The notes under the pieces: model-generated | The model's database searches: none | Seen by the model: only the letters and a program-made list of their open reading frames with translations | Told to the model about the DNA's origin: nothing | Part shown: positions 1 to 64,000 of the stretch, one piece after another | How the letters are laid out: the number at the start of each line of letters is the position of its first letter | Position numbering within the stretch: position 1 is the stretch's first letter | Sequence record: MT129654.1 | Reading direction: 5' to 3' (one strand) | DNA: 64,000 nt | DNA from: Escherichia phage MN04 | Made by a program: the position numbers and the translations under genes

Positions 1-1
1 G

Positions 2-181
2 ACTCTTGCCGGACAAGACTGGAAAACTGATGACCCAGATAGCCCGTATTATTTGCACCGATATACACTTCAAAAAATGATTACCGATTATCCGGAGGTT
101 GATGTACAAGAATCTCGTAATGGTCGAATTATTCATCGCACCGCTTTAGAAGCTGGTATTATATACGATTACGTTTATTAA
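2..181 (+). CDS. 3' fragment of a gene truncated by the window edge (hypothetical)
   Basis: Open frame from window start to TAA at 179-181; followed by a GC hairpin. Confidence 0.3.
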   Translation, partial: TLAGQDWKTDDPDSPYYLHRYTLQKMITDYPEVDVQESRNGRIIHRTALEAGIIYDYVY

Positions 182-185
182 TTAA

Positions 186-206
186 GGGCCGCAAGGCCCA
201 TTTTGC
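186..206 (+). terminator. Rho-independent terminator hairpin (GGGCC-GCAA-GGCCC then T-rich)
   Basis: Perfect 5-bp GC stem with GCAA loop followed by ATTTTG. Confidence 0.5.
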
Positions 207-225
207 ATTAAAGTACAAAATTCCT

Positions 226-255
226 GTTTACAAGTTAAAAATTCTATGTTAAGAT
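226..255 (+). promoter_or_regulatory. T4-type early promoter candidate (GTTTAC -35, TAAGAT -10)
   Basis: GTTTAC at 226, 17-bp spacer, -10-like hexamer, about 30 nt before ATG 286. Confidence 0.4.
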
Positions 256-285
256 GAGTTTTACCGACTCAACGAGAGAATTGTT

Positions 286-495
286 ATGGATAAGGTTAAA
301 GTACATTTTTTACACGAATCTGGGTTGAATTTTATAGAAATTGCTAAAAAAATGGGCGGGACCGCTAAGGACATGGCCAAAGCATGGGTTGATGTAGAAC
401 AAGCCAAGGCCAAATTTAAAGCGAAAGAAAAGGTTGTTTATCGTAAAAGATTGAACAACAAGGTTCGGCGCAAAGCGCGTTCTGGTTCAAAGTAA
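286..495 (+). CDS. Small basic protein with helix-turn-helix-like segment (hypothetical)
   Basis: 69 aa ORF; HTH-like 'LNFIEIAKKMGGTAKDMAKAW'; Lys/Arg-rich tail. Confidence 0.45.
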   Translation: MDKVKVHFLHESGLNFIEIAKKMGGTAKDMAKAWVDVEQAKAKFKAKEKVVYRKRLNNKVRRKARSGSK

Positions 496-498
496 TAT

Positions 499-523
499 GC
501 TTTAAATTTAGGTGTGTTATAAT
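499..523 (+). promoter_or_regulatory. MotA-dependent middle promoter candidate for rnlB
   Basis: MotA box GCTTTA 499-504, 13-bp spacer, TATAAT 518-523; conserved GGGTCTAGGTCCTT downstream. Confidence 0.5.
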
Positions 524-609
524 GGGTCTAGGTCCTTCCGTTAAACCATTTGGCTTGGTGACAGAAGACTACTAGCTCTTCTATTTAATTATATTTATTA
601 TGGTGATTT

Positions 610-1614
610 ATGTTCAAGAAATATAGCAGTCTCGAAAACCACTACAACAGTAAGTTTATCGAAAAACTCCGTACTAACGGTTTGACTGGTGGTGAATGGG
701 TAGCACGTGAGAAGATTCATGGAACCAACTTTAGTTTAATCATAGAACGTGACGCAGTCACATGCGCCAAGCGCACTGGCCCTATCCTCCCTGCTGAAGA
801 TTTCTATGGTTATGAAATTGTACTCAAGAACTATGCTGATTCTATTAAATCCGTTCAACATCTAATTGAATCGATTAATTACCAGTCATACCAGATTTAT
901 GGCGAATTCGCTGGGCCAGGTATCCAGAAGAATGTGGACTACGGTGATAAAGACTTTTATGTGTTCGATATCCGAGTTACTAAGGAAGATGGCACTGAAT
1001 CTGTTCTAACCGATACATTGATGGAAGCCTTCTGTATTATCCATAAGTTTAAGGTAGCCCCATGTCTGGCCACTGGTAGCTTTGAAGACCTTATTAAATT
1101 ACCTAATGACTTTGATTCGGTTGTTCCTGATTATAATTTTGCAGTGGATAACGCAGGCTTAACTATTGCTAACTCAACCGATTTTATTCCTAAGGTTGAA
1201 GGTAAAGTATTCACGGCTGAAGGCTTTGTACTTAAACCTGATATTCCTACCTGGCTTCCTAATGGAAATCGTGTAGCGATTAAATGTAAGAACTCTAAAT
1301 TCAGCGAGAAGAAAAAGTCTGATAAGCCTATTAAAGCTGCAGTGGTTTTATCCCAAGATGATATGGATTTGATGTGGCAATTCACTGATTATGTGACTGT
1401 TAACCGCATTAATAATGTCATCAGTAAGATTGGTGAAGTATCTAAAAAGGATTTTGGAAAGGTAATGGGCTTGACAGTTCAAGATATCCTTGAAGAAGCT
1501 GCCCGTGAAGAATTAGAATTAACTGATGCCGAAAATCCTGTTGAAGTTAAAAAGCAGCTCGTTGAGTGCGTAAAAGATACCTTACGAGCCGTATGGATTG
1601 AATTAGTGTCATAA
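610..1614 (+). CDS. rnlB: RNA ligase 2 (Rnl2)
   Basis: 334 aa; N-terminus [20 protein letters not shown] and KIHGTNF lysine-adenylylation motif as in T4 Rnl2; convergent with gene 24 as in T4. Confidence 0.9.
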
Positions 1615-1620
1615 GACGAC

Positions 1621-1646
1621 AAAGGGACCTTACGGTCCCTTTTTAG
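1621..1646. terminator. Bidirectional terminator between convergent rnlB and gp24 paralog
   Basis: AAAGGGACC-TTAC-GGTCCCTTT hairpin with flanking T/A runs. Confidence 0.6.
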
Positions 1647-2926
1647 TTTTTATCCAATGGAGGAAGTTTTACACCAAGATAAGAACTCAATTGACTTTGA
1701 TTAGCCATTTTGTCCATATCCGCACCATCAATAATACGAGCTTCTTTGTCGTCTTTAGCGACGGTATAAGGATTCGCAGTCAATGCATACCGAGCCAATA
1801 AAGATATGGTAGGTTGCAATGAATCCGGGTCTACAATAACCTTGAATTCACCTACTGAAGTATCACCTTCATCATCAACCTCTTCGAGCCCTTCCGTATA
1901 AGGCGCATAATACAAAGATGCGACCGTCTGCCCTTCACCCATCTGAGCATTTACACCGACAATAACATAATCACACGGGCTATTCATATCAGCATAAAGT
2001 GGTAGACCGTTCTTTAATACGCCATAAGCTAATTCGTCTTGGTCTTCTTTTTTCTCAACCCAACCGGATGCAGCTAAAATAGCAGCGCAGCGAGAAGAAG
2101 CTACTGCATAAGTACCTGCAAACGAAGTCTGGCGTTGAACAGCAGAATTCATTTCACACATATAGTAATACAAGGTACGTGCTCGGTCTTGGGCGTTATC
2201 GTATTGTGGGTCTGTTAAGTTCAAGACACCTTTCTCAGAAACTCCTTGGACTTTAAAACGAGAACTTACCGTAATTAAGGACTGTAATACGTCTTTATTA
2301 ATTTCTTCAGCCATTTGAATAGCCAAAATATTGTCTATAAAGTCCGGTGCATTAAACCCGTTGGATTCTAAATCCTGGGCCAGTTCCACAGTCAAAGAAG
2401 TTTTAAGTTTACGCGATTTAACTTCAGTCTGCCACTTATCAATACGGAACCCTGCTTCAGCAATCTCAGGATGACCTTTTTCAAATTTATTGGTAAAGGC
2501 TGCATCAGACATCATACGAATATGGCCCGCGGCAATAGCTTCTGAAATAACTTCACTCAAATCGGTTTCAGTTGTTCCTGCAAACGGAGAAGCTTCTAAT
2601 ACCTTGAAAACCACACTTTCGAATTGGAACATATCGCCAACAGCATATGCTTCGTCTTTATCGGTGAACTCAGGAATGTTTTTACGTTCGAACATACCAA
2701 TTTCGCCTGCAAAAGTGGCTCCGCCGAGATAAGTCATTTTATCGTCTGGGTTTAAAACACGGACACCATATAATGCTGCAACAGGTTGAGTAGTTTTTTG
2801 TTCAGCAACAAGGGCTTTAAAAATTCTTTTATTAGTTGCCTGGGTATATGAAAGAAGATTAGGACGGGCGACCTGGTTGGCCGCCGTCAAAGTTGATTCT
2901 TGTATTAATGCATTAATCTTTTTCAT
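1643..2926 (-). CDS. gp24: Head vertex protein gp24, divergent second paralog
   Basis: 427 aa; clearly paralogous to adjacent gp24 (shared KSRKLKT, ELAQD, NKDVLQSLITVS, NPYTVAKDDKEAR); start ATG abuts upstream stop (TAAATG). Confidence 0.8.
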   Translation of the reverse strand: MKKINALIQESTLTAANQVARPNLLSYTQATNKRIFKALVAEQKTTQPVAALYGVRVLNPDDKMTYLGGATFAGEIGMFERKNIPEFTDKDEAYAVGDMFQFESVVFKVLEASPFAGTTETDLSEVISEAIAAGHIRMMSDAAFTNKFEKGHPEIAEAGFRIDKWQTEVKSRKLKTSLTVELAQDLESNGFNAPDFIDNILAIQMAEEINKDVLQSLITVSSRFKVQGVSEKGVLNLTDPQYDNAQDRARTLYYYMCEMNSAVQRQTSFAGTYAVASSRCAAILAASGWVEKKEDQDELAYGVLKNGLPLYADMNSPCDYVIVGVNAQMGEGQTVASLYYAPYTEGLEEVDDEGDTSVGEFKVIVDPDSLQPTISLLARYALTANPYTVAKDDKEARIIDGADMDKMANQSQLSSYLGVKLPPLDKN

Positions 2927-4207
2927 TTATGCCTCGTAAATAATCGGAGGAAGTTTAACACCAAGCAGATAAGACATGTTACTCTGACCTGCCATTAAAT
3001 CCATATTAGTTGCGTCTATAACACGAGCTTCTTTATCATCTTTAGCAACGGTATATGGGTTTGCTGAAAGTGCATAACGAACCATCAGAGAAATAGCCGG
3101 TTGTAAACTATCAGGGTCTACAATAACTTTATACGCACCAACATGTTCTTGGTCGTCTAAATCCAGACCTTCGGTATACGGAGCATAGAAAATAGAACCA
3201 ACTACTTCATTACCGCCGTAATCTTCTTTAACGCCTACGATAACATAATCTAAAGGACTATTAACATCACAGAATACAGGCAATCCATTAATCAAATAAC
3301 CGTAAGCAGTTTCTGGGAGCCAAGCTTCATCTTCTGGTTTATGTTTCAACCAACCTGAACCAGCGAGCATAGCAGCAGCACGACTAGATGCGACAACAAA
3401 CGTACCTGAATAAGAAGTGGTTTTCTGAATTTCAGAATTCATCTCACAAACCATTTCATATAATTTACGTGCACTTTCTGGGGCGGAATTATAGGACAAA
3501 TCAATAATACCATTATCAGATACACCAGTTACTTTGTAACGTTTAGATACGGTAATCAAGGATTGTAGTACGTCTTTATTGATTTCATCAGCCATTACAG
3601 TGGCTAAAAGGTCTTCTAAGAACGCAGGGGCGTCGAAGCCATTGGATTCCATGTCTTGGGCTAGTTCTACAGTCAAAGCGGTTTTAAGTTTACGAGACTT
3701 AACAGGTGCGTTCCATTTATTAACCTGGAATACTGCATTACTAATTTCAACATCACCTGCTTCGAATTTCTCTGTGTGAGCCGCATCAGGAACCAGACGA
3801 CATGTTAATGACACCAAACCTTCTTGAAGGGCCTCAGCCAATTCTGTAGCGCTAGTGGATGCGAGTGGGCTTGCTTGAAGAGCCTTATAAACTATGTTCT
3901 GATACTTGAAATATTCACCCTTGGCAATAGCCTGGGCCTTATCTGTGAGTTCTGGGATAGTTTCACGGTCTTTAGAACCAACTTCACCGCCATAAACGGC
4001 ACCAGTTTGGAAGCTAAATTCATTATCAGGAGTAAGATATTTGACACCATACAATGCAGCAATAGGCTGGCTAGTACGTTGTTCAGCAATAATATCACGG
4101 TAAATCAATTTGGTTGTAGCACGGGTCAAAGCAACAAGATTAGGGCGACCCAATGAGTTGCTAGAAGTAGTTGTTGACTCGCGCAGTAATTCGTTAATCT
4201 TTGCCAT
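2927..4207 (-). CDS. gp24: Head vertex protein gp24
   Basis: 426 aa; MAKINELLRESTTT N-terminus and overall match to T4 gp24; adjacent to gp23. Confidence 0.85.
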   Translation of the reverse strand: MAKINELLRESTTTSSNSLGRPNLVALTRATTKLIYRDIIAEQRTSQPIAALYGVKYLTPDNEFSFQTGAVYGGEVGSKDRETIPELTDKAQAIAKGEYFKYQNIVYKALQASPLASTSATELAEALQEGLVSLTCRLVPDAAHTEKFEAGDVEISNAVFQVNKWNAPVKSRKLKTALTVELAQDMESNGFDAPAFLEDLLATVMADEINKDVLQSLITVSKRYKVTGVSDNGIIDLSYNSAPESARKLYEMVCEMNSEIQKTTSYSGTFVVASSRAAAMLAGSGWLKHKPEDEAWLPETAYGYLINGLPVFCDVNSPLDYVIVGVKEDYGGNEVVGSIFYAPYTEGLDLDDQEHVGAYKVIVDPDSLQPAISLMVRYALSANPYTVAKDDKEARVIDATNMDLMAGQSNMSYLLGVKLPPIIYEA

Positions 4208-4235
4208 TGCGCTTTCCTTATTGAGGGTATATGTT

Positions 4236-4243
4236 TATTTATA
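4236..4243 (-). promoter_or_regulatory. Late promoter TATAAATA for gp24
   Basis: TATAAATA on minus strand about 30 nt upstream of gp24 ATG (4207). Confidence 0.6.
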
Positions 4244-4249
4244 AAAGTT

Positions 4250-4290
4250 GTTTACAGCAAGGTTATCACATGTTACTATAGACCTATCAA
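4250..4290 (+). promoter_or_regulatory. Early promoter module (GTTTACA ... TACTATAGACCTATCAA)
   Basis: GTTTACA at 4250; conserved TATAGACCTATCAAAACA box shared with more than 8 other copies in window. Confidence 0.6.
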
Positions 4291-4308
4291 AACATGAGGA
4301 GATTAAAA

Positions 4309-4575
4309 ATGAACAAGTTAAACTTTATTCGTACTACTCTTTCCGCTCTTGATAAAGACATCAAAGCCCTGGTAGAAAAATATGGTTCCAATCCTAACGG
4401 TAATGCAGTGAATGCACTAGTTAAGAAATACGAAGCCATGGCTTATGCTACCGACTTCTGGTGGAACGGTGAATACTCTACCCATACCAAAGACAAATCT
4501 GGTAACTGGCTGAAAATCCAAGAAAATCGTATTGACTTCCGTGATATCATCAACCGTCGTGTTAAGATTGCATAG
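4309..4575 (+). CDS. Hypothetical 88 aa protein, early-promoter driven, inside the late capsid module
   Basis: ATG 4309 with GAGGAG RBS; track ORF 4294 is a 5-codon extension; flanked by promoter and terminator hairpin. Confidence 0.5.
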   Translation: MNKLNFIRTTLSALDKDIKALVEKYGSNPNGNAVNALVKKYEAMAYATDFWWNGEYSTHTKDKSGNWLKIQENRIDFRDIINRRVKIA

Positions 4576-4588
4576 TATAGAAACAAGA

Positions 4589-4610
4589 ATGGGAGACCGA
4601 AGTCTCCCAT
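4589..4610. terminator. Bidirectional terminator hairpin (ATGGGAGAC-CGAA-GTCTCCCAT)
   Basis: 9-bp stem between stop of ORF 4309-4575 and stop of gp23. Confidence 0.55.
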
Positions 4611-4623
4611 AATAAGGTTTATA

Positions 4624-6183
4624 TTAGATACCTTTAACATATACGCGACGGAAGTAACCATTCAGACCGAGGCTGTTAACGATGTCAGGCATACCATTCT
4701 GAATACGTTTGGTAGGTGCCTGAGCAGCTGGGTCAGCGAACGGGTTAATACCGATACCGTAACGAGTTTTGAAGCCCATTACCGGTTGGAAGTTCTTCGG
4801 ATCGGAACCACGCAGCGGAGTCAGCGCAACGTACGGAGCATAGTAGATACCTGCGTCCATTTCGTTGGAACCTTTATAACCGATGGTGAAGTAATCGGAA
4901 CGAGCATACTGGTCGATGTAAACACGATATTTACCACCAAGAACACCGGCAAATACTGCTTTGGTTGTGTCAACGTTGAAACCCTGACCCAGACCTTGAG
5001 CTGCATAACTTACAGAAGTATCAACTGCAGCCAGTACGTTAACTACGTTACGGGAAGCGATGATGAAGTTACCAGCACCACGACCGGTCTGACGAGCGAT
5101 TTCGGCTGCTTCTTTATCAATCTGGAACAGAAGGGCTTTAAAGCTCTCACCGGCCCAACGAGCACCACGGATATCAATCGGGTCCTGGAAGTCAAACACA
5201 CCAGCTTTAGCGCCAACGGTGTTGGTCATACCAGATTTACCAACCTGTGCAGAGTAGTTAATCCAATCGATAACTTCACGGTTGATTTCGAGCATAATTT
5301 CGGTAGCAAGGATACCGGACAGTTCAGCATCTGCATCCATACCGTGTACTGCACGAAGGTCCTGTGCCAGTTCGATAGAGTAGCTTGCTTTCAGCTGACG
5401 AGATTTAGCTTCGATAACTTGTTTGTCGATGCGGAAGCCCATTTCGTTCCACGGGTTATCGGTAGAACCGTTGAAACCTTCCTGAAGTTCGGCGATAGAA
5501 GTAGCCATACCTTCAGCGATTTCAGCCAGCTGACCAGCTTCAACCAGAGCGGTAACAGCAGCATCCAGTTTAGCGGCATCAGTAGCGCCTGCATCAACGG
5601 TTACAGCTTCAACAGCCTGGAAGTGTGCAGAACCGGTAGCTTCGAAGAAGTGAGAATAAATTTTACCAACTTCCAGAACTTTGCTTGCAGCCAGTGCTTC
5701 GAAAGTTTCAGCAGCACCCTGACCAGAGAACATAGCGTTCGGAGCATACATCGGATGGAAAGCTTCTTTAGCGCCTGCAGCGATAGGGTCTTTACCATAT
5801 ACTGCACGCAGTGCAAATACCTGACCGGTAGGGTTATTCAGAGGCTGAACACCACAAATATCAAAAGCAATCAGATGAGGAATAGCACGACGAACCATAC
5901 CCATTACTGCCGGCCCAATCTGAGTTACAGCACCAGAAGTCTGGCCAGCTGCGATATTGGTAGCATCATAACCGTGGTCACCACCAATTTCAGCTTCGGT
6001 CAGGAAAGAACCAAATGCTTCAGAGATTTTTTCATCACGGTATTCCGGGGCAGTCAGGATGTCTTGTTCCTGGTTTTCGAAAATTTTAGCGATGATAGCT
6101 TGTTTAGAAGCACCAACGATTTCAGGAAGAGCTTCGTTTTCCAGCAGAGCGGACCATTTTTGAACTAATGCATTCTTTTTCAT
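4624..6183 (-). CDS. gp23: Major capsid protein gp23
   Basis: 519 aa; N-terminal propeptide and body closely match T4 gp23. Confidence 0.95.
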   Translation of the reverse strand: MKKNALVQKWSALLENEALPEIVGASKQAIIAKIFENQEQDILTAPEYRDEKISEAFGSFLTEAEIGGDHGYDATNIAAGQTSGAVTQIGPAVMGMVRRAIPHLIAFDICGVQPLNNPTGQVFALRAVYGKDPIAAGAKEAFHPMYAPNAMFSGQGAAETFEALAASKVLEVGKIYSHFFEATGSAHFQAVEAVTVDAGATDAAKLDAAVTALVEAGQLAEIAEGMATSIAELQEGFNGSTDNPWNEMGFRIDKQVIEAKSRQLKASYSIELAQDLRAVHGMDADAELSGILATEIMLEINREVIDWINYSAQVGKSGMTNTVGAKAGVFDFQDPIDIRGARWAGESFKALLFQIDKEAAEIARQTGRGAGNFIIASRNVVNVLAAVDTSVSYAAQGLGQGFNVDTTKAVFAGVLGGKYRVYIDQYARSDYFTIGYKGSNEMDAGIYYAPYVALTPLRGSDPKNFQPVMGFKTRYGIGINPFADPAAQAPTKRIQNGMPDIVNSLGLNGYFRRVYVKGI

Positions 6184-6204
6184 GTGTTGTATAACCTTAT
6201 TAAA

Positions 6205-7020
6205 TTAAGAAATTCGAGATGCTGCGATTGCAGACAGGTCCGCGAAGGACAGGGTAGGCTTAGTGCCTTTTTCTTCAACTGCTTCCGAAATATAATTCAG
6301 TGCTGCAGCATCGTCTTCAGTTTTATTTATAGCGGCTTCGGTGATTGGTTTTTCAACGTCAGTCTGGCCTTTAACCATTTCAACGATAGCGCCAATTTTT
6401 TTACCAAATGCATCGGAATAATCCATGCCTTCTACCAGAGAACTAACTTTTTCTTTCTGAGATTCAGTCAGGTCTTTAGTTGCTTCAGTCAACGCAACTT
6501 CACGCTGTACGTAATTAATATATGCATCACGCTTACCAACTTCTTCGAACAGACGAGCGGTTTCATCTTTCTGCTCTTGGAGTTCTTCTTCCATTTCAGC
6601 AACAACATCCACTGCTTCTTCTGGAACAACCACATTGTGTTCAACAAACAGTTCTTTCATACCCATCAACATGGATTCGAACAGTTCGGCTTTAATACCT
6701 TTATCAACAGCCAGCTGGTTTTCAGCCATCCATTCTTTAGCAACGTGGTCAAGGAAACGACCAGCAGCTTCTTGGATTTTCTTATCAGCTTTTTCTTCAG
6801 CTTCTTCTTTATTTTTCTCAACTTCTTCTTCCGCTTTTTCAGCGATTTTAGCGATGTGAGATTCAGCCAGTTTAACGGCGTGTTGCTTGACGGTAGCTTC
6901 GAATACAGTGCCGAAAGTTTCTTTTGCTTCCGGAGAAATATTAACTGATTCGAAAATACTGTCAAGAGCAACGGAAGCATCAATATTCTGTGCTTCGGCG
7001 ATCAGTTGTTCTTTAAGCAT
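6205..7020 (-). CDS. gp22: Prohead core scaffold protein gp22
   Basis: 271 aa acidic, helical, Glu/Lys-rich; T4 position between 21 and 23. Confidence 0.8.
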   Translation of the reverse strand: MLKEQLIAEAQNIDASVALDSIFESVNISPEAKETFGTVFEATVKQHAVKLAESHIAKIAEKAEEEVEKNKEEAEEKADKKIQEAAGRFLDHVAKEWMAENQLAVDKGIKAELFESMLMGMKELFVEHNVVVPEEAVDVVAEMEEELQEQKDETARLFEEVGKRDAYINYVQREVALTEATKDLTESQKEKVSSLVEGMDYSDAFGKKIGAIVEMVKGQTDVEKPITEAAINKTEDDAAALNYISEAVEEKGTKPTLSFADLSAIAASRIS

Positions 7021-7047
7021 TTTGTAGTCCTGTTGTTTAGATAATAA

Positions 7048-7055
7048 TATTTATA
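7048..7055 (-). promoter_or_regulatory. Late promoter TATAAATA for gp22
   Basis: TATAAATA on minus strand overlapping gp21 stop, about 28 nt upstream of gp22 ATG. Confidence 0.55.
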
Positions 7056-7686
7056 ACGCTTTTTTCATGGCCTCTGCGAGAGCCATAAAGGCGTCATCGG
7101 CACTGGTATCGGTATCTACCGTTTGTGATTCTGTAATTTGTTTAGGAGTTACATAAGCATCAGGAGCAGATGGACCCCATACTGCATCAACACCGACGGT
7201 TAATTTATAACCTTCGTTTACACGCTTATATCCTTTATTGGTTTCGGTTAAAGAACCTAGACCACGAGAACTAACACCAGGCACCCAACCGGCTCTAATA
7301 TTAGCAGCTAGTTTATCACCAGGACCATGGTCGCCTTCAATAATACGAGCACGTCCATAAACGTCATTACCTTTCCACCACATATCTTCAATAATAATAG
7401 CGGCTTGCATAGGGTCGACGTTAGCACGAGGCGGATGATTTAATTCTCCTAAAGCTTGTTTAGTAGCAACCTGTTCTGCCATATAATCGGCAACAGCTTT
7501 TTCCAAAATAGGTTTTGGATAAAGGCGTTTATTACGGTTAACCACTTCGGCTTGCATGAATATGCCTTCTATATAAAGGCCCGGGGCAAGTCCAGAATCT
7601 TTTCCATCATGAGATTCCAACATCGGAACCCCATCGATAATTTCACCTGGTTGTCCCCAATGTTCGATGAGCAATTCAGGTTTCAT
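7051..7686 (-). CDS. gp21: Prohead protease gp21
   Basis: 211 aa; size and position match T4 gp21. Confidence 0.85.
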   Translation of the reverse strand: MKPELLIEHWGQPGEIIDGVPMLESHDGKDSGLAPGLYIEGIFMQAEVVNRNKRLYPKPILEKAVADYMAEQVATKQALGELNHPPRANVDPMQAAIIIEDMWWKGNDVYGRARIIEGDHGPGDKLAANIRAGWVPGVSSRGLGSLTETNKGYKRVNEGYKLTVGVDAVWGPSAPDAYVTPKQITESQTVDTDTSADDAFMALAEAMKKAL

Positions 7687-8114
7687 TAGTTAAGTCCAAA
7701 GGCTTTACGTTTAGAACGAGCTTTCTTACGCTTACGTTCAGCACGTACTTGAGTAGACGGGTTAGCACGTTTGGTTTTAGATGCTTTGCGAGCAATCTGA
7801 CGGCGTTTTGCTTTAGACAACCCAGTCGTTTGATAAGCGTTGCGTTGACGGGTTTTAATATCTTTAGTACGAGTAAGCTCACCTTTAGAAGAGACGTGCT
7901 TAACGATAAATTCGTTAAGAGCCATATTTTCATTCAAAGAGGCGATGGCAATAGCTGTATCGATATCACCATCAGCAATCATGTTCTCTACAAGATTATT
8001 TATATCGCTTTTCTCGAGGGCTTCAGAAAGAGTAGCAAAACGTCCCTGTGCTTCTGGAATTTTGGCCTCTACGCTTTCTAGAGTTAATTCGTAATCATCA
8101 GGGATAAGGAACAT
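7686..8114 (-). CDS. gp68: Prohead core protein gp68
   Basis: 142 aa; T4 order 20-67-68-21; basic C-terminus. Confidence 0.65.
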
Positions 8115-8389
8115 TATTCGTCGTCCTCGTCGTCTTCATCATCGTCATCACCTTCATCCGCATCGTCAGATTCTTTTTTGTCTTTCTTATCTGCTTTATC
8201 GGATTTTTCGTCTTTATCTTCGTCTTCGTCATCTTCGTCGGCTTCTTCGCCTTCAATCATAACGGAGCGAGCAATTTCTGCTTTACGGGCTTCAATCAAA
8301 GCGGCTACTCGAGATTCGATAAGCGGGCCTGCTGCTTTACGAACTGCTACGAGGTCGTTTGATTTAATAGCTTCGATTAAATCTTCCAT
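8114..8389 (-). CDS. gp67: Prohead core protein gp67
   Basis: 91 aa with poly-acidic Asp/Glu tail; T4 synteny. Confidence 0.65.
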
Positions 8390-9963
8390 TAGAAATCCTC
8401 TTCTTCTTCATCTGGGTTTTGGAAACGAGCCTCTTTAGACTCTTCTTCAATTTGCTTAGCTTCTTGATTAATTTCTTCGTCAGTCATCTGAAGGAAATCT
8501 TTCATAGCCGTTTGATGTGAAATATACTTACCAATAAATGGTTCAGCCATCGTTAGCATATTGATTCTGCGTTCCATGATTTCCGCATCTTTCATTTCAC
8601 TGAAATAGCTATCACGGTTGAACGTAACTTTAATATTATTTATTTCTCTTTCCCACTCATCTTCTGTAATAATCTTTTTAAGAATGAGGTTTGTTTTTAA
8701 TGGGTCTAAGAAAATTTCTTCAAATTTATTTTGGAGCTGTCGAATCCATTTAGCAAATTTCAACTCATCGCGGGTGATTGCTGTACCAGCATCAAACATA
8801 ACACCGGAATTAGATTCACTAGGGATACGTGACTCTGGGATACGCAGCGCACGATAAAGTGCTGTGCGGAAATAAAGAACGTCATCCATATCACTCATAC
8901 CTGTGGCACCAGGCATGGTATCAACTTCTGTTACCGCTTTACCGTCTCGACGTTGCAACCAATAGTCTTCGGTCATTGACATATTATGTTGCTGGTTTTT
9001 AATTTTACCGGTCGAAGCATCATATACCACACGGTTTTTCATCGTGTTCATGATATGTTGCATTTGTGCTGCAGCCTTACGTGAAGGCATATTACCTGTA
9101 TCGATATAAAACACACGACGGTCGGGAGCACGTGTAATACGGTAGATGACCATTGCGTCTTCCATCAATTTAAGCTGGTTTGCAGGCTTAATAGCACGTT
9201 GCAAATAGCCAATGATGTTTTTACCACAACAATCTAATAATCCAGAATGTGCATAAACTACAGCAGCACGAGGAATTTTAACTTTAGTCCCAGCTGAATA
9301 AATGCGTCCGTCAGCACAATAACTTTCATGACCAGTATCGTAAACGAAAAACTCGCGGTACCCATCTACAATTTTAACACCATCTTCCATACGTGTAACA
9401 ATTTCACGAATATATTGGACTTGGCGCGGGTCTAAGCGTCGAAGCTCTTGTACGCCATCTTTCATTTTTTTAGGGTTTATAATTTTATGAAAGAATATTC
9501 TTGAGTCTACATACCAACGTTGGAAATGGTCGGTGCCTTTACGTTGGAAATTTAAAAGATTCAAAACTTCACTAAATTCAGCCAAAATTTTATCTTTAAT
9601 TGATTGACTGAAATCTGTCCCGTCTAAATTTAATGCAACTACTTCTTTATCATCCTCGTAGACAATAGCGTCAGACACAATTTCTTGAACTGCGTTATCG
9701 ACTTCATAGTTGTTCATCAAATTACGGTAGGTATCAATGAGTTCCCTGGTGTTTTTAACTTCAGGCTCATTACTACCAAACATTTGTTGCATAAGAGCGT
9801 TATAAGGAATATTTTGCTCTTGGGTTTCAATTTCGCGAGCGCCATCATCAAGCTTAGGTGCAGTGACAGACTCTAAATTGTTATTAATTTGTTGTTTATA
9901 TTCTTTTTCGTCTTCATTAGCCCATGGCTTAAGAAAACTTAATATTGTATTAAAGTTTGCCAT
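8389..9963 (-). CDS. gp20: Portal vertex protein gp20
   Basis: 524 aa, same length as T4 gp20; synteny. Confidence 0.9.
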
Positions 9964-10011
9964 TAGAGTCTCCGATGAATGGGATAAGGAGCCGAAGCTC
10001 CTTTATAATTC

Positions 10012-10019
10012 TATTTATA
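10012..10019 (-). promoter_or_regulatory. Late promoter TATAAATA for gp20
   Basis: TATAAATA on minus strand just after gp19 stop; GGAGC-CGAA-GCTCC hairpin in 5' leader. Confidence 0.55.
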
Positions 10020-10020
10020 C

Positions 10021-10524
10021 TCATTCCCACCAATCGATAGCGAACGTAGATTCGAAAGTTTCTACCTCGTTGTTTGAATCCCAATCCATCTGGACTTCAC
10101 CAACGTTAGTAGGCCATAAGCCATAAATTGTAACTTCTTTAGTCACAGTCTTACCGTCACGATGGAACTGACGAACAACTGCTTGTTTCTTATATTCTGC
10201 AGGTGCAGCACCTGTAATTTCATTGGTCATACCATGGCAGAGGTTTTGCCAATCAACAATTGCCTGACGGGTGTCATGGGCGTCATCGTTATAAATGGTA
10301 ATGGTCCAATCATCAAATGTACGGTCACCAGCTACGTTAATTTTACGGTTCATGTAGCCAACCGGTACTTTTTCTACAATGCCTGCCGGCATAGGTGCTG
10401 CTTTACATTTAAAGCTAAAGTTTTTACCAAGAAATGGAATTTCCACTTCGAAAAGGTTAGGGCGTGCAAAGTCACCTGACTCAAACGCACGAGTGATATC
10501 TGTCAACTCCATGGGATGCCTCAT
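10021..10524 (-). CDS. gp19: Tail tube protein gp19
   Basis: 167 aa; T4 synteny between 18 and 20. Confidence 0.85.
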   Translation of the reverse strand: MRHPMELTDITRAFESGDFARPNLFEVEIPFLGKNFSFKCKAAPMPAGIVEKVPVGYMNRKINVAGDRTFDDWTITIYNDDAHDTRQAIVDWQNLCHGMTNEITGAAPAEYKKQAVVRQFHRDGKTVTKEVTIYGLWPTNVGEVQMDWDSNNEVETFESTFAIDWWE

Positions 10525-10564
10525 AAGTCAGTTCCTGGCCACACCAGGAACGTTCTGATTAATT

Positions 10565-10572
10565 TATTTATA
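10565..10572 (-). promoter_or_regulatory. Late promoter TATAAATA for gp19
   Basis: TATAAATA on minus strand about 40 nt upstream of gp19 ATG; leader hairpin 10531-10551 overlaps RBS. Confidence 0.55.
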
Positions 10573-10634
10573 ACAGTTGATAAATCATATTCCTGATAGT
10601 TAATCAATCCCAGGCGCAATTCTACGTGATGTAC

Positions 10635-10673
10635 GCTGTAACCAAACACATGGTATAATGGTTTTAGGTTCTT
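10635..10673 (+). promoter_or_regulatory. MotA-box middle-promoter-like element oriented antisense to gene 18
   Basis: GCTGTA box, 13-bp spacer, TATAAT 10654-10659, then GGTTTTAGGTTCTT matching the 14-mer after two other middle promoters. Confidence 0.4.
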
Positions 10674-10697
10674 TATATTACAGCCTGGGATAATAGA

Positions 10698-12680
10698 TTA
10701 TACTAAAGGTCCAATCAATTCATCAAAATCAGCACCAGTGCTCGTTGCAACGAAGTTCAACGTGATGTAATTTATCGATCTCGCAGGTTTGATGTATATA
10801 TTAGCAATAAACTCATTACGGTCGATAACCGCAGGGGTGTTCACTGTAGTATCACAAACCACACGTCCTTCATAAATCCCACCAAGTGCCTTAATACCGT
10901 CTAAGTACTGAGAAACTTCCATACGGAAGCTTGAACGAGTGAAGTTATCGTTCAATTCAAACAGTTTATATTTAGAGGCATCACCGATATTTTTCTTAAG
11001 CATGTTGAACAGACGGCGAACGTTAATGTGGTCCATCGGAGATGGAACTTTAGTTGCAGTCTTATCACCAAACAATACGAAACCATCACCGCCAGCAAAA
11101 CCAACAACCGGGTTAATAGCTTCCTGGTACATGCGGTCACGTTGTGCTTGACGTGGTTCAATTGCCAATTTCAGAACGTTAAGAATCTGACCACGGTTAT
11201 AACCGGCAGGAGACATCCAAGGCTGAGACACATCATCAGTACGTGCACACAAACCAGCCAAATCAGCAGCCAGTGGTACCCAACGGTTTACGTCGTTATA
11301 TTTGTCGTATTGATATTTATAGTTACCATCAATAGCGGCATAAGTGGTACTGATGTTCATGTTGTTGGCATCGAAAGTACCGGCACCGGTACGCCAGTCG
11401 ATAAGGTTATCTACTGCACGAGTCAGTGGAACGTTAACCAACAGACCTTTAGGAGGAGAAATAAATGCTAAGCAATCCTGACGTTCATCAGCAATACTCA
11501 CAACGTGTTTCTGAACAGTAGAAGCCACTTCATCGCCTTCACCAGCAACAGCACCAGCAATAAGCAGGTTAATATGGAGTGCTTCACGGTCGGCAAACAA
11601 ATCCCAACCCTGCATCAAATCGCCTGCAGTAACTTTATCGTTGGCGGAAATACCACCAGACAGATTAATGATACCACTAAATCCTTTCGGCCAGTTTAAC
11701 GAGGTAGCATAGATGTAATTAGAAGTACCTTTAGCGAAATAATCGTCAAGATAAATGTTATTACCGTAAACGTCTTTTTCACCTTCTTTGGTGGAAAGTA
11801 CGACTGATTCTACTATAGCGCCATCGCGACGAACGATAATTGCGTATTGGTCATCTGTTTGTGGGCCGTAATTAAATACTGCCTTGGCAATAGAAGCACG
11901 GGTACCGCCACCAGGATAAACATCCAACATTTTAGAAGAACCGGCTTCGTAAGCTGCTTTAGAAACGATTTCTACTTCCAGAGTAGAACCAATTTCACCA
12001 GGATAAAGGGCCACTACGCCTGGCATAGCAAATTTCTTAAGGGCCGCTTGGAATTCAAGAGAAGTAATAGCTTCTTCACTATTCTCGGCTTCTGTCAAAA
12101 GAATACCGGAATCCGTAACAATTTTACCTACGGTAATAGTACCAGAAACACCCGAAGAGGCGGAAGTAACTTCAGCAGTCCAAGCCGGGCCTAGGGTAGG
12201 ATACTGGTTTAAAGAACGTGCGTAAGCAATAATTTTTGCTGACGGAATAAACACAGAAAGAATTTTACCGTCTGTATCTACAGAAGTCACACGACCTTCA
12301 GATTCGACTACAGTTTGGTTATATTTAATATTAATTTTATCGCCTACAGCATAGTTGGAACCAGCCGTAGTAATAGTGGTTTCAATATTACCAGCGATAG
12401 GAGATGCGTTTTTAGCAAATTCGCGACTAACAACACGAACTGTACGAAGGTCATTACCATACTGGAGGAAGTTCATACCAGACATAAAGTAATCTGCTAC
12501 TTCGTTATTAGGACCTCCAAACAAATCAACCAGTTCAACTTCATTGGTAATCTGAGTTACCTGGAAAGCAGGGCCCCACTGGAATTTACCAACCAGCGCT
12601 GCACGACCCGTTGCGTTACGAACGACAGTACTCTGTACGGACGTTTCTTTGAGCTCAATGCCCGGTGATAATAAAGCCAT
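10698..12680 (-). CDS. gp18: Tail sheath protein gp18
   Basis: 660 aa (T4 gp18 is 659); synteny. Confidence 0.9.
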   Translation of the reverse strand: MALLSPGIELKETSVQSTVVRNATGRAALVGKFQWGPAFQVTQITNEVELVDLFGGPNNEVADYFMSGMNFLQYGNDLRTVRVVSREFAKNASPIAGNIETTITTAGSNYAVGDKINIKYNQTVVESEGRVTSVDTDGKILSVFIPSAKIIAYARSLNQYPTLGPAWTAEVTSASSGVSGTITVGKIVTDSGILLTEAENSEEAITSLEFQAALKKFAMPGVVALYPGEIGSTLEVEIVSKAAYEAGSSKMLDVYPGGGTRASIAKAVFNYGPQTDDQYAIIVRRDGAIVESVVLSTKEGEKDVYGNNIYLDDYFAKGTSNYIYATSLNWPKGFSGIINLSGGISANDKVTAGDLMQGWDLFADREALHINLLIAGAVAGEGDEVASTVQKHVVSIADERQDCLAFISPPKGLLVNVPLTRAVDNLIDWRTGAGTFDANNMNISTTYAAIDGNYKYQYDKYNDVNRWVPLAADLAGLCARTDDVSQPWMSPAGYNRGQILNVLKLAIEPRQAQRDRMYQEAINPVVGFAGGDGFVLFGDKTATKVPSPMDHINVRRLFNMLKKNIGDASKYKLFELNDNFTRSSFRMEVSQYLDGIKALGGIYEGRVVCDTTVNTPAVIDRNEFIANIYIKPARSINYITLNFVATSTGADFDELIGPLV

Positions 12681-12709
12681 TTTGAATCCTCTTGGTTATG
12701 CTTTATTGT

Positions 12710-15107
<2,398 letters not shown>

Positions 15108-15925
15108 TCTGCTTGTTCTACATCTCTTGGAACCACTTCGCTATCAACAGATTCAAAATTACCTTCAGGAGCGAGTTCCTTTGAGTTAGCAAAGAAATCA
15201 AGATAAATGGTTTTAATTTCGCCTTCCATTTCTTTAACTGGAGGATATAACCATCCGTTAACCTCAAACATCATAGACCATTCTAAACGTCGACGAGAAG
15301 TGGTATCACCTTCTAATTGTTCGTCCATTGCAATAGACTGGAATACAATACGAATATCACGGTCAAATTTAATTTCGTTTGTATAGAGTTCCGTAATGGT
15401 GGTATTGAAATGAGGTTGGAAATAAGGCATAATCTGTTCCACAATTTGGAACATATCATCTTGGGTTCTAGTGTAAATGCCCAGTTCGAAAATCATTTTT
15501 ACTGGAGTAGGAGAATATTGGCTAACCCGTTTACGAGGGTCGCCATTCTCAAATTGAATTTGTGTTCTGTTCTGAAGAGCTGTTTTGTATTGTGAGTTAT
15601 AAAGCATATCAACCATTTGAAGGTTCATACGTGGAAGAACTGTTTCCACCTTAGCCTTTTGTTCAGCTCGTTCTTTAGGAGACATATTAGGGTTTGGAAT
15701 ATTTTGAACGGCTGTCCATTTACCCAAATTTGCCATAAATCTTTCTTTAGAAGCATACGTAATAGGAACCTTAATAAATTTAAGTCCTGTATCTTCTCTT
15801 TGACGTGCTACTTGAACATGGGAAAATAAATCACCCATCAAAACAATATAGCGACGTAGCGAACTATTATACCAATGTCCAAACATCAAACCTCCTAAAA
15901 TGGCGCACCATGCGCCATGTATTAT

Positions 15926-16699
15926 TTAATCATCTAAAAAAGCATCATCAAATGCTGTAGGAGGAGCATCTTCTCCTCGTCCATTAATCACAACATAAGG
16001 ATGCACGAATTCCGCCGCTTCAGCATTAATCTCATTGACCTCTTCATATTGAATGTCGGAGACGTCAGCCAATCCGTCGATATTCTTAATAGGCATTAAA
16101 TCAAGCTCACTAAACTCAGGAATATTAATACCTTCATTTCTCTGTAATTCAGGACGAAGTTCTTCACCATTGTAAATGAACTTGGTAGCGGTGATTCTAC
16201 GCTGGACGTTAGCACCCACTTGATAGAACGGGTCGTAAGGCTGTACCCAGTTAATTTCGAATAGGCTGTTGTCCATTGGGAAATAAATCAAATCGCCTGA
16301 AACAGGTTCAGTGCCATTGCATTGATGTTTAAAAAGGTTAGGGTTAATTGTGATTGTTACTTCATCATTAACCATCATACCGAACTTACTGAAATAAGTA
16401 TTGTCACCGGAATAACCTTCAAAGGAATCTAAATACCCTGCAAATTTCCAGGCTTTAGTAAATTTGTTCTGAAGGTCTTCGCCAAATAGCTGGTCCGGTT
16501 TAACGTATTCACGCGGTATATAATAAAGCTCAATACCCCGCATTTGAATAGACTCAGCAACTAAAGCATCAGCCAATGTTTGGGTATTCTCATGCTTGTA
16601 GAAGTTGACGAACGGATTCATTATTTCAGTTTCGTTCGTGTTAGCATAGCCAGTGTTATTTTCTAGCTTGGCAAATAAACTCGAATCGAAAGTAGCCAT
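15926..16699 (-). CDS. gp14: Neck protein gp14
   Basis: 257 aa (T4 256); synteny. Confidence 0.7.
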
Positions 16700-16701
16700 A
16701 A

Positions 16702-17637
16702 TTATCCAATTAAAATAGGTGTTGGTGGGTCGAGTAAATCTAATTCTTCGCGAAGACGTTCTTTTTCTAAACGAGCTTCTTCAATCAATCGAATACCATC
16801 TACAGTGGTTCCACCTGCAAGTTGCATGCCTTGGTGTTTGGCCAAAATATTACCATTGACTTCTTTAACCAATGCCGTGGCATAATCTTTGACCCAACGG
16901 TTATTATATGAACCATCTTGCAAACCAAGGTCTTCACCTGCTCTCATACCTGAAATACGACGAGCCGGGTTATCCCAAATAGCTCCAGGGCTCCATTCAT
17001 TTTCGTCACACCCGCCAGAGGCATATCCATATCCTGCGGTATTTCCTACCATAGAATCAACCCCATTAAAAGAGCGAGTATAAACTTCAATTACAATAAA
17101 ATCACCTTTAACAAAGTTACCCATTACCTTCAACTGTTCAGTGGCATCGTTATACCAATAATCAGGCAACGGAACCAAAAGGTCTTGCATCATAGAACGA
17201 TATTGCATTAATTGTGTAAAATAACCAAGGTCAGCACCAAAGGCATTAGGTCCAAAGCTGTTACAAGAAGTTCCAAGACCGCCATTAATACCTGCTAAGC
17301 CTAATACAAAATCAGTAAACCATGGATAAGTCGCTTGGCCATCCATAGATGTTAAAGAACCTACATTAGTTCTTAAAATTTGTGTCACTGCAAATATATT
17401 ACGGCCTTTAAGGTCAAATACGCCGTTACGGAATTTTTCTTCGTCATCATGGCCTATATAAAAAGCCTGATAACCTTTGTTATAACCGTTATAATGATAC
17501 TCACCGTAGAGCTCCAGGGCGCGCTGGATGCAATCGTATACTTGGTCTGTAGTTACTTCAATATTTGTAATTGGTGCACCCAGGCGGCGCAGGATTGCGT
17601 CCTTGAGTTGCTTAGGGTTATATGATTCACTTGCCAT
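16702..17637 (-). CDS. gp13: Neck protein gp13
   Basis: 311 aa (T4 309); synteny; late promoter upstream. Confidence 0.7.
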
Positions 17638-17658
17638 GGTTTATTCCTCTAATAACCG

Positions 17659-17666
17659 TATTTATA
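17659..17666 (-). promoter_or_regulatory. Late promoter TATAAATA for gp13
   Basis: TATAAATA on minus strand about 22 nt upstream of gp13 ATG. Confidence 0.55.
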
Positions 17667-17670
17667 GCAA

Positions 17671-17690
17671 AAAAGGGCCGAAGCCCTTTT
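17671..17690. terminator. Terminator hairpin downstream of wac (GGGC-CGAA-GCCC flanked by A/T runs)
   Basis: AAAAGGGCCGAAGCCCTTTT palindrome. Confidence 0.55.
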
Positions 17691-17691
17691 A

Positions 17692-19281
17692 TTATGGTGC
17701 TGAGTTTAAAGTCACAAAATCTGACAATAACACCCACGCATTATCAACAAGAACATACGGAAGTCCATCAGCCACAGGAGCAACAGGAGGGCGTTTAGCC
17801 AACTCAGTTTCTAGTGCAGCGATTTTATCTTCTGCTGTAGTAACTCTAGAAGTTAAAGCTGCCACTTTACCATCGGTAACAACTAAATCATCCTTAACAG
17901 ATTCTATTTCAGTAGAAACGTTAGGAACTTCTGTCCATGTAGCATTACGACGAGCATAAAGTTTACCATCGGAAGGGGCATCATTCAACTTACCTAACAT
18001 CTGGGTTTCTAAAGAAGTAACCGCATTAATAAGACCACGTTCTTCTACAGTAGTACCGTTAGGGTTTGTCCCGTCAACCTTATTGGTGAGTTTAAGTAAA
18101 GTACCCTTAATACCAGATTGGTTATTTCCAATTTCTACTTGAATATCCTGGATAGATGAAGTAGATTGGTTTGCTTGGATAATAACGTCATTTAAACGCT
18201 TATTAATGGTCCCAGCTGCCGGAGATACTTCACTACCTAAACGGCGGTTGATATCAGTAACTTGGAAACGTAAGCCATCACTTGAACTAACACCCACTAT
18301 GGTTTTAAGGTCATTTACATCAGTACGAAGACCGCTTAAACGTCCATTAATAGAAGTAGGAGTTGATTCAGAACCTATTTGGGTTTCAATTGATGTTACA
18401 CGAGGTTTTAAATCAACGTTGACTGAATTTTCTAGGGTAAGAGTTTTGCTTTCTAAAGTAGTTACTCGGTCCTTTATAGGCATACCAGAGAAATCAATAT
18501 CAGCCTTAATTTCGTCGATAGATGTATTAAAATTAATTGCGGCCGTTTCTAATACAGAAATTCGGGTATAAGCCGGTTGTTTACCTACAGTATCAGAATG
18601 AGGGCCAAGTTCAGCACGAATTTCATTTAATTTAATACCCAATTGCCCGACGTCAGAATCTTCATAATTCCTTTCAAGGGTATCAATGCGAAGACGATGG
18701 TCGACCAATTGAGTGGTATTATCAATGATGCGACGTTTCATACCGGTGGCTTCACTGGTTTCACCAGGAGGCAATGGATTGCCATTTATATCCTGGTTTT
18801 CATAATGACCTATTTCGGTTTTAAGAAGAACAATATTTTCACGTATAGTTAAATATGGGCCGTCTTGTAAAGGGTCATGGTAACCAACGTCTTCTTTTAG
18901 GTGGTCGAAATTTATGGTTAAATTGTTTAGCCCGGCAGTGGTTTCGCCTTCTACTCTCTTAAGCTCTACGATATCAACACGGTTTTTCTCAATTTGCTGA
19001 ATGGCGGAAATATCCGTAGCCATTTCTAAGGCATCATTGATATTATTAACGTTTTCTACCAGTTCGTTAACTTTATCTGCGGTTTTCAAATCATTCGCAT
19101 CAAGAGCTTCAACGTTTTTCTGAACTCCTAAAGCAGCAGCGTTCAAATTACCTTCATTGCCGTATTTTGTTTTTGCTGCAGACATACAATCACCCTCGCG
19201 TATCCATTGGATACGCTTTTGAGGAGCATCAGGTACGCCGTCAACAAATGGTAACTCACTAAGTTCCAATTTGTTAATCAT
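17692..19281 (-). CDS. wac: Fibritin (whisker antigen control, neck whiskers)
   Basis: 529 aa coiled-coil-rich; C-terminal foldon-like 'DGLPYVLVDNAWVLLSDFV' resembling T4 foldon. Confidence 0.85.
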   Translation of the reverse strand: MINKLELSELPFVDGVPDAPQKRIQWIREGDCMSAAKTKYGNEGNLNAAALGVQKNVEALDANDLKTADKVNELVENVNNINDALEMATDISAIQQIEKNRVDIVELKRVEGETTAGLNNLTINFDHLKEDVGYHDPLQDGPYLTIRENIVLLKTEIGHYENQDINGNPLPPGETSEATGMKRRIIDNTTQLVDHRLRIDTLERNYEDSDVGQLGIKLNEIRAELGPHSDTVGKQPAYTRISVLETAAINFNTSIDEIKADIDFSGMPIKDRVTTLESKTLTLENSVNVDLKPRVTSIETQIGSESTPTSINGRLSGLRTDVNDLKTIVGVSSSDGLRFQVTDINRRLGSEVSPAAGTINKRLNDVIIQANQSTSSIQDIQVEIGNNQSGIKGTLLKLTNKVDGTNPNGTTVEERGLINAVTSLETQMLGKLNDAPSDGKLYARRNATWTEVPNVSTEIESVKDDLVVTDGKVAALTSRVTTAEDKIAALETELAKRPPVAPVADGLPYVLVDNAWVLLSDFVTLNSAP

Positions 19282-19290
19282 TTTTTACCC

Positions 19291-20817
19291 TTATTCTACT
19301 TTAATAATAAAAAGAACGGACATTGTCCAAGGACGAGTTTCATTTGCAATAAGTCCTTCACTATTCAATGTGGTATGTCCATCGCGGTTCCAAGGATCGG
19401 TGGTCTCAAAACCTTCGTTGGTATAATAACTACGGTTATCCCAGTCAAGTCCTTTACGAGTACCAACATATCCAGAGTTAGCGGTGTTACCAAAAGCACC
19501 ATAGTTATCATGTTCACCAAAACCACCAGCATGTTTATGATAACGTAATGCTTGGGCTTGAACGGAAGATTGCGGGAACGAACCGACACCATTACCTAAA
19601 CGGGCCTTACCTTTACCGTCTTGTCCTCGGTTACCGGCAATATGTGGGTTAACTTCGCCTTCAGAATATCCGCCAACCATGTTAGCACCGCGAGGATATA
19701 ATCCACGGAAATCTGGAATAGCACCCCACCATCCCCAACGTCCGCCAACAGCATTTAAATATGCACCACCAGTATAAGTCCCACCTACACAAGCTCGCCA
19801 TTTGCCTGGGATATTACCTTCATGTCCACCCCACATACAAATAGTACCTACCGGAACGCTATCTGATAATTGGTCGTGGGTAACAACATCAACACCATTA
19901 CGACGTAATGCGCCATTAACGTTTAAAGTACCCCATATTTCACCACCGGAAGTAGAAATAACGTTAGCATTATAAGCCAGTGCTGTATTACCATCACCTT
20001 GACCTACGGTAGTAGATAAACGAACTAACCCAATACGTCCGGTATTGCCTGTACGAGCTAACAAAGAAGCCGGTGTAACTGCGGCGGTATGGTCGGTACC
20101 ATTAGATACCATATCCCAACCAGCGAGTTTAATAATACCACTTCTGGCTTCGGTGGAAGTTAATGTGGCTAATCCTGCTGGAGAAATAGCAATACCTACC
20201 GAAAGACTTCCATTACCAACCTCGGCATTGGTCGCTAAACGAACTAAACCTTCATTTGTAGTCGTTGCCGTAGAATAAACCGGTAACGCTGCTGTGGCCG
20301 CACCAATTGCTTGAGATACTTTAAGTGGGGTCATTGCTGTGGTATCATCGGTACCAGCTAATGCAGCAGGCGTAGTTGAAATCTTGATAACGCCTGTAGT
20401 GTTCTCTGTTGATAAACGGTTCTCAAATGTATAATCCATTACCGCTTTCAAAGAGGTTGCTACGATTGCAGCCTGGGGCTCTGTACCTGCTATAGCTTCA
20501 GCGTTAGTAGCATAACGGGTAATACCTACATAAGTTTCTGTTGCCTGAGTAGGAATATCTAAACGTGCTTTTAAAGTTGCCGGGGTCACTGCACTATAGG
20601 CATCCAACCCATCCATTACTTCTTGTGTTGTGGCAAGACGAATAATACCTTGGGATGTTTCTGTGGCTGAAGGAACATTACCTGTGACACCGATTAATGA
20701 AATAGCCGCCAATGCTTCTTGAACATTAGTAATATCAGGCGGGAAATTCGACCCAGTAGGGTCGAATGATTTGAATTCCGATTTATCACTAATGTGTTTT
20801 AGTGTGTTTGTTGACAT
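19291..20817 (-). CDS. gp12: Short tail fiber gp12
   Basis: 508 aa Gly/Thr/Ala-rich fibrous protein; T4 synteny. Confidence 0.75.
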   Translation of the reverse strand: MSTNTLKHISDKSEFKSFDPTGSNFPPDITNVQEALAAISLIGVTGNVPSATETSQGIIRLATTQEVMDGLDAYSAVTPATLKARLDIPTQATETYVGITRYATNAEAIAGTEPQAAIVATSLKAVMDYTFENRLSTENTTGVIKISTTPAALAGTDDTTAMTPLKVSQAIGAATAALPVYSTATTTNEGLVRLATNAEVGNGSLSVGIAISPAGLATLTSTEARSGIIKLAGWDMVSNGTDHTAAVTPASLLARTGNTGRIGLVRLSTTVGQGDGNTALAYNANVISTSGGEIWGTLNVNGALRRNGVDVVTHDQLSDSVPVGTICMWGGHEGNIPGKWRACVGGTYTGGAYLNAVGGRWGWWGAIPDFRGLYPRGANMVGGYSEGEVNPHIAGNRGQDGKGKARLGNGVGSFPQSSVQAQALRYHKHAGGFGEHDNYGAFGNTANSGYVGTRKGLDWDNRSYYTNEGFETTDPWNRDGHTTLNSEGLIANETRPWTMSVLFIIKVE

Positions 20818-21482
20818 TAATATAATCTCTTATAGTAATATAAAGGAATCGTGCCGTTAACTGTACCACCTGCTAACGATTGGGTAGAGTTACCTAAGTA
20901 TTCCCACTTACCGTATCCAGCCCTTGGCTGTTGGACTATAGTATGGGAAATTGTACAACCCGATTGTTTATATGGTGAAAAAATATGATTCTGATAGTCA
21001 TTGTATTTAATATTCAAGGTAGATTGGTCTAAGACATCAATAGCAGTTTCGGCCAAAATATAGCTATTAGCAATAGCGTCTAAAAACACATCATTTACTT
21101 TAGATGCAACCAATACAGATGAATCGCCAACTAAGACCTCTACAGGAAGTCCGAACACTTTAATAATAACCGGGTCGCCAAGTTCACCGCCTGAAGAAAT
21201 AGAACCGGTAAATGTAATTTTATCAGATTGCTGGATAAATCCAGGTGCTCTGTTTTCTGTGGTAATAATAACAGAGTTCACAGGAAGCTCTGTTCTAAAT
21301 GCAATATCATCTATTGCACTTTGGACCGTAGGAAAATAAACACCCTTCTGGGTTTGGTTTGCAGAAGGGCCACCGATAGGTCGTTGGTCAGCAACAGCAG
21401 TAGGCTTGTCACTGGTGTAAGATAATTCCAAATAGTCAGCTAAGCGGGATTTTAACCCGCTTTTCATTTCAGTTAAAGTCAT
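20817..21482 (-). CDS. gp11: Baseplate wedge protein gp11
   Basis: 221 aa (T4 219); synteny. Confidence 0.7.
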   Translation of the reverse strand: MTLTEMKSGLKSRLADYLELSYTSDKPTAVADQRPIGGPSANQTQKGVYFPTVQSAIDDIAFRTELPVNSVIITTENRAPGFIQQSDKITFTGSISSGGELGDPVIIKVFGLPVEVLVGDSSVLVASKVNDVFLDAIANSYILAETAIDVLDQSTLNIKYNDYQNHIFSPYKQSGCTISHTIVQQPRAGYGKWEYLGNSTQSLAGGTVNGTIPLYYYKRLY

Positions 21483-23293
21483 TATGCAATCCTCATCCAG
21501 CGATGAACAGTTAAGTATGGTGGTAGAGTATTAACCGGGATAGGAGTGGTCCCTTGAGCCTTATTAATACTGGCTTTATCTTCACGATATTTTGTATAAG
21601 CCGGTCCTTGTGAATCAGGGTCAACTAAACATCCACCTACAAAAATAGGGCCATCGTTATCAGAAATAAGAACTTTATCATCAGTATTAAGTTCAGGGAT
21701 ATTCTCATATTTCAAATTAGCCACATGAGCACCACCAGTACCACCAGCAGTTGACTGTGGAATACCAGCAGAATCCAGATCGTTATTATTTGCATTAAAC
21801 AAAGAACTAGCGTCAGGAGACCAACCTACCAAGAACACATCAGATAAACGCTTCCATGAACCAAAGCCCATATAAGTTTTAGGGTTATTAGGGTTCACTG
21901 TATTCTCATAGATGGTTCCTATAGGGTAGATTAAATCAAAAAATGTTGATGCCGTATCTATTGTAATATTAGATGGGGCTACTGATTCAACGTTAGGTGC
22001 AAAAGGATTATCTACATCAGTAATACGAACCTGGCCTGTTATATCAATCGACAGGCCTTTAGAAATATAGATGTTATTGGTATAATCCAAAATCTCATCA
22101 ATTTCCATGGTAGTACCGATATCATTATTGTACCAAATTACCGTAAGAATATCGCCGTGTTCAAAGTTACGTCCAAATTCGATGGATTCAATCTTGTCTT
22201 CAGGAGTCAAATTAAAAATATAGTCTGATTTAGATTGTGTCCATTGGCCACCTGCATTAAAACACTCGGTAGCAGTACGACCATCAGCACCTTCACAATA
22301 AAATGAAGGAAGGCCCGCAGTACCAGCTTGATGAAGTAATGTGCTATTAAGCATGACTTGGCAAGCATTTGGGTTGATAGGACTGTTAACAGAAATATTC
22401 AAATCAGCTGCTGATATAACATGCGAAGTATTCAAATCGGCCACGAAAGAAGAACCGGGAACAGAAACGTTTTTAGTCAATTCTGAACTTTGGATTGTTA
22501 TATCACGGCGGTTATAAGAACTACGCCATTGAGCAAGCCCGTCATTATATGATTTGATAATAACAGTATCACCTGCTTCACAAGGATATTTTAAACGGAT
22601 GTCTTTACCATTCAAAGCTACCAATTCGCCAGGTTGAGCACCCGGAGAACCGAACTCTGCGGTAGCCGCATCAAAAATATCATCAACACCGTAGAACAAA
22701 TTGTTACCACGTTGCGAAACGCTTAAACTTGCTACGTTATAAGAAAGACCCGGGAAAATGTCTAGAAAATCTGTTTGACCTTCGGTTGCAATAAACTGCT
22801 TAGTTGCTACAGTAGCGAGGTCGTTATTTGGAATACGGTTTACTTGCTTATTTTCAACATATTCCCAACGACCAGGTGCACAATAAACCAATTCAAGGTC
22901 AGAGAAGTTGCGAGCAATTTCAACTTGAGTAGCTGAACCCTTAATGGTATCACCTGTGGCAGGGATTAAGGTTACTGGGTTAGCTTGCCATGAAGAATAC
23001 ACGTCACGTACACGGATAACAAAGTTATATTCTTCAGGAGAGCCTTTAGGAAGCTGGACGTTAATACGCCCACCCTGGGTATTAAGGGTATAGCTATGGC
23101 CCATTACGGCATTCAACAAAGCACCATCTGCAGTAGAATGCTGTTTCCAAGCGCCTGCTGCATGTGGGTTGTTGCCATCACCTAATTGGTAATAAAGCTC
23201 ATTGAAGTTGTTATTAATTTTAAGACCACCTGCACGCAGGTAATCACCGGACCCGTCATCAACAGCGGAACCTACTTTTAAGTCTTGTTTCAT
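21482..23293 (-). CDS. gp10: Baseplate wedge protein gp10
   Basis: 603 aa (T4 602); synteny. Confidence 0.7.
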   Translation of the reverse strand: MKQDLKVGSAVDDGSGDYLRAGGLKINNNFNELYYQLGDGNNPHAAGAWKQHSTADGALLNAVMGHSYTLNTQGGRINVQLPKGSPEEYNFVIRVRDVYSSWQANPVTLIPATGDTIKGSATQVEIARNFSDLELVYCAPGRWEYVENKQVNRIPNNDLATVATKQFIATEGQTDFLDIFPGLSYNVASLSVSQRGNNLFYGVDDIFDAATAEFGSPGAQPGELVALNGKDIRLKYPCEAGDTVIIKSYNDGLAQWRSSYNRRDITIQSSELTKNVSVPGSSFVADLNTSHVISAADLNISVNSPINPNACQVMLNSTLLHQAGTAGLPSFYCEGADGRTATECFNAGGQWTQSKSDYIFNLTPEDKIESIEFGRNFEHGDILTVIWYNNDIGTTMEIDEILDYTNNIYISKGLSIDITGQVRITDVDNPFAPNVESVAPSNITIDTASTFFDLIYPIGTIYENTVNPNNPKTYMGFGSWKRLSDVFLVGWSPDASSLFNANNNDLDSAGIPQSTAGGTGGAHVANLKYENIPELNTDDKVLISDNDGPIFVGGCLVDPDSQGPAYTKYREDKASINKAQGTTPIPVNTLPPYLTVHRWMRIA

Positions 23294-24153
23294 TATACTG
23301 GAACTCCAATAGTTTGGGTTTCTACGACCTTAATTGCAAGCCTCATAGGATTGACGGAAGAAGCGGTCGCGATAATATAGTTTGATGTATCGAATTTAAA
23401 ATCTAGAGAATAAATTTCGTCATCATCTGAAGTTTGTCCACGTTTAATAACTGCGTATTCAGTGGAATAAATCTTTTTAGCTTGGTTGTCAATAAACACA
23501 AGATATTCTGAAGCTTTGTAAATGGTTTCGTTGGCATTCACCGCCGTAACTAAAAGTTTGACCAATGAATACTGACCTGAATAAACCACTGGGATATCAC
23601 GAGCGACAGAAGATATATTATATGTCTTATTTAATGGAACCCGTTTATCACCAAACATGCTTTCAATTGAATAATCCCATACCGCAACACCATTTGTATC
23701 TGATACACACCATAAAAGAACTCGTGTATAAGGTGTTACAATACGCAAAGTCGAAGTTGAATGGCTTGCAAAAGTATCTAATATACGGATTTCAAGATAG
23801 TTGGTAGGTGAAATACTTCCATTAGAGTTGATAATCTCAATTCCTTCACCAACTGCGCCTTTTACAGTGGTTAACACGATAGAACCGGTAGAAGCATCGA
23901 TATCCACCAAAGAGCCTAAATCAACCGAGCTTGCTTGGTCTGTATCACCAAATTTTTGATAATAACCTGTAGCGTGTAATTTCTGGCCGGTCAATTCGCC
24001 GGTTAAAGCAGTTTTACGTTGGTCGCCGAAAGTATTATAGATGTTGTTTAAGTCAGTGTTCAGTTTAACACCGCCGTCATAAAGAATGTCGCCGGTGCTG
24101 GCATTACCAATTTCACCGACGTCAATTAGTTCTTTACCAGTTTGCTTAATCAT
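23293..24153 (-). CDS. gp9: Baseplate wedge / long-tail-fiber socket gp9
   Basis: 286 aa (T4 288); synteny. Confidence 0.7.
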   Translation of the reverse strand: MIKQTGKELIDVGEIGNASTGDILYDGGVKLNTDLNNIYNTFGDQRKTALTGELTGQKLHATGYYQKFGDTDQASSVDLGSLVDIDASTGSIVLTTVKGAVGEGIEIINSNGSISPTNYLEIRILDTFASHSTSTLRIVTPYTRVLLWCVSDTNGVAVWDYSIESMFGDKRVPLNKTYNISSVARDIPVVYSGQYSLVKLLVTAVNANETIYKASEYLVFIDNQAKKIYSTEYAVIKRGQTSDDDEIYSLDFKFDTSNYIIATASSVNPMRLAIKVVETQTIGVPV

Positions 24154-24195
24154 AGGTATGCCTCATTATTGATATACTGTATTTATTAAACCCGA

Positions 24196-24213
24196 AAGGG
24201 CCTTGCGGCCCTT
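24196..24213. terminator. Hairpin AAGGGCC-TTGC-GGCCCTT between gp8 and gp9
   Basis: 7-bp GC stem immediately after gp8 stop. Confidence 0.45.
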
Positions 24214-24214
24214 A

Positions 24215-25219
24215 TTAGAATTCGAAGACAATGTTAATTTCTTCTGTTTGGTCCATGGAACGAATAACCGGAGGACGGTTTTCCATATAAATCATTTCAC
24301 CGGAGTGGCGGGAGAGGTCTATAACATCATAGTACTCTTTTTCGGCTTTAATGATCGGATCGGATGGGTGAGCTTTAGCTTCTAACGGGTTAGAAATTAT
24401 CGAAAGCTGTCTAAAACCTTTGTTGCCAGGCAAACTAAATTCAGGGAAATAAACTGAATCTAAGAATGCTTTAAAGCGAATAGTATTGGCTTTAATACGG
24501 TAAATTAATCCATAATCGTCTTGTTGCCAAGTGAGGTTATTCTCATATCCCCAACGTTCTGGGTCCTCAGCAATTTCTTCTGGCCATGGAACTACAATAT
24601 ATTCATTAGTGCATCGGTTAATACTTACATCAGGTGGAATCTCATACAAATATTCCCAGAGATATCCATCACCAGTATCCACCATACCTTCCGTATCGCC
24701 TTGTCCTGCCGGGGCTTTAACTGATTGCACATTTGAAGTCCATTTGCCACCAAGTTTAATACACTCGGTTTTATTATCAAGGGACAAAATAGAACATGTA
24801 CCTGATTCAGGAATATCTACACAACGATAAACCATCCACCCAGCACCTACATCAGTACGGTTTTGCGGCTGGCTATTCGCTACTACAATTTCACCGATCT
24901 GGAAAGTAAATGGGTTAGGATAAGTTGTGTCACCCCAGTCTTTGCGTGGGACAACACAATCCAGCATACTCTTATAAACCTTAACACAACCCATCATGTT
25001 GGTCCAGACGTCTTCTACGCCTTCAGAATCATCTACAGGATAGGGTGGTGCAAAACCAGGGTCATTTTCGTTATCGGCCCACGGTCGGGCCCTTCCGAAA
25101 GATACATACATAGTGTTCTGGTCTTCACCGTCACCTATTGTTCTGTAAAAGTTGTACATTTTTTCCGTTCTAAATTTTGAAGTAACAATAGAACGATAAA
25201 CTACTGTAGAATTAATCAT
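24215..25219 (-). CDS. gp8: Baseplate wedge protein gp8
   Basis: 334 aa (T4 334); synteny. Confidence 0.7.
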   Translation of the reverse strand: MINSTVVYRSIVTSKFRTEKMYNFYRTIGDGEDQNTMYVSFGRARPWADNENDPGFAPPYPVDDSEGVEDVWTNMMGCVKVYKSMLDCVVPRKDWGDTTYPNPFTFQIGEIVVANSQPQNRTDVGAGWMVYRCVDIPESGTCSILSLDNKTECIKLGGKWTSNVQSVKAPAGQGDTEGMVDTGDGYLWEYLYEIPPDVSINRCTNEYIVVPWPEEIAEDPERWGYENNLTWQQDDYGLIYRIKANTIRFKAFLDSVYFPEFSLPGNKGFRQLSIISNPLEAKAHPSDPIIKAEKEYYDVIDLSRHSGEMIYMENRPPVIRSMDQTEEINIVFEF

Positions 25220-28200
25220 TAATTTTTACCTGAGTTGGAACTTTAGGGTCTCTAGGATTTCCAATATCGTCTTTAAGACGCTTATCAACCAGTGCACGCC
25301 AATTGGCAAAAGTCACAGCACTTTGGTCAAACAATGGACTATGCTTTTTAATACGTTCGTGTGGTAATTGACCTTGGAATACAGAGAAATCATTTTCTGC
25401 ATCATAATCGGCAGGAATATCAAACGGTTCACCTGCTTTAGGTCCAACGTTGTACATCGGAGCACCTGTACGAGGGTCTCGTTCTATATTACCATCAAAA
25501 CCTATTACAGCAACTCTATCATACCATTCAGATGGCAAACCTGAGTCCCATTTATAGTTCTTAAGGATATTAATAATGGTTTCTGTATGTTTTAGTGTTA
25601 AACCAACGTTAACAAACATAGAAAGCAAAGTTATACCTATAAAGCCGAAACCTACCGGGTGAACAAATCTCAAAACGTCGTTGCGATAACGAGAGGTTGG
25701 GAGATTAGACTTAATAGTCATCACATAGTAAGAACGGTTACGGTTGATATAATCGATATTGTTACTCAAAAGCTCTTTGCCGCGAACACCTTGAACAATC
25801 ATACCCTTAAATGAAGTACGTTCAGATTTGATTTCCTGACCGACTATAAAACGACCTAAAAGATTATGAATGGTTAAACGCCATTGCAATTTACCGTCTT
25901 TGTAATTTCGTTCTATATAAGTAACATTACTTCTTCCTGTAGGAGTATAAATCGTTTGGCCTACGATATCTTCACTGATATTGTCGGATTCTACGATGAT
26001 ATCATATTCGATAGAGTTCTTGGACTCGATATCAATTTCGACATCTTCATTATAAAGCAATTTAAACAGGAATTTATATGAAGCTTCAGTACCTTTAGTT
26101 GACCAAAAATCAGACTGACGAGCTTGGAAAAATCTAACAACTTCGTCGCGTTTTTCTTTTGACAAATAGATATTACGTTTATAAATTTCAGACCACAGGT
26201 ATTCCCATGAGTCTTCTTCACGAGGATACTGATTTCGAATAAGGTTTAACAAATTATTATAATGAGTGCCGGAACCATCACTAATAAACTGTAGATAATA
26301 TTCGCAGAATTTTTCAAAATTGGAATCTTGGAGTAAATAACTATCCGGAACCATTTTGACCAATAACGGTTTCAAATCAGGGTCTTGTTCGCCAGTCTCT
26401 TCTTTAGGGGCCCATGGAATTTCATGCTCTTGGTTTTGGAGCTCTGCCGTAAACATAATTTCTTTAGGCTTCCAAATAACACGAACTTCATCACGCACAC
26501 GATAGTCGAATTCAAAATAACCAACTAATTCACCCGTAGATTTGTGAATCATCATACCAGAAGAATATTTTTTAAAGCCATTAAATTCGATATTAGGGGA
26601 TGTAACTTTGCAAAATCCTTTATTCCAAATCTCGTGAACAATACGTTCCGGCGATGAACCACTATTAAGGTCGATTATTTTCTGATACAAAGCATCATTA
26701 TAAACGACCATAGCATGGTCACCCGTAGTAATCCAAGAACGGGTTCCATCACGACGTGACCAACTGAAGAACGGTTCAGCATAATAAGCCATACGACCCG
26801 GTTTAAATTCTTTAAAATCTGATTTAGAGTTAGACCTAAAGCTCATCATCAAATAATGCTTATTATGAATCCACTGTTCGTCTTTAACGTATTTAACGGC
26901 CGAAGTAACAATTTCAGGATATTTCCAAGGAAGTTCAGAATCAACCTCTACTTCATATCTAAAGTTGCTTGAACTGAAAAATAATTCTTCACCATCTGTA
27001 GACATGCTAGTATATCCATGCTCTATACGACGACGTTCTTCTTCAGTATTTCCGAATACGCGAGTCCAAGTATCTGTTTCTACATCTAACCAATAGACAC
27101 CTTTAGATTCAGAATCAATTACGTTAGCCTCTACTGTAGGGTCCATTTTTTCTTCTTTAACTTCACCTGTAATTAAAGCAAACGTATGCCCTTGAATAGA
27201 ATCTAATTTATAACAAACAGCTTTAGGGTTCCCTGTGATAGTTGAATATCCGCTTTCAAATATCTTCTCGCCGTAAGTTGGTGAGCTAGGGTCAGTGTCT
27301 ATAGGGGCCTCGGATGTTTTTGCTTTATAAACTCTGTCTCTACCCGCAACATAAATGAAATCGTCAGAAGCACACATAGCTTCGGCGATAGTGGAAATAG
27401 GCAATGGGAGTTTTGCGTATGACCCAAATATTTCTATTTCAAACGGAAGGTCTATATCACTACCTATTTTAGCAAAAGTTACATCTTGGGAACTAAATCT
27501 AACATCATCAGCAGACCAACGAATATCACTTGATTTACGTCCGTAAAATATTTGGTCATAACCTAGAACATAAGTAGTCGTTTCAGTTTGGTAATGTACC
27601 GTACGTGAAACAGGGTTACCTACCCGGTCATTAAACAAACGGATATAATGCCAGTTCTGCCCTTTATCATTAGAAACCTTAGCGGTACTTTGGAATCTTT
27701 CTAAAAGGTAAAGTACACCGCCAAGTTCCATTAAAATAGAACGTTTAGGGTCTTTACAAACTGCTTGAATGCTTCCTTGGATTTCATGGAATCGGTCGGC
27801 TTTTAAAACATAATTTGATATAGATGACAAATGCGAATACGCTGGCGTAAAGTTGAAATCTTCCGTCATTAAGGAAGCCATAATGGCATCAGTATTAAAG
27901 TTCACATAATTCTGATTATTTTTTGTGAATTTTTCTTCAATAAATTTATTAGACAAAGCGAATTCGCGCATATGCTCAAATGTATATGCGTTGGTAGAGA
28001 AAGTTTCAAATTCTTCAGTGTAAACCCATTCAGACTGCTCAAACCCCTGAGCAGCTACCGCAACTCGCATTTTATAAAATGAATTAGGAGAAATGAATGC
28101 CTCTTCAAACCATTCGTTATTAGGGGTGTAACCTAAATTTCTCCAAAATAATCTATCGTCGGGAATTTCTACACCCGCATCCTTCGTTTGGGCCAGTTCT

Positions 28201-28307
28201 ACGAAATAATAGAAGTTGGCGCCTACGTCATCCCAAAGAATGCTCACATGGTTAGCCGAGAGCTTATCAATTCTCAGACTAGTAACATAAGGCGCTTGTA
28301 CAGACAT
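25212..28307 (-). CDS. gp7: Baseplate wedge protein gp7
   Basis: 1031 aa (T4 1032); synteny. Confidence 0.75.
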   Translation of the reverse strand: MSVQAPYVTSLRIDKLSANHVSILWDDVGANFYYFVELAQTKDAGVEIPDDRLFWRNLGYTPNNEWFEEAFISPNSFYKMRVAVAAQGFEQSEWVYTEEFETFSTNAYTFEHMREFALSNKFIEEKFTKNNQNYVNFNTDAIMASLMTEDFNFTPAYSHLSSISNYVLKADRFHEIQGSIQAVCKDPKRSILMELGGVLYLLERFQSTAKVSNDKGQNWHYIRLFNDRVGNPVSRTVHYQTETTTYVLGYDQIFYGRKSSDIRWSADDVRFSSQDVTFAKIGSDIDLPFEIEIFGSYAKLPLPISTIAEAMCASDDFIYVAGRDRVYKAKTSEAPIDTDPSSPTYGEKIFESGYSTITGNPKAVCYKLDSIQGHTFALITGEVKEEKMDPTVEANVIDSESKGVYWLDVETDTWTRVFGNTEEERRRIEHGYTSMSTDGEELFFSSSNFRYEVEVDSELPWKYPEIVTSAVKYVKDEQWIHNKHYLMMSFRSNSKSDFKEFKPGRMAYYAEPFFSWSRRDGTRSWITTGDHAMVVYNDALYQKIIDLNSGSSPERIVHEIWNKGFCKVTSPNIEFNGFKKYSSGMMIHKSTGELVGYFEFDYRVRDEVRVIWKPKEIMFTAELQNQEHEIPWAPKEETGEQDPDLKPLLVKMVPDSYLLQDSNFEKFCEYYLQFISDGSGTHYNNLLNLIRNQYPREEDSWEYLWSEIYKRNIYLSKEKRDEVVRFFQARQSDFWSTKGTEASYKFLFKLLYNEDVEIDIESKNSIEYDIIVESDNISEDIVGQTIYTPTGRSNVTYIERNYKDGKLQWRLTIHNLLGRFIVGQEIKSERTSFKGMIVQGVRGKELLSNNIDYINRNRSYYVMTIKSNLPTSRYRNDVLRFVHPVGFGFIGITLLSMFVNVGLTLKHTETIINILKNYKWDSGLPSEWYDRVAVIGFDGNIERDPRTGAPMYNVGPKAGEPFDIPADYDAENDFSVFQGQLPHERIKKHSPLFDQSAVTFANWRALVDKRLKDDIGNPRDPKVPTQVKIND

Positions 28308-28334
28308 TAAATCTCCTTAAACCTCCGAAGAGGC

Positions 28335-30293
28335 TTATATTGTAATTGGTTCCAACTCTATAGTTGTGTACTGAGGACGAAGGTCATCTTCAAATACGAT
28401 TAAAGAACCGTCTTTGGTAAAGATGTTGTCTTGGTCTGGTCCTGCATAAAGTTCAATAGACTGGACTTCAAAACGGTCGGAAGTAAGGCCTATTGCGGCG
28501 ATATCCCAGAAAATAAAGTCTGAGTAATAATCAATTTCGCCAATAACATAGTAGACCGATTGGTCTGCAGGAGCTGCCATTTTATCGAAGTCATCTCCGG
28601 TATAAGGTTGGATGTATTGGTTTTCAATTACATCACCTGGACGGAAAGGACCTATAACCATTTTACCATCGCCTCGTTCGTCTTTATCTGTGGCAACAAT
28701 ACGTACGTTATAAGATTTAATATCATCCGATACGTTTGTTGGGACGAACTCAAATTCACTAGAAGTTACAGAACGGTTGGTGTATTGATTATAGTATTTA
28801 ATACCCGCTTCAGGTGTTTTGAAGAAGTTTAATACCTCGCGAACCATTGTTACCGTAGCCGAAGAGCCAAGGATACTGTGGTCTGCGTTATCAATATAAG
28901 TCAGCATTTTAGACTTGGCAAATCCATGGTTGAATATTTCAACTTCGTTAATATAATAACGGTCTATTTGGGAAAGGATTTGGGCCGTTAGCCATTGTTC
29001 GGATTCCTGTAATTTGTTCAGTGCATATGAAACCTTAATTTTATGCTTTAAGAACAAATAGTCTGGAGAAATAACCGAAGGAGTAATAGGCGCCAAGTTA
29101 AATTCTGAAAGATAATTTTGGATATCTTCGCGTTGAACCGCTGTCAAATACAATCCTGATTTAGGTTTAATAGTAACAAAGGCGTAACCTGGTTTATTTG
29201 GGTCTGTAAATGTTTGTACTGCTTGTACAATAGAACCAAATCGTTCTGAAACGAATGTATCATAATCTGTACCGGTTACGGCACGCATCTGGGCTTCGCG
29301 TTTAACTACAGCCAGTTCACGAATACGTTCGATATCTTCAGGGTCACCGCCGCCATCAGCACCTACATAATCCGGGTTCCCATCATAGTTTTCTGTAATT
29401 TTTTCAACTGTAATATATGCCAAAGAATCCGCATAACTAAAGTCCACTGCGCCGTTAGCAACTTCACCATCGGTACGAAGATATTCTATAACAATGGTAG
29501 CATCTTTAACAGGTTTTAAACCACCAATATAGTTAGCTTCTAATACACCGCCCGCAACTGATTTTTCGGCAACGCCTTCACCAAAGAAGAATTCAGTATT
29601 ACCATCTACGGTTTCACGCATATAGTAAATGGTTGATGTACTACCAGCATGAACCATGGATTTATTAGTCCAGTTAGTCCATTCTGCACCATCGACATAA
29701 AGTTTAACTTCTTGTCTATCAATATCCGGGTCACGAATAAGAATAGGGGTTTTAGGGTCATACTTAAGTTCAGTACGAATAATACGACCTTGTGCTAAAG
29801 ATACAATAGGGAGATATTGGTTATTAACATCACGTACGGCAATAACGTTTTCCGTGGTAACAAAAGCATACGGGTCTGCCGAAGTATCACGAGCATAGGC
29901 CAAGAATTTAGTACCACGTGGGATACGAATATTCTTTTCATTCAGGGCCTGAGTACAGGTCAACATAATACTTGTTTTTGCCGCGGATTTGGAACTAGGA
30001 AGGTATCCGTTATCTTGTGCAGCCTGGACAACCGAAGAACGAAGGTTTGCCGTTCCTATAAAAGACTCGTATAAAGCTGTGTTAGCAAATTGCTGTATAT
30101 AAAGAGTATTATAAGCAAGCATATCAATAAGGATATTCATTCGAGAACCAACGAAATCATAATCCTTAAATTCTTCCTGGCTGGAAAGCCAATCGATAAT
30201 ATTCTTTTTAATTTCTTCAAACGTAGCTCCCACAAATACTTTTGGGATAGCGTTAACGGTTCTTGTTAATTGGTAATTCGTAGGAGTAGCCAT
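28335..30293 (-). CDS. gp6: Baseplate wedge protein gp6
   Basis: 652 aa (T4 660); synteny. Confidence 0.75.
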   Translation of the reverse strand: MATPTNYQLTRTVNAIPKVFVGATFEEIKKNIIDWLSSQEEFKDYDFVGSRMNILIDMLAYNTLYIQQFANTALYESFIGTANLRSSVVQAAQDNGYLPSSKSAAKTSIMLTCTQALNEKNIRIPRGTKFLAYARDTSADPYAFVTTENVIAVRDVNNQYLPIVSLAQGRIIRTELKYDPKTPILIRDPDIDRQEVKLYVDGAEWTNWTNKSMVHAGSTSTIYYMRETVDGNTEFFFGEGVAEKSVAGGVLEANYIGGLKPVKDATIVIEYLRTDGEVANGAVDFSYADSLAYITVEKITENYDGNPDYVGADGGGDPEDIERIRELAVVKREAQMRAVTGTDYDTFVSERFGSIVQAVQTFTDPNKPGYAFVTIKPKSGLYLTAVQREDIQNYLSEFNLAPITPSVISPDYLFLKHKIKVSYALNKLQESEQWLTAQILSQIDRYYINEVEIFNHGFAKSKMLTYIDNADHSILGSSATVTMVREVLNFFKTPEAGIKYYNQYTNRSVTSSEFEFVPTNVSDDIKSYNVRIVATDKDERGDGKMVIGPFRPGDVIENQYIQPYTGDDFDKMAAPADQSVYYVIGEIDYYSDFIFWDIAAIGLTSDRFEVQSIELYAGPDQDNIFTKDGSLIVFEDDLRPQYTTIELEPITI

Positions 30294-30301
30294 TTTAATT
30301 C

Positions 30302-30595
30302 CTATTTTATGAATACTTTAGATGAGGCTTGTGCGACTGTATCTCCGCACGAAATAGGGTCTGCCATTTGGACAGCCTTTTTGCCTGTAACATATACCTT
30401 TGATGTTCTAGGTTGGGTTACCCCACCGTGGGTTTCATATGGTTTTTTAATTTCTGTATGAGGAGTTATTGGGTCCCCATCGACTAATACAGGAATGCCG
30501 CCTGTAAATACTTTACCCTGGGTGGCATTTATTACTGTAGGAGGCCATGCTTCATGACCTGCTGTTACGCATTGGTTATAACTTAAGCCCGACAT
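30302..30595 (-). CDS. gp5.4: PAAR-repeat baseplate spike tip protein gp5.4
   Basis: 97 aa, same size and position as T4 gp5.4. Confidence 0.75.
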
Positions 30596-31092
30596 TATGG
30601 CCTCGCATATACATATTCTCTAAGTTGATTAGCCCATTTGCTCCAATTACCCACTATAACCTTGGTATAAACCTTAGTAAGAGTTTTTCTTACCGGTGCT
30701 GGAGGAGGGTCTGTTTCGTTACCGGCTCTAGAATTACTTCCTCCTGAGCTCCCTGTATCACCTCCTGATGACTCTTCCTGAAAGTCATAGATTAATGTGA
30801 CGGTATAGGAAAAAGTCTTCTGAAGATTACCAGGGGCTTTCCAGAGGTATAATTGGGTGCTCTTGTCCTCTGGTAAATCTTTCCATGACCCTGCTGTTTT
30901 AAATTCATCACCTAATCGATATTTTAACGCATCTTCAGAAAATCCGAATACCGATTCATAGGTTCCGTATAAACGAGCCCCATCGACAATAATGCCTTCT
31001 GTTGGCTCATATTCTGTTATATTTATTTCAACTAATGTTTCGTTTGTTTCTAATTGAGCGGTAAACGTAACATCGATTGAGGCTCCTTCCAT
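30595..31092 (-). CDS. gp5.1-like hypothetical protein
   Basis: Start set to ATG 31092 with AGGAG RBS, 34 nt after gp5 stop; track ORF 30595-31176 overlaps gp5. Confidence 0.5.
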
Positions 31093-31126
31093 GGAGTCTC
31101 CTAAATCTGTGCTCATAGGTAAAATA

Positions 31127-32869
31127 TTAGCCAATGTCAATCCTCGAACCATCAATAGTATATTGACCGGACGCAATAGAACTCATAGTCGACATAGTTT
31201 CAGACCAATTACCGGCAACAGTCATATCGACGTTTCCGTTTACCGACCACTTAACATTTCCATTTACTGTATAATCATGATTGCCTTCGACTAAGGTTTT
31301 TGCATCACCTTTAACAGTTATATCGGCATTGCCTTCAACAATAACTGTAACATTTCCTTTAACAATAAGGGTCCCGTCGCCTTCTACCGTTTTGGTTTCA
31401 TTACCACGAATATGGATGCTTTCAGAACCGTCAGTTTGACGTCGAACGTTTGCCATATTATAATAGGTTTCATCACCGCCTATATTGACTTTATTATTAC
31501 CACCAACATAAGTATTAGAATCGCCTTGGGTCATATAATACCCGTCGGCTACTGTCTTAGAAGTTTTACGTCCGTCAGGAGCGACTTCTTCGTAACTACC
31601 TGTAGGGTGGATTAATCGGTAACGTTCTTGCCCTGGGGTGTTATCGAATTCTTGGATATGCCCACCTTCAGTTTGCATGGTTTGGACATACGGGTATTCG
31701 CCTTTATAACTAGAATCTGGCTCTTTAAAAAGAATCCTTGTATCTTCCGGAGTCCATGGGTCGGCAGGGTCAGAATTTGTAGGGGCTGCAAAGGTTTGAA
31801 TCATCCTATAAGAACGTCCTTTAAATTCTCTTTCTTTAGGGGCCATAATACCGTATGATTCCATATTACCTGTAAGGATAATCATTGATACCCTTGATGC
31901 TCGGCCTTTAGTTTGGTTGAACCATACTGAATCACGAGCGGCATCAAATGCTTTCTTATAATCTCCGACTAGCATTGCGCCAAGCATCGTTTTAAATTTG
32001 GCAAGTCCACCTAAACCCATTTGGAAAGCCATGTTTTCAAGAGCCATTTGTCTTGAACGGTTTTCTTTATTGTAAACCGGACCTACAACACTATGCCTGC
32101 CTATATCGTTTTGAACTTTTTTAAGGTCTTCTTGGAATAACTTGGAAGCCTCGTCCATTGATATTGCACCCGGGTTTCCTTTAACTTCACGACCTATTTG
32201 ATTAGATAATATTTTGTTTATCTGATTCATATCTCTAATAGGTTGTGGTGTAATAAGGTGACCTATACCAATAGTAGGGTATCCTTCGGTATCCCAATAT
32301 ACCTTCAGTCTAAGCCCTTCATCACGATGAAGCATGTTTTCTATTGTGAAATTAGGATTATCATCAGGCTTAACTTGGCTTAAATCTAATCCATCCGGAT
32401 TAATACCTACATCAGTGTTTGCATCTTGTATTACGTTAGAAGTGGCATCATATCCAACTTCACCACCTCGGTTTAGTGCAGCGGCATCATTACCTAAATA
32501 AAGCGGATACTGTCCTGTCGGGTCACTAAAACCTTCGTTTGGATTTGCCTTTTGTTTTGAAGCCGAACCGTATGTACCGAGGACAAGCCCGTTTAATTTC
32601 CACTTATCAAGAAAGTGTCCGTAAACTTGTGTACCTGGGACCATACCAGTCATAGCGGTTTGGATACCTGAAACAGAGGCAGAAGATGTAGGCATTAATA
32701 CCGACATCCATGGTAAATCTTCTGTACGAAGGCCTTTTACAGGACCTTGTACTTTTTCATATGGATGCATACCCCAGACGCGTACGCGTACTCGGCCTTG
32801 TTTGAGTGGGTCCATTCGGTCTTCAACTACACCGACGAACCAACTTAAATTATCAGACATGTTAATCAT
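31127..32869 (-). CDS. gp5: Baseplate hub and tail lysozyme gp5
   Basis: 580 aa; internal lysozyme domain 'YWDTEGYPTIGIGHLI' and C-terminal VxGxxxV beta-helix repeats. Confidence 0.9.
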   Translation of the reverse strand: MINMSDNLSWFVGVVEDRMDPLKQGRVRVRVWGMHPYEKVQGPVKGLRTEDLPWMSVLMPTSSASVSGIQTAMTGMVPGTQVYGHFLDKWKLNGLVLGTYGSASKQKANPNEGFSDPTGQYPLYLGNDAAALNRGGEVGYDATSNVIQDANTDVGINPDGLDLSQVKPDDNPNFTIENMLHRDEGLRLKVYWDTEGYPTIGIGHLITPQPIRDMNQINKILSNQIGREVKGNPGAISMDEASKLFQEDLKKVQNDIGRHSVVGPVYNKENRSRQMALENMAFQMGLGGLAKFKTMLGAMLVGDYKKAFDAARDSVWFNQTKGRASRVSMIILTGNMESYGIMAPKEREFKGRSYRMIQTFAAPTNSDPADPWTPEDTRILFKEPDSSYKGEYPYVQTMQTEGGHIQEFDNTPGQERYRLIHPTGSYEEVAPDGRKTSKTVADGYYMTQGDSNTYVGGNNKVNIGGDETYYNMANVRRQTDGSESIHIRGNETKTVEGDGTLIVKGNVTVIVEGNADITVKGDAKTLVEGNHDYTVNGNVKWSVNGNVDMTVAGNWSETMSTMSSIASGQYTIDGSRIDIG

Positions 32870-33471
32870 TAGAGGGCTTTCTCCATTTCGCGAATAAGAG
32901 CAGAAATAAAAGACTCAATATCATTAGGGTCTATAATTTTTATTTCGCGCTTATATTCATTTTTGCGAATAGCATCCTCGTAAATATCTACTGCGGCCAA
33001 TGGGCCTTCGTATTGAGGATAACGTTTTTCTGTATCGCCTTTATCATACCAAGTATATGGATTTTCTGGTGTGTTGACAAGATTCCAGAATTTCTCGCCT
33101 TTTTCGTTTACATGGTAAAGGACCTGGTTTCCACCAGCGGTAGAATATCTTTGGATGGCTGCTTGGTAGGCGGCTTCTTGGCCGGTAATCCATCCATAAT
33201 ACGGGTCGTATATATTATTACACATCAGTAGAACCCAATATAATTGGACATTGCCATAAAGAAGATGGGCTAATTCTTCCGGACGCGGGGCTCCATTGAT
33301 ATAATAAGTTTTTAGTGTATAATTTTTAGCCACTCTATCAAAGTATTCTTTATAATTTCTAAATATATCAGTCATCGGCACGCTCAATACATCGGCATTT
33401 GTTAATGAGCCGGAATCTGGCTTGACTGTTTTTGATTCGTAATCGATAGGATCGAAAAATGAGAAGAGCAT
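32869..33471 (-). CDS. gp53: Baseplate wedge protein gp53
   Basis: 200 aa (T4 196); synteny; late promoter upstream. Confidence 0.7.
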   Translation of the reverse strand: MLFSFFDPIDYESKTVKPDSGSLTNADVLSVPMTDIFRNYKEYFDRVAKNYTLKTYYINGAPRPEELAHLLYGNVQLYWVLLMCNNIYDPYYGWITGQEAAYQAAIQRYSTAGGNQVLYHVNEKGEKFWNLVNTPENPYTWYDKGDTEKRYPQYEGPLAAVDIYEDAIRKNEYKREIKIIDPNDIESFISALIREMEKAL

Positions 33472-33483
33472 AGGGCCTCCGAG

Positions 33484-33491
33484 TATAAATA
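33484..33491 (+). promoter_or_regulatory. Late promoter TATAAATA for gp4-gp2-gp3
   Basis: TATAAATA about 27 nt upstream of gp4 ATG. Confidence 0.55.
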
Positions 33492-33498
33492 ATATTAA

Positions 33499-33506
33499 TA
33501 TTTATA
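33499..33506 (-). promoter_or_regulatory. Late promoter TATAAATA for gp53 (divergent)
   Basis: TATAAATA on minus strand about 28 nt upstream of gp53 ATG. Confidence 0.55.
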
Positions 33507-33517
33507 AGGAGGCAACT

Positions 33518-33967
33518 ATGGCTTACTCAGGGAAATTTAAACCTACCAACTTACAAAAATATAAAGGTGACTGGAAGAAAATCCAATATCGTTCCTCATG
33601 GGAAGCATGGCTCATGCGTTGGCTTGACAATCATCCTAACGTAGTCCAATGGAACTCTGAAGAGGTAGTTATTCCGTATTTTAGTAATGCTGATGGAAAG
33701 AAACGTCGATATTTTATGGACTTCTGGGTTAAGTTTGATAACGGCCAACAATTCTTTTTTGAAGTCAAACCTTTTAAAGAAACCCATCCTCCAGCGGCTC
33801 CTGCTAAAATGACTACAGCCGCTAAAAAGAGATATATCAACGAACATTATACATGGAGTGTAAATAAAGATAAATGGAAAGCTGCTAAAGCTACAGCAGA
33901 TAAAATGGGAATCAATTTTAGATTGATAACTGAAAACTCACTGAAAAAATTAGGATGGAAAGGATGA
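33518..33967 (+). CDS. gp4: Head completion protein gp4
   Basis: 149 aa (T4 150); synteny 53/4/2/3/1. Confidence 0.75.
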
Positions 33968-34791
33968 GTATATTTTCCTACATCAATGAGGCTACTGAAA
34001 CCACAAAAGGTTCTAAGCCTACTCGTTCAGAACAACAATGGATAACTTTAGGCGTTGAATATGCCAAAGCTAAGGCCAAAGGTGTCTCGGCTAAGAAATT
34101 CGCTGAAGATAAAGGCATCAAGTATTCTAGCTTTACATCTGCGATGTCTCGATACTCGAGTCGAATTAAAACTGCTGTACAGGTTGAAAAGCTTCAGAAT
34201 AAACCTGGCAATAAATTGACCAAAGCCGAACGTCAATTAATTTTGGTGAATAGTTTTAGAAAGAGTATTCGTGATAAGATTGCTAACGAAGGCGCTGCTG
34301 TAAACAATAAATCAGCTAAATGGTTTACAGAAACATTAAAGAAAGGAATTCGTGGACACCAGGTATCTAAACCATCTCCTGGTAAGCTTTATGCTTATAT
34401 CTATGATGCTAAACACAAGGACACATTACCCTACTGGGACAAATATCCTTTAATCATTTATCTTGGGCTTGGTAAGCATAATCTGATGTACGGGTTGAAC
34501 TTACACTATATTCCGCCTAAAGCACGCCAGCAATTTCTAGAAGAATTGCTGAAGCAATACGCGAGTACGCCTACCATTACGAACTCGACTAAATTAAAAA
34601 TCGATTGGAGTAAGGTAAAAGGATTCGCTGGCGCTGACGTGATGATTAAGGCTTATATCCCTGGAAATATCAAGGGTCCTTTAGTAGAGATAAAACCTTC
34701 TGATTGGGCTAATGTAGTCATGCTTCCGCTTCAGCAATTTGTATCTAAAGGTAAGCGTTACTCAGCTCAGAAAGTATGGAAGAACGCATAA
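33955..34791 (+). CDS. gp2: DNA end protector protein gp2
   Basis: 278 aa (T4 274); synteny. Confidence 0.7.
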
Positions 34792-34876
34792 TAATCTATT
34801 ATCCCAGCCAGTTATTGAATGGAACAGACCTAGGACCATTATACACTGGCTAGGACTTAAGCAATATAGGAATCCT

Positions 34877-35467
34877 ATGAACGGTTTATTTAACCAAACT
34901 AACACTACCAACTTTATCTTAGAGGTTAGTGACTCAGGAATGACGCAGTCATTCAAATTGAACGTACAAGATGTAACACTACCAGGTATCCATATTCCGG
35001 TCTCAGACGTCCCAGGATCGACCCAAGGTATAAACCGTGCTAAACTGCCAGGTTCTACTGTAGAATTCGACCCTTTGATTGTGAACTTTCTTGTAGACCG
35101 CGAATTGAAATCATGGCTGGACGTTTATAAATGGATGCTATCATTAAACAACTATGTAACACATGAATCCGAAGCCTGGCATCCTAAAGGTCAGCCTGAG
35201 GCTATCACCCTCCACATCCTTGATAACAACAAACAGAAAATCGTAATGAGCATTCATTACTACGGTGGTTGGCCATCAGACCTTTCCGAGATTCAGTACT
35301 CTTATAAAGAAGATTCCGACCCTGCGATAATCGCTACAGCAACATTCAACTTCAAATCGTTTGCTGTAGAAATAGATGGTACAATAGTTACAGGTCGTCC
35401 ACAAATTGATTCGTATGCCGAACAACGTGTGGCTCGTATGTCTATGCATCCATCTATGAGAAAATAA
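34877..35467 (+). CDS. gp3: Tail tube terminator / tail completion gp3
   Basis: ATG 34877 with AGGA RBS; track ORF 34739 is a run-on through the gp2 overlap. Confidence 0.65.
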   Translation: MNGLFNQTNTTNFILEVSDSGMTQSFKLNVQDVTLPGIHIPVSDVPGSTQGINRAKLPGSTVEFDPLIVNFLVDRELKSWLDVYKWMLSLNNYVTHESEAWHPKGQPEAITLHILDNNKQKIVMSIHYYGGWPSDLSEIQYSYKEDSDPAIIATATFNFKSFAVEIDGTIVTGRPQIDSYAEQRVARMSMHPSMRK

Positions 35468-36220
35468 TGAAACTAATATCAATTGTAGGAATCAAACGTA
35501 GCGGTAAGGATACCGTTGCTAACTATGTAATTGAGAATATGGATTCCGTAAAATTCCAACTCGCTGGTCCTATTAAAAAGTATCTGGCTGAAGCTTATGA
35601 ATACATATCTGATGACCCTGTATTCGACCGTAGCTATATGCCTAAACTTGATTTTAACTGTTTTGAAGGTATCGGTTACGACCGTGAAGAAATCCTTCCT
35701 TTAAAACCATATGATGTGGTTGATATTTTTGAACATGCTATTGTTAAACTGAATAATATCCTTCCTATTCCAGGAATTGATGTTCTTACCGCATATCATT
35801 ATGGTCTTACCCCGGTCCAGTATCTGTCTGAAGAAACAAAAGACCAGCTATTTGAAGTAATAAATAAAAATAACAATTGGTCAGTACGTCGTCTCATGCA
35901 GACCCTTGGGACTGATATTATTGTTAACCAATTTGATAAGATGTATTGGGTTAAGTTGTTCGCTTTAGACTATTTTGATAAAATATACTCTGATGCGAAA
36001 TACTATGTCGTACCTGATGTTCGTCAAACACATGAAATTGATTCGCTCAGAGCGATGGGTGCTACGATTATTCATGTAGTTCGCGCTGAAACCGGTCAAG
36101 TACAAGACTCGCACATCACTGAAGCGGGTCTACCAATTTTACCTGGTGACGTTGTTGTTGAAAATAACGGCACTCTTTCTGAACTATACACCACTATTGA
36201 TAAATTATTAGGAAATAAAA

Positions 36221-36228
<8 letters not shown>
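35467..36228 (+). CDS. gp1: Deoxynucleoside monophosphate kinase gp1
   Basis: 253 aa; P-loop 'GIKRSGKDT'; 'SVRRLMQTLGTDIIVNQFDKMYWVKLFALDY' matches T4 gp1. Confidence 0.85.
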
Positions 36229-37127
<899 letters not shown>

Positions 37128-37139
37128 TTTAAAAAAGAT

Positions 37140-37185
37140 GTTTACAAGGTCTATAGACATGATACTATAGACCTATCAAAACAAA
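37140..37185 (+). promoter_or_regulatory. Early promoter module
   Basis: GTTTACA, 17-bp spacer, TACTAT, conserved AGACCTATCAAAACA. Confidence 0.6.
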
Positions 37186-37208
37186 CCCAACCTAACGGAA
37201 ACAAAAAA

Positions 37209-37502
37209 ATGAAAACTTATCAAGAATTTATCAAAGAATCGACAGATTTGTATTCCATTAACAAAGCGGCTATGGCCGATATTAGTAGCGATATTAAAAG
37301 AGCCTTTGGCTCAGGTGATGTTGATAAGGCTCAGCAAATTACTATTACAGTAAATGGTAAACCTGTTAGTATAGCATTCAATACGGTTAAAAAGAAATAT
37401 TATATTAATCTTGGTGATGATATCCACTTTACAAAATATAAGACTTTTTCCGGTCTTACCAAAGATAAAGTAGTTTCTAAAATCAAAGAAATTACAAAAT
37501 AA
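37209..37502 (+). CDS. Internal-protein-like protein (ipI-locus) with capsid targeting sequence
   Basis: N-terminus MKTYQEFIKES; 97 aa; early promoter upstream. Confidence 0.65.
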   Translation: MKTYQEFIKESTDLYSINKAAMADISSDIKRAFGSGDVDKAQQITITVNGKPVSIAFNTVKKKYYINLGDDIHFTKYKTFSGLTKDKVVSKIKEITK

Positions 37503-37504
37503 TT

Positions 37505-37550
37505 GTTTACAACGGGCTTTAGTTGATGATACTATAGCCCTATCAAAACA
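37505..37550 (+). promoter_or_regulatory. Early promoter module
   Basis: GTTTACA ... GATACTATAGCCCTATCAAAACA. Confidence 0.6.
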
Positions 37551-37571
37551 AATGAGTGATTGGAGAATAAA

Positions 37572-37757
37572 ATGAAACGTTGTGAATTAATTAGAAATGT
37601 TACTGCACTGACCGCCGTTACTGCTTTTGGCTTTAGTATGTTTGCAGGATTCATGTTGGATTTGCTTACAACTTCCGAGAATACAATCTCTTTAGTAGTG
37701 GCATTCTTAATTGGTTCAATCTCTTTCGTTATGGATAAAATCTCTAAAGGTGAATAA
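37572..37757 (+). CDS. Small membrane protein (hypothetical)
   Basis: 61 aa from ATG 37572 (GGAG RBS); two hydrophobic helices. Confidence 0.45.
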   Translation: MKRCELIRNVTALTAVTAFGFSMFAGFMLDLLTTSENTISLVVAFLIGSISFVMDKISKGE

Positions 37758-38158
37758 TGAACGTTGAATATTATGTATATGCGGATTACGAAAATAATCC
37801 GTCTAAAGATGAAGATAATCGTTTAGGTGTTGATGCTTTTGAATCCCCTGCAGCAGCATGGCAATGGGTTGAAAGTACTGATATTCCTTACCGTTATATT
37901 GAAGTGGTAGACCATGCAGGAAACAAGTATCCTAAGGAAGCATATGTTCCTTCCGGAAAGGTAAATTTCCTTTTGTTTGCGGGTGATAATTATTATCCAC
38001 GCGGTGGGTATACTGATTTAATCGCTAAAGCCTTCTCTGAAGATGAACTGCACGATATCATTAAAGAAAACGAGAATAAGCCTCTTTACGGTTCTAATCG
38101 TTTTGGTTGGTGGCAGATTGTTAATGCCAATACCCACACTATTGTAGACGAGGGTTAA
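37757..38158 (+). CDS. Hypothetical protein
   Basis: 133 aa; ATG overlaps upstream stop (TAATG). Confidence 0.5.
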   Translation: MNVEYYVYADYENNPSKDEDNRLGVDAFESPAAAWQWVESTDIPYRYIEVVDHAGNKYPKEAYVPSGKVNFLLFAGDNYYPRGGYTDLIAKAFSEDELHDIIKENENKPLYGSNRFGWWQIVNANTHTIVDEG

Positions 38159-38449
38159 ATGTTATACGTTAAGGTTACTAATCCAGAGAATGGCTATAAA
38201 TCCGATCAGGTTGCAGCTGAGTTGTTGATTCGAAATTACGGCAAAGATGCTGTGCTTGATGTTCAACAGGTTAATATTGGCCGTAGTTCAAGCGATGTTA
38301 AACTCAAAGTTAACGGCCATCGCTATAATTCTGTTAACTTTACTTTTTATACTGCAACTGAAAATGGATTGGTCGAATACGACATCTTTAAAAATCCTTT
38401 GAAGATTGCTTCTATTAAACTTGATTATATTAATATGTGGCCACAATGA
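38159..38449 (+). CDS. Hypothetical protein
   Basis: 96 aa; tight spacing to upstream stop. Confidence 0.5.
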   Translation: MLYVKVTNPENGYKSDQVAAELLIRNYGKDAVLDVQQVNIGRSSSDVKLKVNGHRYNSVNFTFYTATENGLVEYDIFKNPLKIASIKLDYINMWPQ

Positions 38450-38922
38450 ATATTAAATTCGGACAAGTTATTCCTAAAGGTTATGCGATTGAAATTGAAA
38501 CCTGGGAAAATGATGGCGATAACTATAAAACCCAGACTATATTTGGCGTAGAAGAACAAGAAATCCAACAGTACAAATATATCCTAGAACTTTTCCATGG
38601 TTCGCATTGCAACAACCCGGATAAATGCGGTAATTCGGAATGGGACGTAGTTAAGCATTTGGTTATTGCTCACATTGAATCCGGTGTAAAATCAGGCCAA
38701 TTGACTCCTGAATTTTTAGATAAAGTCCTCGGTATCCAAGACTTAGAAGCCTTGCTGAACGATGACGAAGAAGAATACTACTTGAATGAAGCCCTTACTG
38801 AGCTCCTTGGTATGGCTTGTGAATATGGTGGCGATTTTATCCGTGCAATTTCTTATGTCAAGCTGTATATCATTGAAGAAGAAATTAAAATCCCTGATGT
38901 GAAAGCACTTGATATGCTTTAA
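38446..38922 (+). CDS. Hypothetical acidic protein
   Basis: ATG 38446 overlapping upstream stop (ATGA); 158 aa. Confidence 0.5.
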   Translation: MNIKFGQVIPKGYAIEIETWENDGDNYKTQTIFGVEEQEIQQYKYILELFHGSHCNNPDKCGNSEWDVVKHLVIAHIESGVKSGQLTPEFLDKVLGIQDLEALLNDDEEEYYLNEALTELLGMACEYGGDFIRAISYVKLYIIEEEIKIPDVKALDML

Positions 38923-39051
38923 GAATTATGTGATATTATTACTCTATCATTAATACCCTCTATTACCAAAGGTTCTTCCCTCAAAGAGCCTTTCATAATA
39001 GACAAGGTCTATTAATCAAACTTACTTTACTTAATTTTATTTGAGGTGTTT

Positions 39052-39318
39052 ATGTTAGTATTAAAATTAGCTTTTTATGACCCAGAAACCAAGACAACAA
39101 CTACTAAACGTTGTTCTATTTCATATGAATGCCAATTTGGCGAAGTTGAGACCGACGGCGAGCCCTTTATGGCAATTGCCGATAGCACATTCGCTAAACC
39201 AAAAATAATTCCACTAGTTAACGCTGCGGCTTATCTGGTTGCTCCTGAAGAAATGACTTATCATACAATTCAGCACATGGCTAAAGACGATAATGCTCCT
39301 GCTGGATTTGTAATTTAA
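39052..39318 (+). CDS. Hypothetical protein
   Basis: ATG 39052 with GAGGTG RBS (track start 39046 is GTG); ends 5 nt before first tRNA. Confidence 0.45.
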   Translation: MLVLKLAFYDPETKTTTTKRCSISYECQFGEVETDGEPFMAIADSTFAKPKIIPLVNAAAYLVAPEEMTYHTIQHMAKDDNAPAGFVI

Positions 39319-39323
39319 ATTAA

Positions 39324-39397
39324 GGCCCTGTAGCTGGACGGTCAAGCGAGCGACTCATAATCGCTGGATGGTGGTTCGATTCCACCCAGGGCCACCA
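39324..39397 (+). tRNA. tRNA-Met (anticodon CAU; could be Ile2 if lysidine-modified)
   Basis: Perfect 7-bp acceptor stem, anticodon stem AGCGA/TCGCT with loop CTCATAA, T-arm GGTGG-TTCGATT-CCACC, encoded CCA. Confidence 0.8.
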
Positions 39398-39401
39398 ATT
39401 T

Positions 39402-39476
39402 GGATGTGTAGCTCAGTGGTAGAGCAGTTGACTGTTAATCAATTGGTCCATGGTTCGAATCCATGCATGTCCGCCA
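39402..39476 (+). tRNA. tRNA-Asn (anticodon GUU)
   Basis: Cloverleaf: D-arm GCTC/GAGC, anticodon loop CTGTTAA, T-arm CATGG-TTCGAAT-CCATG, acceptor with two G-U pairs, CCA. Confidence 0.75.
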
Positions 39477-39480
39477 AATA

Positions 39481-39556
39481 CGAGGCATAGCTCAGAAGGA
39501 AGAGCAACGGTCTTCTAAACCGTAGGTCGTAGGTTCGATCCCTACTGTCTCGACCA
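39481..39556 (+). tRNA. tRNA-Arg (anticodon UCU)
   Basis: Cloverleaf: D-arm GCTC/GAGC, anticodon stem ACGGT/ACCGT loop CTTCTAA, T-arm GTAGG-TTCGATC-CCTAC, CCA. Confidence 0.85.
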
Positions 39557-39840
39557 AACAAGAAACCGGGTCGCTACCGGTAAGCCGTCGGACTGATGTT
39601 CCCTGAGTAAGGACTGACATTAACAAATCTTTACGATCTGTTAACGTCCCCTTACATCACAGCAGAAACGGCGCACCGAATTATCGATTCGAGGAAATAT
39701 CTTTGCCGTAAGCCGAGTAGCGTTTTTGACGGAACGTTCGGATATGGTCGAGATATGGCCTTTTAAAAATATTGAGTAGCGTCAACTACTTAATAACCGG
39801 GTTCGAATCCTGGCGTTTCGTACAAACACTTGCCTAGCAG
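39557..39840 (+). ncRNA. Candidate small stable RNA(s) or degenerate tRNA-like element after the tRNA cluster
   Basis: No ORF; tRNA-like T-arm (CCGGG-TTCGAAT-CCTGG) and 7-bp acceptor pairing 39730-36 with 39814-20; internal repeats CGGTAAGCCG and GAGTAGCG. Confidence 0.3.
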
Positions 39841-39872
39841 GTGGAACCCCGACAAGGTTACCCTAGGTTAAA

Positions 39873-39909
39873 GGCCCTTCCGAAAGGTTGGGCCTTTTTT
39901 GTATAAATA
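39873..39909 (+). repeat. Terminator hairpin plus late promoter cassette, copy 1
   Basis: GGCCCTTCCGAAAGGTTGGGCC, T-run, then GTATAAATA; near-identical copy at 40496. Confidence 0.7.
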
Positions 39910-39935
39910 TACAGTAAACTAACTTAGGAAATAAT

Positions 39936-40490
39936 ATGAAACTTTTAAAATATTTGAGTTGGATTCTGTTGGTCCCACTAGATTTTATCTCTATGGTTCT
40001 AGCCGTTATCCTTGCGCCTTTTGTGGTTCCTTTCCACAATAAAAAGACTGGTAAATTGCCGTACGGTTTTGATTGGATGATGACATACGATAATCCAATT
40101 GACGGTGACAAAGGTCATATTAAACGTTGGGCTAAAATCAGGAAAATGCCTGGCGGTGTTTATCTCCAGAGGGTAGCTTGGCTATGGCGAAATAAAGCTT
40201 ATAACTTTGCTTACCATAAACTCGGTCGCGATTGTAGCTCAGAATTCCATTATCGTGGTAATCCTGATGTGGAATCAGGTTCTCCTGATAAAGCTCACCA
40301 TGGTTGGTTGTGGATGTGGAATGATGACGCCTGGGGTGTATTTGCTTCAGTTCCTTATCTTAAGGTCGGTGGAATCACATTTTACCTTCGCGTGTACTGT
40401 GGCTGGAAGCTTAAGAGTCTTTTGTCTCGTAAAATCCCTAAAGCTATGTTAGCCTTCCACGTGAACCCGTTCCGGTTCTACAAGAACTGA
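39936..40490 (+). CDS. Membrane-anchored hypothetical protein (late-promoter driven)
   Basis: 184 aa; N-terminal TM helix (LSWILLVPLDFISMVLAVILAPFVVPF); Trp-rich; AGGAA RBS. Confidence 0.55.
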   Translation: MKLLKYLSWILLVPLDFISMVLAVILAPFVVPFHNKKTGKLPYGFDWMMTYDNPIDGDKGHIKRWAKIRKMPGGVYLQRVAWLWRNKAYNFAYHKLGRDCSSEFHYRGNPDVESGSPDKAHHGWLWMWNDDAWGVFASVPYLKVGGITFYLRVYCGWKLKSLLSRKIPKAMLAFHVNPFRFYKN

Positions 40491-40495
40491 TTTAC

Positions 40496-40531
40496 GGCCC
40501 TTCCGAAAGGTTGGGCCTTTTTGTATAAATA
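40496..40531 (+). repeat. Terminator hairpin plus late promoter cassette, copy 2
   Basis: Same 36-bp sequence as 39873-39909 with one fewer T. Confidence 0.7.
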
Positions 40532-40559
40532 GATAAGTTAATTAACACAGGAAACAATA

Positions 40560-41177
40560 ATGAAAACTTACAATGAATTTTTGAACGAAAGCGTTCTGAC
40601 TGAAGCCAGCGTGCGCATGACTAAAGATATGTGGCAAGCTGCTTATGATAAAATTTCCGGGACTAAAACCACTACCGAGTTCTTTAAAAACGTTTATGAT
40701 ATGTATGGTTTTGATACTAGTAGCCAGAAAGAATATTACAAAGCTTCCAAAGCTTTTAAAGATATCGTAGCCGGTGGCGCTACTAAGCCTGCTAAACCAG
40801 CTAAAGCTCCTGTTTCTAAACCCGTGGCTCAGACCAAAGTTGCAGCACCGAAACCGACACCTAAAGCAGAGCCTGTAAAAGAAGCTCCTAAACCTAAAAT
40901 CAAGTTCGACACCAGCACTATTGTTAAAAAATATAACCAGCTGGCTTCTTTGGTTTCTGAAATCGAATCCGAAACTAAACAACTCGTTCGAGAATTCAAC
41001 GCCCTTCGTAATGGGCAGCACATTAACAACCTGGATACCCCAGACCTCTATCGTCTTTACCTGACGGTTGAAGGCCTTAAGTATACCCAGCCTATGCACG
41101 AAGAAATTGATAACAAACTTCGTCAAGCCCGCCGCCTTGCAGGTGACGCAGCACAGTTCGAAAAGACCCGTAAATAA
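40560..41177 (+). CDS. Internal-protein-like protein with capsid targeting sequence and Pro/Ala/Lys-rich linker
   Basis: N-terminus MKTYNEFLNES; 'KPAKPAKAPVSKPVAQTKVAAPKPTPKAEPVKEAPKPK' linker; late promoter upstream. Confidence 0.65.
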   Translation: MKTYNEFLNESVLTEASVRMTKDMWQAAYDKISGTKTTTEFFKNVYDMYGFDTSSQKEYYKASKAFKDIVAGGATKPAKPAKAPVSKPVAQTKVAAPKPTPKAEPVKEAPKPKIKFDTSTIVKKYNQLASLVSEIESETKQLVREFNALRNGQHINNLDTPDLYRLYLTVEGLKYTQPMHEEIDNKLRQARRLAGDAAQFEKTRK

Positions 41178-41180
41178 TGA

Positions 41181-41203
41181 AAGGAGACTTTGGTCTCCTT
41201 TTA
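41181..41203 (+). terminator. Rho-independent terminator (AAGGAGAC-TTTG-GTCTCCTT then T-run)
   Basis: 8-bp stem plus T-run right after stop at 41177. Confidence 0.6.
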
Positions 41204-41236
41204 GGGGGTTTAAACTAAAAATAATTTCACAAAGTT

Positions 41237-41280
41237 GTTTACACCTCCTTTAAATATGATACTATAGACCTATCAAAACA
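41237..41280 (+). promoter_or_regulatory. Early promoter module
   Basis: GTTTACA ... ATGATACTATAGACCTATCAAAACA. Confidence 0.6.
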
Positions 41281-41300
41281 ACAGTGTGAAGGAGAGTAAA

Positions 41301-41564
41301 ATGGATAATTATGGTGAATTGTTTAATTTCTTTATGAAATGCGTTCCTGAAGAATTTGGTGCTACTGTTAACGATATTAAGGTTATCGGTCCTGAACACC
41401 CAGTGTATGAAACCTATGCAGTAATGGGTAACGAAGATGGACAGTGGTATACAATTAAAGTTGTGATTAATATGTTCTCAGCTGAAGGCTACGCCAAAAC
41501 GTCTACCAAAGTTTACCATGATAACGATTTTGATGCAGAAGATTATTTCAATAATATGAAATAA
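41301..41564 (+). CDS. Hypothetical protein
   Basis: ATG 41301 with GGAG RBS (track 41286 is GTG extension); 87 aa. Confidence 0.5.
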   Translation: MDNYGELFNFFMKCVPEEFGATVNDIKVIGPEHPVYETYAVMGNEDGQWYTIKVVINMFSAEGYAKTSTKVYHDNDFDAEDYFNNMK

Positions 41565-41566
41565 TT

Positions 41567-41596
41567 GTTTACATGGGCCCATGATTGAGATATTAT
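41567..41596 (+). promoter_or_regulatory. Early promoter candidate (GTTTACA ... TATTAT)
   Basis: GTTTACA, 18-bp spacer, TATTAT; GGGCCC-containing inverted repeat spans -10. Confidence 0.45.
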
Positions 41597-41621
41597 GAGC
41601 CCATAATTTGAGGAGAGCATA

Positions 41622-42020
41622 ATGAATATCGAAGATAAAGAAATGCAAGAGTTATATAATTCATTAACACCTGAACAACAAAAAGCTGCCAAAGAATTAG
41701 AGAAAGCTCTTGCTTTCAACTTGGCAAAAACCGATTGGGCCGCCATGTATGAAGAAAAAAGGAGATCGGAAATTGAAGCTGCCGAGAGAAATGAATGGAT
41801 TGTAGAAACCAAGATTTCTGATGGTGGTTGCTCTGTTGAGGTGTCAGCTGTGGTTAAAGGTAGTCATGGCGAAAAATCACTAGGTTGGCATAATGAGGCA
41901 AACAAATATATTGTTCTCTCAACGTCAAAAACTTATGGTCAAAAGGTTCCTGTATCCAAAGCTATTATTAAGCAAGCTCAATGGGAAGCCAATGAAATCT
42001 GCCTCACCAAAATGAAATAA
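41622..42020 (+). CDS. Hypothetical protein
   Basis: 132 aa; GAGGAG RBS. Confidence 0.5.
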
Positions 42021-42023
42021 AAT

Positions 42024-42053
42024 GTTTACAACCCTCAGAGGACGGGGTATAAT
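42024..42053 (+). promoter_or_regulatory. Early promoter (GTTTACA, 18 bp, TATAAT)
   Basis: Consensus hexamers; lies inside the N-terminal extension of track ORF 42022. Confidence 0.6.
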
Positions 42054-42096
42054 GTCCTCATGGATTACAAAATACCAACCGACTGAAGGAAATACT

Positions 42097-42690
42097 ATGA
42101 ATACTTTAAAGAAAATTGTTGAGTTCATCCGTTCTAAACTGGGTACCGCAATGACTCAGAACCTGTCAATCGAAGACCAGTATACTAAAGCTGCTTCTAC
42201 CCTGATTGATAAAATTACTGAACTCCAGACTGCTCATGTTAAGTCTGTGAATGAAGAAAAACGCATTCGTGCATTGGCAAATGAAAAAGACCAACTGGCT
42301 GCTTCTAAAGAACGTGAAATTCGTAAACTGATTGCCGAAGGCGCCGATGTTCAGGTACATGCTAAACTCGGCCTCCTTTATCGTCGTACAGCCACTCAAC
42401 TTCGTAAGAAAGCTGACGATTATATCGAAATGCGTAATGAAATTAAACTGAAGGTCAAGGAACTTGATGACTCTCGCCAGGAACTGGCTGTTAAGCTCGA
42501 GTACATCCGTGAAACTCGTAATATGGCTGCCCTTGGTATTGCTACTGCCGATGATGTGGTTGAAATCGCTGCACTGACTAAGATTGATATTGAAGACACT
42601 CTGATGCGTGTAGAAACGTTTAAAGGCCCACAAGTTGGAATGGATACGACTTCAGCTGATATCGAAGACTACATTAATTCACTTAAGTAA
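42097..42690 (+). CDS. Coiled-coil protein (possible PspA/IM30-like), hypothetical
   Basis: ATG 42097 with GAAGGA RBS, downstream of promoter; 197 aa, heptad-rich, charged. Confidence 0.5.
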
Positions 42691-42697
42691 TGTTACC

Positions 42698-42720
42698 CGG
42701 AGACTTCGGTCTCCCTATTT
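42698..42720 (+). terminator. Rho-independent terminator (GGAGAC-TTCG-GTCTCC)
   Basis: Stem-loop then TATTT, immediately after stop at 42690. Confidence 0.5.
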
Positions 42721-42738
42721 GGAGGAGAGGAGAATATT

Positions 42739-43284
42739 ATGAGTTTATATGATGACCTGATATCAAATGTTGGCTGGTTTAAAAATAGTGGTCTTTCCCA
42801 TGAAACTAATTCGGTTCTTTATAGAATTCGCCAAGACCTAGGTTATTCTAATGATTTCTTAAGTCGAACAAGTAGCAGCCGTGGATATACTACCAAATTA
42901 CCCTTTATCTTTGCTTTAGCTGAAGACCTTTCTTTTGCAGAAGCTTTAGAAATTATTGACGTAAATCTGGGTATTCAACGGGTGGAATTCGCTGGACTAC
43001 GTTATTCAGTATACTCTTTAAATGAACCAAGCGATTATAAACAGCTTGTTGATGCTGATGATGATTATCACTTGGTATGCTATTTGATGTTAGAAAACGG
43101 TGACCACTTTGGTATGGTCGACCGCCGTCCGAGTTATTCGGATATAAAAAACTATGATAAAGATGAGCTTATTATTTTAGCCAACGAATACACATCAGAG
43201 AGTCGTAAACAGCAACGTAAACTTAATCGTTTTATTAAAGAATGCCGTGAATACGCTAAAGAGGTTCAAAATGGAGCGGCCTAG
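42739..43284 (+). CDS. Hypothetical protein
   Basis: 181 aa; GGAGGAGAGG RBS. Confidence 0.5.
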   Translation: MSLYDDLISNVGWFKNSGLSHETNSVLYRIRQDLGYSNDFLSRTSSSRGYTTKLPFIFALAEDLSFAEALEIIDVNLGIQRVEFAGLRYSVYSLNEPSDYKQLVDADDDYHLVCYLMLENGDHFGMVDRRPSYSDIKNYDKDELIILANEYTSESRKQQRKLNRFIKECREYAKEVQNGAA

Positions 43285-43624
43285 TCTTGCATCACATGTT
43301 TATCAATTGGCTGAATATAATATTGGTGACAATTTATTATTAGGGATTGCCACCGGTATGCTTGGTGGTTTGGTTGGTCTGGTAATGACCACGGTTATGG
43401 CTGCAATCGAAGGAGTCATGCCCGTTGAGATGGGTTTCTATATGATAATCGCTCCGGCTGTCGTGGCTTATTTTATCCCTCTCGTGTATGATATTTGCCA
43501 TACAAATGCTTTGAATGCTCCCATCCGTAAGAGATATGCTTTAGAGATGGCTAATTATAATGAGTATGTAAAACAAACCAAACGTAATGACCTTGAAACC
43601 TTTATTAAGGAATGTAAATCATGA
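43271..43624 (+). CDS. Small membrane protein (hypothetical)
   Basis: ATG 43271; two or three TM helices (LLLGIATGMLGGLVGLVMTTVMAAI...). Confidence 0.45.
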   Translation: MERPSLASHVYQLAEYNIGDNLLLGIATGMLGGLVGLVMTTVMAAIEGVMPVEMGFYMIIAPAVVAYFIPLVYDICHTNALNAPIRKRYALEMANYNEYVKQTKRNDLETFIKECKS

Positions 43625-43911
43625 ATAAAATTGAAATTGAAATCCCTGAATACAACGACGAGAAATCTGCAGAAAAAGCTATCTATGCTCTTCTGAATAA
43701 AGTAGATACCATCGAACATGAATGTGAAGCTATTGCCGATAAGTACGGTATTCAATTCGGAACAGGTGATTATGGCTCAGGACGTACATACTACCCCGTT
43801 GGTTATGAATGCTCACAGTGGTTTAAAGATGAAATTGAAAACAATGGTGGTGAAGTTGAAAATGGCGTCGTTACAGTTGGTGCCTGGGTCTCCTCTTCAG
43901 CATTATGCTAA
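43621..43911 (+). CDS. Member 1 of tandem small-protein family with W-V-S-S-S-x-x-C C-terminus
   Basis: 96 aa ending ...GAWVSSSALC; ATGA overlap with upstream gene. Confidence 0.55.
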   Translation: MNKIEIEIPEYNDEKSAEKAIYALLNKVDTIEHECEAIADKYGIQFGTGDYGSGRTYYPVGYECSQWFKDEIENNGGEVENGVVTVGAWVSSSALC

Positions 43912-43920
43912 GGAAACGCT

Positions 43921-44202
43921 ATGATGAATGATAATCATAACCACCCAGAGCTTCTGGCCGCAGTAAAAGAAATTCATGAAGCTATTCGTCGTGCCGAGGA
44001 AATTGCAGACAAATATGAGTCCCATTTTAATATATACCCTGCTCGCGGTATGGGCGGCGACTATTATTCTCCTGGTGCCTTGAAAGCTGACCTTGCCCAT
44101 TGGGAAGAAGATGGTCATCCTGAATGGGCTATTGTTAATACTCATGACTATACAACTGACCTGGAAAATGGTGGTTGGGTGTCCTCTTCTTCTGAATGTT
44201 AA
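43921..44202 (+). CDS. Member 2 of tandem small-protein family
   Basis: 93 aa ending ...ENGGWVSSSSEC; shares EAIADKY/EEIADKY with member 1. Confidence 0.55.
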   Translation: MMNDNHNHPELLAAVKEIHEAIRRAEEIADKYESHFNIYPARGMGGDYYSPGALKADLAHWEEDGHPEWAIVNTHDYTTDLENGGWVSSSSEC

Positions 44203-44211
44203 GGAAATATT

Positions 44212-44409
44212 ATGTCTCGTGAATTAGATTGTGCAATCCGAACTGCCGCCGCAGCTATTGAAAACGTTATCCAGATTTGTAAAGAAGAACGCGAAGAAGC
44301 TGATATCTATATCGATGGTGTTCGTGACTTAGAACGACATATCACGCTTTATAATGGTTGTATTACTATTAGTGGTACCTCTTGGGTATCATCCTCTTAC
44401 GAATGCTAA
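44212..44409 (+). CDS. Member 3 of tandem small-protein family
   Basis: 65 aa ending ...SGTSWVSSSYEC. Confidence 0.55.
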   Translation: MSRELDCAIRTAAAAIENVIQICKEEREEADIYIDGVRDLERHITLYNGCITISGTSWVSSSYEC

Positions 44410-44418
44410 GGTAATAAA

Positions 44419-44631
44419 ATGACTATTGATGAAATCGAAAAACAAATCCGTGAATTAGTACGTAAAGGCCAGTCCGTGGCTGACGAAACAGGTGAAGAGT
44501 TCCATGTTTCCGGACGTGGACAATACATTTCTCCAAAGAATCCGGAATATGATGATTACGAATGGGTCCGTGACGATTACGGTATCCCAGATGGTGAAGG
44601 TTTCTGGTTTACATCCTCTATGTCTTGCTAA
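44419..44631 (+). CDS. Member 4 of tandem small-protein family
   Basis: 70 aa ending ...GEGFWFTSSMSC. Confidence 0.55.
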   Translation: MTIDEIEKQIRELVRKGQSVADETGEEFHVSGRGQYISPKNPEYDDYEWVRDDYGIPDGEGFWFTSSMSC

Positions 44632-44642
44632 GGAATAAAAAA

Positions 44643-44867
44643 ATGACCGATATTGATGAATTAGAAAAAGCTGCCCTTGAACTGGCTGCCCTGTATAAGA
44701 AAGTAAAAGATATGGCTTCTGCTCAGGATTTTGGTGTTGAGCTAGATGATTATGACGGTGAAGTTCGTCTTGAAGATTGGCTGAATAGTTCTTGTTATGG
44801 TGAAGAAGCTGGTCGTACCTTCGTTGCTCGTCCCGATGGTAAAATCTGGTACCCGAGCTCATGCTAA
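44643..44867 (+). CDS. Member 5 of tandem small-protein family
   Basis: 74 aa from ATG 44643, ending ...GKIWYPSSC; TAAGGA stop-RBS junction as in other members. Confidence 0.5.
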   Translation: MTDIDELEKAALELAALYKKVKDMASAQDFGVELDDYDGEVRLEDWLNSSCYGEEAGRTFVARPDGKIWYPSSC

Positions 44868-45088
44868 AATTAAAGAAAAGATATATTCGTAAAATAAACG
44901 GTCTTCGTGATTATGCCAAAGGTTGGCCGTTAAGTATTATTATGGCCGATAGACACCCACGTTATAATACTGAGATGACTTATTACAAAAAGTATGATTC
45001 ATATTGTCGGTCTAAAGCTGGTCGTTTAGATGGTTCTTATGAAGAATATTTTGGCAAAAAACCTACTCGTATTTCGTTAGGAAAATAA
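44861..45088 (+). CDS. Hypothetical basic protein
   Basis: 75 aa; ATG overlaps upstream stop. Confidence 0.4.
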   Translation: MLKLKKRYIRKINGLRDYAKGWPLSIIMADRHPRYNTEMTYYKKYDSYCRSKAGRLDGSYEEYFGKKPTRISLGK

Positions 45089-45118
45089 TTTAACCACAAG
45101 GATGTGGTAGGAGGACTT

Positions 45119-45448
45119 ATGCACAAAGATTCAGTATTCAAATACCTTTTGAAAACAGATAAAGAATTCTATATGAATGGACAAGCTTTCTTGTTCATTC
45201 GTGGTAAACGTGAGATGTTTTATAAATGCGACCTCTCAATGCATCATCATATGTATCATACTCATGGTGAGCCTATACTAGGGTTTTCTGGTGACGAGAC
45301 TAGACGCATAGCTATGTACTACGACCATTTTAAGCTCAATGATTGTGGTGACAACGCTTTGGTCTGGAACCCGTCTTGGCGTCGTTGGGATACAGTAGAC
45401 AACGATAAATTATTTTTAGAATATTGCAGAAGTGATGTACAACTCTAA
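45119..45448 (+). CDS. Hypothetical protein
   Basis: ATG 45119 with AGGAGG RBS; 109 aa; His/Cys-rich. Confidence 0.5.
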   Translation: MHKDSVFKYLLKTDKEFYMNGQAFLFIRGKREMFYKCDLSMHHHMYHTHGEPILGFSGDETRRIAMYYDHFKLNDCGDNALVWNPSWRRWDTVDNDKLFLEYCRSDVQL

Positions 45449-45492
45449 AAATACGTGTTACTATTACCGTACACCAACATGAGGAGAACATT

Positions 45493-45732
45493 ATGTGGTA
45501 TTACTCTCCACTGTCTGATAAGTCTGATGAGCCGGTACGAATTAGTCGTGCTAAGTTTAAAAAGATTTATGGCTTTGCCTATAAGAAGTCTGATTACGGC
45601 GTTCGTTTTGAAGATGCCCACTGTATCAATGACCCTTATGCAGAAGAAATCTCTAATGAGATAATTCCTATCATTAAGAATAATTCTGATGATATGTGGG
45701 AGTTGCATAACGATTATGTTGCTGAAATTTAA
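45493..45732 (+). CDS. Hypothetical protein
   Basis: 79 aa; GAGGAG RBS. Confidence 0.5.
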   Translation: MWYYSPLSDKSDEPVRISRAKFKKIYGFAYKKSDYGVRFEDAHCINDPYAEEISNEIIPIIKNNSDDMWELHNDYVAEI

Positions 45733-45753
45733 GTTTACTCTGAGGAAAATATT

Positions 45754-45921
45754 ATGTATAATGTTCTTATTGTTTTTGTTACTCACCCACAAGGTGGCGT
45801 AAGGCAGAATACTTCCCAAGTGGTCCAATTTTCTTCGGTAGAGGCTGCTAATCTAGCCGCAACGCGTATTGAAGCAAAAAAATCTGAACTGGGTAAATAT
45901 GAAGTAACTCGTCTTTATTAA
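45754..45921 (+). CDS. Hypothetical 55 aa protein (below ORF-track cutoff)
   Basis: GAGGAAAATATT-ATG RBS arrangement identical to the next gene; open to TAA 45919-21. Confidence 0.35.
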   Translation: MYNVLIVFVTHPQGGVRQNTSQVVQFSSVEAANLAATRIEAKKSELGKYEVTRLY

Positions 45922-45934
45922 TGAGGAAAATATT

Positions 45935-46894
45935 ATGATGTTAGTTATTGGTTCTCGTGCACTGCACCAAGCTGGTCTGATTGAAAGTAAGTATATCGAA
46001 AATTCTGATTGGGATTTCATTGCCGACCAAGGCTCATGGAATCACTTTAAAGCCCGGATGTTCGGCGCTCATGTTCCTGTGGATAATCCTGATGTCCAGG
46101 CCTTTAAATGTATGTACAATGGTAAAGAAACCTATTTTGAAGCTTATATCGTCCGTGCCCTGACTAACGTACGAGAAATCACCGGCGAGCTTCAGGACGA
46201 AGATTTCACCTCAAGTTATCGTCTCCTGAAATATGCCGAAAATCATATTAAAAAGGACCGTCTTACGGGTTTCTATTGGGCCACACCTGATATCTGTCTG
46301 GCCATCAAAATGAGCCATCGTTATCTGAAGAATAACCCTTTCTTTTTGAAGACGATGTCCCACATCAAATACCTTCGTAATAAAGGTGTAACCCTGAATG
46401 AAGAGCTCCAAGAAATCATGCTGCAACGTCAGAAAGAAACGTTGAGCTATTCTCATCCTAAATTGGATGTAAACAAATCATCATTCTTTAATGACACCAT
46501 TTATACGCTAGACCATGACTCTATCCACGAAGCTGTGGCATTGGCTGGACGCCCTGCATATACCTTTTATATGAAAGATGGTTCTGAAGTCATGACCTCA
46601 CGTGAGAAGTTTGAAGCTTTGCCTGAAGCTATTAAACTGGCTGGCGTATATGAAGAAACTTGTGTGTTGGCCCTAGAACGTTCACAGGTTCCTAATGACT
46701 TCAATATTTCACCATCATTAAGTTTCTATATGGCTCTTGAGAAAGTGTGTACCTCAATCACTTCAGGCTGGTTCCGCGAGTATGCCTGGGAAAACTACCA
46801 AGCTGTAGTGAATATGTATAAGACGCTAGGTGAAAATGACTACATCAAGCGATTCCAAGATAACCAACATTTAATTCGTCCTTTCACAAAATAA
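45935..46894 (+). CDS. Hypothetical protein with possible nucleotidyltransferase-fold motif
   Basis: 319 aa; 'VIGSRALHQAG...SDWDFI' resembles GS-x(n)-DxD NTase signature. Confidence 0.5.
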   Translation: MMLVIGSRALHQAGLIESKYIENSDWDFIADQGSWNHFKARMFGAHVPVDNPDVQAFKCMYNGKETYFEAYIVRALTNVREITGELQDEDFTSSYRLLKYAENHIKKDRLTGFYWATPDICLAIKMSHRYLKNNPFFLKTMSHIKYLRNKGVTLNEELQEIMLQRQKETLSYSHPKLDVNKSSFFNDTIYTLDHDSIHEAVALAGRPAYTFYMKDGSEVMTSREKFEALPEAIKLAGVYEETCVLALERSQVPNDFNISPSLSFYMALEKVCTSITSGWFREYAWENYQAVVNMYKTLGENDYIKRFQDNQHLIRPFTK

Positions 46895-46906
46895 TTGCAT
46901 AAAACA

Positions 46907-46950
46907 GTATACAAGGTCTATAGGTGTGATACTATAGACCTATCAAAACA
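46907..46950 (+). promoter_or_regulatory. Early promoter module (GTATAC variant of -35)
   Basis: GTATACAAGGTCTATAGGTGTGATACTATAGACCTATCAAAACA. Confidence 0.5.
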
Positions 46951-46972
46951 ACAGAGTGAAATGGAGAATAAA

Positions 46973-47185
46973 ATGAAACTTTCTAACCAAGCAATCAACA
47001 TGTTAAACGAAGTTCGTGCAGCTGGTGCTAAATGTCTGATGGTTAACACTCGTGACGGTGACCTTCGTCAAGCATTTGGTGAATTGAAATCTGCTGACCT
47101 GGTTAAATGTTCAGTTGGTATTGGTAACGCACTTCGTGTATCCTTATCCCCTAAAGGTAAAATGTACTTTTTCAACAAAAAGTAA
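46973..47185 (+). CDS. Hypothetical protein
   Basis: ATG 46973 with GGAG RBS (alternative ATG 46961); 70 aa. Confidence 0.45.
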   Translation: MKLSNQAINMLNEVRAAGAKCLMVNTRDGDLRQAFGELKSADLVKCSVGIGNALRVSLSPKGKMYFFNKK

Positions 47186-47199
47186 TTGAGGAAAATATT

Positions 47200-47886
47200 A
47201 TGAACAGCCCGAAAACTTTTAATTCTCAAGCTCGTGCAGTAGGCGGTTTCGCCGGTAAAATTTCTAACGATAAAATCAAAAATGAAACTATGTTCTTCAA
47301 CAGCTCATTGGCTTTCGCTTTTGATAATGGTGGTCCTATTACTCGCAGCTTCATCATGAACCTGCCAGATGGGTGGAACACCGACCAGGTTGTATTTGAT
47401 TCTCGGGTTCATATGCTGATGCCTGGTTGGTATCCTGCTATCCCAGGTTATCACCATGATGATGTACCACGTCCGGATATTCCGGTTGGTCAACACTTTA
47501 TTACTGCAGGGCAACCTGATTATGATAATCCTCGATACCATTCTGAACATATTCTTGGTCTTGTTAACGCTGATGTGTGTCCTACTTATTTTGCAACCGG
47601 AACTGCGCAATTTAGCCAGATTCCTGAAGGCGAACTTATCTATCGCCAGTGGCATAAAGAAGTTCTGGAAAAAATCGAGTCCAATGAATTAACCAAGTGG
47701 GATGCTCCTGACCGCACATTGCTCCAGTTTGATTGGCAGACATGGCATACAGGTTCTCGTGCAGTAAGTAACGGTTGGCGCTGGTTTGGTCGTGTGTCTC
47801 GTAATACTGACCGTGTTAAAAAGATTACAAATGAAATCCGCGTTAATGCTCAAGTATATCTGGAATTCCCTATGGAGGGCTGGTAA
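47200..47886 (+). CDS. Hypothetical protein (His/Asp-rich, possible metal-binding)
   Basis: 228 aa; 'PGYHHDDVPRP' and 'YHSEHILG'; GAGGAAAATATT RBS. Confidence 0.5.
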   Translation: MNSPKTFNSQARAVGGFAGKISNDKIKNETMFFNSSLAFAFDNGGPITRSFIMNLPDGWNTDQVVFDSRVHMLMPGWYPAIPGYHHDDVPRPDIPVGQHFITAGQPDYDNPRYHSEHILGLVNADVCPTYFATGTAQFSQIPEGELIYRQWHKEVLEKIESNELTKWDAPDRTLLQFDWQTWHTGSRAVSNGWRWFGRVSRNTDRVKKITNEIRVNAQVYLEFPMEGW

Positions 47887-48473
47887 TGGCCCTTTATGAA
47901 CCAGGTTGTATGGGTGTTGATGTAAACTTCATCCGTCGGTCTGAAAATGCCGGAATCATTATCCCAAGTGGTGAGAATATGATTATTAAAAAGTCCTGGC
48001 GAAATATTGATGATGGTGATGAAGGAATTTCAGCCAGTACAATAGATTGGTCAGGTTGTACTGCTGAAATGAAACAACTTTTAATTGAGGAATATAAAAT
48101 GGGTTATATCGTAAATGGTTGGCAACCAGAACCTCATAAAGAACAGACTCCAGACCCATTGATTTGTTATAGCAAAAAATATGGCTTTCGTGCATGGAGT
48201 GATGAATACGACAAATTGGTGAGTTCTAGGTTCTATGTTTGGATGGGTATATTATTTTTCCCACTCCTAGGGTTTTTCCTGACAACAGATAATGACCTGC
48301 CTATTACTGTATTCGCTTCGGCCATGTCTGCAGCTATCTTAGGTCTTATTGCATCATTTTTATGGACCTCTGTTATCGAAGTACCTTTTCGTATTTCTAA
48401 AGTTAAAAAGGTGTATGACGATATAACCAAGAAAAATACATTAAACTCTTTTATTGAGGAATGCCGTAAATGA
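47886..48473 (+). CDS. Membrane protein (hypothetical)
   Basis: 195 aa; two TM helices in C-terminal half; ATG overlaps upstream stop. Confidence 0.5.
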   Translation: MALYEPGCMGVDVNFIRRSENAGIIIPSGENMIIKKSWRNIDDGDEGISASTIDWSGCTAEMKQLLIEEYKMGYIVNGWQPEPHKEQTPDPLICYSKKYGFRAWSDEYDKLVSSRFYVWMGILFFPLLGFFLTTDNDLPITVFASAMSAAILGLIASFLWTSVIEVPFRISKVKKVYDDITKKNTLNSFIEECRK

Positions 48474-48706
48474 GTATTGCAATTTATATTAAATCTGAGT
48501 CGTGTGATTCTTATCTGTATTCCTATGATACGGGTACATCAGAAGAGAAAATCAAAGAAGATTTAGAAAGCGACTTGGATATGTTCCGCCCTATTTCTGA
48601 CTATATGGTCCAAATATCTGATAGTGAAAGTCCGTCAACAGAAACGTGTGTTGAAATTATTATACGAGATATTTTTGAACAATCATGGAAACGAGACGAT
48701 GAGTAA
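48470..48706 (+). CDS. Hypothetical acidic protein
   Basis: 78 aa; ATGA overlap. Confidence 0.4.
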   Translation: MSIAIYIKSESCDSYLYSYDTGTSEEKIKEDLESDLDMFRPISDYMVQISDSESPSTETCVEIIIRDIFEQSWKRDDE

Positions 48707-49145
48707 AGTTAAAGAATTATCCGCAGGTATTTTGTTCATGACCGCCGATAAAGAATTGGTTATGGGTCGTGTAACAGGCTCTCGTAATCCAGAGAACATG
48801 CGTCATAAATGGGACATTCCTAAAGGTCATGTCGAACCAGGCGAAGAGCCTATTCAAGCAGCAATGCGTGAAACCGAAGAAGAGATTGGATTCACGGCAT
48901 ACGACCCTGCGTTCCTGAAAGACCTAGGTGAGTTCAAATATTCAAGCAATAAGAATCTACACCTGTTCTTATATACTGTGCCTGTCGAACACGAGCAGTT
49001 CAAGAATTGCAAATGTACAGCTTACCATACGTTCCCTGATGGTCGTACGATTCCGGAATTCGACGCTTTCGCTTTGATTAAACGTCCGCAATGGGAATAT
49101 GTCATGGGCCCGTCGATGTTTAAGGTTTTAGATTCGCTCTTTTGA
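48699..49145 (+). CDS. nudE: Nudix hydrolase
   Basis: Nudix box 'GHVEPGEEPIQAAMRETEEEIG'; ATG 48699 (track start is upstream extension); directly upstream of e as in T4. Confidence 0.8.
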   Translation: MSKVKELSAGILFMTADKELVMGRVTGSRNPENMRHKWDIPKGHVEPGEEPIQAAMRETEEEIGFTAYDPAFLKDLGEFKYSSNKNLHLFLYTVPVEHEQFKNCKCTAYHTFPDGRTIPEFDAFALIKRPQWEYVMGPSMFKVLDSLF

Positions 49146-49175
49146 TATAAATACCTCCTATAATCAGGAGGTATT

Positions 49176-49664
49176 ATGGATATTTTTGATATGTTACGTC
49201 AAGACGAAGGTCTTGATTTAAATCTTTATAAAGACACTGAAGGTTATTGGACTATTGGTATTGGCCAGTTAGTTACCAAGAACCCATCTAAAGATGTTGC
49301 TCGCGCTGAACTTGATAAGCTTATGGGCCGAGTTTGTAATGGTCGTATTACTATGGCTGAAGCTGAACAACTCTTTAATCGTTCAGTGGAAAATGCTCGT
49401 AGAGCTATAATGCGTAATCCTAAATTGAAACCGGTTTATGATGTGCTGGACGAAGTTCGTCGTTGCGCATTGATTAATATGGTCTTCCAAATGGGCGAAG
49501 CTGGTGTAGCAGGATTTACCAACTCTCTGCGTATGCTCCAACAGAAACGTTGGGATGATGCCGCAGTTAACCTGGCGCAGTCTCGTTGGTACAAGCAAAC
49601 CCCGAATCGTGCCAAGCGTGTTATCGCCACTTTTAAAACAGGTACTTGGGCTGCTTATAGATAA
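49176..49664 (+). CDS. e: Lysozyme (endolysin)
   Basis: 162 aa; '[30 protein letters not shown]...' near-collinear with T4 lysozyme. Confidence 0.95.
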
Positions 49665-49669
49665 AAGCA

Positions 49670-49698
49670 GTTTACATCTCCTAGAATTGTGATAGTAT
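49670..49698 (+). promoter_or_regulatory. Early promoter (GTTTACA ... TAGTAT)
   Basis: GTTTACATCTCCT shared with promoter at 52196. Confidence 0.55.
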
Positions 49699-49748
49699 AT
49701 CTACAGTTACTTGAACAGACTAATTAAATTTACATTTGAAGGACCCGT

Positions 49749-50345
49749 ATGAAAACGTATAAAGAATTTATCACCGAAGCTACTGCAGGAAAGGTCAAAG
49801 GCATTAATAAAGATGAGTGGACCTACCGAGGAAACGGCGTTGACAACCCAGGAAACGGCTTTGACGCTAAAACAGCTCCTATTGAACGGTATTTAGCTAC
49901 AAAAGCTTCCGACTTTAAAGCTTTCGCCTGGGAAGGACTTCGCTGGCGTAACGACCTAAATATTGAAGCTGATGGACTTAAATTTGCTCATATTCAGGAT
50001 GTTGTTGCTAGTAACTTAGACGCAGCTTTTGTTAAAGCTGACAGCGACCTTCGTCGCTGGAATTTAAAACTGTTCTCTAAACAGAAAGGTCCGGTATTTG
50101 TACCTAAAGCAGGTAAATGGACTATTGATAATAAATTGGCTAAAGCAGTCAACTTCGCTGGTCTTGAATTTGCCAAGCATAAATCAGCATGGAAAGGTCT
50201 TGATACAATGGCTTTCCGTAAAGAATTTGCCGATGTTATGACTAAAGCCGGCTTTAAGGCAGAGCTAGATACCTCTAAAGGTACGTTTAAAGACGCTAAT
50301 ATTCAGTACGCTTACGCCGTTGCTAATGCCGCTCGTGGTAATTAA
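49749..50345 (+). CDS. ipIII: Internal protein III-like (capsid targeting sequence)
   Basis: 198 aa; N-terminus MKTYKEFITEA; position after e as T4 ipIII. Confidence 0.7.
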   Translation: MKTYKEFITEATAGKVKGINKDEWTYRGNGVDNPGNGFDAKTAPIERYLATKASDFKAFAWEGLRWRNDLNIEADGLKFAHIQDVVASNLDAAFVKADSDLRRWNLKLFSKQKGPVFVPKAGKWTIDNKLAKAVNFAGLEFAKHKSAWKGLDTMAFRKEFADVMTKAGFKAELDTSKGTFKDANIQYAYAVANAARGN

Positions 50346-50405
50346 TAAAGCCTATACTGACCCTTAAATCCGTGATAGAATACTTCTATCAACTTAAGGA
50401 ATAAT

Positions 50406-50705
50406 ATGAAAACTTATCAAGAATTTATTACAGAAGCCAAAGCTCCTAAAGCATTCCAAATAGGTGTCCAAGGCACCTTAGACCAAGAATATGTTGATGC
50501 TATTGTAGCAAGCCTCGGTAAACAGGGTGTACAAGTGGATTTGGTTGATTTTACTAAAGGTAATACTTTTAATATTGTTACATCTAAAGGCTCTTTAGCT
50601 AAAGTTAAAAAGGCCTTTGGTGTAGCCCAAGCATACGAAATCGACCACTCCGAATTGGAAAATAAAGGTCGCCAGAACACAATTAAAGGTTCTGGTTCTT
50701 TCTAA
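50406..50705 (+). CDS. ipII: Internal protein II-like (capsid targeting sequence)
   Basis: 99 aa (T4 IPII about 100); N-terminus MKTYQEFITEA. Confidence 0.7.
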   Translation: MKTYQEFITEAKAPKAFQIGVQGTLDQEYVDAIVASLGKQGVQVDLVDFTKGNTFNIVTSKGSLAKVKKAFGVAQAYEIDHSELENKGRQNTIKGSGSF

Positions 50706-50801
50706 TAAAGGCAAGCCGGCCCTCTCCTCATGAACGTCGCGTCCTCTGAGTGATGGACCTTTCCCTACCTGTAATAAGGTCGAGCCCAAGTGCGGTAAAG
50801 G

Positions 50802-50830
50802 GTTTACATACGGATACATGGATGAATTAT
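50802..50830 (+). promoter_or_regulatory. Early promoter (GTTTACA, 17 bp, AATTAT)
   Basis: Hexamers with 17-bp spacer, 35 nt upstream of ATG 50866. Confidence 0.5.
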
Positions 50831-50865
50831 GTGCCAAGGAATGGCCCCACAACTAAGAGACAATT

Positions 50866-51411
50866 ATGAAAACGTTTTTAACCGGTAGTTATCTATCCCT
50901 GATGAATGCTTTTGCAAACCATTCTGATGCTAGAGTAGAACACATTTGTAATAGTGGGTTTTATGTACCCGATTCACCAACCCTGTTTAAAGAATGCTGC
51001 ACCTTAAAACTTGACGGCGGACGCCAATCTGGCAAAACAAGGGCAGTATCCATTTTTGCTACAGAATGGTTAGCTAATGGTGGCTCTATTGTTATTTTGT
51101 CTAATAACACGGCGTATGCTAATGTTTCGGCTACTGCAATCCGAAAAGAATATTTTAATAACCATACAGAAAGTATTAAGTACCGTTTGTACACTGATTC
51201 TGTTCGTAGTTTTATTGGTAACACTGCATGCAAATTCCGTGGATTATCACTTTCACGGGTTCTGTATATAATTGATGAGCCTGTTAAAACACCTGATATG
51301 GATAAGATTTATGATGCTCATATAAAGGTAGTCCAGAATTGCTGCCGAGCTCAATGCGTAGAAAGAAATCAAACCGCAAGACCTTTGTTTTTTGTGATAG
51401 GAATGCAATGA
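50866..51411 (+). CDS. P-loop NTPase (hypothetical)
   Basis: 181 aa; Walker A 'GGRQSGKT', Walker B 'LYIIDEP'. Confidence 0.55.
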   Translation: MKTFLTGSYLSLMNAFANHSDARVEHICNSGFYVPDSPTLFKECCTLKLDGGRQSGKTRAVSIFATEWLANGGSIVILSNNTAYANVSATAIRKEYFNNHTESIKYRLYTDSVRSFIGNTACKFRGLSLSRVLYIIDEPVKTPDMDKIYDAHIKVVQNCCRAQCVERNQTARPLFFVIGMQ

Positions 51412-51704
51412 TGACTGATGAAGAGCTTTTTGAGTTCTGTTATTTCTCACGTAAGGTTCGAAGAGAGGACCTTACTGCAAATTTCGAATATGCTTATTTC
51501 TATCCATTAGAATATGTATTCATGTCAGGGCCCTTTAAGGGCTCTCGTTTTAGATGCCATGCCCCAAGCATCCGATTAATGAAACAGGTTCCTTACTTCA
51601 CTCTCGAGTTCATCTCTGGGCCGTGTAAGGGTATTATTACTCGCAGTCTCTTGACGTATGACCAAGAGATTCATATGATTTCTGACTGGAAAAAATATGT
51701 CTAA
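51408..51704 (+). CDS. Hypothetical protein, translationally coupled to P-loop gene
   Basis: ATG 51408 overlapping upstream TGA; 98 aa with internal duplication (YVFMSGPFKGSRF / LEFISGPCKGII). Confidence 0.45.
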   Translation: MMTDEELFEFCYFSRKVRREDLTANFEYAYFYPLEYVFMSGPFKGSRFRCHAPSIRLMKQVPYFTLEFISGPCKGIITRSLLTYDQEIHMISDWKKYV

Positions 51705-51915
51705 ATTGACAATTGAAGGCTCTGATGAAGCCCTGAAGATGTTTGTTGACTGGTTCCACGAACAGGGCGAACAAGGCTTTATGGAATGTTGGGACGGTGG
51801 CCAATGGAATGGTAAAGAAATTGTTTACCCGACTACGTATATCTCTGTTAGTGGTGGATACGATGGCCTTCGTTTTGTAGAATATGATATTGCATCTGAT
51901 GAGGAAGTGAAATGA
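51697..51915 (+). CDS. Hypothetical protein
   Basis: 72 aa; ATG overlaps upstream stop. Confidence 0.45.
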   Translation: MSKLTIEGSDEALKMFVDWFHEQGEQGFMECWDGGQWNGKEIVYPTTYISVSGGYDGLRFVEYDIASDEEVK

Positions 51916-52190
51916 TTGAAGATATCAAGGGTTACAAGCCACATACCGACGATAAAATCAGTAAAGTGAATGCCATTAAAGATGCTGAAGTTCGATTAGG
52001 CTTAATCTTTAAAGCATTAGAAGAAGAATACGTTGAAGCCTTTACATGCTCAGGTGTTGATAAAATGAGTGATGAAGAATTCGACCTCACTCATGAACGT
52101 CTCGCCCAGATTCGTACGGCAATCGAACGCTTGAAAGAAGCCTCCATGTGGGCCTGTCGTTCTGTTTTCCAACCCGAAGAAAAATACTAA
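51912..52190 (+). CDS. Hypothetical protein
   Basis: 92 aa; ATGA overlap. Confidence 0.45.
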   Translation: MIEDIKGYKPHTDDKISKVNAIKDAEVRLGLIFKALEEEYVEAFTCSGVDKMSDEEFDLTHERLAQIRTAIERLKEASMWACRSVFQPEEKY

Positions 52191-52195
52191 AAGCA

Positions 52196-52240
52196 GTTTA
52201 CATCTCCTGTAGACGTGGTACTATAGACCTATCAACTACA
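52196..52240 (+). promoter_or_regulatory. Early promoter module with flanking inverted repeat
   Basis: GTTTACA; CTCCTGTAG ... TACTATAGACCTATCAA ... CTACAGGAG. Confidence 0.6.
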
Positions 52241-52252
52241 GGAGATTACAAA

Positions 52253-52711
52253 ATGTCAGAAATTAATTCAGAAGTATTCATCCGCCGCAACAAATTACGT
52301 CGTCAGTTCGAAACCGAATTTCGTGAACTTAACGCGTCCATCAAAAAAGCCGCCATCAAGAGCGGTGTCCCAGCTTTCTTTATTAAGTACTCTAATCACT
52401 TGTTGGACCGTGCTATCCAACGTGAAATTGACGAAAAATATGTTTTCTCTTTGTTCAAGAAGCTCCATAATCATGTTAAAGAAATCCATGAATTTTTAAT
52501 CCAGGAGCCTCTTCCTGACATAGAATCTGAAATTGTCCCAGGTAAAGTGTATCGTCCACTGCGTCTCGAGATTACCGATAAAACCTTATGGTTGGGTATG
52601 ACCGTAGATCGTAAACATCCTGATAAAGGATATTCATTAAAATGTCGTATGGCATTTGTTAACTCTAAACGTTTAGAAGGTAAAACCAGCACGAAAGTAA
52701 TCTATCTTTAA
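52253..52711 (+). CDS. regB: RegB-like endoribonuclease (tentative)
   Basis: 152 aa (T4 RegB 153); early promoter; position between ip genes and tk; assignment by size and synteny, not confirmed alignment. Confidence 0.45.
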   Translation: MSEINSEVFIRRNKLRRQFETEFRELNASIKKAAIKSGVPAFFIKYSNHLLDRAIQREIDEKYVFSLFKKLHNHVKEIHEFLIQEPLPDIESEIVPGKVYRPLRLEITDKTLWLGMTVDRKHPDKGYSLKCRMAFVNSKRLEGKTSTKVIYL

Positions 52712-52723
52712 TAATGAGGTCTC

Positions 52724-53263
52724 ATGAAAAAAGTATTAGCCACTTTACTATTGACAGTTAGTATGTCTGCCTATAGCGTAGAGCCTACTTTCAGTAATGA
52801 ACAACTCGATAATTTACATTATGCGTATGCTTTCGGTGAACAATACCAAAAGTCGGGAAAGTTCAAAGAAAACCCTAATCAAAAAGGATTAGGATATATA
52901 ATGGCCGGATTATTATGGCAGGAATCATCTGCTGGAATTAATCAAGGTTTAAATAAAGATAAGCACCATGCTTATGGCATGTTCCAAAATTACTTGCCTA
53001 CGTTAAGAAGTCGTGTTCAACAGGTAGGTTGGAAGATGTCAGACAAAGAAATAATTCGTATGGTCCAAAAACGACAGAACAGTGCCTCTTGGGCCTACAT
53101 TGAGCTGTCTTATTGGATTAATGTTCACAAAGGTGACCTGAGAAAAGCGATTGCTTCTTATAATGCGGGCTGGAATGTCAAAGCAGGCAGTAAATATGCT
53201 TCCGAAGTTCTAGAAAAGGCCAATTACCTAAAATCTAAAAAGATGTTTGAGGCGGTATATTAA
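52724..53263 (+). CDS. Secreted lytic transglycosylase-like protein (SLT family motifs)
   Basis: Signal peptide MKKVLATLLLTVSMSAYS; motifs 'WQESS', 'AYGMFQ', 'ASYNAGWN' resembling SLT E-S / GLMQ / AYNAG. Confidence 0.6.
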   Translation: MKKVLATLLLTVSMSAYSVEPTFSNEQLDNLHYAYAFGEQYQKSGKFKENPNQKGLGYIMAGLLWQESSAGINQGLNKDKHHAYGMFQNYLPTLRSRVQQVGWKMSDKEIIRMVQKRQNSASWAYIELSYWINVHKGDLRKAIASYNAGWNVKAGSKYASEVLEKANYLKSKKMFEAVY

Positions 53264-53620
53264 ATGATTAAACAGATGACTATAGCGCTTATGTTGATTG
53301 CTCCGGGAGTATTAGCATCACAGGTTGATGATACAAATAATTCAATTGTCGAGTATGCCACCCGTACAGCAAAAGATTATTGTCATCCAAGTAATACTGA
53401 ATGTGTTATTGAATTCAGTTCAAAAATAACAGCTGCTTTTAAAGATGGGCAGAACGACGTCGAGCATCGCCGAATGAAAGAGAAAACTCTTTCTAAAAGA
53501 TACGAGCAACGTCTAAACGTTACTGAATGTGTTCCGTCTGATAAAAAGTACAAAGAAATGTGCGCGTCTATGGTAGACAGACTCGTTGACTCTTACAACC
53601 GAGGGCTAAACTCTAAATGA
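53264..53620 (+). CDS. Secreted Cys-containing small protein (hypothetical)
   Basis: Signal peptide MIKQMTIALMLIAPGVLAS; four Cys; 118 aa. Confidence 0.5.
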   Translation: MIKQMTIALMLIAPGVLASQVDDTNNSIVEYATRTAKDYCHPSNTECVIEFSSKITAAFKDGQNDVEHRRMKEKTLSKRYEQRLNVTECVPSDKKYKEMCASMVDRLVDSYNRGLNSK

Positions 53621-54096
53621 TTATTGATTATATTAAGGGCGATATCGTCGCCCTGTTTCTCCAAGGTAATATTATTGCACATGGGTGTAACTGCTTTCAC
53701 ACAATGGGTTCAGGTGTAGCGGGTCAATTAGCAAGAGCTTATCCTAAAATTTTAGAAATTGATAAGACTACTACCGAATACGGCTCTCGTGATAAATTAG
53801 GTGATATGTCTATTGTTTTTAAACATAAGCCTAATGGATTTGCAATGTGCTATAATTTATACACCCAATACGAACCAGGCCCTAATCTTGATTACGGTGC
53901 TTTAGTAAACTGTATGATAGAATTAAATCTACAAGCAAATGACCTTTTGTTTAAACCAAGAATTTATATTCCTCGTATAGGTTGTGGTATTGCTGGTGGC
54001 GATTGGGACAAGGTTTCTCAATTAATTGATATGTTTACCCCTGATATTGATTTAATAGTGGTGGATTATGAAAGCACATTACCCACATCCGTTTGA
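53617..54096 (+). CDS. Macro-domain-like protein (putative ADP-ribose binding/processing)
   Basis: 159 aa; 'GDIVAL...NIIAHGCNCFHTMGSGVAGQLARAY' and 'IPRIGCGIAGGDWDKV' resemble macro-domain Gly-rich motifs. Confidence 0.55.
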   Translation: MIIDYIKGDIVALFLQGNIIAHGCNCFHTMGSGVAGQLARAYPKILEIDKTTTEYGSRDKLGDMSIVFKHKPNGFAMCYNLYTQYEPGPNLDYGALVNCMIELNLQANDLLFKPRIYIPRIGCGIAGGDWDKVSQLIDMFTPDIDLIVVDYESTLPTSV

Positions 54097-54280
54097 CCCT
54101 AAAAACAAAGCGGAAATTATTCGGAGTTGGACCGAAACCCGAGTAACTAAATGCCCTATAAAAAGTCAGCATAACACCGATAAATGGTATATTGGTGAAT
54201 ACGTTGAATATACTTTTATAGATAAAAATAAACGTAAACAGCATGTAGAAGAATATTGCTTAAAGGTGCAATGGTTATGA
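54068..54280 (+). CDS. Hypothetical protein
   Basis: 70 aa; overlaps upstream gene by 29 nt. Confidence 0.4.
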   Translation: MKAHYPHPFDPKNKAEIIRSWTETRVTKCPIKSQHNTDKWYIGEYVEYTFIDKNKRKQHVEEYCLKVQWL

Positions 54281-54483
54281 GCCAAGCCCGAATTCTTAAA
54301 ACGGCTAAATGTGAAAAATGTGAATGGCCGGTAATCGCAGCTTTATGCAACGATGAAATGGAATGTGAATTTGATTACTGGTGGTACTGTTCTAATAAAG
54401 GATGTTCTAATCATAAGGGTGAAGGTTTTCATTCTGGTTATTGCGAACATCCTAAATTTGTGCGATATGGTGAACCTAAATGA
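54271..54483 (+). CDS. Cys-rich small protein (putative zinc-binding)
   Basis: ATG 54271; 9 Cys including CEKCEW and CSNKGC. Confidence 0.4.
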   Translation: MVMSQARILKTAKCEKCEWPVIAALCNDEMECEFDYWWYCSNKGCSNHKGEGFHSGYCEHPKFVRYGEPK

Positions 54484-54665
54484 GTTTAAGTATTAGTCAG
54501 AAAAGTAGATTGTTTGAGCTTATTCATGAGCTTTTGGATGAACATACCGAAGCAAACGCTTTTTACGATGAATATGGCCCGCTATCCCCCGAACAGCAAG
54601 AAGAATTTGCTGATCGGTTTGATGAGAAAGAAAACGAATTAATTGCTTATGTGAATACGCTTTAA
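54480..54665 (+). CDS. Hypothetical acidic protein
   Basis: 61 aa; ATGA overlap. Confidence 0.4.
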   Translation: MSLSISQKSRLFELIHELLDEHTEANAFYDEYGPLSPEQQEEFADRFDEKENELIAYVNTL

Positions 54666-54674
54666 GAAGGTAAT

Positions 54675-55247
54675 ATGGCTCAACTTTATTTTCATTATGC
54701 GGCAATGAACTCAGGTAAGACCGCTTCATTGCTAACGGCCGCTCATAACTACAAAGAACGCGGTATGGGCGTGCTCCTTTTAAAGCCTGCGATAGACAAT
54801 AGAGAATCAAGCCATACCATTTCGTCTCGTATAGGGATTAGTCAAGAGGCCAATGCGGTGACTCCGGATATGGACCTATACGAGTTCTATCGTTGGGCTG
54901 AATCTCAAAAAGATATCCACTGTGTGTTTGTGGATGAAGCACAGTTCTTAGAACCTGCACAGATAAAACAACTGGCAAAGATAGTAGACAATTATAATGT
55001 TCCGGTTATGTGTTACGGGCTAAGAACTGATTTTCAGGGTAAACTGTTTCCTGGTTCTGCTGAATTACTCGCTACGGCAGATAAACTCGTTGAGTACAAA
55101 GGTGTGTGCCATTGCGGCCGTAAAGCTACTATGACTGCTAGGGTCCAAGATGGTGTCGCAATTAAGGACGGAGCCCAAGTTTCTATAGGTGGCAACGATT
55201 CTTACGTGTCATTGTGCAGGAAGCACTGGATAGAAATAACGAGTTGA
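54675..55247 (+). CDS. tk: Thymidine kinase
   Basis: 190 aa; 'YAAMNSGKTASLLTAAHNYKERGM' P-loop; 'VFVDEAQF'; C-terminal Cys zinc ribbon. Confidence 0.9.
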   Translation: MAQLYFHYAAMNSGKTASLLTAAHNYKERGMGVLLLKPAIDNRESSHTISSRIGISQEANAVTPDMDLYEFYRWAESQKDIHCVFVDEAQFLEPAQIKQLAKIVDNYNVPVMCYGLRTDFQGKLFPGSAELLATADKLVEYKGVCHCGRKATMTARVQDGVAIKDGAQVSIGGNDSYVSLCRKHWIEITS

Positions 55248-55254
55248 GGGTACT

Positions 55255-55533
55255 ATGGACCTAAATTCAAAGATTTTAATTCTAGCGTTCGCTGTGGCCA
55301 TCTCTTATATTGTTCTTTTGCCCATCATGGATGATGCGGCTTACAAAAGAGAGATAGAAGTTGTAGCAGCGACGTATAATGCTAATAATAAAGAATGTCC
55401 TAATAAAAATGGAATGGATTTAATTAAAGCGCATTATATGCTTTCCATTACCTCGCCTATACAGAGGAATTGGGTTGAATATAATTTTAACGACGTGTTC
55501 TATTCTTATTGTCGTAAGCTTAAAAAGCTATAA
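55255..55533 (+). CDS. Small membrane protein (hypothetical)
   Basis: 92 aa; N-terminal TM helix. Confidence 0.45.
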   Translation: MDLNSKILILAFAVAISYIVLLPIMDDAAYKREIEVVAATYNANNKECPNKNGMDLIKAHYMLSITSPIQRNWVEYNFNDVFYSYCRKLKKL

Positions 55534-55626
55534 ATAGTAATACTAACCGTAGAGCTTTAGCTTTTGGTAATCGCTATCGGTTAAGGCCGAAAGGCAAATT
55601 CGTATAAAATAACAAAGGACTTTTGT

Positions 55627-55920
55627 ATGGGTATTTTCCGTACAGTGGCTTGTATCCTTATGATTGGATGTTTAAGCCCAACATCTTCACTAGCAAACAA
55701 ATCCGACCCTAAATTGATGGACGCCTTTGCTAGTAGTGCGATGCCAGTTTATGCGCAAATGAGTAAACCTAGTGTAAAGGCCTCCGAAGACTACTGGGCT
55801 TATGTAACTGCTTCTTGGAAAATTTCAAATTGCAATACAATAGAGTCTTGCTCGATTGAAGGTCGGGCTATCGGAGAACGATACGCTAAACTAATGAAGG
55901 TAGATGATGAAATTCAATGA
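55627..55920 (+). CDS. Secreted protein or lipoprotein (hypothetical)
   Basis: Signal peptide MGIFRTVACILMIGCLSPTSSLA with lipobox-like LMIGC. Confidence 0.5.
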   Translation: MGIFRTVACILMIGCLSPTSSLANKSDPKLMDAFASSAMPVYAQMSKPSVKASEDYWAYVTASWKISNCNTIESCSIEGRAIGERYAKLMKVDDEIQ

Positions 55921-56290
55921 TTTCGTACTTAGTCGAGGGACTGAAGTAGATTCTTATATTGGTTGGCTGTTGGTTTCTTTAGCCTATTTTAAGTCAGCCC
56001 ATTTGGAAACCAAAAGCTATGCAAGACACAAAGCATATGACTTCTATTATACAGAAGTTCAAGGACCACTAGACCAGTTCAGTGAACAGTATTTAGGATT
56101 TAGTGGCAAAGAATATAAAGCATCACTACCATCTGCTTCAGAACTGCCTAAAGACCCCATAGATTTTCTTGATGAACTTATTAAAGCGTCTGATAAAATC
56201 TACAAAAATCTTCCTAAGGCCATCCAATCGACTTTGGACGACATCACTGGTGTCTTTTACCAGACTAAGTATTTGTTAACGTTAGAATAA
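55904..56290 (+). CDS. Hypothetical protein
   Basis: 128 aa; followed by strong terminator. Confidence 0.45.
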   Translation: MMKFNDFVLSRGTEVDSYIGWLLVSLAYFKSAHLETKSYARHKAYDFYYTEVQGPLDQFSEQYLGFSGKEYKASLPSASELPKDPIDFLDELIKASDKIYKNLPKAIQSTLDDITGVFYQTKYLLTLE

Positions 56291-56295
56291 TCAAA

Positions 56296-56322
56296 GGTCT
56301 CACTTCGGTGGGACCTTTTTTC
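56296..56322 (+). terminator. Rho-independent terminator (GGTCTCAC-TTCG-GTGGGACC then TTTTTT)
   Basis: 8-bp stem plus T6 right after stop 56290. Confidence 0.65.
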
Positions 56323-56330
56323 GTTTTAGT

Positions 56331-56371
56331 GTTTACATCCTCTAGGAACGTGATACTATAGACCTATCAAC
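56331..56371 (+). promoter_or_regulatory. Early promoter module
   Basis: GTTTACA ... GTGATACTATAGACCTATCAACTA. Confidence 0.6.
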
Positions 56372-56387
56372 TAATGAGGAGAACAGT

Positions 56388-56624
56388 ATGAAACTTACAA
56401 GTACTACGGTTTCATTGGAATATGAAATCAATAACCGCCTCCTTGAGATTAAGATATTCGACGACCGAAGTATCTTTGCTGACTACCGAGGGTACAGAAT
56501 TCGTCTAGAAAAGGACGAGCTCAAGGAACCATGGCTCCTTAAAGACACATTAAAGGGTTGTGGGTGTAAGCTGAAGACCACTCAAGCCCAAGAATTAATT
56601 TCTACTATCAACAAATACTGGTGA
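56388..56624 (+). CDS. Hypothetical protein
   Basis: 78 aa; GAGGAG RBS. Confidence 0.45.
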   Translation: MKLTSTTVSLEYEINNRLLEIKIFDDRSIFADYRGYRIRLEKDELKEPWLLKDTLKGCGCKLKTTQAQELISTINKYW

Positions 56625-56628
56625 TATT

Positions 56629-56811
56629 ATGTTAACTACCGAACAGATTGAGAAAATTATCAAACTCGCCCAGCATATTGAAAACGCATCCAATGACCTA
56701 GCTGTTGAATATTGCGAAGGTTATTCATATTCCGGAATAGAGCAGTGTAAACGAGATTTGGCTAACTCTAAAGCAGCCTTGGCTGAGTATCTTAATGAGT
56801 TGAAAGCATAA
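56629..56811 (+). CDS. Hypothetical protein
   Basis: 60 aa. Confidence 0.4.
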   Translation: MLTTEQIEKIIKLAQHIENASNDLAVEYCEGYSYSGIEQCKRDLANSKAALAEYLNELKA

Positions 56812-57068
56812 TGGCCGTTGGATTTGCTAAGGACGGAGCCGAACAGCTCGAAATGGAAGCGGTCGTTCAGGCCGCTATAGTACACGCCCGTAAGCAAGTA
56901 GCAGTTGAACGTGAATCGGCTAAATATTGTTTTGATTGCGATGAAGAGATTCCTGAAGCACGACGTCAAGCTATCAAAGGTGTGATATATTGTATAGGTT
57001 GTCAGTCAATGCATGATGAAATTTTTAAACGTGAGCCACGTAACTGTTGGCACAGGAGCATGAGATGA
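56811..57068 (+). CDS. TraR/DksA-type C4 zinc-finger protein
   Basis: CFDC-x17-CIGC (CxxC-x17-CxxC) spacing typical of the DksA/TraR family. Confidence 0.55.
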   Translation: MAVGFAKDGAEQLEMEAVVQAAIVHARKQVAVERESAKYCFDCDEEIPEARRQAIKGVIYCIGCQSMHDEIFKREPRNCWHRSMR

Positions 57069-57160
57069 TTTACTATCTTGAACCTTGGGCTTGGCTTACA
57101 ATGCTTATTGGTCCAGTTTTAATAGGTTTATTCTTTTCATGGCTAGCGAGGAAACTGTAA
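57065..57160 (+). CDS. Hydrophobic micro-peptide (31 aa), tentative
   Basis: MIYYLEPWAWLTMLIGPVLIGLFFSWLARKL; overlap-coupled on both sides (ATGA / TAATG). Confidence 0.3.
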   Translation: MIYYLEPWAWLTMLIGPVLIGLFFSWLARKL

Positions 57161-57357
57161 TGTTATACGACCCAAGTGGTAATTCTGAAGACGGTATTAT
57201 TGTCCTTTTGGCAGATGTTGAAGAGTCTGACGATGACATTTTTGTTAAAGATTGGGAAGAAAAAGGCGGAATCACAATCCAGCAAGAAAATGATATGATT
57301 TGTCTGAATGCAAGCCAAGTCGAAGAACTTTATAGTATTTTAAAACATAACCGTTGA
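57160..57357 (+). CDS. Hypothetical acidic protein
   Basis: ATG 57160 (track start 57085 is a TTG-initiated extension); 65 aa. Confidence 0.4.
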   Translation: MLYDPSGNSEDGIIVLLADVEESDDDIFVKDWEEKGGITIQQENDMICLNASQVEELYSILKHNR

Positions 57358-57367
57358 GGAACAGAAA

Positions 57368-57928
57368 ATGATTATTGAAACAACTGAATTGTTTGGTGAA
57401 CTGACCGCTGAAGTAGTTGATAATGCAATTGTGCTTTCACAAGAAGACGATAAAATCGTACTAACTATCCAAGATATTAAACCACTTTATGATTTAAAGG
57501 TTTTGGATAAAGATGGGTATCTTGATGGACGCCATAGAGCATCGTTTGATATTAACGACGATGTATGGGCCCAGATTTATAAAAATGAAGACGGGTTTAA
57601 TATCGAAACTGATACGGAATGTCTAAGCATTAGGAATTCTAGTAATTTCTTTAAATGTATTTTTAAACTGTTCCAGGAAGAATGCAAGCCTGAAGTTGAA
57701 TGGAAAGTTCCAGGTCAAGATGCGGTGATTCGTTCTAGTGAAACATTCGAAGGTGATGAAGAAGAACTGGATTATGATACCGAATTATCCGTGTATCAAC
57801 ACCAGGGTCGTGATTTGCTATCCTTGACCCAAAGACACGACGGTGAAAATGAAGTGGTATTTACTAAAGACGAGCTAAAAGTTTTAGTCTCTTATCTGAA
57901 CTCTGTTATCCCAACTATGAACCCTTAA
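57368..57928 (+). CDS. Hypothetical acidic protein
   Basis: 186 aa. Confidence 0.5.
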   Translation: MIIETTELFGELTAEVVDNAIVLSQEDDKIVLTIQDIKPLYDLKVLDKDGYLDGRHRASFDINDDVWAQIYKNEDGFNIETDTECLSIRNSSNFFKCIFKLFQEECKPEVEWKVPGQDAVIRSSETFEGDEEELDYDTELSVYQHQGRDLLSLTQRHDGENEVVFTKDELKVLVSYLNSVIPTMNP

Positions 57929-57938
57929 GGAAAATATT

Positions 57939-58391
57939 ATGATTATCAATTCAAACTCTTGGCACGTTAAATTACACGACCGTTTTTATGACCGTCATTC
58001 TCGACCGCACTCTTTGTGTGCTTATTTCTGGAAAATGGTTTGGGCTTGTTTTGCTTGTGCCATTGTTGCAGGTAGTACGCTTTTTGGATTAACTGTTGCA
58101 GGCGCTGGTGTATTAGAGCATTTCTTTGTATTAAGTACTCCCGTTCTGTTGAGTCTAGGGTTTGTTTTAGGGTTGATTGCAATAGCTCTTATTATTGCTC
58201 TATCCATTGGTTTGGCATTAGGTGCGATGAATTTACACGCGTGGTATGATGCACGTAGAGAAGAAAAGGAATGGCAACGTATTCAAGCTGAGCGTGAAGG
58301 CCGAGAAACTAAAGAAAATATCGTCGTCCAATACATTAAAGCTCGTAAATCTAAGATGTGTCCTGTAATCCACTTCGAGAACAAAGAATGA
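57939..58391 (+). CDS. Membrane protein (hypothetical)
   Basis: 150 aa; two long TM segments. Confidence 0.5.
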   Translation: MIINSNSWHVKLHDRFYDRHSRPHSLCAYFWKMVWACFACAIVAGSTLFGLTVAGAGVLEHFFVLSTPVLLSLGFVLGLIAIALIIALSIGLALGAMNLHAWYDARREEKEWQRIQAEREGRETKENIVVQYIKARKSKMCPVIHFENKE

Positions 58392-59398
58392 GAACTGTTA
58401 TGAAAGGCTACTTCGGTAGCCACCTTTATGGAACAAGTACTCCGGAATCTGATGTCGATTTTAAAGAAATCTTTGTTCCACATCCGCGTGATATTCTGTT
58501 AGGTACGGCTATGAACCATACCAACCTGAACACGAATAACACTGCTTCCAAAAACACTAAAGATGATGTTGACCATGAGCTTTATAGTCTGAAATATTTC
58601 TTTAAACTGGCTGCTGAAGGCGAAACCGTTGCTCTGGATATGCTCCACACTCCGCCTGAAATGGTGGTTAAATCTGATTTACCTGATGTATGGAAATTTA
58701 TCCAAGACAACCGTTCTCGGTTCTATACAACCAACATGAAAGCCTATTTAGGGTACGTCCGTAAGCAAGCTTCTAAATATGGTGTTAAGGGTTCTCGACT
58801 GGCTGCTCTGCGTGGTGTACTGGCTATTGTTAACCAGATTCCTGAACAATGGGTCGATTATCAAGAAGACGGTTCGACTAAGCAACGTCGCACTAAGGTA
58901 GAAGATATCAAACATCGACTCCCTGAAAATGAGTTCTGTGAATGGGTATTCCATAACCATGAGAAAACAGGACCTCAAACGTTCTATACTGTTCTCGGAC
59001 GTAAGTACCAAACCACTTTGTCATTAATCGAGCTCAAGCAATCTCTGAATAAGCTCGATGCGGAATATGGTGAACGCGCTCGTAAAGCTGAAGCTAACGA
59101 AGGTATTGACTGGAAAGCTCTGAGCCATGCTTATCGTGCTGGTTATCAGTTGAAGGAAATCTATCAAACTGGTGACCTCCAATATCCTTTACGTACAGCA
59201 CCGTTTATCCTTGAAATCAAACAAGGGCTTCATGCTTTTAAAGATGTACAGGCCGAACTTGAAGCTATCGTTGATGAAGTCGAAACCAATGCTATCTGGG
59301 CCGCTAAGAACGGCATGCCTGAGAAGGTAGACATGAAGTTCTGGGACAAGTTCGTTGAAGAGGTGTACCTTGACAACCACAACGCTTATTACCGCTAA
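58388..59398 (+). CDS. Nucleotidyltransferase-fold protein (hypothetical)
   Basis: ATG 58388 (ATGA overlap; alt 58400); 'GYFGSHLYGTSTPESDVDF' = GS-x11-DxD NTase signature, downstream third Asp (ALDMLH). Confidence 0.55.
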   Translation: MRTVMKGYFGSHLYGTSTPESDVDFKEIFVPHPRDILLGTAMNHTNLNTNNTASKNTKDDVDHELYSLKYFFKLAAEGETVALDMLHTPPEMVVKSDLPDVWKFIQDNRSRFYTTNMKAYLGYVRKQASKYGVKGSRLAALRGVLAIVNQIPEQWVDYQEDGSTKQRRTKVEDIKHRLPENEFCEWVFHNHEKTGPQTFYTVLGRKYQTTLSLIELKQSLNKLDAEYGERARKAEANEGIDWKALSHAYRAGYQLKEIYQTGDLQYPLRTAPFILEIKQGLHAFKDVQAELEAIVDEVETNAIWAAKNGMPEKVDMKFWDKFVEEVYLDNHNAYYR

Positions 59399-59594
59399 AG
59401 AAGAAATTAACGTCTTTCTATCGTATGGAAGACCTCATAAAACTCGACGTTGGTATCTTGAAGCTGTCTGTAAAGAAACCGGACGTCGAGTCAATGTCAA
59501 ATACGTATGTAAACCGTCTCCCAAACAAACTCGCAGGTTTGTTAACTGGGCTATCAATACTATAAGATTCCATAATTTTTGGAGTGCAATATAA
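59355..59594 (+). CDS. Small basic ORF, questionable
   Basis: TTG-initiated, overlaps 3' end of upstream gene; terminator follows directly. Confidence 0.25.
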   Translation: MKRCTLTTTTLITAKEEINVFLSYGRPHKTRRWYLEAVCKETGRRVNVKYVCKPSPKQTRRFVNWAINTIRFHNFWSAI

Positions 59595-59616
59595 GGGCCG
59601 TATGGCCCTTTTTTTG
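59595..59616. terminator. Bidirectional terminator (GGGCC-GTAT-GGCCC then T7)
   Basis: Separates plus-strand early unit from convergent minus-strand collagen-like gene. Confidence 0.65.
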
Positions 59617-59617
59617 T

Positions 59618-60373
59618 TTACGAAGTCACTGTTTGTTCGGCTACTAACAATGCAGAGGTTATTGTAAAGTTGCCGCCATTTGGCGTAACAGTTATAGCTG
59701 TACCATTGGTTGCCATTGGCCCATCTTTATCAATGCTAAAGAACGTCGTAAAAGACAAAATATCTGTAGCATTTTCTGGACGGTTCTGTATATAGGAGTT
59801 TCCGTTGGTTCCAACGAAATTTAATGTTATACTTCGAGCTTGCGAGACTCCTGTAAAATTACCAATAAGGTTGAGTTTAAACATTAGGCTTCTGTCTTGC
59901 TTATATGGCCACATCTTATCATCAGCGGTTCTAAAAAACGGAGATAGAGTCCCTGCTGTCGGCGGAATCCCCTTTAAAATACTAATTATGTTTGAAGCCG
60001 CACCATTAGTTAATAGAACGTTTATACCACTCCAAAACACTTCTGATTTTCTTCTCTTTCCTGCTGTTGCAGTCAAAAAATCATCTACTGTTCCACTATT
60101 ACCCTCATCAATCCATAATTGGTATGAAGACTTTCCTGGTTCACCTTGAACTCCCGGGTCGCCAGGATTTCCCGGGTCACCTTTATCACCTTTTTGTCCA
60201 GGAGGTCCTGGAATCTGGGTAACTGATTTTGACATCGTTTGAAAGAACCGTTCGCTGTTATCAGTTACGGTATTAGGAAGGACTACCGTTGAACCAAAAA
60301 GATGCCAGTTATCGTCTAATGCTAACTGGACCTTCTCGTTCAATTCATCGATGGTTTTTGCTGATAAAATCAT
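59618..60373 (-). CDS. Collagen-like repeat protein (putative virion fiber or decoration protein), late gene
   Basis: 251 aa; G-X-Y run 'GPPGQKGDKGDPGNPGDPGVQGEPG'; late promoter TATAAATA plus AAGGAG RBS upstream. Confidence 0.65.
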   Translation of the reverse strand: MILSAKTIDELNEKVQLALDDNWHLFGSTVVLPNTVTDNSERFFQTMSKSVTQIPGPPGQKGDKGDPGNPGDPGVQGEPGKSSYQLWIDEGNSGTVDDFLTATAGKRRKSEVFWSGINVLLTNGAASNIISILKGIPPTAGTLSPFFRTADDKMWPYKQDRSLMFKLNLIGNFTGVSQARSITLNFVGTNGNSYIQNRPENATDILSFTTFFSIDKDGPMATNGTAITVTPNGGNFTITSALLVAEQTVTS

Positions 60374-60395
60374 AAACCTTCTCCTTTAAATAAAA

Positions 60396-60403
60396 TATTT
60401 ATA
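60396..60403 (-). promoter_or_regulatory. Late promoter TATAAATA for collagen-like gene
   Basis: TATAAATA on minus strand about 23 nt upstream of ATG 60373. Confidence 0.55.
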
Positions 60404-60409
60404 AAAGTA

Positions 60410-60450
60410 GTTTACACTTTCGTAGAGCATGTTATTATGGACCTATCAAA
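60410..60450 (+). promoter_or_regulatory. Early promoter module
   Basis: GTTTACA ... TGTTATTATGGACCTATCAAATC. Confidence 0.55.
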
Positions 60451-60475
60451 TCTACTGAGTGAAACGGAGAATATA

Positions 60476-61456
60476 ATGTTAACTATCAAAATCAACAAAG
60501 GTATCTATCGCGGTAATGAAATCTCTGGTACGTTCATGAGTTCAGGTAAAACCTGGTTCCCTAATAAAATTCATGAATCCGAAGCTCATCTCGGTGATGG
60601 CAAGGTATTTGTACAGATTGATGGTGTTGAACGTGGTGTATGGGTGTTCAAATGTGACGTTGAAATGGAAGGTGTTGAAGCTCCTGCAATGGTTACTGAA
60701 TCCGCTGAAGAAATGAAACATCGCATCAACAAACGTTTTAAAGTAATGAACATGATGACTAACGGAATCATTGATGGTAAAATTCGTTCCCTTATCATCT
60801 CTGGTGCCGCAGGTATCGGTAAAACGTATTCTTTGGATAAAGCATTACAAAATGCCCACGAAAATGAAACTATCGAATATAAATCAATCAACGGAAAGAT
60901 TAGTGGAATCGGTCTTTACGAGCAGCTTTGGAATAACCGCGGCCCTAATAGTGTTCTTCTTATTGATGATGTTGATGTATTCTCTGACATGGATATCCTG
61001 AACCTTCTTAAAGCTGCATTGGATACCGGTGAGAAACGTAAGGTGTGCTGGAGCACTTCAAGTTCTTATCTCGATGATAAAAATATCGATAAAGAATTCG
61101 AATACGAAGGCACCATCGTGTTCATCACCAACGTTGATATTGATCGTGAATTAGAGCGTGGAACTAAACTTGCTCCACACCTCCAAGCTTTAGTATCTCG
61201 TTCAGTTTACTTAGACCTCGGAGTTCACTCGAATGAAGAGATTATGGTTCGTGTTGAAGACGTTATCCTGTCCACCGATATGATGCAAAACCGAGGTCTG
61301 ACTGATGCTGAGACTTATCAAGCTCTAGCATGGATGAAGGCCAATGTATCTCGTCTTCGTAACGTATCATTACGTACAGCTCTTTATCTGGCGGACTTCA
61401 TTGCCACCGATAAAAATGACTGGAGCGAAATCGCCGAAGTTACACTTCTGAAATAA
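60476..61456 (+). CDS. P-loop ATPase, AAA+-like (hypothetical)
   Basis: ATG 60476 with GGAG RBS; Walker A 'GAAGIGKT', Walker B 'VLLIDDVD'. Confidence 0.6.
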   Translation: MLTIKINKGIYRGNEISGTFMSSGKTWFPNKIHESEAHLGDGKVFVQIDGVERGVWVFKCDVEMEGVEAPAMVTESAEEMKHRINKRFKVMNMMTNGIIDGKIRSLIISGAAGIGKTYSLDKALQNAHENETIEYKSINGKISGIGLYEQLWNNRGPNSVLLIDDVDVFSDMDILNLLKAALDTGEKRKVCWSTSSSYLDDKNIDKEFEYEGTIVFITNVDIDRELERGTKLAPHLQALVSRSVYLDLGVHSNEEIMVRVEDVILSTDMMQNRGLTDAETYQALAWMKANVSRLRNVSLRTALYLADFIATDKNDWSEIAEVTLLK

Positions 61457-61466
61457 AGGTGAAATT

Positions 61467-61808
61467 ATGTTCGAACAATTTATTTACAATCTTTTTAATG
61501 CAGGCCAAACTTTTTCCAAAGCCATGAAACAGTCCGTCGAGGACTATGATAAAGAAGTTATCGACGGATATACCAATAGAGTTTATAAAACGGATTGTGA
61601 AGAAGGAGACTACAGGAGACTGCTCTTGGCAGCGAAGACCCAAGCCTTAATAAATCTAGACCGTAAGCAGGTTAAGTTGGCAGGCGACTTCAGAGATGAA
61701 CTCTGTGCCATCAGGAACGAATACCTTATTCGTATTAAACACCAACGGAAAGAGAACACACAATCCGCCTGGTTTAGTGGGCAAGCCGGTGAAAAAAGTT
61801 TTTATTAG
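61467..61808 (+). CDS. Hypothetical protein
   Basis: 113 aa. Confidence 0.45.
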   Translation: MFEQFIYNLFNAGQTFSKAMKQSVEDYDKEVIDGYTNRVYKTDCEEGDYRRLLLAAKTQALINLDRKQVKLAGDFRDELCAIRNEYLIRIKHQRKENTQSAWFSGQAGEKSFY

Positions 61809-61810
61809 TT

Positions 61811-61851
61811 GTTTACATCTCCAGTAGAAATGATACTATAGACCTATCAAC
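61811..61851 (+). promoter_or_regulatory. Early promoter module with flanking inverted repeat
   Basis: GTTTACA; CTCCAGTAG ... TACTATAGACCTATCAA ... CTACTGGAG. Confidence 0.6.
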
Positions 61852-61865
61852 TACTGGAGGTTATC

Positions 61866-62390
61866 ATGAACGCTAAAGATATTTTTTCATTGATTAATTT
61901 TAACAATGGTAATTTCAAATCTGAAAAACAAAGCAAGTTCTTTAACGACGTTGCTTGTGGTAATGAGATTACCGTATCTGGAGGAGAGATTTACAAAAGC
62001 CGTTGGAACTGGATTGCTATCATCGATTCAGTTGGTATTGTAGAGCTCTATAAAAACACCAACAAAAAACGTACTCTTCACTGGAGTCGTGAAACCAACC
62101 AAGCTTATCAAGCTGAGCGTAATAAACGTTTAATGCCTACTGAATCTGACCTGGCAAACGTTAAATCAGATATCGCTTATTTTGATAACTTGATTGCCGA
62201 ACAACAAGCGGTTATTGATAAGTTTGACGAAATCAAAGCTTGTAAAGAGATTCCTGAATTCATGCGGGAATCAGTAAACGAACAGTACGCCCTCACTTCA
62301 GGTCGTATTGAGCAGTACAAATCACAACGAGCTGAACGCCAAGCTCTGCTTCAGAAATTTGAAGAGCGTTTAAAGACGGTTCTCGCATAA
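61866..62390 (+). CDS. Hypothetical protein
   Basis: 174 aa; helical C-terminal region. Confidence 0.5.
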   Translation: MNAKDIFSLINFNNGNFKSEKQSKFFNDVACGNEITVSGGEIYKSRWNWIAIIDSVGIVELYKNTNKKRTLHWSRETNQAYQAERNKRLMPTESDLANVKSDIAYFDNLIAEQQAVIDKFDEIKACKEIPEFMRESVNEQYALTSGRIEQYKSQRAERQALLQKFEERLKTVLA

Positions 62391-62392
62391 AC

Positions 62393-62430
62393 GCTTTATA
62401 CCAAGGATGGTATAATGGTTCTAGGTTCTT
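62393..62430 (+). promoter_or_regulatory. MotA-dependent middle promoter candidate
   Basis: GCTTTA box, 12-bp spacer, TATAAT 62411-16, conserved GGTTCTAGGTTCTT downstream. Confidence 0.5.
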
Positions 62431-62453
62431 AATTACTTACTGAGGAAATTATT

Positions 62454-63299
62454 ATGTCACAAGCAATTAATCAAATTCGTTCTGAAGTTAAAAAAGTTGT
62501 TAAATTTGGTCGTATTCCGAGTTCTAAAGAAGTGGTTGAAAAGGTCCTATATATGATGTGGGACAAGTTCAACGTTTGTACTGTTAAAGATGACTTCACT
62601 AAAATCTTTGACAAGACTAAAGGTTCGTTTACGTTAGAAGACCGAGTCATGAAAACTCTTCGTAAAACAGGTATGTTGTCTCGTGCTAATGCCAAAATTA
62701 TTCTTAAAAATTATAACAAAGGCTACGACCTCTATGGTCGTTTAATCCCGGCGATGACATTTGATGAAGTTGTTAAAGACCTTAATACTAATCAACGTCG
62801 TCTACTGGCCCTTGGTGCTCGCCTTGCAAAAGGTCAAGATAAACAAATGACCTTTAAAACCAATGGTTCAGGCGATTGGATTATCTTTAATATTGTTAAC
62901 CATCCAAGAAATGAAAACGAGTATACTATTTCCCATTACAGTGGGTGTCAATATGACAACTGGAAGTTCCATCTCCGATTAGCCCTGTCTGAATTAGAAC
63001 AGCACGGTGTTCTTAGTTTTGGTGATGCTGAAACTGGAATGGGTCAGCGTATTAAACTTTATAAAATTAAAGACCTGGCTGAAGAGCATTCAGAACAAGC
63101 TCCTAAAATGGAACCTGTACCAGTGCGCAGCAATGAGAAACATCAAGCCCAGATTGAGTATTTTAGCAATTTGCTTACTTGCTTGAATGTTACAATCCAA
63201 CAACAAGATGATGAGATTTTCCGACTCTCTGGTCTGAATGCCAAAGCTAAGGCTGAACGCCAGAAATATATCGATATCCTAAATCTTCTTAAGGATTAA
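62454..63299 (+). CDS. Hypothetical protein
   Basis: 281 aa; GAGGAAATTATT RBS. Confidence 0.5.
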   Translation: MSQAINQIRSEVKKVVKFGRIPSSKEVVEKVLYMMWDKFNVCTVKDDFTKIFDKTKGSFTLEDRVMKTLRKTGMLSRANAKIILKNYNKGYDLYGRLIPAMTFDEVVKDLNTNQRRLLALGARLAKGQDKQMTFKTNGSGDWIIFNIVNHPRNENEYTISHYSGCQYDNWKFHLRLALSELEQHGVLSFGDAETGMGQRIKLYKIKDLAEEHSEQAPKMEPVPVRSNEKHQAQIEYFSNLLTCLNVTIQQQDDEIFRLSGLNAKAKAERQKYIDILNLLKD

Positions 63300-63301
63300 T
63301 T

Positions 63302-63382
63302 ATGGAATGGCTCACTGTTCTTGGTTATGTAATCGTAGCCACGGGTGTTCTGTGGCTAATTTTCTCAAACATTATAGGTTAA
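63302..63382 (+). CDS. Hydrophobic micro-peptide (26 aa), tentative
   Basis: MEWLTVLGYVIVATGVLWLIFSNIIG; tightly packed between genes. Confidence 0.3.
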   Translation: MEWLTVLGYVIVATGVLWLIFSNIIG

Positions 63383-63383
63383 T

Positions 63384-63599
63384 ATGGAAATCTTAGGTTT
63401 TATTCTCCTTTACTTTGTGCTAGGATTTATGACGACCTTTATCATTCATAAATCGGGTGATTGGAATCCAATCGAAATTGAATCAAGCTATGATGCAGTA
63501 TTCATTACACTAGTATGGCCTATGTTTTGGATAGTGGGCATTATAATGTGTATCGCATGGCCTTTCGCTAAATTCTATGAAAAATTATTTGGACTTTAA
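63384..63599 (+). CDS. Small membrane protein (hypothetical)
   Basis: 71 aa; two TM helices. Confidence 0.4.
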   Translation: MEILGFILLYFVLGFMTTFIIHKSGDWNPIEIESSYDAVFITLVWPMFWIVGIIMCIAWPFAKFYEKLFGL

Positions 63600-63600
63600 T

Positions 63601-64000
63601 ATGAACATTAAAACACGTAAAGAATATTCTATATATGACCATGACACGACTCGTCGTATCGCTATTGACCGGCTGGCCGACTTTGGTTATATTTGTAATG
63701 GTAATTATACTTATGGTGTAGGCCATAAAGGAACTTATATCGGTTCTTTGAACGATTATTGCCGTTGCCCAGCCCACCTGTTTGGTGCAACATTGCGAGC
63801 TAATATCAAAGACCTCTTGGCTACTGCAGGACGTATTTCTACGGTTCCTGTTAATATCAAAAGTATTAATTTTACGGCTCGTAACCTGGTCATTAATATT
63901 CTGGCTGAGGGTATTCAAGTTCGTTTCCGTCCTACCTCAAAAGGTAATAAGGCCCTTCGTGAAGCATTCGAAACCTTATTCAGAGAAGCAATGACTCGTA
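63601..64000 (+). CDS. 5' part of a gene truncated by the window edge (hypothetical)
   Basis: ATG 63601; open frame to end of window. Confidence 0.4.
   Translation, partial: MNIKTRKEYSIYDHDTTRRIAIDRLADFGYICNGNYTYGVGHKGTYIGSLNDYCRCPAHLFGATLRANIKDLLATAGRISTVPVNIKSINFTARNLVINILAEGIQVRFRPTSKGNKALREAFETLFREAMTR

Follow-up and report, generated by a model that had tools for sequence, protein, structure and literature searches.

The DNA analysed here, referred to as the window, is a stretch of 64,000 nt from Escherichia phage MN04 (MT129654.1), a JS98-like Dhakavirus of the T4 type. On the + strand, the order of genes is 57B, two CTS genes, trna.4-.2, tRNA-Met/Asn/Arg, rnaD, rnaC and the first copy of a short direct repeat (copy 1). 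From copy 1 onward, there are a DUF7338 gene, the second copy of the repeat (copy 2), a CTS gene, a different hairpin, an early-promoter/stem-loop element and e.8. The features from the tRNA cluster onward are:

39324-39556, + strand: tRNA-Met, tRNA-Asn and tRNA-Arg cluster (ARAGORN; Rfam tRNA model, 63-73 bits)
39558-39677, + strand: homologue of T4 rnaD, species 2 stable RNA (alignment to annotated T4 rnaD)
39684-39822, + strand: homologue of T4 rnaC, species 1 stable RNA (alignment, about 98% identical to T4)
39873-39900, + strand: hairpin of copy 1 (39873-39894) with T6 run (sequence, fold, T4 orthologue)
39902-39909, + strand: TATAAATA late-promoter consensus, 26 nt 5' of the DUF7338 ATG (consensus, position)
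39936-40490, + strand: DUF7338/phrog_2143 gene, 184 aa (Pfam E = 4.6e-63; PHROG E = 1.1e-79)
40496-40522, + strand: hairpin of copy 2 (40496-40517) with T5 run, 5 nt past the DUF7338 stop codon (sequence, fold)
40524-40531, + strand: TATAAATA late-promoter consensus, 28 nt 5' of the CTS-gene ATG (consensus, position)
40560-41177, + strand: CTS-bearing gene, 205 aa, phrog_2280, N-terminus MKTYNEFLNE/S with the slash at the putative cleavage site (translation, PHROG)
41180-41205, + strand: different terminator-like hairpin AAAGGAGACTTTGGTCTCCTTTT, closing the CTS cassette (fold -16.9 kcal/mol, z = -4.4)
41218-41301, + strand: early-promoter/stem-loop element of about 84 nt, T-even PeSL type (repeat families D1, D2, D3 and D5)

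The tRNA cluster is the start of the transcription unit that copy 1 would end. The rnaD and rnaC homologues were detected solely through alignment to annotated T4, and the rnaD coordinates, carried over from T4, are approximate to a few nt. In JS98, dhaeg and MX01, pairwise gaps reveal a 146-nt deletion (window 39679-39824) that removes rnaC. Autonomous mobile elements with terminators as targets (group IIC introns and IS200/IS605-like elements), which encode a reverse transcriptase/ribozyme or a TnpA/TnpB-type protein, were considered for the locus and rejected, since the lone ORF is DUF7338 and the Rfam search of 38900-40700 returned only tRNAs plus sub-threshold noise. The hairpin at 41180-41205 was reported by the terminator scan on the - strand, while its fold was computed on the + strand. 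The early-promoter/stem-loop element, of which the window has at least 6-9 copies, marks the right boundary of the CTS cassette, 5' of e.8 (41301-41564), as judged from the alignment of the window with MX01.

The first-pass annotation had described a 36-bp element occurring twice, and both copies are indeed found at 39873-39909 and 40496-40531, with a difference of one T. As read from the sequence, copy 1 (37 nt) consists of GGCCCTTCCGAAAGGTTGGGCC, TTTTTT, G and TATAAATA, and copy 2 (36 nt) is the same except for TTTTT; the module has the form GGCCCTTCCGAAAGGTTGGGCC, T-run, GTATAAATA, with six T in copy 1 and five in copy 2. There are exactly two copies, no third one being found by a fuzzy search of the 64-kb window. 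An ungapped pattern search of the window, allowing up to three mismatches, returned copy 2 only, because the one-T indel that separates the copies hid copy 1 from it. Among the short direct repeats of the window, this repeat (family D9) is the best conserved, and the 36-mer had no match in 100 dinucleotide shuffles. In addition, a weaker similarity extends in the alignment through the 5' leaders up to the ATG codons, suggesting that each repeated module is about 65-70 nt long.

The hairpin of the repeat has a 5-bp stem, then a 2x2 U·U internal loop and a further 2 bp closed by a GAAA tetraloop, and its folding energies are -17.8 kcal/mol for copy 1 and -15.3 kcal/mol for copy 2 (z = -3.7 and -3.0, respectively). 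It was not called by the consensus terminator scan because of the 2x2 internal loop. At both copies, a G+C-rich stem-loop of -15 to -18 kcal/mol runs directly into T5 or T6, as in rho-independent terminators, and both hairpins with their T-runs are predicted terminators of upstream transcription. Both copies are intergenic composites, in which hairpin, T-run, TATAAATA, leader and ATG follow one another. The stem varies at position 2 by a compensatory G-C to C-G swap between the Dhakavirus and the T4/Mosigvirus variants, and the homologous pair in phage Lutter was annotated by its depositors as "terminator" and "promoter". Another composite of hairpin, T-run and TATAAATA, with a different stem, lies at about 17659-17700 on the - strand of the window, and a third identical hairpin is found in Dhakaviruses between uvsW.1 and uvsY.-2, beyond the window and without a cassette. 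Meanwhile, hairpins in the style of GCCCCGGCCGAAAGGTTGGGGC also occur in unrelated contigs as well as in T5-like and Aeromonas phage records, and part of the likeness between hairpins could be functional convergence.

T4-type late promoters have TATAAATA at about -10, lack a -35 element and stand 5' of a late gene. The exact octamer starts at 39902 and 40524, likewise with no -35 element. It is enriched in the window (17 sites versus 6.9 expected), and most sites, both copies included, lie about 20-30 nt 5' of an SD and start codon; in the two repeat copies, the distance to SD and ATG is 26-28 nt. No Mot box or -35 box was found at the repeat, and the only nearby sigma-70-like call is weak (9 of 12). 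Judging from consensus and position, the two octamers are putative late promoters for the DUF7338 and CTS genes. Late expression would suit a CTS protein, since it is needed when proheads assemble.

The ORF between the two copies, for which an N-terminal TM helix and a high Trp content had been noted beforehand, encodes a small putative membrane protein that matches DUF7338 of Pfam from end to end (score 212.6 bits, with the cutoff at 27; residues 1-183 of 184). The N-terminal hydrophobic helix is present, and the translation contains 11 Trp by visual count. No publication on DUF7338 came up in a literature search. The next gene (40560-41177) starts with the CTS-like sequence MKTYNEFLNES, which can be compared with MKTFKEF of T4 IPI, and a CTS coding repeat (family D6) is common to this and four other ORFs of the window. 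A capsid targeting sequence ends in an (L/I)xE prohead-protease site. The N-terminus at 40560 is of the MKT[YF]xEF type and carries such a cleavage-site pattern, and the 205-aa product is a putative internal head protein in the sense of the CTS concept of T4 internal proteins (PMC3012670). The locus does not correspond to the ipII/ipIII position of T4, which was ruled out by the T4 annotation, where ipIII lies beyond e; according to the same annotation, nothing stands between rnaC and e.8, and ipI adjoins 57B.

Comparison with T4 indicates that the two copies differ in origin. The T4 orthologue of copy 1, located 3' of rnaC, is AGCCCCGACCGAAAGGTTGGGGC-T5, and copy 1 itself lies inside the conserved rnaC trailer shared with T4. 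Since the T4 hairpin stands at the same place, copy 1 would be the resident terminator of the tRNA/rnaD/rnaC operon. The two have the trailer, the GAAA loop and the 3' arm in common; however, the T4 terminator has a perfect 10-bp stem of -22.7 kcal/mol, stronger than the Dhakavirus hairpin with its 2x2 U·U internal loop, and is followed directly by e.8, without TATAAATA and without a cassette. In contrast, copy 2 is the predicted 3' terminator of the DUF7338 cassette itself. Its hairpin travels with the DUF7338 gene in most sampled Dhakavirus loci and in Mosigvirus KMB38, and no second hairpin was detected after DUF7338 in L053, the only VR5-type Dhakavirus locus sampled. The TATAAATA after copy 2 belongs to the CTS-gene cassette and varies independently: JS10, MX01, QL01 and UGJNEcP3 carry the copy 2 hairpin without a trailing TATAAATA and without this CTS gene, and the homology with many relatives stops at window 40522, the end of the copy 2 T-run. 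Therefore, the earlier view of identical repeats on both sides of the gene stands as far as the sequence is concerned, but the two copies are not equivalents, one being resident and the other cassette-borne.

To place these elements among relatives, we sorted 20 annotated loci and 41 viral-contig loci by their content 3' of the rnaC trailer. The rnaC–e.8 site has at least 10 architectures among relatives, as expected of a hyperplastic, non-core region. Those listed below are given from 5' to 3' (HP, hairpin; P_late, TATAAATA late-promoter consensus):

HP, e.8 (empty site): T4; Dhakaviruses vB_EcoM_FB and vB_SalD_ABTNLS3
HP+P_late, CTS205, e.8: dhaeg, IME08 and others
HP+P_late, DUF7338, HP, e.8: MX01
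HP+P_late, DUF7338, HP, next gene, with e.8 also missing: JS10
HP+P_late, DUF7338, HP+P_late, CTS205, e.8: window, JS98, IME281 and AnYang
HP, CTS154, DUF7338, HP: QL01 and UGJNEcP3
HP, CTS154, HP: L042 and L043
HP+P_late, CTS157, HP: Tequatrovirus Lutter, L024, L031 and L051
HP+P_late, CTS157-like, DUF7338, HP: vB_EcoM_005
HP+P_late, CTS208 and further sequence: LF82-1

The site is thus taken by different CTS ORFs, 154/157 aa long, in QL01, L042 and Lutter, and these too have a hairpin 3' of them. The first-pass annotation had proposed looking in related genomes for loss of the bracketed ORF with a single repeat copy remaining, and dhaeg and IME08 are of this kind, lacking the ORF and keeping one hybrid repeat. 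In the base-level alignment, the window differs from dhaeg by a 622-nt indel with both ends within the repeat. The single copy of dhaeg/IME08 is a hybrid: on the left, its flank and T6 run are those of copy 1, and on the right, its flank is that of copy 2. The CTS cassette extends from the copy 2 T-run as far as the AT-rich sequence in the upstream part of the early promoter of e.8. An empty Dhakavirus junction was predicted in silico from the left flank of the window and the right flank of MX01, and was then found: two records match the synthetic junction at full length in one piece, and FB and ABTNLS3 were verified.

Within Dhakavirus, all four combinations occur, namely neither cassette, DUF7338 only, CTS gene only, and both. 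Treating the two adjacent genes as presence/absence markers in a four-gamete argument, the occurrence of all four in one genus implies exchange in the joint between them or recurrent indels there, and the sole sequence between the markers is the repeated joint of roughly 70 nt. Junction searches covered 50,697 phage records, with RefSeq/GenBank duplicates included in the counts. Since counts at 80% or more coverage were inflated by the joining of two nearby pieces, identity bands or single-piece matches were used. The copy 2 junction of the window was found in 11 records, the junction of DUF7338, hairpin and early promoter in 23, and the hybrid junction at 99% or more identity in at least 14. 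The suggestion that cassettes may be gained or lost at the repeats is thus supported by an indel bounded by the repeat and by the four combinations; unrelated conserved terminators with no indel polymorphism of the bracketed gene, the contrary outcome, were not seen in the relatives compared.

The same cassette is present at a second site in another genus. In Mosigvirus KMB38, a DUF7338 gene (75% aa identity, with a homologous leader) lies directly 3' of rI. The upstream joint is …TAATCAAAGCCCCTTCCGAAAGGTTGGGGC-T5-GTATAAATA…ATG, and the downstream joint is TAATCAAAGCCCCTTCCGAAAGGTTGGGGC-T6, followed by the sequence that trails the single rI hairpin of Av-05. Av-05 represents the matching empty rI site, with a 621-nt difference from KMB38 and flanks that are 96.7% identical. 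A DUF7338 ORF flanked by two copies is therefore matched by a one-copy relative at both loci (window/JS98 versus dhaeg/IME08, and KMB38 versus Av-05), and a unit of late promoter, leader, DUF7338 and hairpin has docked behind two terminators of one hairpin family. In KMB38 (GCCCC…GGGGC) and most Dhakavirus loci (GGCCC…GGGCC), the cassette hairpin is of the same variant as the resident one; UGJNEcP3 is an exception, with GCCCC in the resident and GGCCC in the cassette copy. In Gaprivervirus TH15 and VR20, DUF7338 comes right after the T-run of the rnaC hairpin and has a different 3' hairpin, suggesting that hairpin duplication is not obligatory. In the more distant RB43, Gelderlandvirus and Felixounavirus, DUF7338 lies in other contexts. 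The landing site at rI is absent from the window, in which the rI homologue (55627-55920) overlaps the next gene.

These observations are best explained, and we think this likely, by a stack of late cassettes that is shuffled at the repeated hairpin–promoter joints. Late-gene cassettes would have been inserted immediately 3' of the terminator of the tRNA–rnaD–rnaC operon and would form a short tandem stack there, each unit comprising a TATAAATA late promoter, a leader of about 25 nt with SD, an ORF and a terminator hairpin. As the hairpin of the DUF7338 cassette is of the sequence family of the resident one, its insertion would double the hairpin, and the late promoter of the CTS cassette would abut copy 2, which together would give the 36-nt direct repeat. 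The hairpin and T-run would halt upstream transcription, and TATAAATA would restart it late under control of the gp55/gp33 type. The DUF7338 and CTS proteins would then each have a late transcript of their own, kept apart from the early/middle tRNA operon. Genome comparison shows that cassettes are inserted, deleted and recombined at the repeated joints. The exchange is most likely made by the phage's own homologous recombination. The route might be an unequal crossover, a double crossover when two genomes share a cell, or the excision and integration of a circle made up of hairpin, promoter and ORF; the comparative data are compatible alike with all three and cannot separate them. The perfectly shared stretch, 36 nt, is short for efficient homologous recombination.

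Previous studies have described related elements. PeSLs are promoter-early and stem-loop cassettes that flank variable ORFs in RB49/phi1, where one phage has element, ORF and element, its relative has one chimeric element, and mini-circles were detected (Arbiol 2010, PMC2839356). The idea was later extended to T4/PST and nt-1/KVP40, with the addition of the middle-promoter PmSL (Comeau 2014, PMC4122927). As in PeSLs, the composites of the window join a stem-loop terminator to a promoter and end in SD and ATG. In both systems, the copies lie on either side of ORFs that vary, within hyperplastic regions, only one, chimeric element is present in a close relative, and homologous exchange or a mini-circle is the proposed route. 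However, the PeSL promoter is sigma-70-like and early, whereas here it is the late consensus TATAAATA without a -35 box. The PeSL stem-loop overlaps the promoter, in contrast to the discrete upstream hairpin found here, an orthologue of the terminator 3' of T4 rnaC, and perfect homology spans about 36 nt versus roughly 100 nt in PeSLs. Since the promoter is neither early nor middle, the element is a late-promoter analogue and not a strict PeSL. In PST/T4, the stem-loop stands just upstream of the promoter, as in the window; nevertheless, PmSLs and T-even PeSLs have MotA-box or TTTACW…TAYWAT promoters with AT-rich stems, unlike the late promoter and G+C-rich terminator seen here.

The elements of the T-even IP locus (Repoila 1994), as far as they are summarised by Arbiol 2010 (PMC2839356), contain early promoters and weak AT-rich stems. 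Within that summary, the IP loci resemble the present one in being hypervariable, in encoding CTS-bearing internal proteins and in having repeated regulatory sequences around ORFs, for which shuffling was proposed; the conserved CTS coding sequence (family D6) adds a patch of homology. They differ in that the IP elements are based on early promoters, whereas rnaC–e.8 has no IP gene in T4 and DUF7338 is no internal protein. Integron arrays offer an analogy only: they also consist of tandem single-gene cassettes with a repeated, imperfectly palindromic joint and a possible circular intermediate, but they depend on an integrase and attC/attI, neither of which is present here, where each cassette has its own promoter and the exchange presumably relies on general homologous recombination. 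The joints are a late-promoter variant of known recombination-prone regulatory cassettes and no new principle. A late-promoter version is not mentioned in Arbiol 2010 (PMC2839356) or Comeau 2014 (PMC4122927), and may have been described earlier elsewhere.

The occurrence of one hairpin family at several terminators also admits a broader reading, in which the hairpin GSCCC-NN-CCGAAAGG-TT-GGGSC would be a dedicated, genome-wide landing pad for late-gene cassettes, recognised by an enzyme and integron-like without an integrase; we consider this doubtful. The T-even terminators after rnaC, rI and uvsY.-2 would then share the pad, on which a structure- or sequence-specific activity would act. If true, the landing pad would capture and stack self-promoted late cassettes and move them between loci and genera.

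Along similar lines, the hairpin may be recognised or cut by a phage enzyme, with cassette insertion initiated by a break and targeted to the site instead of guided by plain homology. The activity could be that of a homing-type endonuclease, of a structure-specific nuclease attacking an extruded cruciform, or of the pathway dependent on the GGGC/GCCC motif that Mosig put forward for T4 deletions; Mosig 1998, as cited in Arbiol 2010 (PMC2839356), noted GGGC/GCCC inverted repeats at T4 deletion endpoints, which the GGCCC…GGGCC stem resembles. Such targeting would fit the observation that insertions are always directly 3' of the T-run, even where the cassette hairpin is different (TH15 versus L030), as well as the use of one hairpin family as landing site at rnaC and rI. 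However, the window has no nuclease gene linked to the cassettes and lacks the SegB-like homing endonuclease that AnYang carries in its tRNA cluster, and homology also explains every observed junction. Targeting by an enzyme is unlikely, and shuffling by homology at the joints is preferred.

Functional constraint could also keep two terminator–late-promoter joints alike, through a strong G+C hairpin with a GNRA loop, a T-run and an invariant TATAAATA, the gene polymorphism then being due to unrelated illegitimate events. The near-identical hairpins in unrelated phage contigs and in T5-like and Aeromonas records, the - strand composite with a different stem and the cassette-free hairpin at uvsW.1/uvsY.-2 are in line with this. 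Against it, the repeat coincides with the indel ends at two loci and in several independent pairs, dhaeg/IME08 retain a single copy that is an exact hybrid, each of the four cassette combinations occurs, and the cassette variant matches the resident one in the Dhakavirus and Mosigvirus genomes with a duplicated hairpin, UGJNEcP3 excepted; constraint with unrelated illegitimate events is thus very unlikely. Finally, co-conversion of the tRNA region by a SegB-type homing endonuclease, dragging the cassettes along with the repeats as bystanders, is highly improbable: although T4 SegB lies within the tRNA cluster, AnYang, GRNsp7 and IME540 carry a homing endonuclease there and such enzymes are listed as a parallel source of plasticity (Comeau 2014, PMC4122927), all four combinations are found among phages whose locus is free of endonuclease genes (the window, JS98, dhaeg, MX01 and FB), and co-conversion leaves the hairpin duplication and the rI-site insertion unexplained.

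The shuffling of late cassettes at hairpin–promoter joints would provide a natural example, at base resolution, of accessory-gene exchange in T4-type phages. Such cassettes would bring their own late promoter and terminator and dock behind an existing terminator, so that the expression of neighbouring genes is left undisturbed. The PeSL/PmSL concept would thereby be widened from early/middle promoters to late genes, with one cassette (DUF7338) seen at two different terminators in two genera. In addition, rnaC–e.8 would add to the hypervariable sites for internal proteins that are injected and may act as anti-defence factors. The hairpin joint may serve as a marker for locating accessory late genes, and as a predictable and tolerated insertion site in the engineering of T4-like therapeutic phages.

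Besides the copies that follow rnaC and the DUF7338 gene, Dhakavirus genomes carry a third, identical 22-nt hairpin (GGCCCTTCCGAAAGGTTGGGCC with a T-run) at the convergent uvsW.1/uvsY.-2 junction, a locus beyond the limits of the window. This third copy is not accompanied by TATAAATA, the octamer of the T4-type late-promoter consensus. A near-identical hairpin (GCCCCGGCCGAAAGGTTGGGGC with a T-run) and a conserved flank (…GTGTTAGGTGTGAAATT) were found in several viral contigs that are unrelated, and records of T5-like and Aeromonas phages contain similar matches. The recurrence of the GCCCCGGCCGAAAGGTTGGGGC hairpin may reflect either convergence or a terminator that has spread horizontally. The loci, in their own local coordinates, are as follows.

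Third hairpin: QL01 (L048), 4242-4268; also in L019, L034, L046 and L049
GCCCCGGCCGAAAGGTTGGGGC hairpin: L013, L016, L018, L020-L022, L027, L028, L037-L039, L041, L044, L050 and L052

Two other late-promoter arrangements were observed in the window.

17659-17700, minus strand: terminator-like hairpin (AAAAGGGCTTCGGCCCTTTTTT) directly followed by TATAAATA
33484-33506, opposite strands: two TATAAATA octamers with 8 nt between them

The former lies upstream of a 311-aa ORF, and its AAAAGGGCTTCGGCCCTTTTTT-TATAAATA joint means that the terminator and late-promoter composite recurs with unrelated stems. In the latter, each octamer is located ~26 nt 5' of one of two divergent ORFs (149 aa, plus strand; 200 aa, minus strand), which suggests a putative back-to-back pair of late promoters.

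Further repeated sequences are present in the window. The conserved coding sequence of the capsid-targeting sequence (CTS), ATGAAAACTTAYMAAGAATTT…, forms the start of five ORFs, and these indicate that the window probably holds three separate internal-protein loci. In vB_EcoM_005, the leader and first codons are as in the window and are fused to a different CTS protein; the 5' coding sequence common to CTS genes is an additional homology patch. A family of ~60-84-nt early-promoter elements, consisting of GTTTACA…N17…TACTAT, an overlapping stem-loop and AGACCTATCAA, is of the T-even promoter-early stem-loop (PeSL)/Repoila type. Its copies are scattered throughout the accessory-gene region, and some of them border two of the CTS genes, those at 36918 and 37209. 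In addition, a 197-nt direct repeat with 72% identity occurs at 1659-1855 and 2946-3142, at a spacing of 1287 nt.

ORFs with the CTS coding start: 36918, 37209, 40560, 49749 and 50406
Early-promoter elements: 37121-37204, 41218-41301, 46888-46971, 52177-52260, 56331-56390, 60391-60474 and 61792-61875
Further early-promoter elements: 4268, 37524, 45453 and 49662

Homologues of two T4 stable RNAs were located in the window, neither of which was recovered by an Rfam search of 38900-40700.

~39558-39677: rnaD homologue (species 2)
~39684-39822: rnaC homologue (species 1)

The rnaC segment differs from that of T4 at three positions (~98% identity), and a 146-nt deletion (window 39679-39824) removes exactly this segment in JS98, dhaeg and MX01. 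The 3' half of the window's rnaD is also closer to T4 than to JS98. Judged from these alignments, the pattern resembles either a mosaic patch or an exact deletion of rnaC.

The DUF7338 gene is also found at other sites. In Mosigvirus KMB38 (L055, 1380-2160), the rI terminator carries an inserted DUF7338 cassette and the hairpin is duplicated; the empty counterpart of this site is the rI terminator of Av-05 (L026, 5045-5190). The rI homologue in the window (55627-55920) lacks such a hairpin, and the gene overlaps its next neighbour. Some records call the DUF7338 gene "holin" or "structural protein", labels given without supporting evidence. DUF7338 genes lie within or immediately after tRNA gene clusters of unrelated phage groups, being flanked by tRNA-Leu and tRNA-Gln in Felixounavirus Alf5 (L057, 1329-2139) and preceded by tRNA-Arg in Gelderlandvirus STP4-a (L054, 1213-2055). 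The Dhakavirus gene is likewise situated 3' of the tRNA/rnaC operon. The proximity of DUF7338 genes to tRNA clusters may reflect either general insertion hot spots or a functional link.

Follow-up and report, generated by a model that had tools for sequence, protein, structure and literature searches.

The window analysed here is a stretch of 64,000 nucleotides from Escherichia phage MN04 (MT129654.1). On its plus strand, an open reading frame with an ATG start codon occupies positions 40560..41177 (ORF 40560) and encodes a protein of 205 amino acids, followed by the stop codon. A Shine-Dalgarno motif, AGGA (40549..40552, +), could be read from the sequence 7 nt before the ATG. In megablast, the region was approx. 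98.6% identical to the reverse strand of the record of Escherichia phage JS98 (Dhakavirus, Straboviridae). The gene corresponds to JS98 orf135 (YP_001595264.1), a "hypothetical protein", and the two proteins are 98% identical. Members of its protein cluster are named "hypothetical" in all public sources that give any name. The protein is a member of phrog_2280 (function unknown); residues 1-200 matched positions 1-178 of the 178 in the profile with an E-value of 7.2e-60. The 205-aa reading frame starting with MKTYNEFLNES, as described in the initial annotation, was thus confirmed. Three tRNA genes, namely, tRNA-Met, -Asn and -Arg, are located at 39324-39556 and were the only tRNAs found by Rfam in the interval 39200-40000. 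A tRNA-like stretch close to them was identified as rnaD/rnaC by alignment with T4. ORF 40560 lies, as had been stated, on the other side of these tRNA genes from the ipI-type ORFs.

Upstream of the gene, a terminator/late-promoter cassette is present in two copies of 36-37 nt which differ by one T. Copy 1 (39873..39909, +) consists of the rnaC/tRNA-operon terminator hairpin (39873-39894), a T-run and TATAAATA (39902-39909). Its terminator is homologous to the one downstream of rnaC in T4 and AR1. The ORF that follows (39936-40490, DUF7338) is probably driven by this copy. In copy 2, the GC-rich hairpin GGCCCTTCC-GAAA-GGTTGGGCC (40496-40517) and TTTTT (together 40496..40522, +) are followed by a T4-type late promoter, TATAAATA (40524..40531, +), a consensus match approx. 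36 nt upstream of the ATG. For relatives without the DUF7338 ORF, homology starts exactly at 40496. The duplicated cassette proposed in the initial annotation was therefore found at 39873-39909 and 40496-40531. With 17 occurrences in the window vs 6.9 expected, the octamer TATAAATA is enriched. It was also found, or ATAAATA in its place in two genera, at -35 to -43 before the start codons of the homologues in the seven genera checked, and a hairpin stood ahead of the late promoter in every upstream sequence of a homologue that was read. A further hairpin, AAAGGAGAC-TTTG-GTCTCCTTT (41180..41201, strand not assigned), is located right after the stop codon, and a hairpin of this type also precedes the homologue in fHe-Yen9-01. 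With a terminator and TATAAATA upstream and a hairpin after the stop codon, ORF 40560 can be regarded as a self-contained late unit of a single gene. It is the promoter consensus that supports its late expression.

The first ten residues, MKTYNEFLNE (40560..40589, +), form a leader of the capsid-targeting type (CTS) ending in L-N-E. It was evaluated with a position-specific scoring matrix (PSSM) of 20 internal-protein leaders from five other genera, members of the ORF 40560 family being left out, which was applied to all 1130 candidate start codons in the whole window that open an ORF of ≥50 amino acids. The leader MKTYNEFLNES reached 37.4 bits and ranked third among the 1130 starts. Altogether, five leader-bearing ORFs starting at 36918 (GTG start), 37209, 40560, 49749 and 50406 scored between 34.4 and 41.3 bits, compared to 6.0 bits for the next-best ORF and a background mean of -21.6 bits with a standard deviation of 7.6. 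ORF 49749 is IPIII (phrog_5341) and ORF 50406 is an internal head protein (phrog_2667). The number of at least five CTS-bearing genes given previously was borne out by these scores, and a coincidental N-terminal similarity, which had been named as an objection, was excluded as a matter of chance (37.4 vs 6.0 bits). The same 10-mer MKTYNEFLNE opens a small CTS ORF directly after gene e in Enterobacter phage PG7, annotated as "hypothetical protein"; the mature part of this ORF is similar to CTS ORFs of p000v and CIP9 that are annotated as hypothetical as well. The full CTS score and the identical 10-mer in PG7 strengthen the case for capsid targeting.

In T4, the first ten residues of IPIII are enough to package foreign proteins, with residues 4 and 7 serving targeting and residues 8 and 10 serving processing, and the protease gp21 cleaves after (L/I)-x-E (PMC9026906). 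The mapped positions are occupied by Y4, F7, L8 and E10 in ORF 40560. Across 38 family members with overall identities of only 19-40%, they are kept as an aromatic residue, F or I, L or I, and E, respectively, and the conservation of positions proven important by T4 genetics further supports targeting. The 205-aa protein has only two [LI]xE motifs, L8-N-E10 and L13-T-E15. The second one is part of residues 11-15, SVLTE (40590..40604, +), and is similar to SFLTE↓A, the site in the gp23 of this window. E10 is conserved in at least 90% of the family, and E15 as well as A16 are conserved in alignment A1.

The machinery for such processing is apparently encoded in the window, too. By order, lengths and sequences, ORFs could be read as gp20, gp67, gp68, gp21, gp22, gp23 and gp24; on the minus strand, gp21 is located at 7051-7686, gp22 at 6205-7020, gp67 at 8114-8389 and gp68 at 7686-8114. 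The processing sites of the window's gp24 (MAKINELLRE↓S) and gp23 (SFLTE↓AEIGG) resemble NEFLNE↓S and SVLTE↓A of ORF 40560. In local sequence, the ORF 40560 leader is close to the propeptides of gp24 and gp23, which are gp21 substrates (NEFLNE↓S vs NELLRE↓S; SVLTE↓A vs SFLTE↓A). However, gp23 and gp24 are HK97-fold shell proteins, unlike ORF 40560, and with the CTS matrix, the gp24 leader scored no more than 1.6 bits vs 37.4 bits. With its leader and cleavage motif, and with protease and core genes encoded in the same genome, ORF 40560 qualifies as a CTS protein on sequence grounds. Additional CTS proteins in relatives of the T-even phages have been known since 1994, so that a further one is no surprise in principle.

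Following the leader and the second motif, an N-terminal domain (residues 17-73; 40608..40778, +) was predicted by AlphaFold2 with three short helices at 22-30, 38-49 and 56-70 and a pLDDT of about 80-85 over residues 22-70. Within the type-1 family, to which the protein belongs, no other part is conserved as well as this domain (RMTKxKWQxAxD...YG..T...Y.K...AFK). Residues 74-113, ATKPAKPAKAPVSKPVAQTKVAAPKPTPKAEPVKEAPKPK (40779..40898, +), form a predicted disordered, basic linker (pI 10.4, pLDDT <50), in which 10 Lys, 10 Pro and 9 Ala account for 72% of the 40 residues. Across the family, its composition is kept while length and sequence vary. The C-terminal domain (residues 114-205; 40899..41174, +) was predicted as a three-helix bundle with helices at 119-150, 161-174 and 177-204 and a pLDDT of >90. 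Thus, both the Pro/Ala/Lys-rich linker and the helical C-terminal domain expected from the initial annotation were recovered. The mature part has a pI of 9.6-9.7 and contains no [LI]xE motif beyond residue 15.

The linker shares K/P/A composition, positive charge and predicted disorder with the C-terminal tail of histone H1 and with AlgP-type KPAA repeats. Still, it differs from these tails as it has neither a periodic repeat nor a family match, and the likeness is compositional only. Its sole repeat consists of 2.6 copies of 9 nt, and the suggestion of histone-like repeats was therefore rejected. The linker may be a mere spacer between two domains. Histone-like and anti-defence roles of the protein are pure speculation. 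For the 205-aa protein, Pfam yielded no family above cut-off and only compositional matches below the threshold, PADLOC gave no match and a sequence profile search of the PDB returned designed coiled coils as the sole matches. Fold and structure searches gave no match pointing to a function.

The gene was found by tblastn in 143 phage records of at least seven genera, down to approx. 33% identity. Records of Dhakavirus, Mosigvirus, Karamvirus, Kanagawavirus, Marfavirus and Tegunavirus were examined directly, and the tblastn matches also include phages of Serratia, Kosakonia, Erwinia and Aeromonas. Word-indexed and profile searches yielded 53 clusters, mostly on contigs of approx. 170 kb. When 1.84 billion representatives were scanned exhaustively with HMMER, only 22 matches were obtained, which added few further members; those that were read are the same kind of protein, and no bacterial or other non-phage context was observed in this search. 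In all genera examined, the locus is fixed, with the tRNA/rnaC cluster directly on its upstream side and e.8/e.6 following downstream. ORF 40560 is hence a member of a conserved, syntenic and, as described below, modular family and not an extra specific to this phage.

An alignment of 38 sequences with 19-95% identity to the window protein (A2) gave the leader consensus M-x-x-[YF]-x-[EDQ]-[FI]-[LI]-x-E-[SAT], and most members have a second site, [LIVM]-x-[TS]-E-[AS]. In genera other than Dhakavirus, the leader of the family (ML[NK]F...) scored only 9-21 bits, whereas MKTY is retained by the canonical internal proteins of these phages. The idea that the leader co-varies with the internal-protein leaders of each phage was therefore rejected. 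The mature parts of the family members contain 38 [LI]xE motifs with 38.7 expected; as this is no depletion, selection against protease sites is not usable as evidence. The C-terminal domains of the family exist in two unrelated versions, namely, type a in this phage, Mosigvirus, Karamvirus, Marfavirus and Tegunavirus, and type b in Jiaodavirus and Kanagawavirus.

A second layer of modularity was observed in Yersinia phage fHe-Yen9-01, where a second gene, gp153, adjoins the homologue gp154. By BLASTP, gp153 has the leader alone in common with the family; nonetheless, it matches phrog_2280 over the full length. Its relatives (type 2) were found in 527 records, mostly of Tequatrovirus, such as AR1_137 and fD1 g140 with 157 aa. 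They occupy a slot with the order rnaC, terminator, TATAAATA, gene, e.8 and start with MKSY[AT]QFLNEAVLNEA, and they have a short Lys/Pro/Ala linker. Their C-terminal domain is homologous to that of the window protein (hhalign probability 98.8%, E = 5e-17), and the N-terminal domain differs from type 1 (GKYSY...ESRFQFARDM). The homology search of the C-terminal domain that had been recommended thus linked the protein to Tequatrovirus but did not lead to a function. In summary, AR1_137, fD1 g140 and gp153 resemble ORF 40560 in locus, terminator/late-promoter arrangement, leader type, linker and a homologous C-terminal domain. They differ in the N-terminal domain and in length (157-178 aa vs 205 aa), and the C-terminal domain is shortened in AR1 and fD1. 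The comparison of both types indicates that leader and basic linker are constant, and that N- and C-terminal domains were exchanged between lineages. In T4, the interval between rnaC and e.8 is empty. The terminator hairpin was kept there and GGTATAAATAAG was changed to GGTAT--CTAAG in the alignment. Judged by this alignment, T4 has lost both the phrog_2280 gene and its promoter, which is plausibly the reason why the family was never studied.

The internal proteins of T4 (IPI, IPII and IPIII) are the closest known systems. Like them, ORF 40560 has a 10-residue leader, MKTY.EF[IL].E, ending in an (L/I)xE motif, a second protease motif a few residues after it as in IPI (...GKLE↓A), and a basic mature protein, and the phage encodes gp21 and the core genes. 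Internal proteins have the leader alone in common, and their mature parts are unrelated between families (PMC12373910; PMC3012670). A superfamily with constant leader and linker and swapped domains mirrors this pattern. Unlike the T4 internal proteins, ORF 40560 is located between rnaC and e.8 and thus outside both ip loci (57B-trna.4 and the e-denV region), and it has its own dedicated late promoter. A place in one of these polymorphic loci is typical for CTS proteins but does not strictly define them. In addition, the T4 proteins are small, compact and hypervariable, whereas ORF 40560 is predicted to have two domains connected by a disordered linker of 40 residues and is conserved and syntenic across genera.

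Virion proteomics of relatives was evaluated next to these features. For Dhakavirus, no virion proteome was found in the literature, and accession searches were likewise empty. Purified virions of the Klebsiella phage ValerieMcCarty04 (Jiaodavirus) were analysed by LC-MS/MS in Supplementary Data S2 of PMC13119998. Its homologue WKM80661.1 had no peptide match there; the list, sorted by accession, proceeds from WKM80658.1 directly to WKM80662.1 (PMC13119998). In the same list, 92 rows carry the label "internal virion protein", genuine matches are given for WKM80648.1, and coverage was good even for non-structural proteins, e.g. 57B (PMC13119998). The gene of WKM80661.1 is preceded by a late promoter, and the protein would yield many tryptic peptides suited to detection. 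Given that it was unmatched in spite of both, it is not an abundant virion component in ValerieMcCarty04. Its leader is degenerate (MKFKDFLTEE, approx. 0 bits on the PSSM) and its C-terminal domain is of type b. WKM80674.1, a canonical leader-bearing ORF of the ipI locus, was also undetected in these virions. In Yersinia phage fD1, the type-2 protein g140 (leader MKSYTQFLNEA) was particle-associated by LC-MS/MS according to Table S3 of PMC8309999. This dataset comprises 137 of the 277 phage proteins as well as 672 host proteins (PMC8309999). It is therefore unspecific, and the g140 entry demonstrates expression and co-purification rather than specific packaging. Gel-band mass spectrometry of ECLFM1 (Karamvirus) named no hypothetical proteins, and the RB69 paper contained no virion proteome. 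The proteome of phiR1-RT was set aside as this phage does not have the gene.

We consider it somewhat probable (roughly 55%) that in Dhakavirus, and probably in its Tequatrovirus relatives, the gene encodes a capsid-targeted late protein that gp21 trims to a basic product of approx. 21 kDa with two domains. The product would be carried into the core of the assembling prohead by the 10-residue N-terminal CTS, and gp21, encoded in the window, would remove the leader after Glu10 and/or Glu15. A basic protein of approx. 21 kDa (pI 9.6) would remain in the head, composed of the N-terminal domain, the flexible linker and the three-helix C-terminal domain. In the filled head, the lysine-rich linker would rest on the DNA, and DNA and protein would exit together when a cell is infected. 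We infer targeting, cleavage, virion residence, DNA contact, injection and any anti-defence role for this product; for packaging, the reasoning draws on the T4 experiments with foreign cargo together with the full CTS and the late promoter. Placing the lysine tether on the packaged DNA follows the finding of contacts between DNA phosphates and lysines in the internal proteins of T4 (PMC3012670). Ip1, Ip2 and Ip3 of T4 each inhibit a distinct GmrSD enzyme, which makes an anti-defence role a reasonable hypothesis (PMC12373910). The ip genes, however, are hypervariable, and a general function in DNA handling or in the head would suit this conserved and syntenic gene equally well.

The negative result for the Jiaodavirus homologue, with no virion peptides despite a late promoter and good tryptic peptides, would be explained if the product were a late cytoplasmic protein, for instance an accessory of assembly, packaging or lysis timing, that is never packaged. 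Its leader would then have been inherited or recombined, or be an amphipathic helix, and would not serve targeting in most lineages. The divergence of the leaders from MKTY outside Dhakavirus and Tequatrovirus and the missing depletion of internal protease motifs point in the same direction, as does the synteny across genera, which suggests housekeeping and not an arms race. This alternative appears unlikely but has to be taken seriously. The leader of ORF 40560 itself cannot be told apart from a functional CTS, and since the 10-residue CTS of T4 alone packages unrelated proteins, a late protein with a CTS should be packaged regardless of its other roles. Moreover, the four mapped positions were kept even where the remaining leader drifts, the leader survived the exchange of both domains, and fD1 g140 was found in particle preparations.

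A functional leader and the negative proteomics of ValerieMcCarty04 virions could also be reconciled by a transient component associated with the prohead core or scaffold, targeted by its leader, acting in head assembly or size determination and removed at maturation. The leader with two putative protease motifs and a late promoter, resembling the timing of the head genes, would agree with this, and the predicted helical, coiled-coil-like C-terminal domain is scaffold-like. We regard it as improbable, though. Core proteins that leave the T4 head are cut into small fragments (PMC9026906), while gp21 would leave an intact basic protein of 21 kDa here because no [LI]xE follows residue 15. The departing T4 core proteins are acidic, like gp67 and gp22 of the window, and ORF 40560 differs from the core proteins gp22, gp67 and gp68 by its basic mature part (pI 9.6-9.7) devoid of internal [LI]xE sites. 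Furthermore, T4 builds normal heads without the gene. That neither a function nor a Pfam family nor a structural homologue was found would suit a chance ORF or a decaying pseudogene as well, but this is hardly credible for a gene that is full length in 143 phage records of at least seven genera, with conserved promoter, Shine-Dalgarno motif and terminator, two domains whose folding is predicted confidently by AlphaFold2 and a phrog_2280 match of 7e-60. A spurious ORF is excluded by this conservation.

Returning to the capsid-targeted protein as the preferred reading, a bolder and rather doubtful extension would be that nearly all T-even-type phages package and inject proteins of the phrog_2280 superfamily, a class which was overlooked because T4 deleted both gene and promoter. 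A constant leader and a DNA-hugging tether would then deliver two exchangeable helical modules, and the domain swaps would be adaptations to host targets such as defence systems.

Hundreds of T-even-type phages with sequenced genomes carry a member of the superfamily, and many of these phages are candidates for therapy. Everywhere, the superfamily is annotated as "hypothetical". This annotation and its absence from the T4 model indicate that it has never been studied. The T4 internal proteins are injected inhibitors of GmrSD (PMC12373910), and further leader-bearing proteins are consequently candidates for injected counter-defence or DNA-handling factors. ORF 40560 is a well-founded and easily testable candidate that extends this currently topical class of CTS proteins. 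If its product is not packaged, a perfect CTS would be insufficient in its natural context, which matters where T4-based systems employ the CTS to deliver proteins. If it is packaged, the picture of the capsid cargo would grow and change, as it would include a conserved, not a hypervariable, protein whose two domains are joined by a long, basic and disordered tether.

The gene of main interest (40560-41177, plus strand), which codes for the 205-aa homologue of JS98 orf135, is preceded by a cassette of terminator hairpin, T-run and T4-type late promoter that occurs twice, at 39873-39909 and 40496-40531. The two copies (39873-40531 overall) flank an ORF of 184 aa (39936-40490) that encodes a DUF7338 protein with a hydrophobic N-terminus and is, like ORF 40560-41177, under a putative late promoter. 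In the related dhakaviruses IME08, C6, dhaeg, dhabil and CLB_P2, homology sets in precisely with the base that opens the second hairpin (40496). Given this starting point and the cassette on both sides, the DUF7338 gene looks like an insertion or deletion with the repeated cassette as its borders.

Two further leader-bearing ORFs are found in the ipI-type locus. The first (36918-37127, 69 aa) starts at a GTG codon that overlaps the stop of 57B, and its mature part is acidic (pI 4.1); the second (37209-37502, 97 aa) begins with MKTYQEFIKES. They matched phrog_23867 and phrog_27873, neither of which has a known function. Their place, between 57B and trna.4, is a gap in the JS98 RefSeq record, where no CDS is annotated. 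The two gp24-like vertex-protein genes, which lie in tandem on the minus strand (1643-2926 and 2927-4207; 427 and 426 aa), each encode a 10-residue propeptide with an (L/I)xE-S end, namely, MKKINALIQE-S and MAKINELLRE-S (hyphen: end of the propeptide).

In the Yersinia phage fHe-Yen9-01 (16001-17116 of the comparison sequence), both types of the phrog_2280 superfamily occur in tandem as gp154 (type-1 N-domain) and gp153 (type-2 N-domain), and their leaders are almost the same with MLQYNEFLKES and MLEYSEFLKEL.

The virion peptide list of the Klebsiella phage ValerieMcCarty04 (PMC13119998 Supplementary Data S2) contains many matches at E-values >1, and these peptides are absent from the sequence of the assigned protein, e.g. 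WKM80662.1. The non-structural 57B has many high-confidence peptides in the same virion preparation.

Between tRNA-Arg and the first cassette, the stretch 39557-39870 is homologous to rnaD and rnaC, the small stable RNAs of T4 (species 2 and 1, respectively), and is almost identical to T4 and AR1; the tRNA-like GGTTCGAATCC motif is part of rnaC. Rfam gave no match within 39557-39870, and the JS98 record leaves the stretch without annotation. When window 39895-39935 was compared with T4 (2125-2410 of the comparison sequence), the rnaC terminator hairpin was retained, while only TAT--CTA was left of TATAAATA and the gene that follows it was missing. The reference phage T4 is a clean case of a gene and its promoter lost together.

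What the first reader, a model, noticed from the sequence alone, without database searches (positions are those of the whole stretch)
42097..42690. Coiled-coil protein with PspA/IM30-like composition
197-aa, almost entirely helical, charged heptad-rich protein expressed from a consensus early promoter (GTTTACA, 18 bp, TATAAT). Length and composition are reminiscent of PspA/Vipp1/ESCRT-III membrane-remodelling proteins, but this is speculative without alignment.
Basis: inference. Interest (0 to 1): 0.35.

Follow-up and report, generated by a model that had tools for sequence, protein, structure and literature searches.

The report
Phage T4 e.6: a PspA-like protein

Summary
The ORF at 42097-42690 is real. 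It encodes a 197-aa protein, about 82% helical and 34% charged. The window is a JS98-like Dhakavirus and the gene is the ortholog of T4 e.6 (73.6% identity). About 1,100-1,200 T4-like phage genomes carry it, and the T4 protein is detected by proteomics.

Single-sequence searches (Pfam, PDB) find nothing. Profile-level evidence agrees on PspA/IM30:
- Two diverged family members from T4-like contigs pass Pfam's PF04012 threshold.
- A diverse family profile puts Vipp1 top among PDB sequences (E 8e-5, residues 1-146 to 1-147).
- hhalign against PspA+Vipp1 gives 89-92% probability over about 170 colinear columns; reversed and shuffled controls give 2.6% or less.
- AlphaFold models (pLDDT 82) show the PspA layout, and Foldseek's top 8-9 PDB hits are all Vipp1.

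It is not new: Groover et al. 2021 reported a 99.9% HHpred match of an e.6 homolog to PspA.

The likely function is inferred only: binding and stabilising the host inner membrane during infection. Databases still call the protein hypothetical or "host specificity protein".

The parts
42024..42053 (+). T4-type early (sigma-70) promoter: -35 GTTTACA at 42024-42030, 17-bp spacer, -10 TATAAT at 42048-42053
   Evidence: 11/12 consensus match; 2 such sites in 64 kb against 0.1 expected. GTTTACAA is conserved in JS98 and T4. The same elements are annotated before msp3 (= e.6) in T4 record L13089. T4 e.6 RNA is classed as early.
42085..42090 (+). Shine-Dalgarno sequence GAAGGA, 6 nt before the ATG
   Evidence: Read directly from the sequence. 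The block AAGGAAATACTATG is invariant between the window, JS98 and T4.
42097..42690 (+). CDS of 197 aa plus stop: ortholog of T4 e.6 (msp3), a diverged PspA/IM30-family protein
   Evidence: 99.5% identical to JS98 e.6 and 73.6% to T4 e.6. PHROG 1203, E 3.9e-84. PspA homology.
42103..42162 (+). Helix alpha0 (residues 3-22): N-terminal cationic amphipathic helix, the presumed membrane anchor
   Evidence: AF2 helix 3-22 with low pLDDT, so probably flexible. Hydrophobic moment 0.46, against PspA 0.42 and Vipp1 0.57. The hydrophobic face is L4, I7, V8, I11, L15, A18, M19; K5, K6, R12, K14 give net +3. F10 is invariant; K5, I11, K14 are >=90% conserved. It aligns to PspA/Vipp1 residues 1-22.
42169..42531 (+). 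Long antiparallel helical hairpin (residues 25-80 and 86-145), equivalent to PspA alpha1 / alpha2+3, the polymerisation core
   Evidence: AF2 pLDDT 88-98. It superposes on the Vipp1 hairpin 6zvs_A at rmsd 3.0 A over 122 columns, TM 0.70 normalised to the target. It aligns colinearly to PF04012 positions 2-143 in family members. The conserved turn motif [10 protein letters not shown] aligns to PspA LARAALIEKQK.
42547..42612 (+). Short helices at residues 151-172, including the conserved LMRVETF motif; equivalent to the start of PspA alpha4
   Evidence: hhalign pairs ADDV...DTLMRVETF with PspA SRDV...DEAMARFESF. T174 and F175 are invariant in the close family. pLDDT is only 53-71.
42652..42684 (+). 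C-terminal helix (residues 186-196, [14 protein letters not shown]), a candidate for PspA alpha5
   Evidence: AF2 helix with pLDDT about 89. Global hhalign pairs it with PspA KADDAISEQLAQLK (201-214), but on its own the match is weak, P 0.009.
42699..42714 (+). Stem-loop GGAGAC-UUCG-GUCUCC, 8 nt after the stop codon: a terminator or RNA-stabilising hairpin with a weak U-tract
   Evidence: MFE -9.8 kcal/mol, not better than shuffled sequence (z = 0.02). Support comes from conservation: T4 has GGGGC-UUCG-GCCCC at the same place, with compensatory stem changes and an invariant loop. It is annotated as a stem_loop in T4 L13089 and listed as a terminator after e.6 in phage UFV13 (PMC5931544).

Best explanation
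The gene is the Dhakavirus ortholog of T4 e.6. It encodes a strongly diverged, phage-specific member of the PspA/IM30(Vipp1) family, which belongs to the ESCRT-III superfamily.

Shown here: homology at profile level; the predicted PspA architecture (alpha0 amphipathic helix, alpha1/alpha2+3 hairpin, short alpha4, C-terminal alpha5); and an early promoter with its own hairpin, so it is probably made as a separate early transcript.

Inferred: soon after infection the soluble protein binds the anionic inner membrane through its cationic amphipathic alpha0. It then polymerises through the hairpin, as PspA and Vipp1 do, and limits proton leak or repairs lesions. The proton-motive force would then survive DNA injection, the insertion of many phage membrane proteins, holin accumulation and lysis inhibition.

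A phage copy makes sense because T4-type phages shut off host transcription, so the host's sigma-54/PspF-dependent psp operon cannot be induced. That step rests on established knowledge of T4 and the Psp system and was not tested here.
For: Identity: JS98-like phage; e.6 ortholog; T4 e.6 lies between e.7 and e.5.

Homology to PspA/IM30:
(1) Family members P0070 and P0069 belong to the e.6 family at E 4e-19 and 3e-21 over their full length. They sit in T4-like contigs beside uvsX, the gp41 helicase and ligase. They score 39.0 and 35.1 bits on PF04012 (cut-off 33.9), residues 6-146 to profile positions 2-143.
(2) The 44-sequence family profile ranks Vipp1/PspA as 8 of its top 9 hits among 177,635 PDB sequences. 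The best is E 8.3e-5, residues 1-146 to 1-147.
(3) hhalign against a PspA+Vipp1 alignment gives probability 89-92% and E about 1e-6 over 169-170 colinear columns. Reversed template gives 2.6%, reversed query 1.6%, and column shuffles 0.1% or less.
(4) AF2 models have pLDDT 72 and 82, with the hairpin above 90. Foldseek's top 9 and top 8 PDB hits are all Vipp1, followed by the archaeal ESCRT-III protein CdvB2.
(5) Published HHpred: 99.9% to PspA 4WHE_A for e.6 homolog Metamorpho gp163 (PMC7862958).

Membrane-binding inference: alpha0 has hydrophobic moment 0.46 and net charge +3, and is conserved.

Expression: promoter; T4 e.6 has early RNA and the protein is detected.

Selection: about 1,110-1,182 phage genomes carry it.
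Against: - The window protein alone gives no PF04012 hit and no PDB sequence hit. The close-homolog profile A1 also fails, so the link depends on including diverged members.
- Foldseek E-values are modest (1.5e-3 to 5e-3), full-length TM-scores are only 0.25-0.5, and helical hairpins are a common fold.
- Identity to PspA is 11-16%.
- The C-terminal third is shortened by about 21 residues relative to PspA and is modelled with low confidence.
- No functional data exist. Membrane binding, oligomerisation and any effect on proton-motive force are all inferred.
- No host-like partners (PspB/C/F) are encoded nearby.
Confidence: 0.6

Rival explanations
1. PspA mimic that antagonises or hijacks the host. 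e.6 would co-assemble with host PspA, or bind PspF or PspB/C through the conserved hairpin. This would silence or redirect the host envelope-stress response, or block a membrane-acting abortive-infection defence, rather than protect the membrane itself.
For: The homology evidence is the same as for the main explanation. E. coli PspA is known to be both an effector and a PspF inhibitor (established knowledge). The protein is made early. Strong divergence from host PspA, 11-16% identity, fits a changed partner set.
Against: Host transcription is shut off by T4-type phages, so inhibiting PspF would gain little. The conserved cationic amphipathic alpha0 argues for direct membrane binding. The family has no PADLOC hit and no known anti-defence assignment.
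Confidence: 0.15
2. Membrane remodelling for a phage-specific purpose. An ESCRT-III-like polymer would shape or organise the inner membrane, for example at sites of prohead assembly or replication, or to control the timing of holin triggering and lysis inhibition. General damage control would not be its role.
For: The fold and family are those of membrane-remodelling polymers. In every T4-like locus examined, the gene sits next to small predicted membrane proteins: window 43247-43624, related to T4 e.3 at E 1e-8; T4 e.2, e.3 and e.4; and the downstream genes in L003 and L005.
Against: Small membrane proteins are common throughout T4 early regions, so this neighbourhood is weak evidence. The immediate downstream gene is not conserved between clades. 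Nothing here links e.6 to assembly or lysis genes.
Confidence: 0.15
3. A generic coiled-coil protein with no PspA ancestry; the matches would reflect only shared composition and helical periodicity.
For: The single sequence and the close-homolog profile give only weak hits to unrelated coiled coils: APG6_N, KCNQ1 and LptE. HMMER reports high composition bias on the Vipp1 hits (16.6 bits). Foldseek E-values never fall below 1e-3.
Against: Reversed and column-shuffled controls keep composition (the reversed ones also periodicity), yet they drop hhalign probability from about 90% to 2.6% or less. Among all PDB sequences and structures, which include thousands of coiled coils, Vipp1/PspA rank first in both sequence and fold searches. 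All alignments are colinear and anchored at residue 1. Two family members pass Pfam's curated threshold. A published HHpred gives 99.9%.
Confidence: 0.05

Closest known systems
E. coli PspA (phage shock protein A; PDB 4WHE; Pfam PF04012)
   Same: Similar size (197 against 222 aa). Both have an N-terminal amphipathic helix, a long alpha1/alpha2+3 hairpin, an alpha4 start motif (LMRVETF against MARFESF) and a C-terminal helix ending in ...LK. hhalign gives 89-92% probability over about 170 colinear columns. 4whe appears in the Foldseek list with TM 0.55 normalised to the target.
   Different: Only 11% identity. About 21 residues are missing between alpha4 and alpha5, and the last 8 residues are absent. 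alpha0 is more cationic, net +3. The gene is phage-encoded, driven by a sigma-70 early promoter rather than sigma-54/PspF, and has no pspBCDE neighbours.
Cyanobacterial Vipp1/IM30 (Synechocystis sll0617, Nostoc Vipp1; PDB 7O3W, 6ZVR, 8QBR and others)
   Same: Best PDB match by both sequence profile (E 8.3e-5, residues 1-146 to 1-147) and fold (top 8-9 Foldseek hits; hairpin rmsd 3.0 A over 122 columns). Both have a cationic amphipathic alpha0.
   Different: e.6 lacks Vipp1's C-terminal extension (alpha6). Identity is 13-16%. The setting is a lytic infection of a non-photosynthetic host. Ring or rod formation is untested.
T4 e.6 (msp3, NP_049742, UniProt P39224) and Klebsiella phage Metamorpho gp163
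   Same: Direct orthologs. T4 e.6 is 73.6% identical, has the same length and the same promoter, ribosome-binding site and hairpin layout. Groover et al. 2021 state that gp163 is an e.6 homolog with a 99.9% HHpred match to PspA.
   Different: None in kind. This is the JS98-type allele, 99.5% identical to JS98 e.6.
ESCRT-III proper (archaeal CdvB2, eukaryotic Snf7/CHMP)
   Same: The helical-hairpin core. CdvB2 filaments are the next Foldseek hits after Vipp1, and a Megaviridae Snf7 protein appears in the viral library list.
   Different: Only weak fold-level similarity (E 0.06-0.2, TM 0.24-0.35) and no sequence signal. e.6 has the N-terminal alpha0 typical of the PspA/Vipp1 branch.

Membership tests
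PspA/IM30 (Pfam PF04012) | Statistically supported sequence homology to the family | tested here: met
   The window protein alone has no PF04012 hit at E<=10. At family level, P0070 (39.0 bits, E 8.9e-10) and P0069 (35.1 bits) exceed the 33.9-bit cut-off, and P0071 reaches 22.3 bits. All three are full-length e.6-family members. The family profile against PDB gives Vipp1 at E 8.3e-5. hhalign gives 89-92% with clean controls. Published HHpred gives 99.9%.
PspA/IM30 (Pfam PF04012) | Long antiparallel alpha1/alpha2+3 helical hairpin as the core fold | tested here: met
   This rests on predicted structures only. AF2 gives helices 25-80 and 86-145 at pLDDT 88-98. Foldseek's top hits are all Vipp1, and the hairpin superposes at rmsd 3.0 A over 122 columns on 6zvs_A.
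PspA/IM30 (Pfam PF04012) | N-terminal amphipathic helix alpha0 that mediates membrane binding | tested here: met
   The helix at residues 3-22 has hydrophobic moment 0.46 (PspA 0.42, Vipp1 0.57), a contiguous hydrophobic face and net charge +3. F10, K5, I11 and K14 are conserved. Actual membrane binding was not tested.
PspA/IM30 (Pfam PF04012) | C-terminal helices alpha4 and alpha5 that lock subunits into the polymer | tested here: inconclusive
   The alpha4 start motif aligns (LMRVETF to MARFESF), and the C-terminal helix aligns in global mode. That region alone gives P 0.009, about 21 residues are missing, and pLDDT is 53-71 in residues 151-180.
PspA/IM30 (Pfam PF04012) | Homo-oligomerisation into rings or rods, and stabilisation or remodelling of membranes | not testable with these tools
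   This needs purified protein (EM, liposome assays) or multimer modelling. Only monomer prediction was available.
Proteobacterial Psp system (PspF-PspABC) | Operon context with pspB/pspC and control by sigma-54/PspF | tested here: not met
   The gene sits in a phage early region behind a sigma-70-type promoter. The neighbours have no Psp domains; compare the E. coli locus. e.6 is therefore not part of a Psp system, although it is a PspA-family protein. Vipp1 and LiaH also lack this context.
ESCRT-III superfamily | ESCRT-III core fold shared with CdvB/Snf7 | tested here: inconclusive
   CdvB2 filaments rank directly after Vipp1, but only at E 0.06-0.2 and TM 0.24-0.35. Membership follows only through the published PspA/Vipp1-ESCRT-III link, as in the title of PDB entry 6ZVR.
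T4 e.6 family (PHROG 1203) | Full-length similarity to T4 e.6 and a syntenic position between the tRNA/e.8 genes and the e.5-e.1/e region | tested here: met
   PHROG 1203 at E 3.9e-84 over residues 1-197. 73.6% identity to T4 e.6. An e.8 homolog lies upstream and an e.3 homolog downstream.

The most novel reading that the evidence does not exclude
T4-type phages carry their own ESCRT-III-superfamily membrane polymer as an active infection tool, not just a spare copy of host PspA. It could hold the proton-motive force against membrane-depolarising abortive-infection systems, or set the timing of holin triggering and lysis inhibition. Alternatively it could poison the host PspA network. Any of these would make e.6 the first functionally defined viral PspA and would give the name 'phage shock protein' a literal meaning.
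Probability: 0.25. Interest if true: 0.7.

Novelty: already known. Interest (0 to 1): 0.4.

Why it matters
T4 is the reference lytic phage, yet about half of its genes still lack a function. e.6 is one of them, and it is kept in more than 1,100 sequenced relatives.

Recognising e.6 as a PspA/Vipp1-type protein turns a 'hypothetical protein' into a concrete, cheap set of experiments on how a virulent phage manages the energised inner membrane while host stress responses are shut off.

It also corrects database labels. Pfam and PHROG give no function, and GenBank and UniRef carry an unsupported 'host specificity protein' name.

The homology itself is not a discovery, because it was published as a remark in 2021. 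The open question is the function.

Tried and rejected
- Single-sequence Pfam, PDB and NCBIfam searches of the window protein gave only weak hits to unrelated coiled coils.
- The close-homolog alignment A1 (down to 46% identity) also failed: no PspA in the PDB profile search; hhalign against single PspA gave 0.7% and against the PspA alignment 3.9%. The signal appears only once members at 17-40% identity are added (alignment A2).
- HMMER over 1.84 billion representative proteins found only 46 clusters, all about 200 aa and phage-type, and no cellular PspA.
- phmmer of P0070 against PDB found nothing.
- I tried twice to build a diverse PspA alignment. The search for homologous proteins returned only sequences at least 86% identical to the query. 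The search for related loci in genomes returned only Enterobacterales at 78-100%. The hhalign template is therefore shallow (Neff about 2), and the probability is probably an underestimate.
- I looked for a conserved partner gene. The immediate downstream ORF (42739-43284) is not similar to the downstream genes of the diverged clade and matches T4 e.5 only over 15 residues.
- PADLOC gave no meaningful hit.
- The 'host specificity protein' annotation has no support from any search and is rejected.
- Literature searches for functional work on e.6 or phage PspA-like proteins found two relevant items: the Metamorpho remark and a passing mention of pspA-like genes in jumbo gut phages.
- The hairpin's folding energy is not better than shuffled sequence, so its support rests on conservation only.

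Full report
**1. What is there**

The window is a JS98-like T4-type phage of genus Dhakavirus. The region 41500-43500 is 93.8% identical to JS98 and 95.9% to Esco_phi_B-01, and the capsid gene is 100% identical in protein to JS98 gp23.

The ORF at 42097-42690 (+) encodes 197 aa. It is 99.5% identical to the protein annotated 'e.6 conserved hypothetical protein' in JS98 and 73.6% identical to T4 e.6. T4 e.6 (NP_049742) was first deposited as msp3 in L13089. It matches PHROG 1203, 'unknown function', end to end at E 3.9e-84.

A longer in-frame ORF starts at 42022, but it overlaps the promoter. All homologs begin at the 42097 methionine, behind an invariant AAGGAAATACTATG.

**2. Expression signals**

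This is an 11/12 consensus match. Only 2 GTTTAC-N15-19-TATAAT sites occur in 64 kb, against 0.1 expected by chance.

T4 has GTTTACA-17-TATTAT at the same place, annotated as -35/-10 in L13089.

Eight nucleotides after the stop codon lies GGAGAC-UUCG-GUCUCC (42699-42714). Its folding energy is unremarkable on its own. T4 carries GGGGC-UUCG-GCCCC at the same position, with compensatory stem changes. That hairpin is annotated as a stem-loop in T4 and listed as a terminator after e.6 in phage UFV13 (PMC5931544).

In T4, e.6 RNA is classed as early, and the protein is detected and classed as 'middle' (supplements of PMC9697503). The gene is thus real, expressed, and probably a separate early transcription unit.

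**3. Composition and fold**

The protein is 34% charged with net charge -1. Two AlphaFold2 models were made: pLDDT 71.8 with 36 sequences and 82.0 with 44 more diverse sequences. Both give the same layout:
- helix 3-22 (low confidence);
- a long hairpin, 25-80 and 86-145 (pLDDT 88-98);
- short helices at 151-160 and 166-170;
- a linker;
- helix 186-196.

This confirms the observation 'almost entirely helical, charged'.

**4. Is it PspA-like?**

Direct searches say no. There is no PF04012 hit at E<=10 and no PDB hit. A profile of close homologs fails as well.

The family is narrow. It forms 46 clusters at 50% identity among 1.84 billion representative proteins. All are about 200 aa, and none is cellular. 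That search did supply diverged members at 17-40% identity.

With those members, four independent lines converge.

(a) Scanning 44 members against Pfam, 5 hit PF04012. P0070 scores 39.0 bits (E 8.9e-10) and P0069 scores 35.1 bits, both above the 33.9-bit gathering cut-off. They align residues 6-146 to profile positions 2-143. Both proteins belong to the e.6 family over their full length (E 4e-19 and 3e-21). Both lie in T4-like contigs beside uvsX, the gp41 helicase, dsbA and DNA ligase.

(b) The 44-sequence profile, searched against all 177,635 distinct PDB sequences, ranks Synechocystis Vipp1 first (E 8.3e-5, residues 1-146 to 1-147). Eight of the top nine hits are Vipp1/PspA.

(c) hhalign against a PspA+Vipp1 alignment gives 89-92% probability and E about 1e-6 over 169-170 colinear columns starting at residue 1. 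Against Vipp1 alone it gives 86%. The controls give 2.6% (reversed template), 1.6% (reversed query) and 0.1% or less (five column shuffles).

(d) Foldseek of either model against the PDB returns only Vipp1 entries in the top 9 and top 8. The archaeal ESCRT-III protein CdvB2 follows, and E. coli PspA 4WHE is also listed. The hairpin superposes on 6zvs_A at rmsd 3.0 A over 122 columns.

Motif-level correspondences fit:
- a cationic amphipathic alpha0 (hydrophobic moment 0.46; PspA 0.42, Vipp1 0.57);
- the turn motif [10 protein letters not shown] against LARAALIEKQK;
- LMRVETF against MARFESF;
- in global mode, the C-terminal [14 protein letters not shown] against KADDAISEQLAQLK, which is weak on its own.

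Relative to PspA, about 21 residues between alpha4 and alpha5 are missing.

**5. Prior knowledge**

Groover et al. [quoted passage not shown] The homology is therefore already in the literature, and my results reproduce it independently for this allele.

I found no paper testing any function of e.6. Other large phages are reported or annotated to carry pspA-like genes. Examples are the jumbo gut phages and Acinetobacter phage ME3, annotated 'PspA/IM30 family protein'.

**6. Distribution**

tblastn finds the family in 1,110 phage records with the window protein as query and in 1,182 records with P0069 as query. Hosts are mainly Escherichia, Klebsiella, Shigella, Salmonella, Aeromonas, Enterobacter, Yersinia, Citrobacter and Serratia.

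By comparison, gp23 homologs occur in 2,473 records, 1,422 of them at 60% identity or more. The gene is thus near-universal in T4-likes of enterobacteria and Aeromonas. It is not detected by this means in Synechococcus phages, which account for 379 of the gp23 hits.

Foldseek against viral models also finds e.6-like proteins at 22-29% identity in Citrobacter phage CfP1, Serratia phage Muldoon, Erwinia phage phiEa2809 and Klebsiella phage UPM 2146.

**7. How it most likely works**

Shown: the protein is a PspA/IM30-family member with a conserved, positively charged amphipathic N-terminal helix and the polymerisation hairpin, and it is made early.

Inferred from what PspA and Vipp1 do: it binds the inner membrane and forms a protective or remodelling polymer that limits proton leak. 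Because T4-type phages shut off host transcription, the host psp operon cannot respond. A phage-borne effector under a sigma-70 early promoter would fill that gap during injection damage, the loading of membrane proteins, holin build-up and lysis inhibition.

I put about 0.9 on the homology and about 0.45-0.5 on this specific mechanism. The rivals are:
- a mimic that interferes with host PspA/PspF/PspBC (0.15);
- a phage-specific remodelling role (0.15);
- mere coiled-coil convergence (0.05; argued against by the controls).

Small predicted membrane proteins follow e.6 in every locus examined. Such genes are common in T4 early regions, and the immediate neighbour is not conserved, so I give this little weight.

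**8. Verdict**

It is not novel as a homology claim. It is under-annotated and functionally unexplored, so interest is moderate.

Noticed in passing
window 43621-44867 (+): Five consecutive small ORFs (96, 93, 65, 70, 80 aa) all end in a shared C-terminal motif W-x-(S/T)-S-S-x-x-C...AWVSSSALC...GWVSSSSEC...SWVSSSYEC...FWFTSSMSC, and the shorter ...IWYPSSC. This looks like a tandem paralog array. JS98 annotates these genes as similar to RB69 ORF139c, ORF137c and ORF136c. They have no Pfam hit.
   Followed up: no
window 43247-43624 (+); T4 e.2, e.3, e.4; L003 7391-7951; L005 8661-9254: e.6 is followed within one or two genes by small predicted membrane proteins in all four T4-like loci examined. 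The window's 125-aa ORF is a distant homolog of T4 e.3 (E 1e-8). This could hint at membrane partners, but it may only reflect how common such genes are in T4 early regions.
   Followed up: partly
GenBank and UniRef annotations of e.6 homologs: Many records name this protein 'host specificity protein', and one viral-library entry (Klebsiella phage UPM 2146) names it 'tail completion protein'. No search here supports either name; they look like propagated mis-annotations. P0001 (212 aa), and the 222-aa reading frame that starts at window 42022, are over-extended start calls.
   Followed up: partly
BFVD hits A0A0A0YS32 (Erwinia phage phiEa2809) and A0A5Q2F7S5 (Klebsiella phage UPM 2146): Proteins with an e.6-like fold (22-24% identity, E 8e-6 to 3e-5) occur in large myophages that may not be T4-type. 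The family may therefore extend beyond Straboviridae. The same list holds an annotated 'PspA/IM30 family protein' in Acinetobacter phage ME3 and an 'Snf7 family protein' in a Megaviridae sample.
   Followed up: no
window 45733-45762 (+): This is the only other exact GTTTAC-N(15-19)-TATAAT early-promoter match in the 64-kb window.
   Followed up: no
window 39936-40490 (+): A 184-aa ORF matches Pfam DUF7338 over its full length (E 4.6e-63). Its hydrophobic N-terminus suggests a membrane protein of unknown function, three genes upstream of e.6.
   Followed up: no
window 42699-42714 and T4 (L006 about 4797-4810, minus strand): The UUCG-tetraloop hairpin after e.6 keeps its loop and changes its stem by compensatory substitutions between Dhakavirus and T4, although its energy is no better than shuffled sequence. 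The U-tract is weak (CUAUUU), so it may stabilise the RNA 3' end rather than act as a strong terminator.
   Followed up: partly

Follow-up and report, generated by a model that had tools for sequence, protein, structure and literature searches.

What do tandem phage genes encode when their small products differ in body and agree in the last few residues, and what reads the shared ending? The question is raised by five back-to-back open reading frames (ORFs) on the plus strand of Escherichia phage MN04 (MT129654.1), within a window of 64,000 nucleotides, the whole stretch of DNA that was analysed, which is that of a JS98-like Dhakavirus. The array sits between homologues of e.6 and e.2 and encodes proteins of 96, 93, 65, 70 and 74 amino acids, in all five of which the last codon before the stop specifies Cys. 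A first-pass annotation of the sequence had listed these ORFs, their lengths, their tails and the Cys directly before the stop, all of which proved exact on re-checking. Our analysis points to the tail genes, together with an enzyme encoded downstream, as an undescribed two-part phage system.

Member 1 (43621–43911, plus strand, 96 aa) is acidic (pI 4.3) and consists of a helix, a GDYGSGRTYYP hairpin and the tail GAWVSSSALC, whose codons lie at 43885–43908. It matches PHROG 899 (E 8e-23), with orthologues of 49–65% identity in Mosig-, Karam- and Marfavirus and of 34% in Stephanstirmvirinae, and its AF2 model (pLDDT 90.5) places the predicted helix at residues 14–42, supporting for this member the earlier description of the N-terminal halves as helical. 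Member 2 (43921–44202, plus strand, 93 aa), of the core type, carries ARGMGGDYYSP, corresponding to the YGMGG motif of the family, and ends in GGWVSSSSEC at 44176–44199; it matches PHROG 899 (E 9e-19) and scores best in the window against the family HMM (E 2e-23). The stretch E(A/E)IADKY previously ascribed to members 1 and 2 was recovered as (E)xIADKY, common to both. Member 3 (44212–44409, plus strand, 65 aa) lacks the YGMGG motif, ends in TSWVSSSYEC at 44383–44406 and matches PHROG 4882 (E 2e-36), with orthologues of 52–55% identity in RB69-like phages and Marfavirus. Member 4 (44419–44631, plus strand, 70 aa; PHROG 899, E 3e-14) has the tail GFWFTSSMSC at 44605–44628. Its orthologue in JS98 is left unannotated in RefSeq. 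Member 5 (44643–44867, plus strand, 74 aa counted from the ATG; PHROG 899, E 8e-10) ends in the short tail form KIWYPSSC and contains two motifs, an internal WLNSSC at 44778–44795 and the terminal WYPSSC at 44847–44864, an arrangement also seen in Karam-, Marfa- and Stephanstirm-type phages. The PHROG matches of all five members reach the C-terminal end of the profile, and searches of the five proteins against Pfam, NCBIfam and PADLOC gave nothing above noise.

The tail is the sole feature common to all five types. The motif W-x-S-S-S-x-x-C first put forward for it does not describe every member; all five instead fit W-x-x-S-S followed by 0 or 2 residues and Cys. When all plus-strand ORFs of the window with an ATG start and 30 aa or more are considered, precisely the five adjacent ones have this motif; across 80 related loci, 203 motif-ending ORFs lie on the plus strand versus 5 on the minus strand, and the sharing of the tail is far beyond chance. 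Defining the family tail as a C-terminal W-x-x-S-S-(0–3 aa)-Cys directly before the stop codon, we found it in 144 of the best 149 of 296 representative clusters, 137 of these 149 ending in Cys. In long-form tails the W, S+3 and Cys are invariant (166/166) and S+4 is kept in 165/166, being Thr once, and many members have additional internal W-x-S-S(-G-C) repeats within acidic linkers. The invariant serines are encoded by both TCN and AGY codons among 139 distinct tail DNAs, which indicates selection at the protein level; a DNA-level repeat or an RNA as the explanation of the array is ruled out by the lack of any tandem DNA repeat or Rfam match beneath it. In the AF2 model the confidence of the tail is below that of the body (last block pLDDT 74 versus 92–97), which fits a predicted exposed peptide.

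These proteins belong to a large, uncharacterised family that corresponds to PHROG 899/4882 and has no Pfam entry. Its members are acidic (pI about 4.2–4.7); the small-protein fold had no match in the PDB, PADLOC gave no family-level match, and the N-terminal extensions of longer members had no domain matches in Pfam. The core body is an N-terminal helix ending in IADExG and then an (A)YGMGG(T/S)YYP hairpin; member 2 has it, members 1 (YGSGRTYYP) and 4 (GRGQYISP) have altered versions, and members 3 and 5 lack it. Members 1, 2 and 4 and, on profile evidence, member 5 are shown to share an ancestor; member 3 falls in a separate PHROG. The first-pass view of divergent bodies joined to an invariant C-terminal tail is borne out, and the tail, whose absence from orthologues had been named as an argument against it, is kept in orthologues and distant relatives alike. 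The further suggestion of a diversified effector set does not hold for the bodies as a fast-diversifying set, since stable orthologues of every one of the five types occur, at 39–65% identity, in other T-even genera. Matches in Stephanstirmvirinae to types 1, 3 and 5 are 31–37% identical, and paralogues within a genome are 27–29% identical or alike in the tail alone.

The array is embedded in a longer unit. TAAGGA, described before as present at every junction, occurs at three of the four internal junctions, the third reading TAAGGT, and the stop-to-ATG gap of about 9 nt is 9 nt at three junctions and 11 nt at the last. Tight translational coupling stands. The operon neither starts nor stops with the array. 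Upstream, the stop of a hydrophobic ORF (43247–43624, plus strand, 125 aa, PHROG 2330) overlaps the start of member 1 by ATGA, an arrangement that suggests translational coupling from this ORF into the array. Downstream, member 5 overlaps the start, at 44861, of the first of four small plus-strand ORFs (44861–45088, 45104–45448, 45493–45732 and 45754–45921) between the array and the enzyme; with the enzyme and the tail family being all that enzyme clusters have in common, these ORFs are not conserved parts of the module. The best upstream sigma-70-like promoter match (42025–42053, plus strand, TTTACA-17-TATAAT, 11/12), just 5' of the e.6-like gene, is a consensus match and a candidate early promoter for this transcription unit. 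The functional unit reaches past the array as first delimited, to 46894, where the enzyme gene ends.

This enzyme (45935–46894, plus strand, 319 aa) combines DUF7277, which forms the nucleotidyltransferase (NTase) lobe, with DUF7275, scoring 92.3 and 264 bits against these Pfam models, for each of which the gathering cut-off is 27 bits. It has the bi-lobed fold of MenT-type NTases, with MenT1 as the best structural match. The DUF7277 part contains G6-S7, D25-x-D27 and E69, of which D25-x-D27 is invariant in the enzyme alignment, and the invariant residues of DUF7275 are K125, H128, K139, H194-D195, H198, E240, E241, E248, R249 and C272. Searches of 32 family members against Pfam DUF1814/AbiEii gave no match (E up to 1), PADLOC had no match to the enzyme, and the DUF7275 region matched neither HD nor any other Pfam family; an RNase L/KEN match at E 0.11 was weak and taken as noise. 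The enzyme is present in 733 of 50,697 sequenced phage records, carried by T-even relatives and phi92-like, Pseudomonas, Acinetobacter and jumbo phages whose hosts are all Gram-negative Proteobacteria, and it has more than 2,200 homologues in metagenomes. Several enzyme loci also hold an RNA ligase, a polynucleotide kinase, a metallophosphatase or PTH2, or adjoin tRNA genes.

Gene linkage ties the enzyme to the tail family. In the window the two lie on one strand, the start of the enzyme gene falling 1,068 nt past member 5; among IMG/VR loci with the enzyme, 75 of 80 have at least one tail gene, and at the level of clusters (70% identity) 25 of 26 are linked. Nearly all tail ORFs (217/219) lie upstream on the strand of the enzyme, at a median gap of 821 nt, and one enzyme is accompanied by 1–6 small proteins. 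The reverse search agrees, distant metagenomic tail proteins adjoining a DUF7275 gene in 7 of 7 informative look-ups, and the same linkage occurs in Mosig-, Karam- and Marfavirus, Stephanstirmvirinae, Otagovirus, Twarogvirinae and a jumbo Erwinia phage. The last had appeared to be an exception, with a true PNKP as neighbour; about 3.8 kb downstream it does encode a homologue of the enzyme. No third gene family was common across enzyme clusters in the 80 loci. Three short homologues without the NTase sheet and E69 are not accompanied by a nearby tail gene, and in one phage group (L078, L079, L081, L089) no tail gene lies within 3.5 kb of the enzyme. Residues conserved solely where a tail partner exists are E69, R129, R165, Y172, H174, C272, S277 and R281. 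The earlier idea of the tail as a recognition tag for modification thereby gains a candidate reader, the co-encoded MenT-like NTase.

Comparison with T4 bears on the same link. HMM and motif scans did not find the small-protein family in T4 nt 1–74,000, including the syntenic locus, as its not being recognised from T4 had implied, and there is no T4 orthologue at the e.1–e.8 locus, which speaks against the proposed alternative of an ordinary T4 e.x family. The partner enzyme was likewise missing from T4 nt 1–74,000 in an HMM scan, e.3 and e.2 adjoining there. Joint absence of both genes from this region counts for a two-part module. As possible T4 counterparts of the enzyme, nrdC.3 (308 aa) and nrdC.11 (annotated as a nucleotidyltransferase) were considered and set aside; neither matches the enzyme HMM.

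Our structural and genomic observations suggest a model in which a conserved phage module would have two parts, the five genes supplying the small proteins and the MenT-like NTase being the other half. Each small protein is an acidic folded domain with an N-terminal helix and a small sheet, to which the core type adds the YGMGG hairpin, and the exposed tail G-W-x-S-S-(x-x)-Cys-COOH would be the element read by the enzyme. The Trp may anchor the tail and place the two invariant serines at the catalytic D-x-D/E metal centre, and the thiol or carboxylate of the terminal Cys could be held by R129, R165, H174, C272 and R281, which are found in tail-linked enzymes only. As the most likely outcome, a tail serine would receive a nucleotidyl (or phosphoryl) group; relatives in the fold family of the enzyme transfer phosphate to an active-site Ser/Thr (PMC11375011). 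One enzyme could in this way mark or switch a fixed set of 1–6 small proteins, each acting elsewhere through its own conserved body. We tentatively favour this role of the tail as the recognition handle of the enzyme and of the small proteins as nucleotidyl acceptors, with the contact, the modified residue, the chemistry and the downstream targets all inferred. The wider proposal, a widespread phage protein-tagging system in which the MenT-like enzyme nucleotidylates or otherwise modifies a universal Trp/Ser-Ser/Cys tail and so switches a panel of acidic effectors during infection, is possible and somewhat more doubtful.

The phage group whose enzyme has no nearby tail gene counts against the acceptor role. 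A lone acceptor would not call for two invariant serines and an invariant Cys, so the tail may act as a ligand instead of a substrate. Nearly as likely as the acceptor role is that the small proteins are antitoxin-like regulators, whose acidic bodies bind an RNA groove of the enzyme and whose unmodified tail enters the active site as a pseudo-substrate. The enzyme would then be a MenT-type tRNA 3'-end NTase, directed against host translation or serving tRNA-end repair, which the small proteins inhibit or time. The upstream position of the small genes fits an inhibitor equally well, and MenT1, the best structural match, has a 68-aa antitoxin, MenA1. One antitoxin would do, however, where a genome keeps as many as six distinct, conserved types, and the phage group with the enzyme and no nearby tail gene is awkward for such a pairing, as are the D-x-D of the enzyme in place of the phospho-acceptor motif S/T-x-D of MenT and its lack of a Pfam DUF1814/AbiEii match. 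The internal motif repeats are hard to square with a plug and are more easily explained by several acceptor sites. They could also recruit more than one enzyme molecule if the tail were a linear docking motif on adaptors that bring different host protein or RNA targets, or that complete or activate the active site. A single invariant tail on five old, separately conserved body types and the company of 1–6 small proteins per enzyme agree with docking, which we nonetheless regard as unlikely: the bodies have no recognisable binding domains, the longer members having no Pfam matches, and two strictly invariant serines with a terminal Cys would be unusual in a pure docking peptide.

The remaining explanations give the enzyme a lesser or a different part. 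If the tail were a degradation or targeting signal, as the first-pass annotation had suggested, read by a conserved host machine, or if its thiol or carboxylate bound a metal, synteny with the enzyme would reflect shared regulation or an indirect link. That the tail is terminal and, in the model, apparently exposed, that the hosts are all Gram-negative Proteobacteria and that the terminal Cys is the only Cys in 86 of 144 members would all suit such a role; we consider it improbable, as it leaves unexplained both the enzyme as the sole co-conserved gene across phage families otherwise unrelated here and the missing pair in T4 nt 1–74,000, and the internal motif copies are not terminal. Least probable is that the proteins are RiPP-like precursors whose Ser-Ser-x-x-Cys tail is dehydrated and cyclised, or whose Cys is processed to a small molecule in the manner of pearlins, with the enzyme activating a serine. 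Several tandem precursor-like genes do adjoin one enzyme, and Ser at i with Cys at i+3 is the typical lanthionine spacing. The conservation is reversed, however, the would-be core (the tail) being invariant and the rest variable; no conserved dehydratase, cyclase, radical-SAM enzyme, protease or exporter was found nearby in the 80 loci or among the window neighbours, the short form S-S-C is unable to form a ring of this kind, and the bodies are predicted to be folded domains.

Existing annotations call both halves of the module hypothetical, and nothing relevant came from our literature searches on DUF7275/DUF7277, RB69 ORFs, phage MenT-like enzymes or C-terminal-cysteine phage proteins. An invariant eight-residue tail across hundreds of divergent proteins, tied to one enzyme, offers a sharply defined and testable enzyme–peptide pair. 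Any of the models would give a function to common phage dark matter, as a new modification, a phage relative of MenT/AbiE toxin–antitoxin systems or an adaptor system. If true, tagging by nucleotidylation would amount to a new module of post-translational modification that has a peptide signal of its own. The module might be relevant to the ways in which phages cope with tRNA-directed host defences, and the tail could serve as a portable recognition tag.

Several known systems share parts of this arrangement. In the type VII toxin–antitoxin system MNT-HepT and in GlnD-PII, a pol-beta-type NTase nucleotidylates a hydroxyl side chain of a small partner as a switch. There is a single partner in those systems, and its acceptor is a tyrosine within a defined loop; here, by contrast, the candidate acceptor would be a Ser-Ser-Cys C-terminal tail common to several partners. 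The antibiotic NTases ANT(2'')/AadB and LnuA differ in having small-molecule substrates and neither partner proteins nor a DUF7275 region. Tandem RiPP precursor arrays, such as those of lanthipeptides and pearlins, are alike in their small tandem genes, Ser/Cys C-terminus and single adjoining enzyme, but here the tail is invariant, the body variable and folded, and maturation enzymes are not linked. Jumbo phages encode the RNA-repair NTases RlaP and CCA-adding enzyme (PMC7824862), which are, like the present enzyme, phage-encoded members of the pol-beta superfamily; they have no Cys-tailed small proteins associated with them, module loci do not consistently contain RNA-repair genes, and the enzyme had no match to the Pfam RlaP and CCA-adding families (E up to 1). 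MenT enzymes have an S/T-x-D active site with a Ser/Thr phospho-acceptor, T39 in MenT1 and S78 in MenT3 (PMC10435456, PMC11375011). Compared with MenA1-MenT1 (MenAT) and AbiEi-AbiEii, the module has D-x-D, an additional, highly conserved DUF7275 region and no DUF1814/AbiEii match. MenAT and AbiE are bacterial toxin–antitoxin loci, their NTase toxins acting by NMP addition to tRNA 3' ends and being neutralised by the product of the upstream gene, whereas the present module is encoded by virulent phages with 1–6 partner genes; and where an invariant Cys-terminal tail is not reported for MenA1 or AbiEi, the partners described here are defined by one.

Five small genes lie in tandem on the + strand at 43621–44867, with lengths and C-terminal ends exactly as described in the first-pass annotation: member 1 (43621–43911, 96 aa, ...GAWVSSSALC), member 2 (43921–44202, 93 aa, ...GGWVSSSSEC), member 3 (44212–44409, 65 aa, ...TSWVSSSYEC), member 4 (44419–44631, 70 aa, ...GFWFTSSMSC) and member 5 (44643–44867, 74 aa, ...KIWYPSSC). 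Cys is the last codon ahead of the stop in every member. The tail is thus present in all five, but the W-x-S-S-S-x-x-C form first read from it is too narrow, since what all five share is W-x-x-S-S with the Cys placed two residues further on in members 1–4 and directly next to it in member 5. Member 5 contains two copies, an internal WLNSSC (44778–44795, then YGEE) and the terminal WYPSSC (44847–44864), and this layout is kept in its Karamvirus, Marfavirus and Stephanstirmvirinae orthologues, showing that a non-terminal motif copy with Cys can be conserved. A scan of the whole window found the motif in these five + strand ORFs only, and searches for DNA tandem repeats and Rfam families under the array region found none.

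TAAGGA occurs at three of the four junctions and TAAGGT at the other, with stop-to-ATG spacers of 9, 9, 9 and 11 nt, so that the junctions are nearly, but not entirely, as uniform as claimed. Member 1 is overlapped at its start by ATGA from a 125-aa hydrophobic ORF (43247–43624, +; PHROG 2330, with weak similarity to membrane-protein PHROG 2203), which is not a conserved neighbour of the module in other loci, and the ORF downstream of the array begins before member 5 ends. The proposed translational coupling therefore holds, but the array is the internal part of a longer coupled unit rather than an operon in itself. The best sigma-70-like promoter match in the region (11/12) is found at 42025–42053, just ahead of an e.6-like gene, and the only + strand terminator-like site between it and the array is a weak one inside a coding region (43420–43435), which suggests, at the level of sequence, a single early transcription unit from the promoter match to the array.

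Members 1, 2, 4 and 5 fall into PHROG 899 and member 3 into PHROG 4882, neither with an assigned function, and Pfam, NCBIfam and PADLOC searches with the five proteins returned no matches. Searched in full with HMMER, a set of 1.84 billion representative proteins yielded 296 family clusters; in the best 149 new clusters the tail was present in 144 and the terminal Cys in 137, so that the tail is conserved in orthologues and distant relatives alike. Across 166 long-form tails, with the consensus (E/D)-G-G-W-(V/I)-S-S-S-x-x-C, no variation is seen in the Trp, the serine three residues after it or the terminal Cys, and the position after that serine is Ser in 165. Both TCN and AGY codons are used for the invariant serines among 139 distinct tail DNAs, indicating selection at the protein level. 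In the core type, the N-terminal helix ends in ...IADExG and is accompanied by a (A)YGMGG(T/S)YYP hairpin that hardly varies. Many family members carry extra W-x-S-S(-G-C) repeats within an acidic linker. The proteins are acidic (pI 4.2–4.7 in the window, family median 4.5), and an AF2 model of member 1 has a pLDDT of 90.5, with lower confidence over the last ten residues. In a few family members, one further residue (N, S, Y, W or R) follows the Cys. These proteins form a real and widespread family, defined by its invariant Cys-terminal tail.

Every window member has an orthologue in other T-even genera at 39–65% identity, and members 1, 3 and 5 have 31–37% matches in the unrelated Stephanstirmvirinae; paralogues inside the genome share 27–29% identity or resemble each other in the tail only. 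Judged from these comparisons, the members are a stable panel of distinct, old proteins and not a rapidly diversifying set; to that extent the earlier suggestion of a diversified effector family is not supported.

About 1 kb downstream of the array lies a gene for a 319-aa protein (45935–46894, +; Pfam DUF7277 and DUF7275, PHROG 2141) with more than 2,200 homologues, found in 733 phage records from many phage groups. By fold it is a MenT-like pol-beta-type nucleotidyltransferase with intact catalytic residues. Its sequence is strongly conserved, and invariant positions include G6-S7, D25-x-D27, E69, K125, H128, K139, H194-D195, H198, E240, E241, E248, R249 and C272. Depositor labels disagree ('DefenseFinder protein', 'nucleotidyltransferase', 'prohead assembly scaffold protein'), as at loci in Acinetobacter phage phi1_092060 (L016, 3662–4615) and Pseudomonas phage M5.1 (L013, 5004–5990); the scaffold label, on P0187 of Klebsiella phage VAC36, is a clear mis-annotation.

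The linkage between this enzyme and the tail family is near-obligate. Among 80 IMG/VR loci holding the enzyme (26 enzyme clusters at 70% identity), 75 loci, representing 25 clusters, contain at least one tail-family ORF, with one to six per locus; 217 of 219 such ORFs share the enzyme's strand and lie upstream of it, a median of 821 nt away, and motif-ended ORFs number 203 on the + strand against 5 on the − strand. Conversely, distant metagenomic tail proteins had the enzyme just downstream on all seven informative contigs, one further contig being too short to inform. The pairing also occurs in Mosigvirus, Karamvirus, Marfavirus, Stephanstirmvirinae, Otagovirus (Pseudomonas), Twarogvirinae (Acinetobacter) and one jumbo Erwinia phage. 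On one metagenomic contig (L012, 2588–4521), two of four tail-family genes end ...SSTHSCS and ...SSTNSCR, and the enzyme is apparently split into ORFs of 169 and 138 aa. One enzyme locus without a tail gene is probably a deletion; in one phage group no tail gene was found up to 3.5 kb from the enzyme, and the enzymes of this group carry W279 to R and D193 to Q/E replacements. Gordonia, Streptomyces and Vibrio phages carry short, divergent homologues that lack the nucleotidyltransferase sheet and E69 and have no tail gene close by. At least 95% of the tail-linked enzymes retain residues E69, R129, R165, Y172, H174, C272, S277 and R281, which are replaced in three of the short homologues; as a lead only, these positions may mark a tail-binding surface. 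No third gene family is common to the enzyme clusters of the 80 loci. Frequent but inconsistent neighbours (tRNA genes, RNA ligase, PNK, PTH2) hint at tRNA or RNA-end biology. Distant relatives of the enzyme in Gordonia and Streptomyces phages lie beside tRNA clusters or an RNA ligase (L098, L015).

The region is 93–94% identical to the Dhakavirus genomes JS98, UP19 and JS10. In JS98 the array sits between e.6 and e.2 homologues with three tRNA genes upstream; here, too, three tRNA genes (Met-CAT, Asn-GTT and Arg-TCT; 39324–39556, same strand) precede it by about 4 kb. In T4, e.3 directly adjoins e.2, and T4 nt 1–74,000, scanned with HMMs and for the motif, contains neither the small proteins nor the enzyme. 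Two possible T4 counterparts of the enzyme, nrdC.11 (annotated nucleotidyltransferase; L106, 5435–6445) and nrdC.3 (308 aa, function not annotated; L105, 48933–49859), fail to match the DUF7277-DUF7275 profile, so no copy of the module is hidden within that interval. In the JS98 RefSeq record (NC_010105), the member 4 orthologue is unannotated in a gap between orf127 and orf126; it is an intact 69-aa ORF ending ...GFWFSSSMSC (65283–65492, −; L001, 8420–8629).

A functional coupling of some kind between tail and enzyme is, in our view, far more secure than the particular mechanism proposed here. The earlier idea of a recognition tag for modification gains a candidate reader in the linked nucleotidyltransferase, and we infer that the tail is what it recognises. 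The reading we favour, tentatively, is that the tail serines would enter the catalytic centre and have a nucleotidyl or phosphoryl group transferred to them, so that a single enzyme would mark a set panel of acidic small proteins. Pointing this way are the hydroxyl-directed chemistry of structural relatives, the exposure of the tail, the presence of several partners for one enzyme, and the internal motif repeats. The main alternative, somewhat doubtful, is MenA1-like: the acidic proteins would fill the enzyme's RNA groove, with the tail as a pseudo-substrate plug. Gene order, the acidity of the small proteins and the structural match to MenT1 fit such inhibition, but the many conserved small-protein types and the phage group with the enzyme and no tail gene do not. 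Less likely are small proteins acting as adaptors, a tail serving as a tag read by the host, or a RiPP-like role.

Literature searches found no described counterpart of a multi-copy partner set with an invariant Trp/Ser-Ser/terminal-Cys signature, and there is a real, though less than even, chance of a new protein-modification system. The closest known arrangement is that of a nucleotidyltransferase paired with a small partner, as in MenAT/AbiE, MNT-HepT and GlnD-PII. The enzyme shares the MenT/DUF1814 fold but fails that family on sequence, with no match to Pfam DUF1814/AbiEii, and on its active-site motif, a canonical D-x-D where MenT toxins have the phospho-acceptor S/T-x-D (PMC10435456, PMC11375011).
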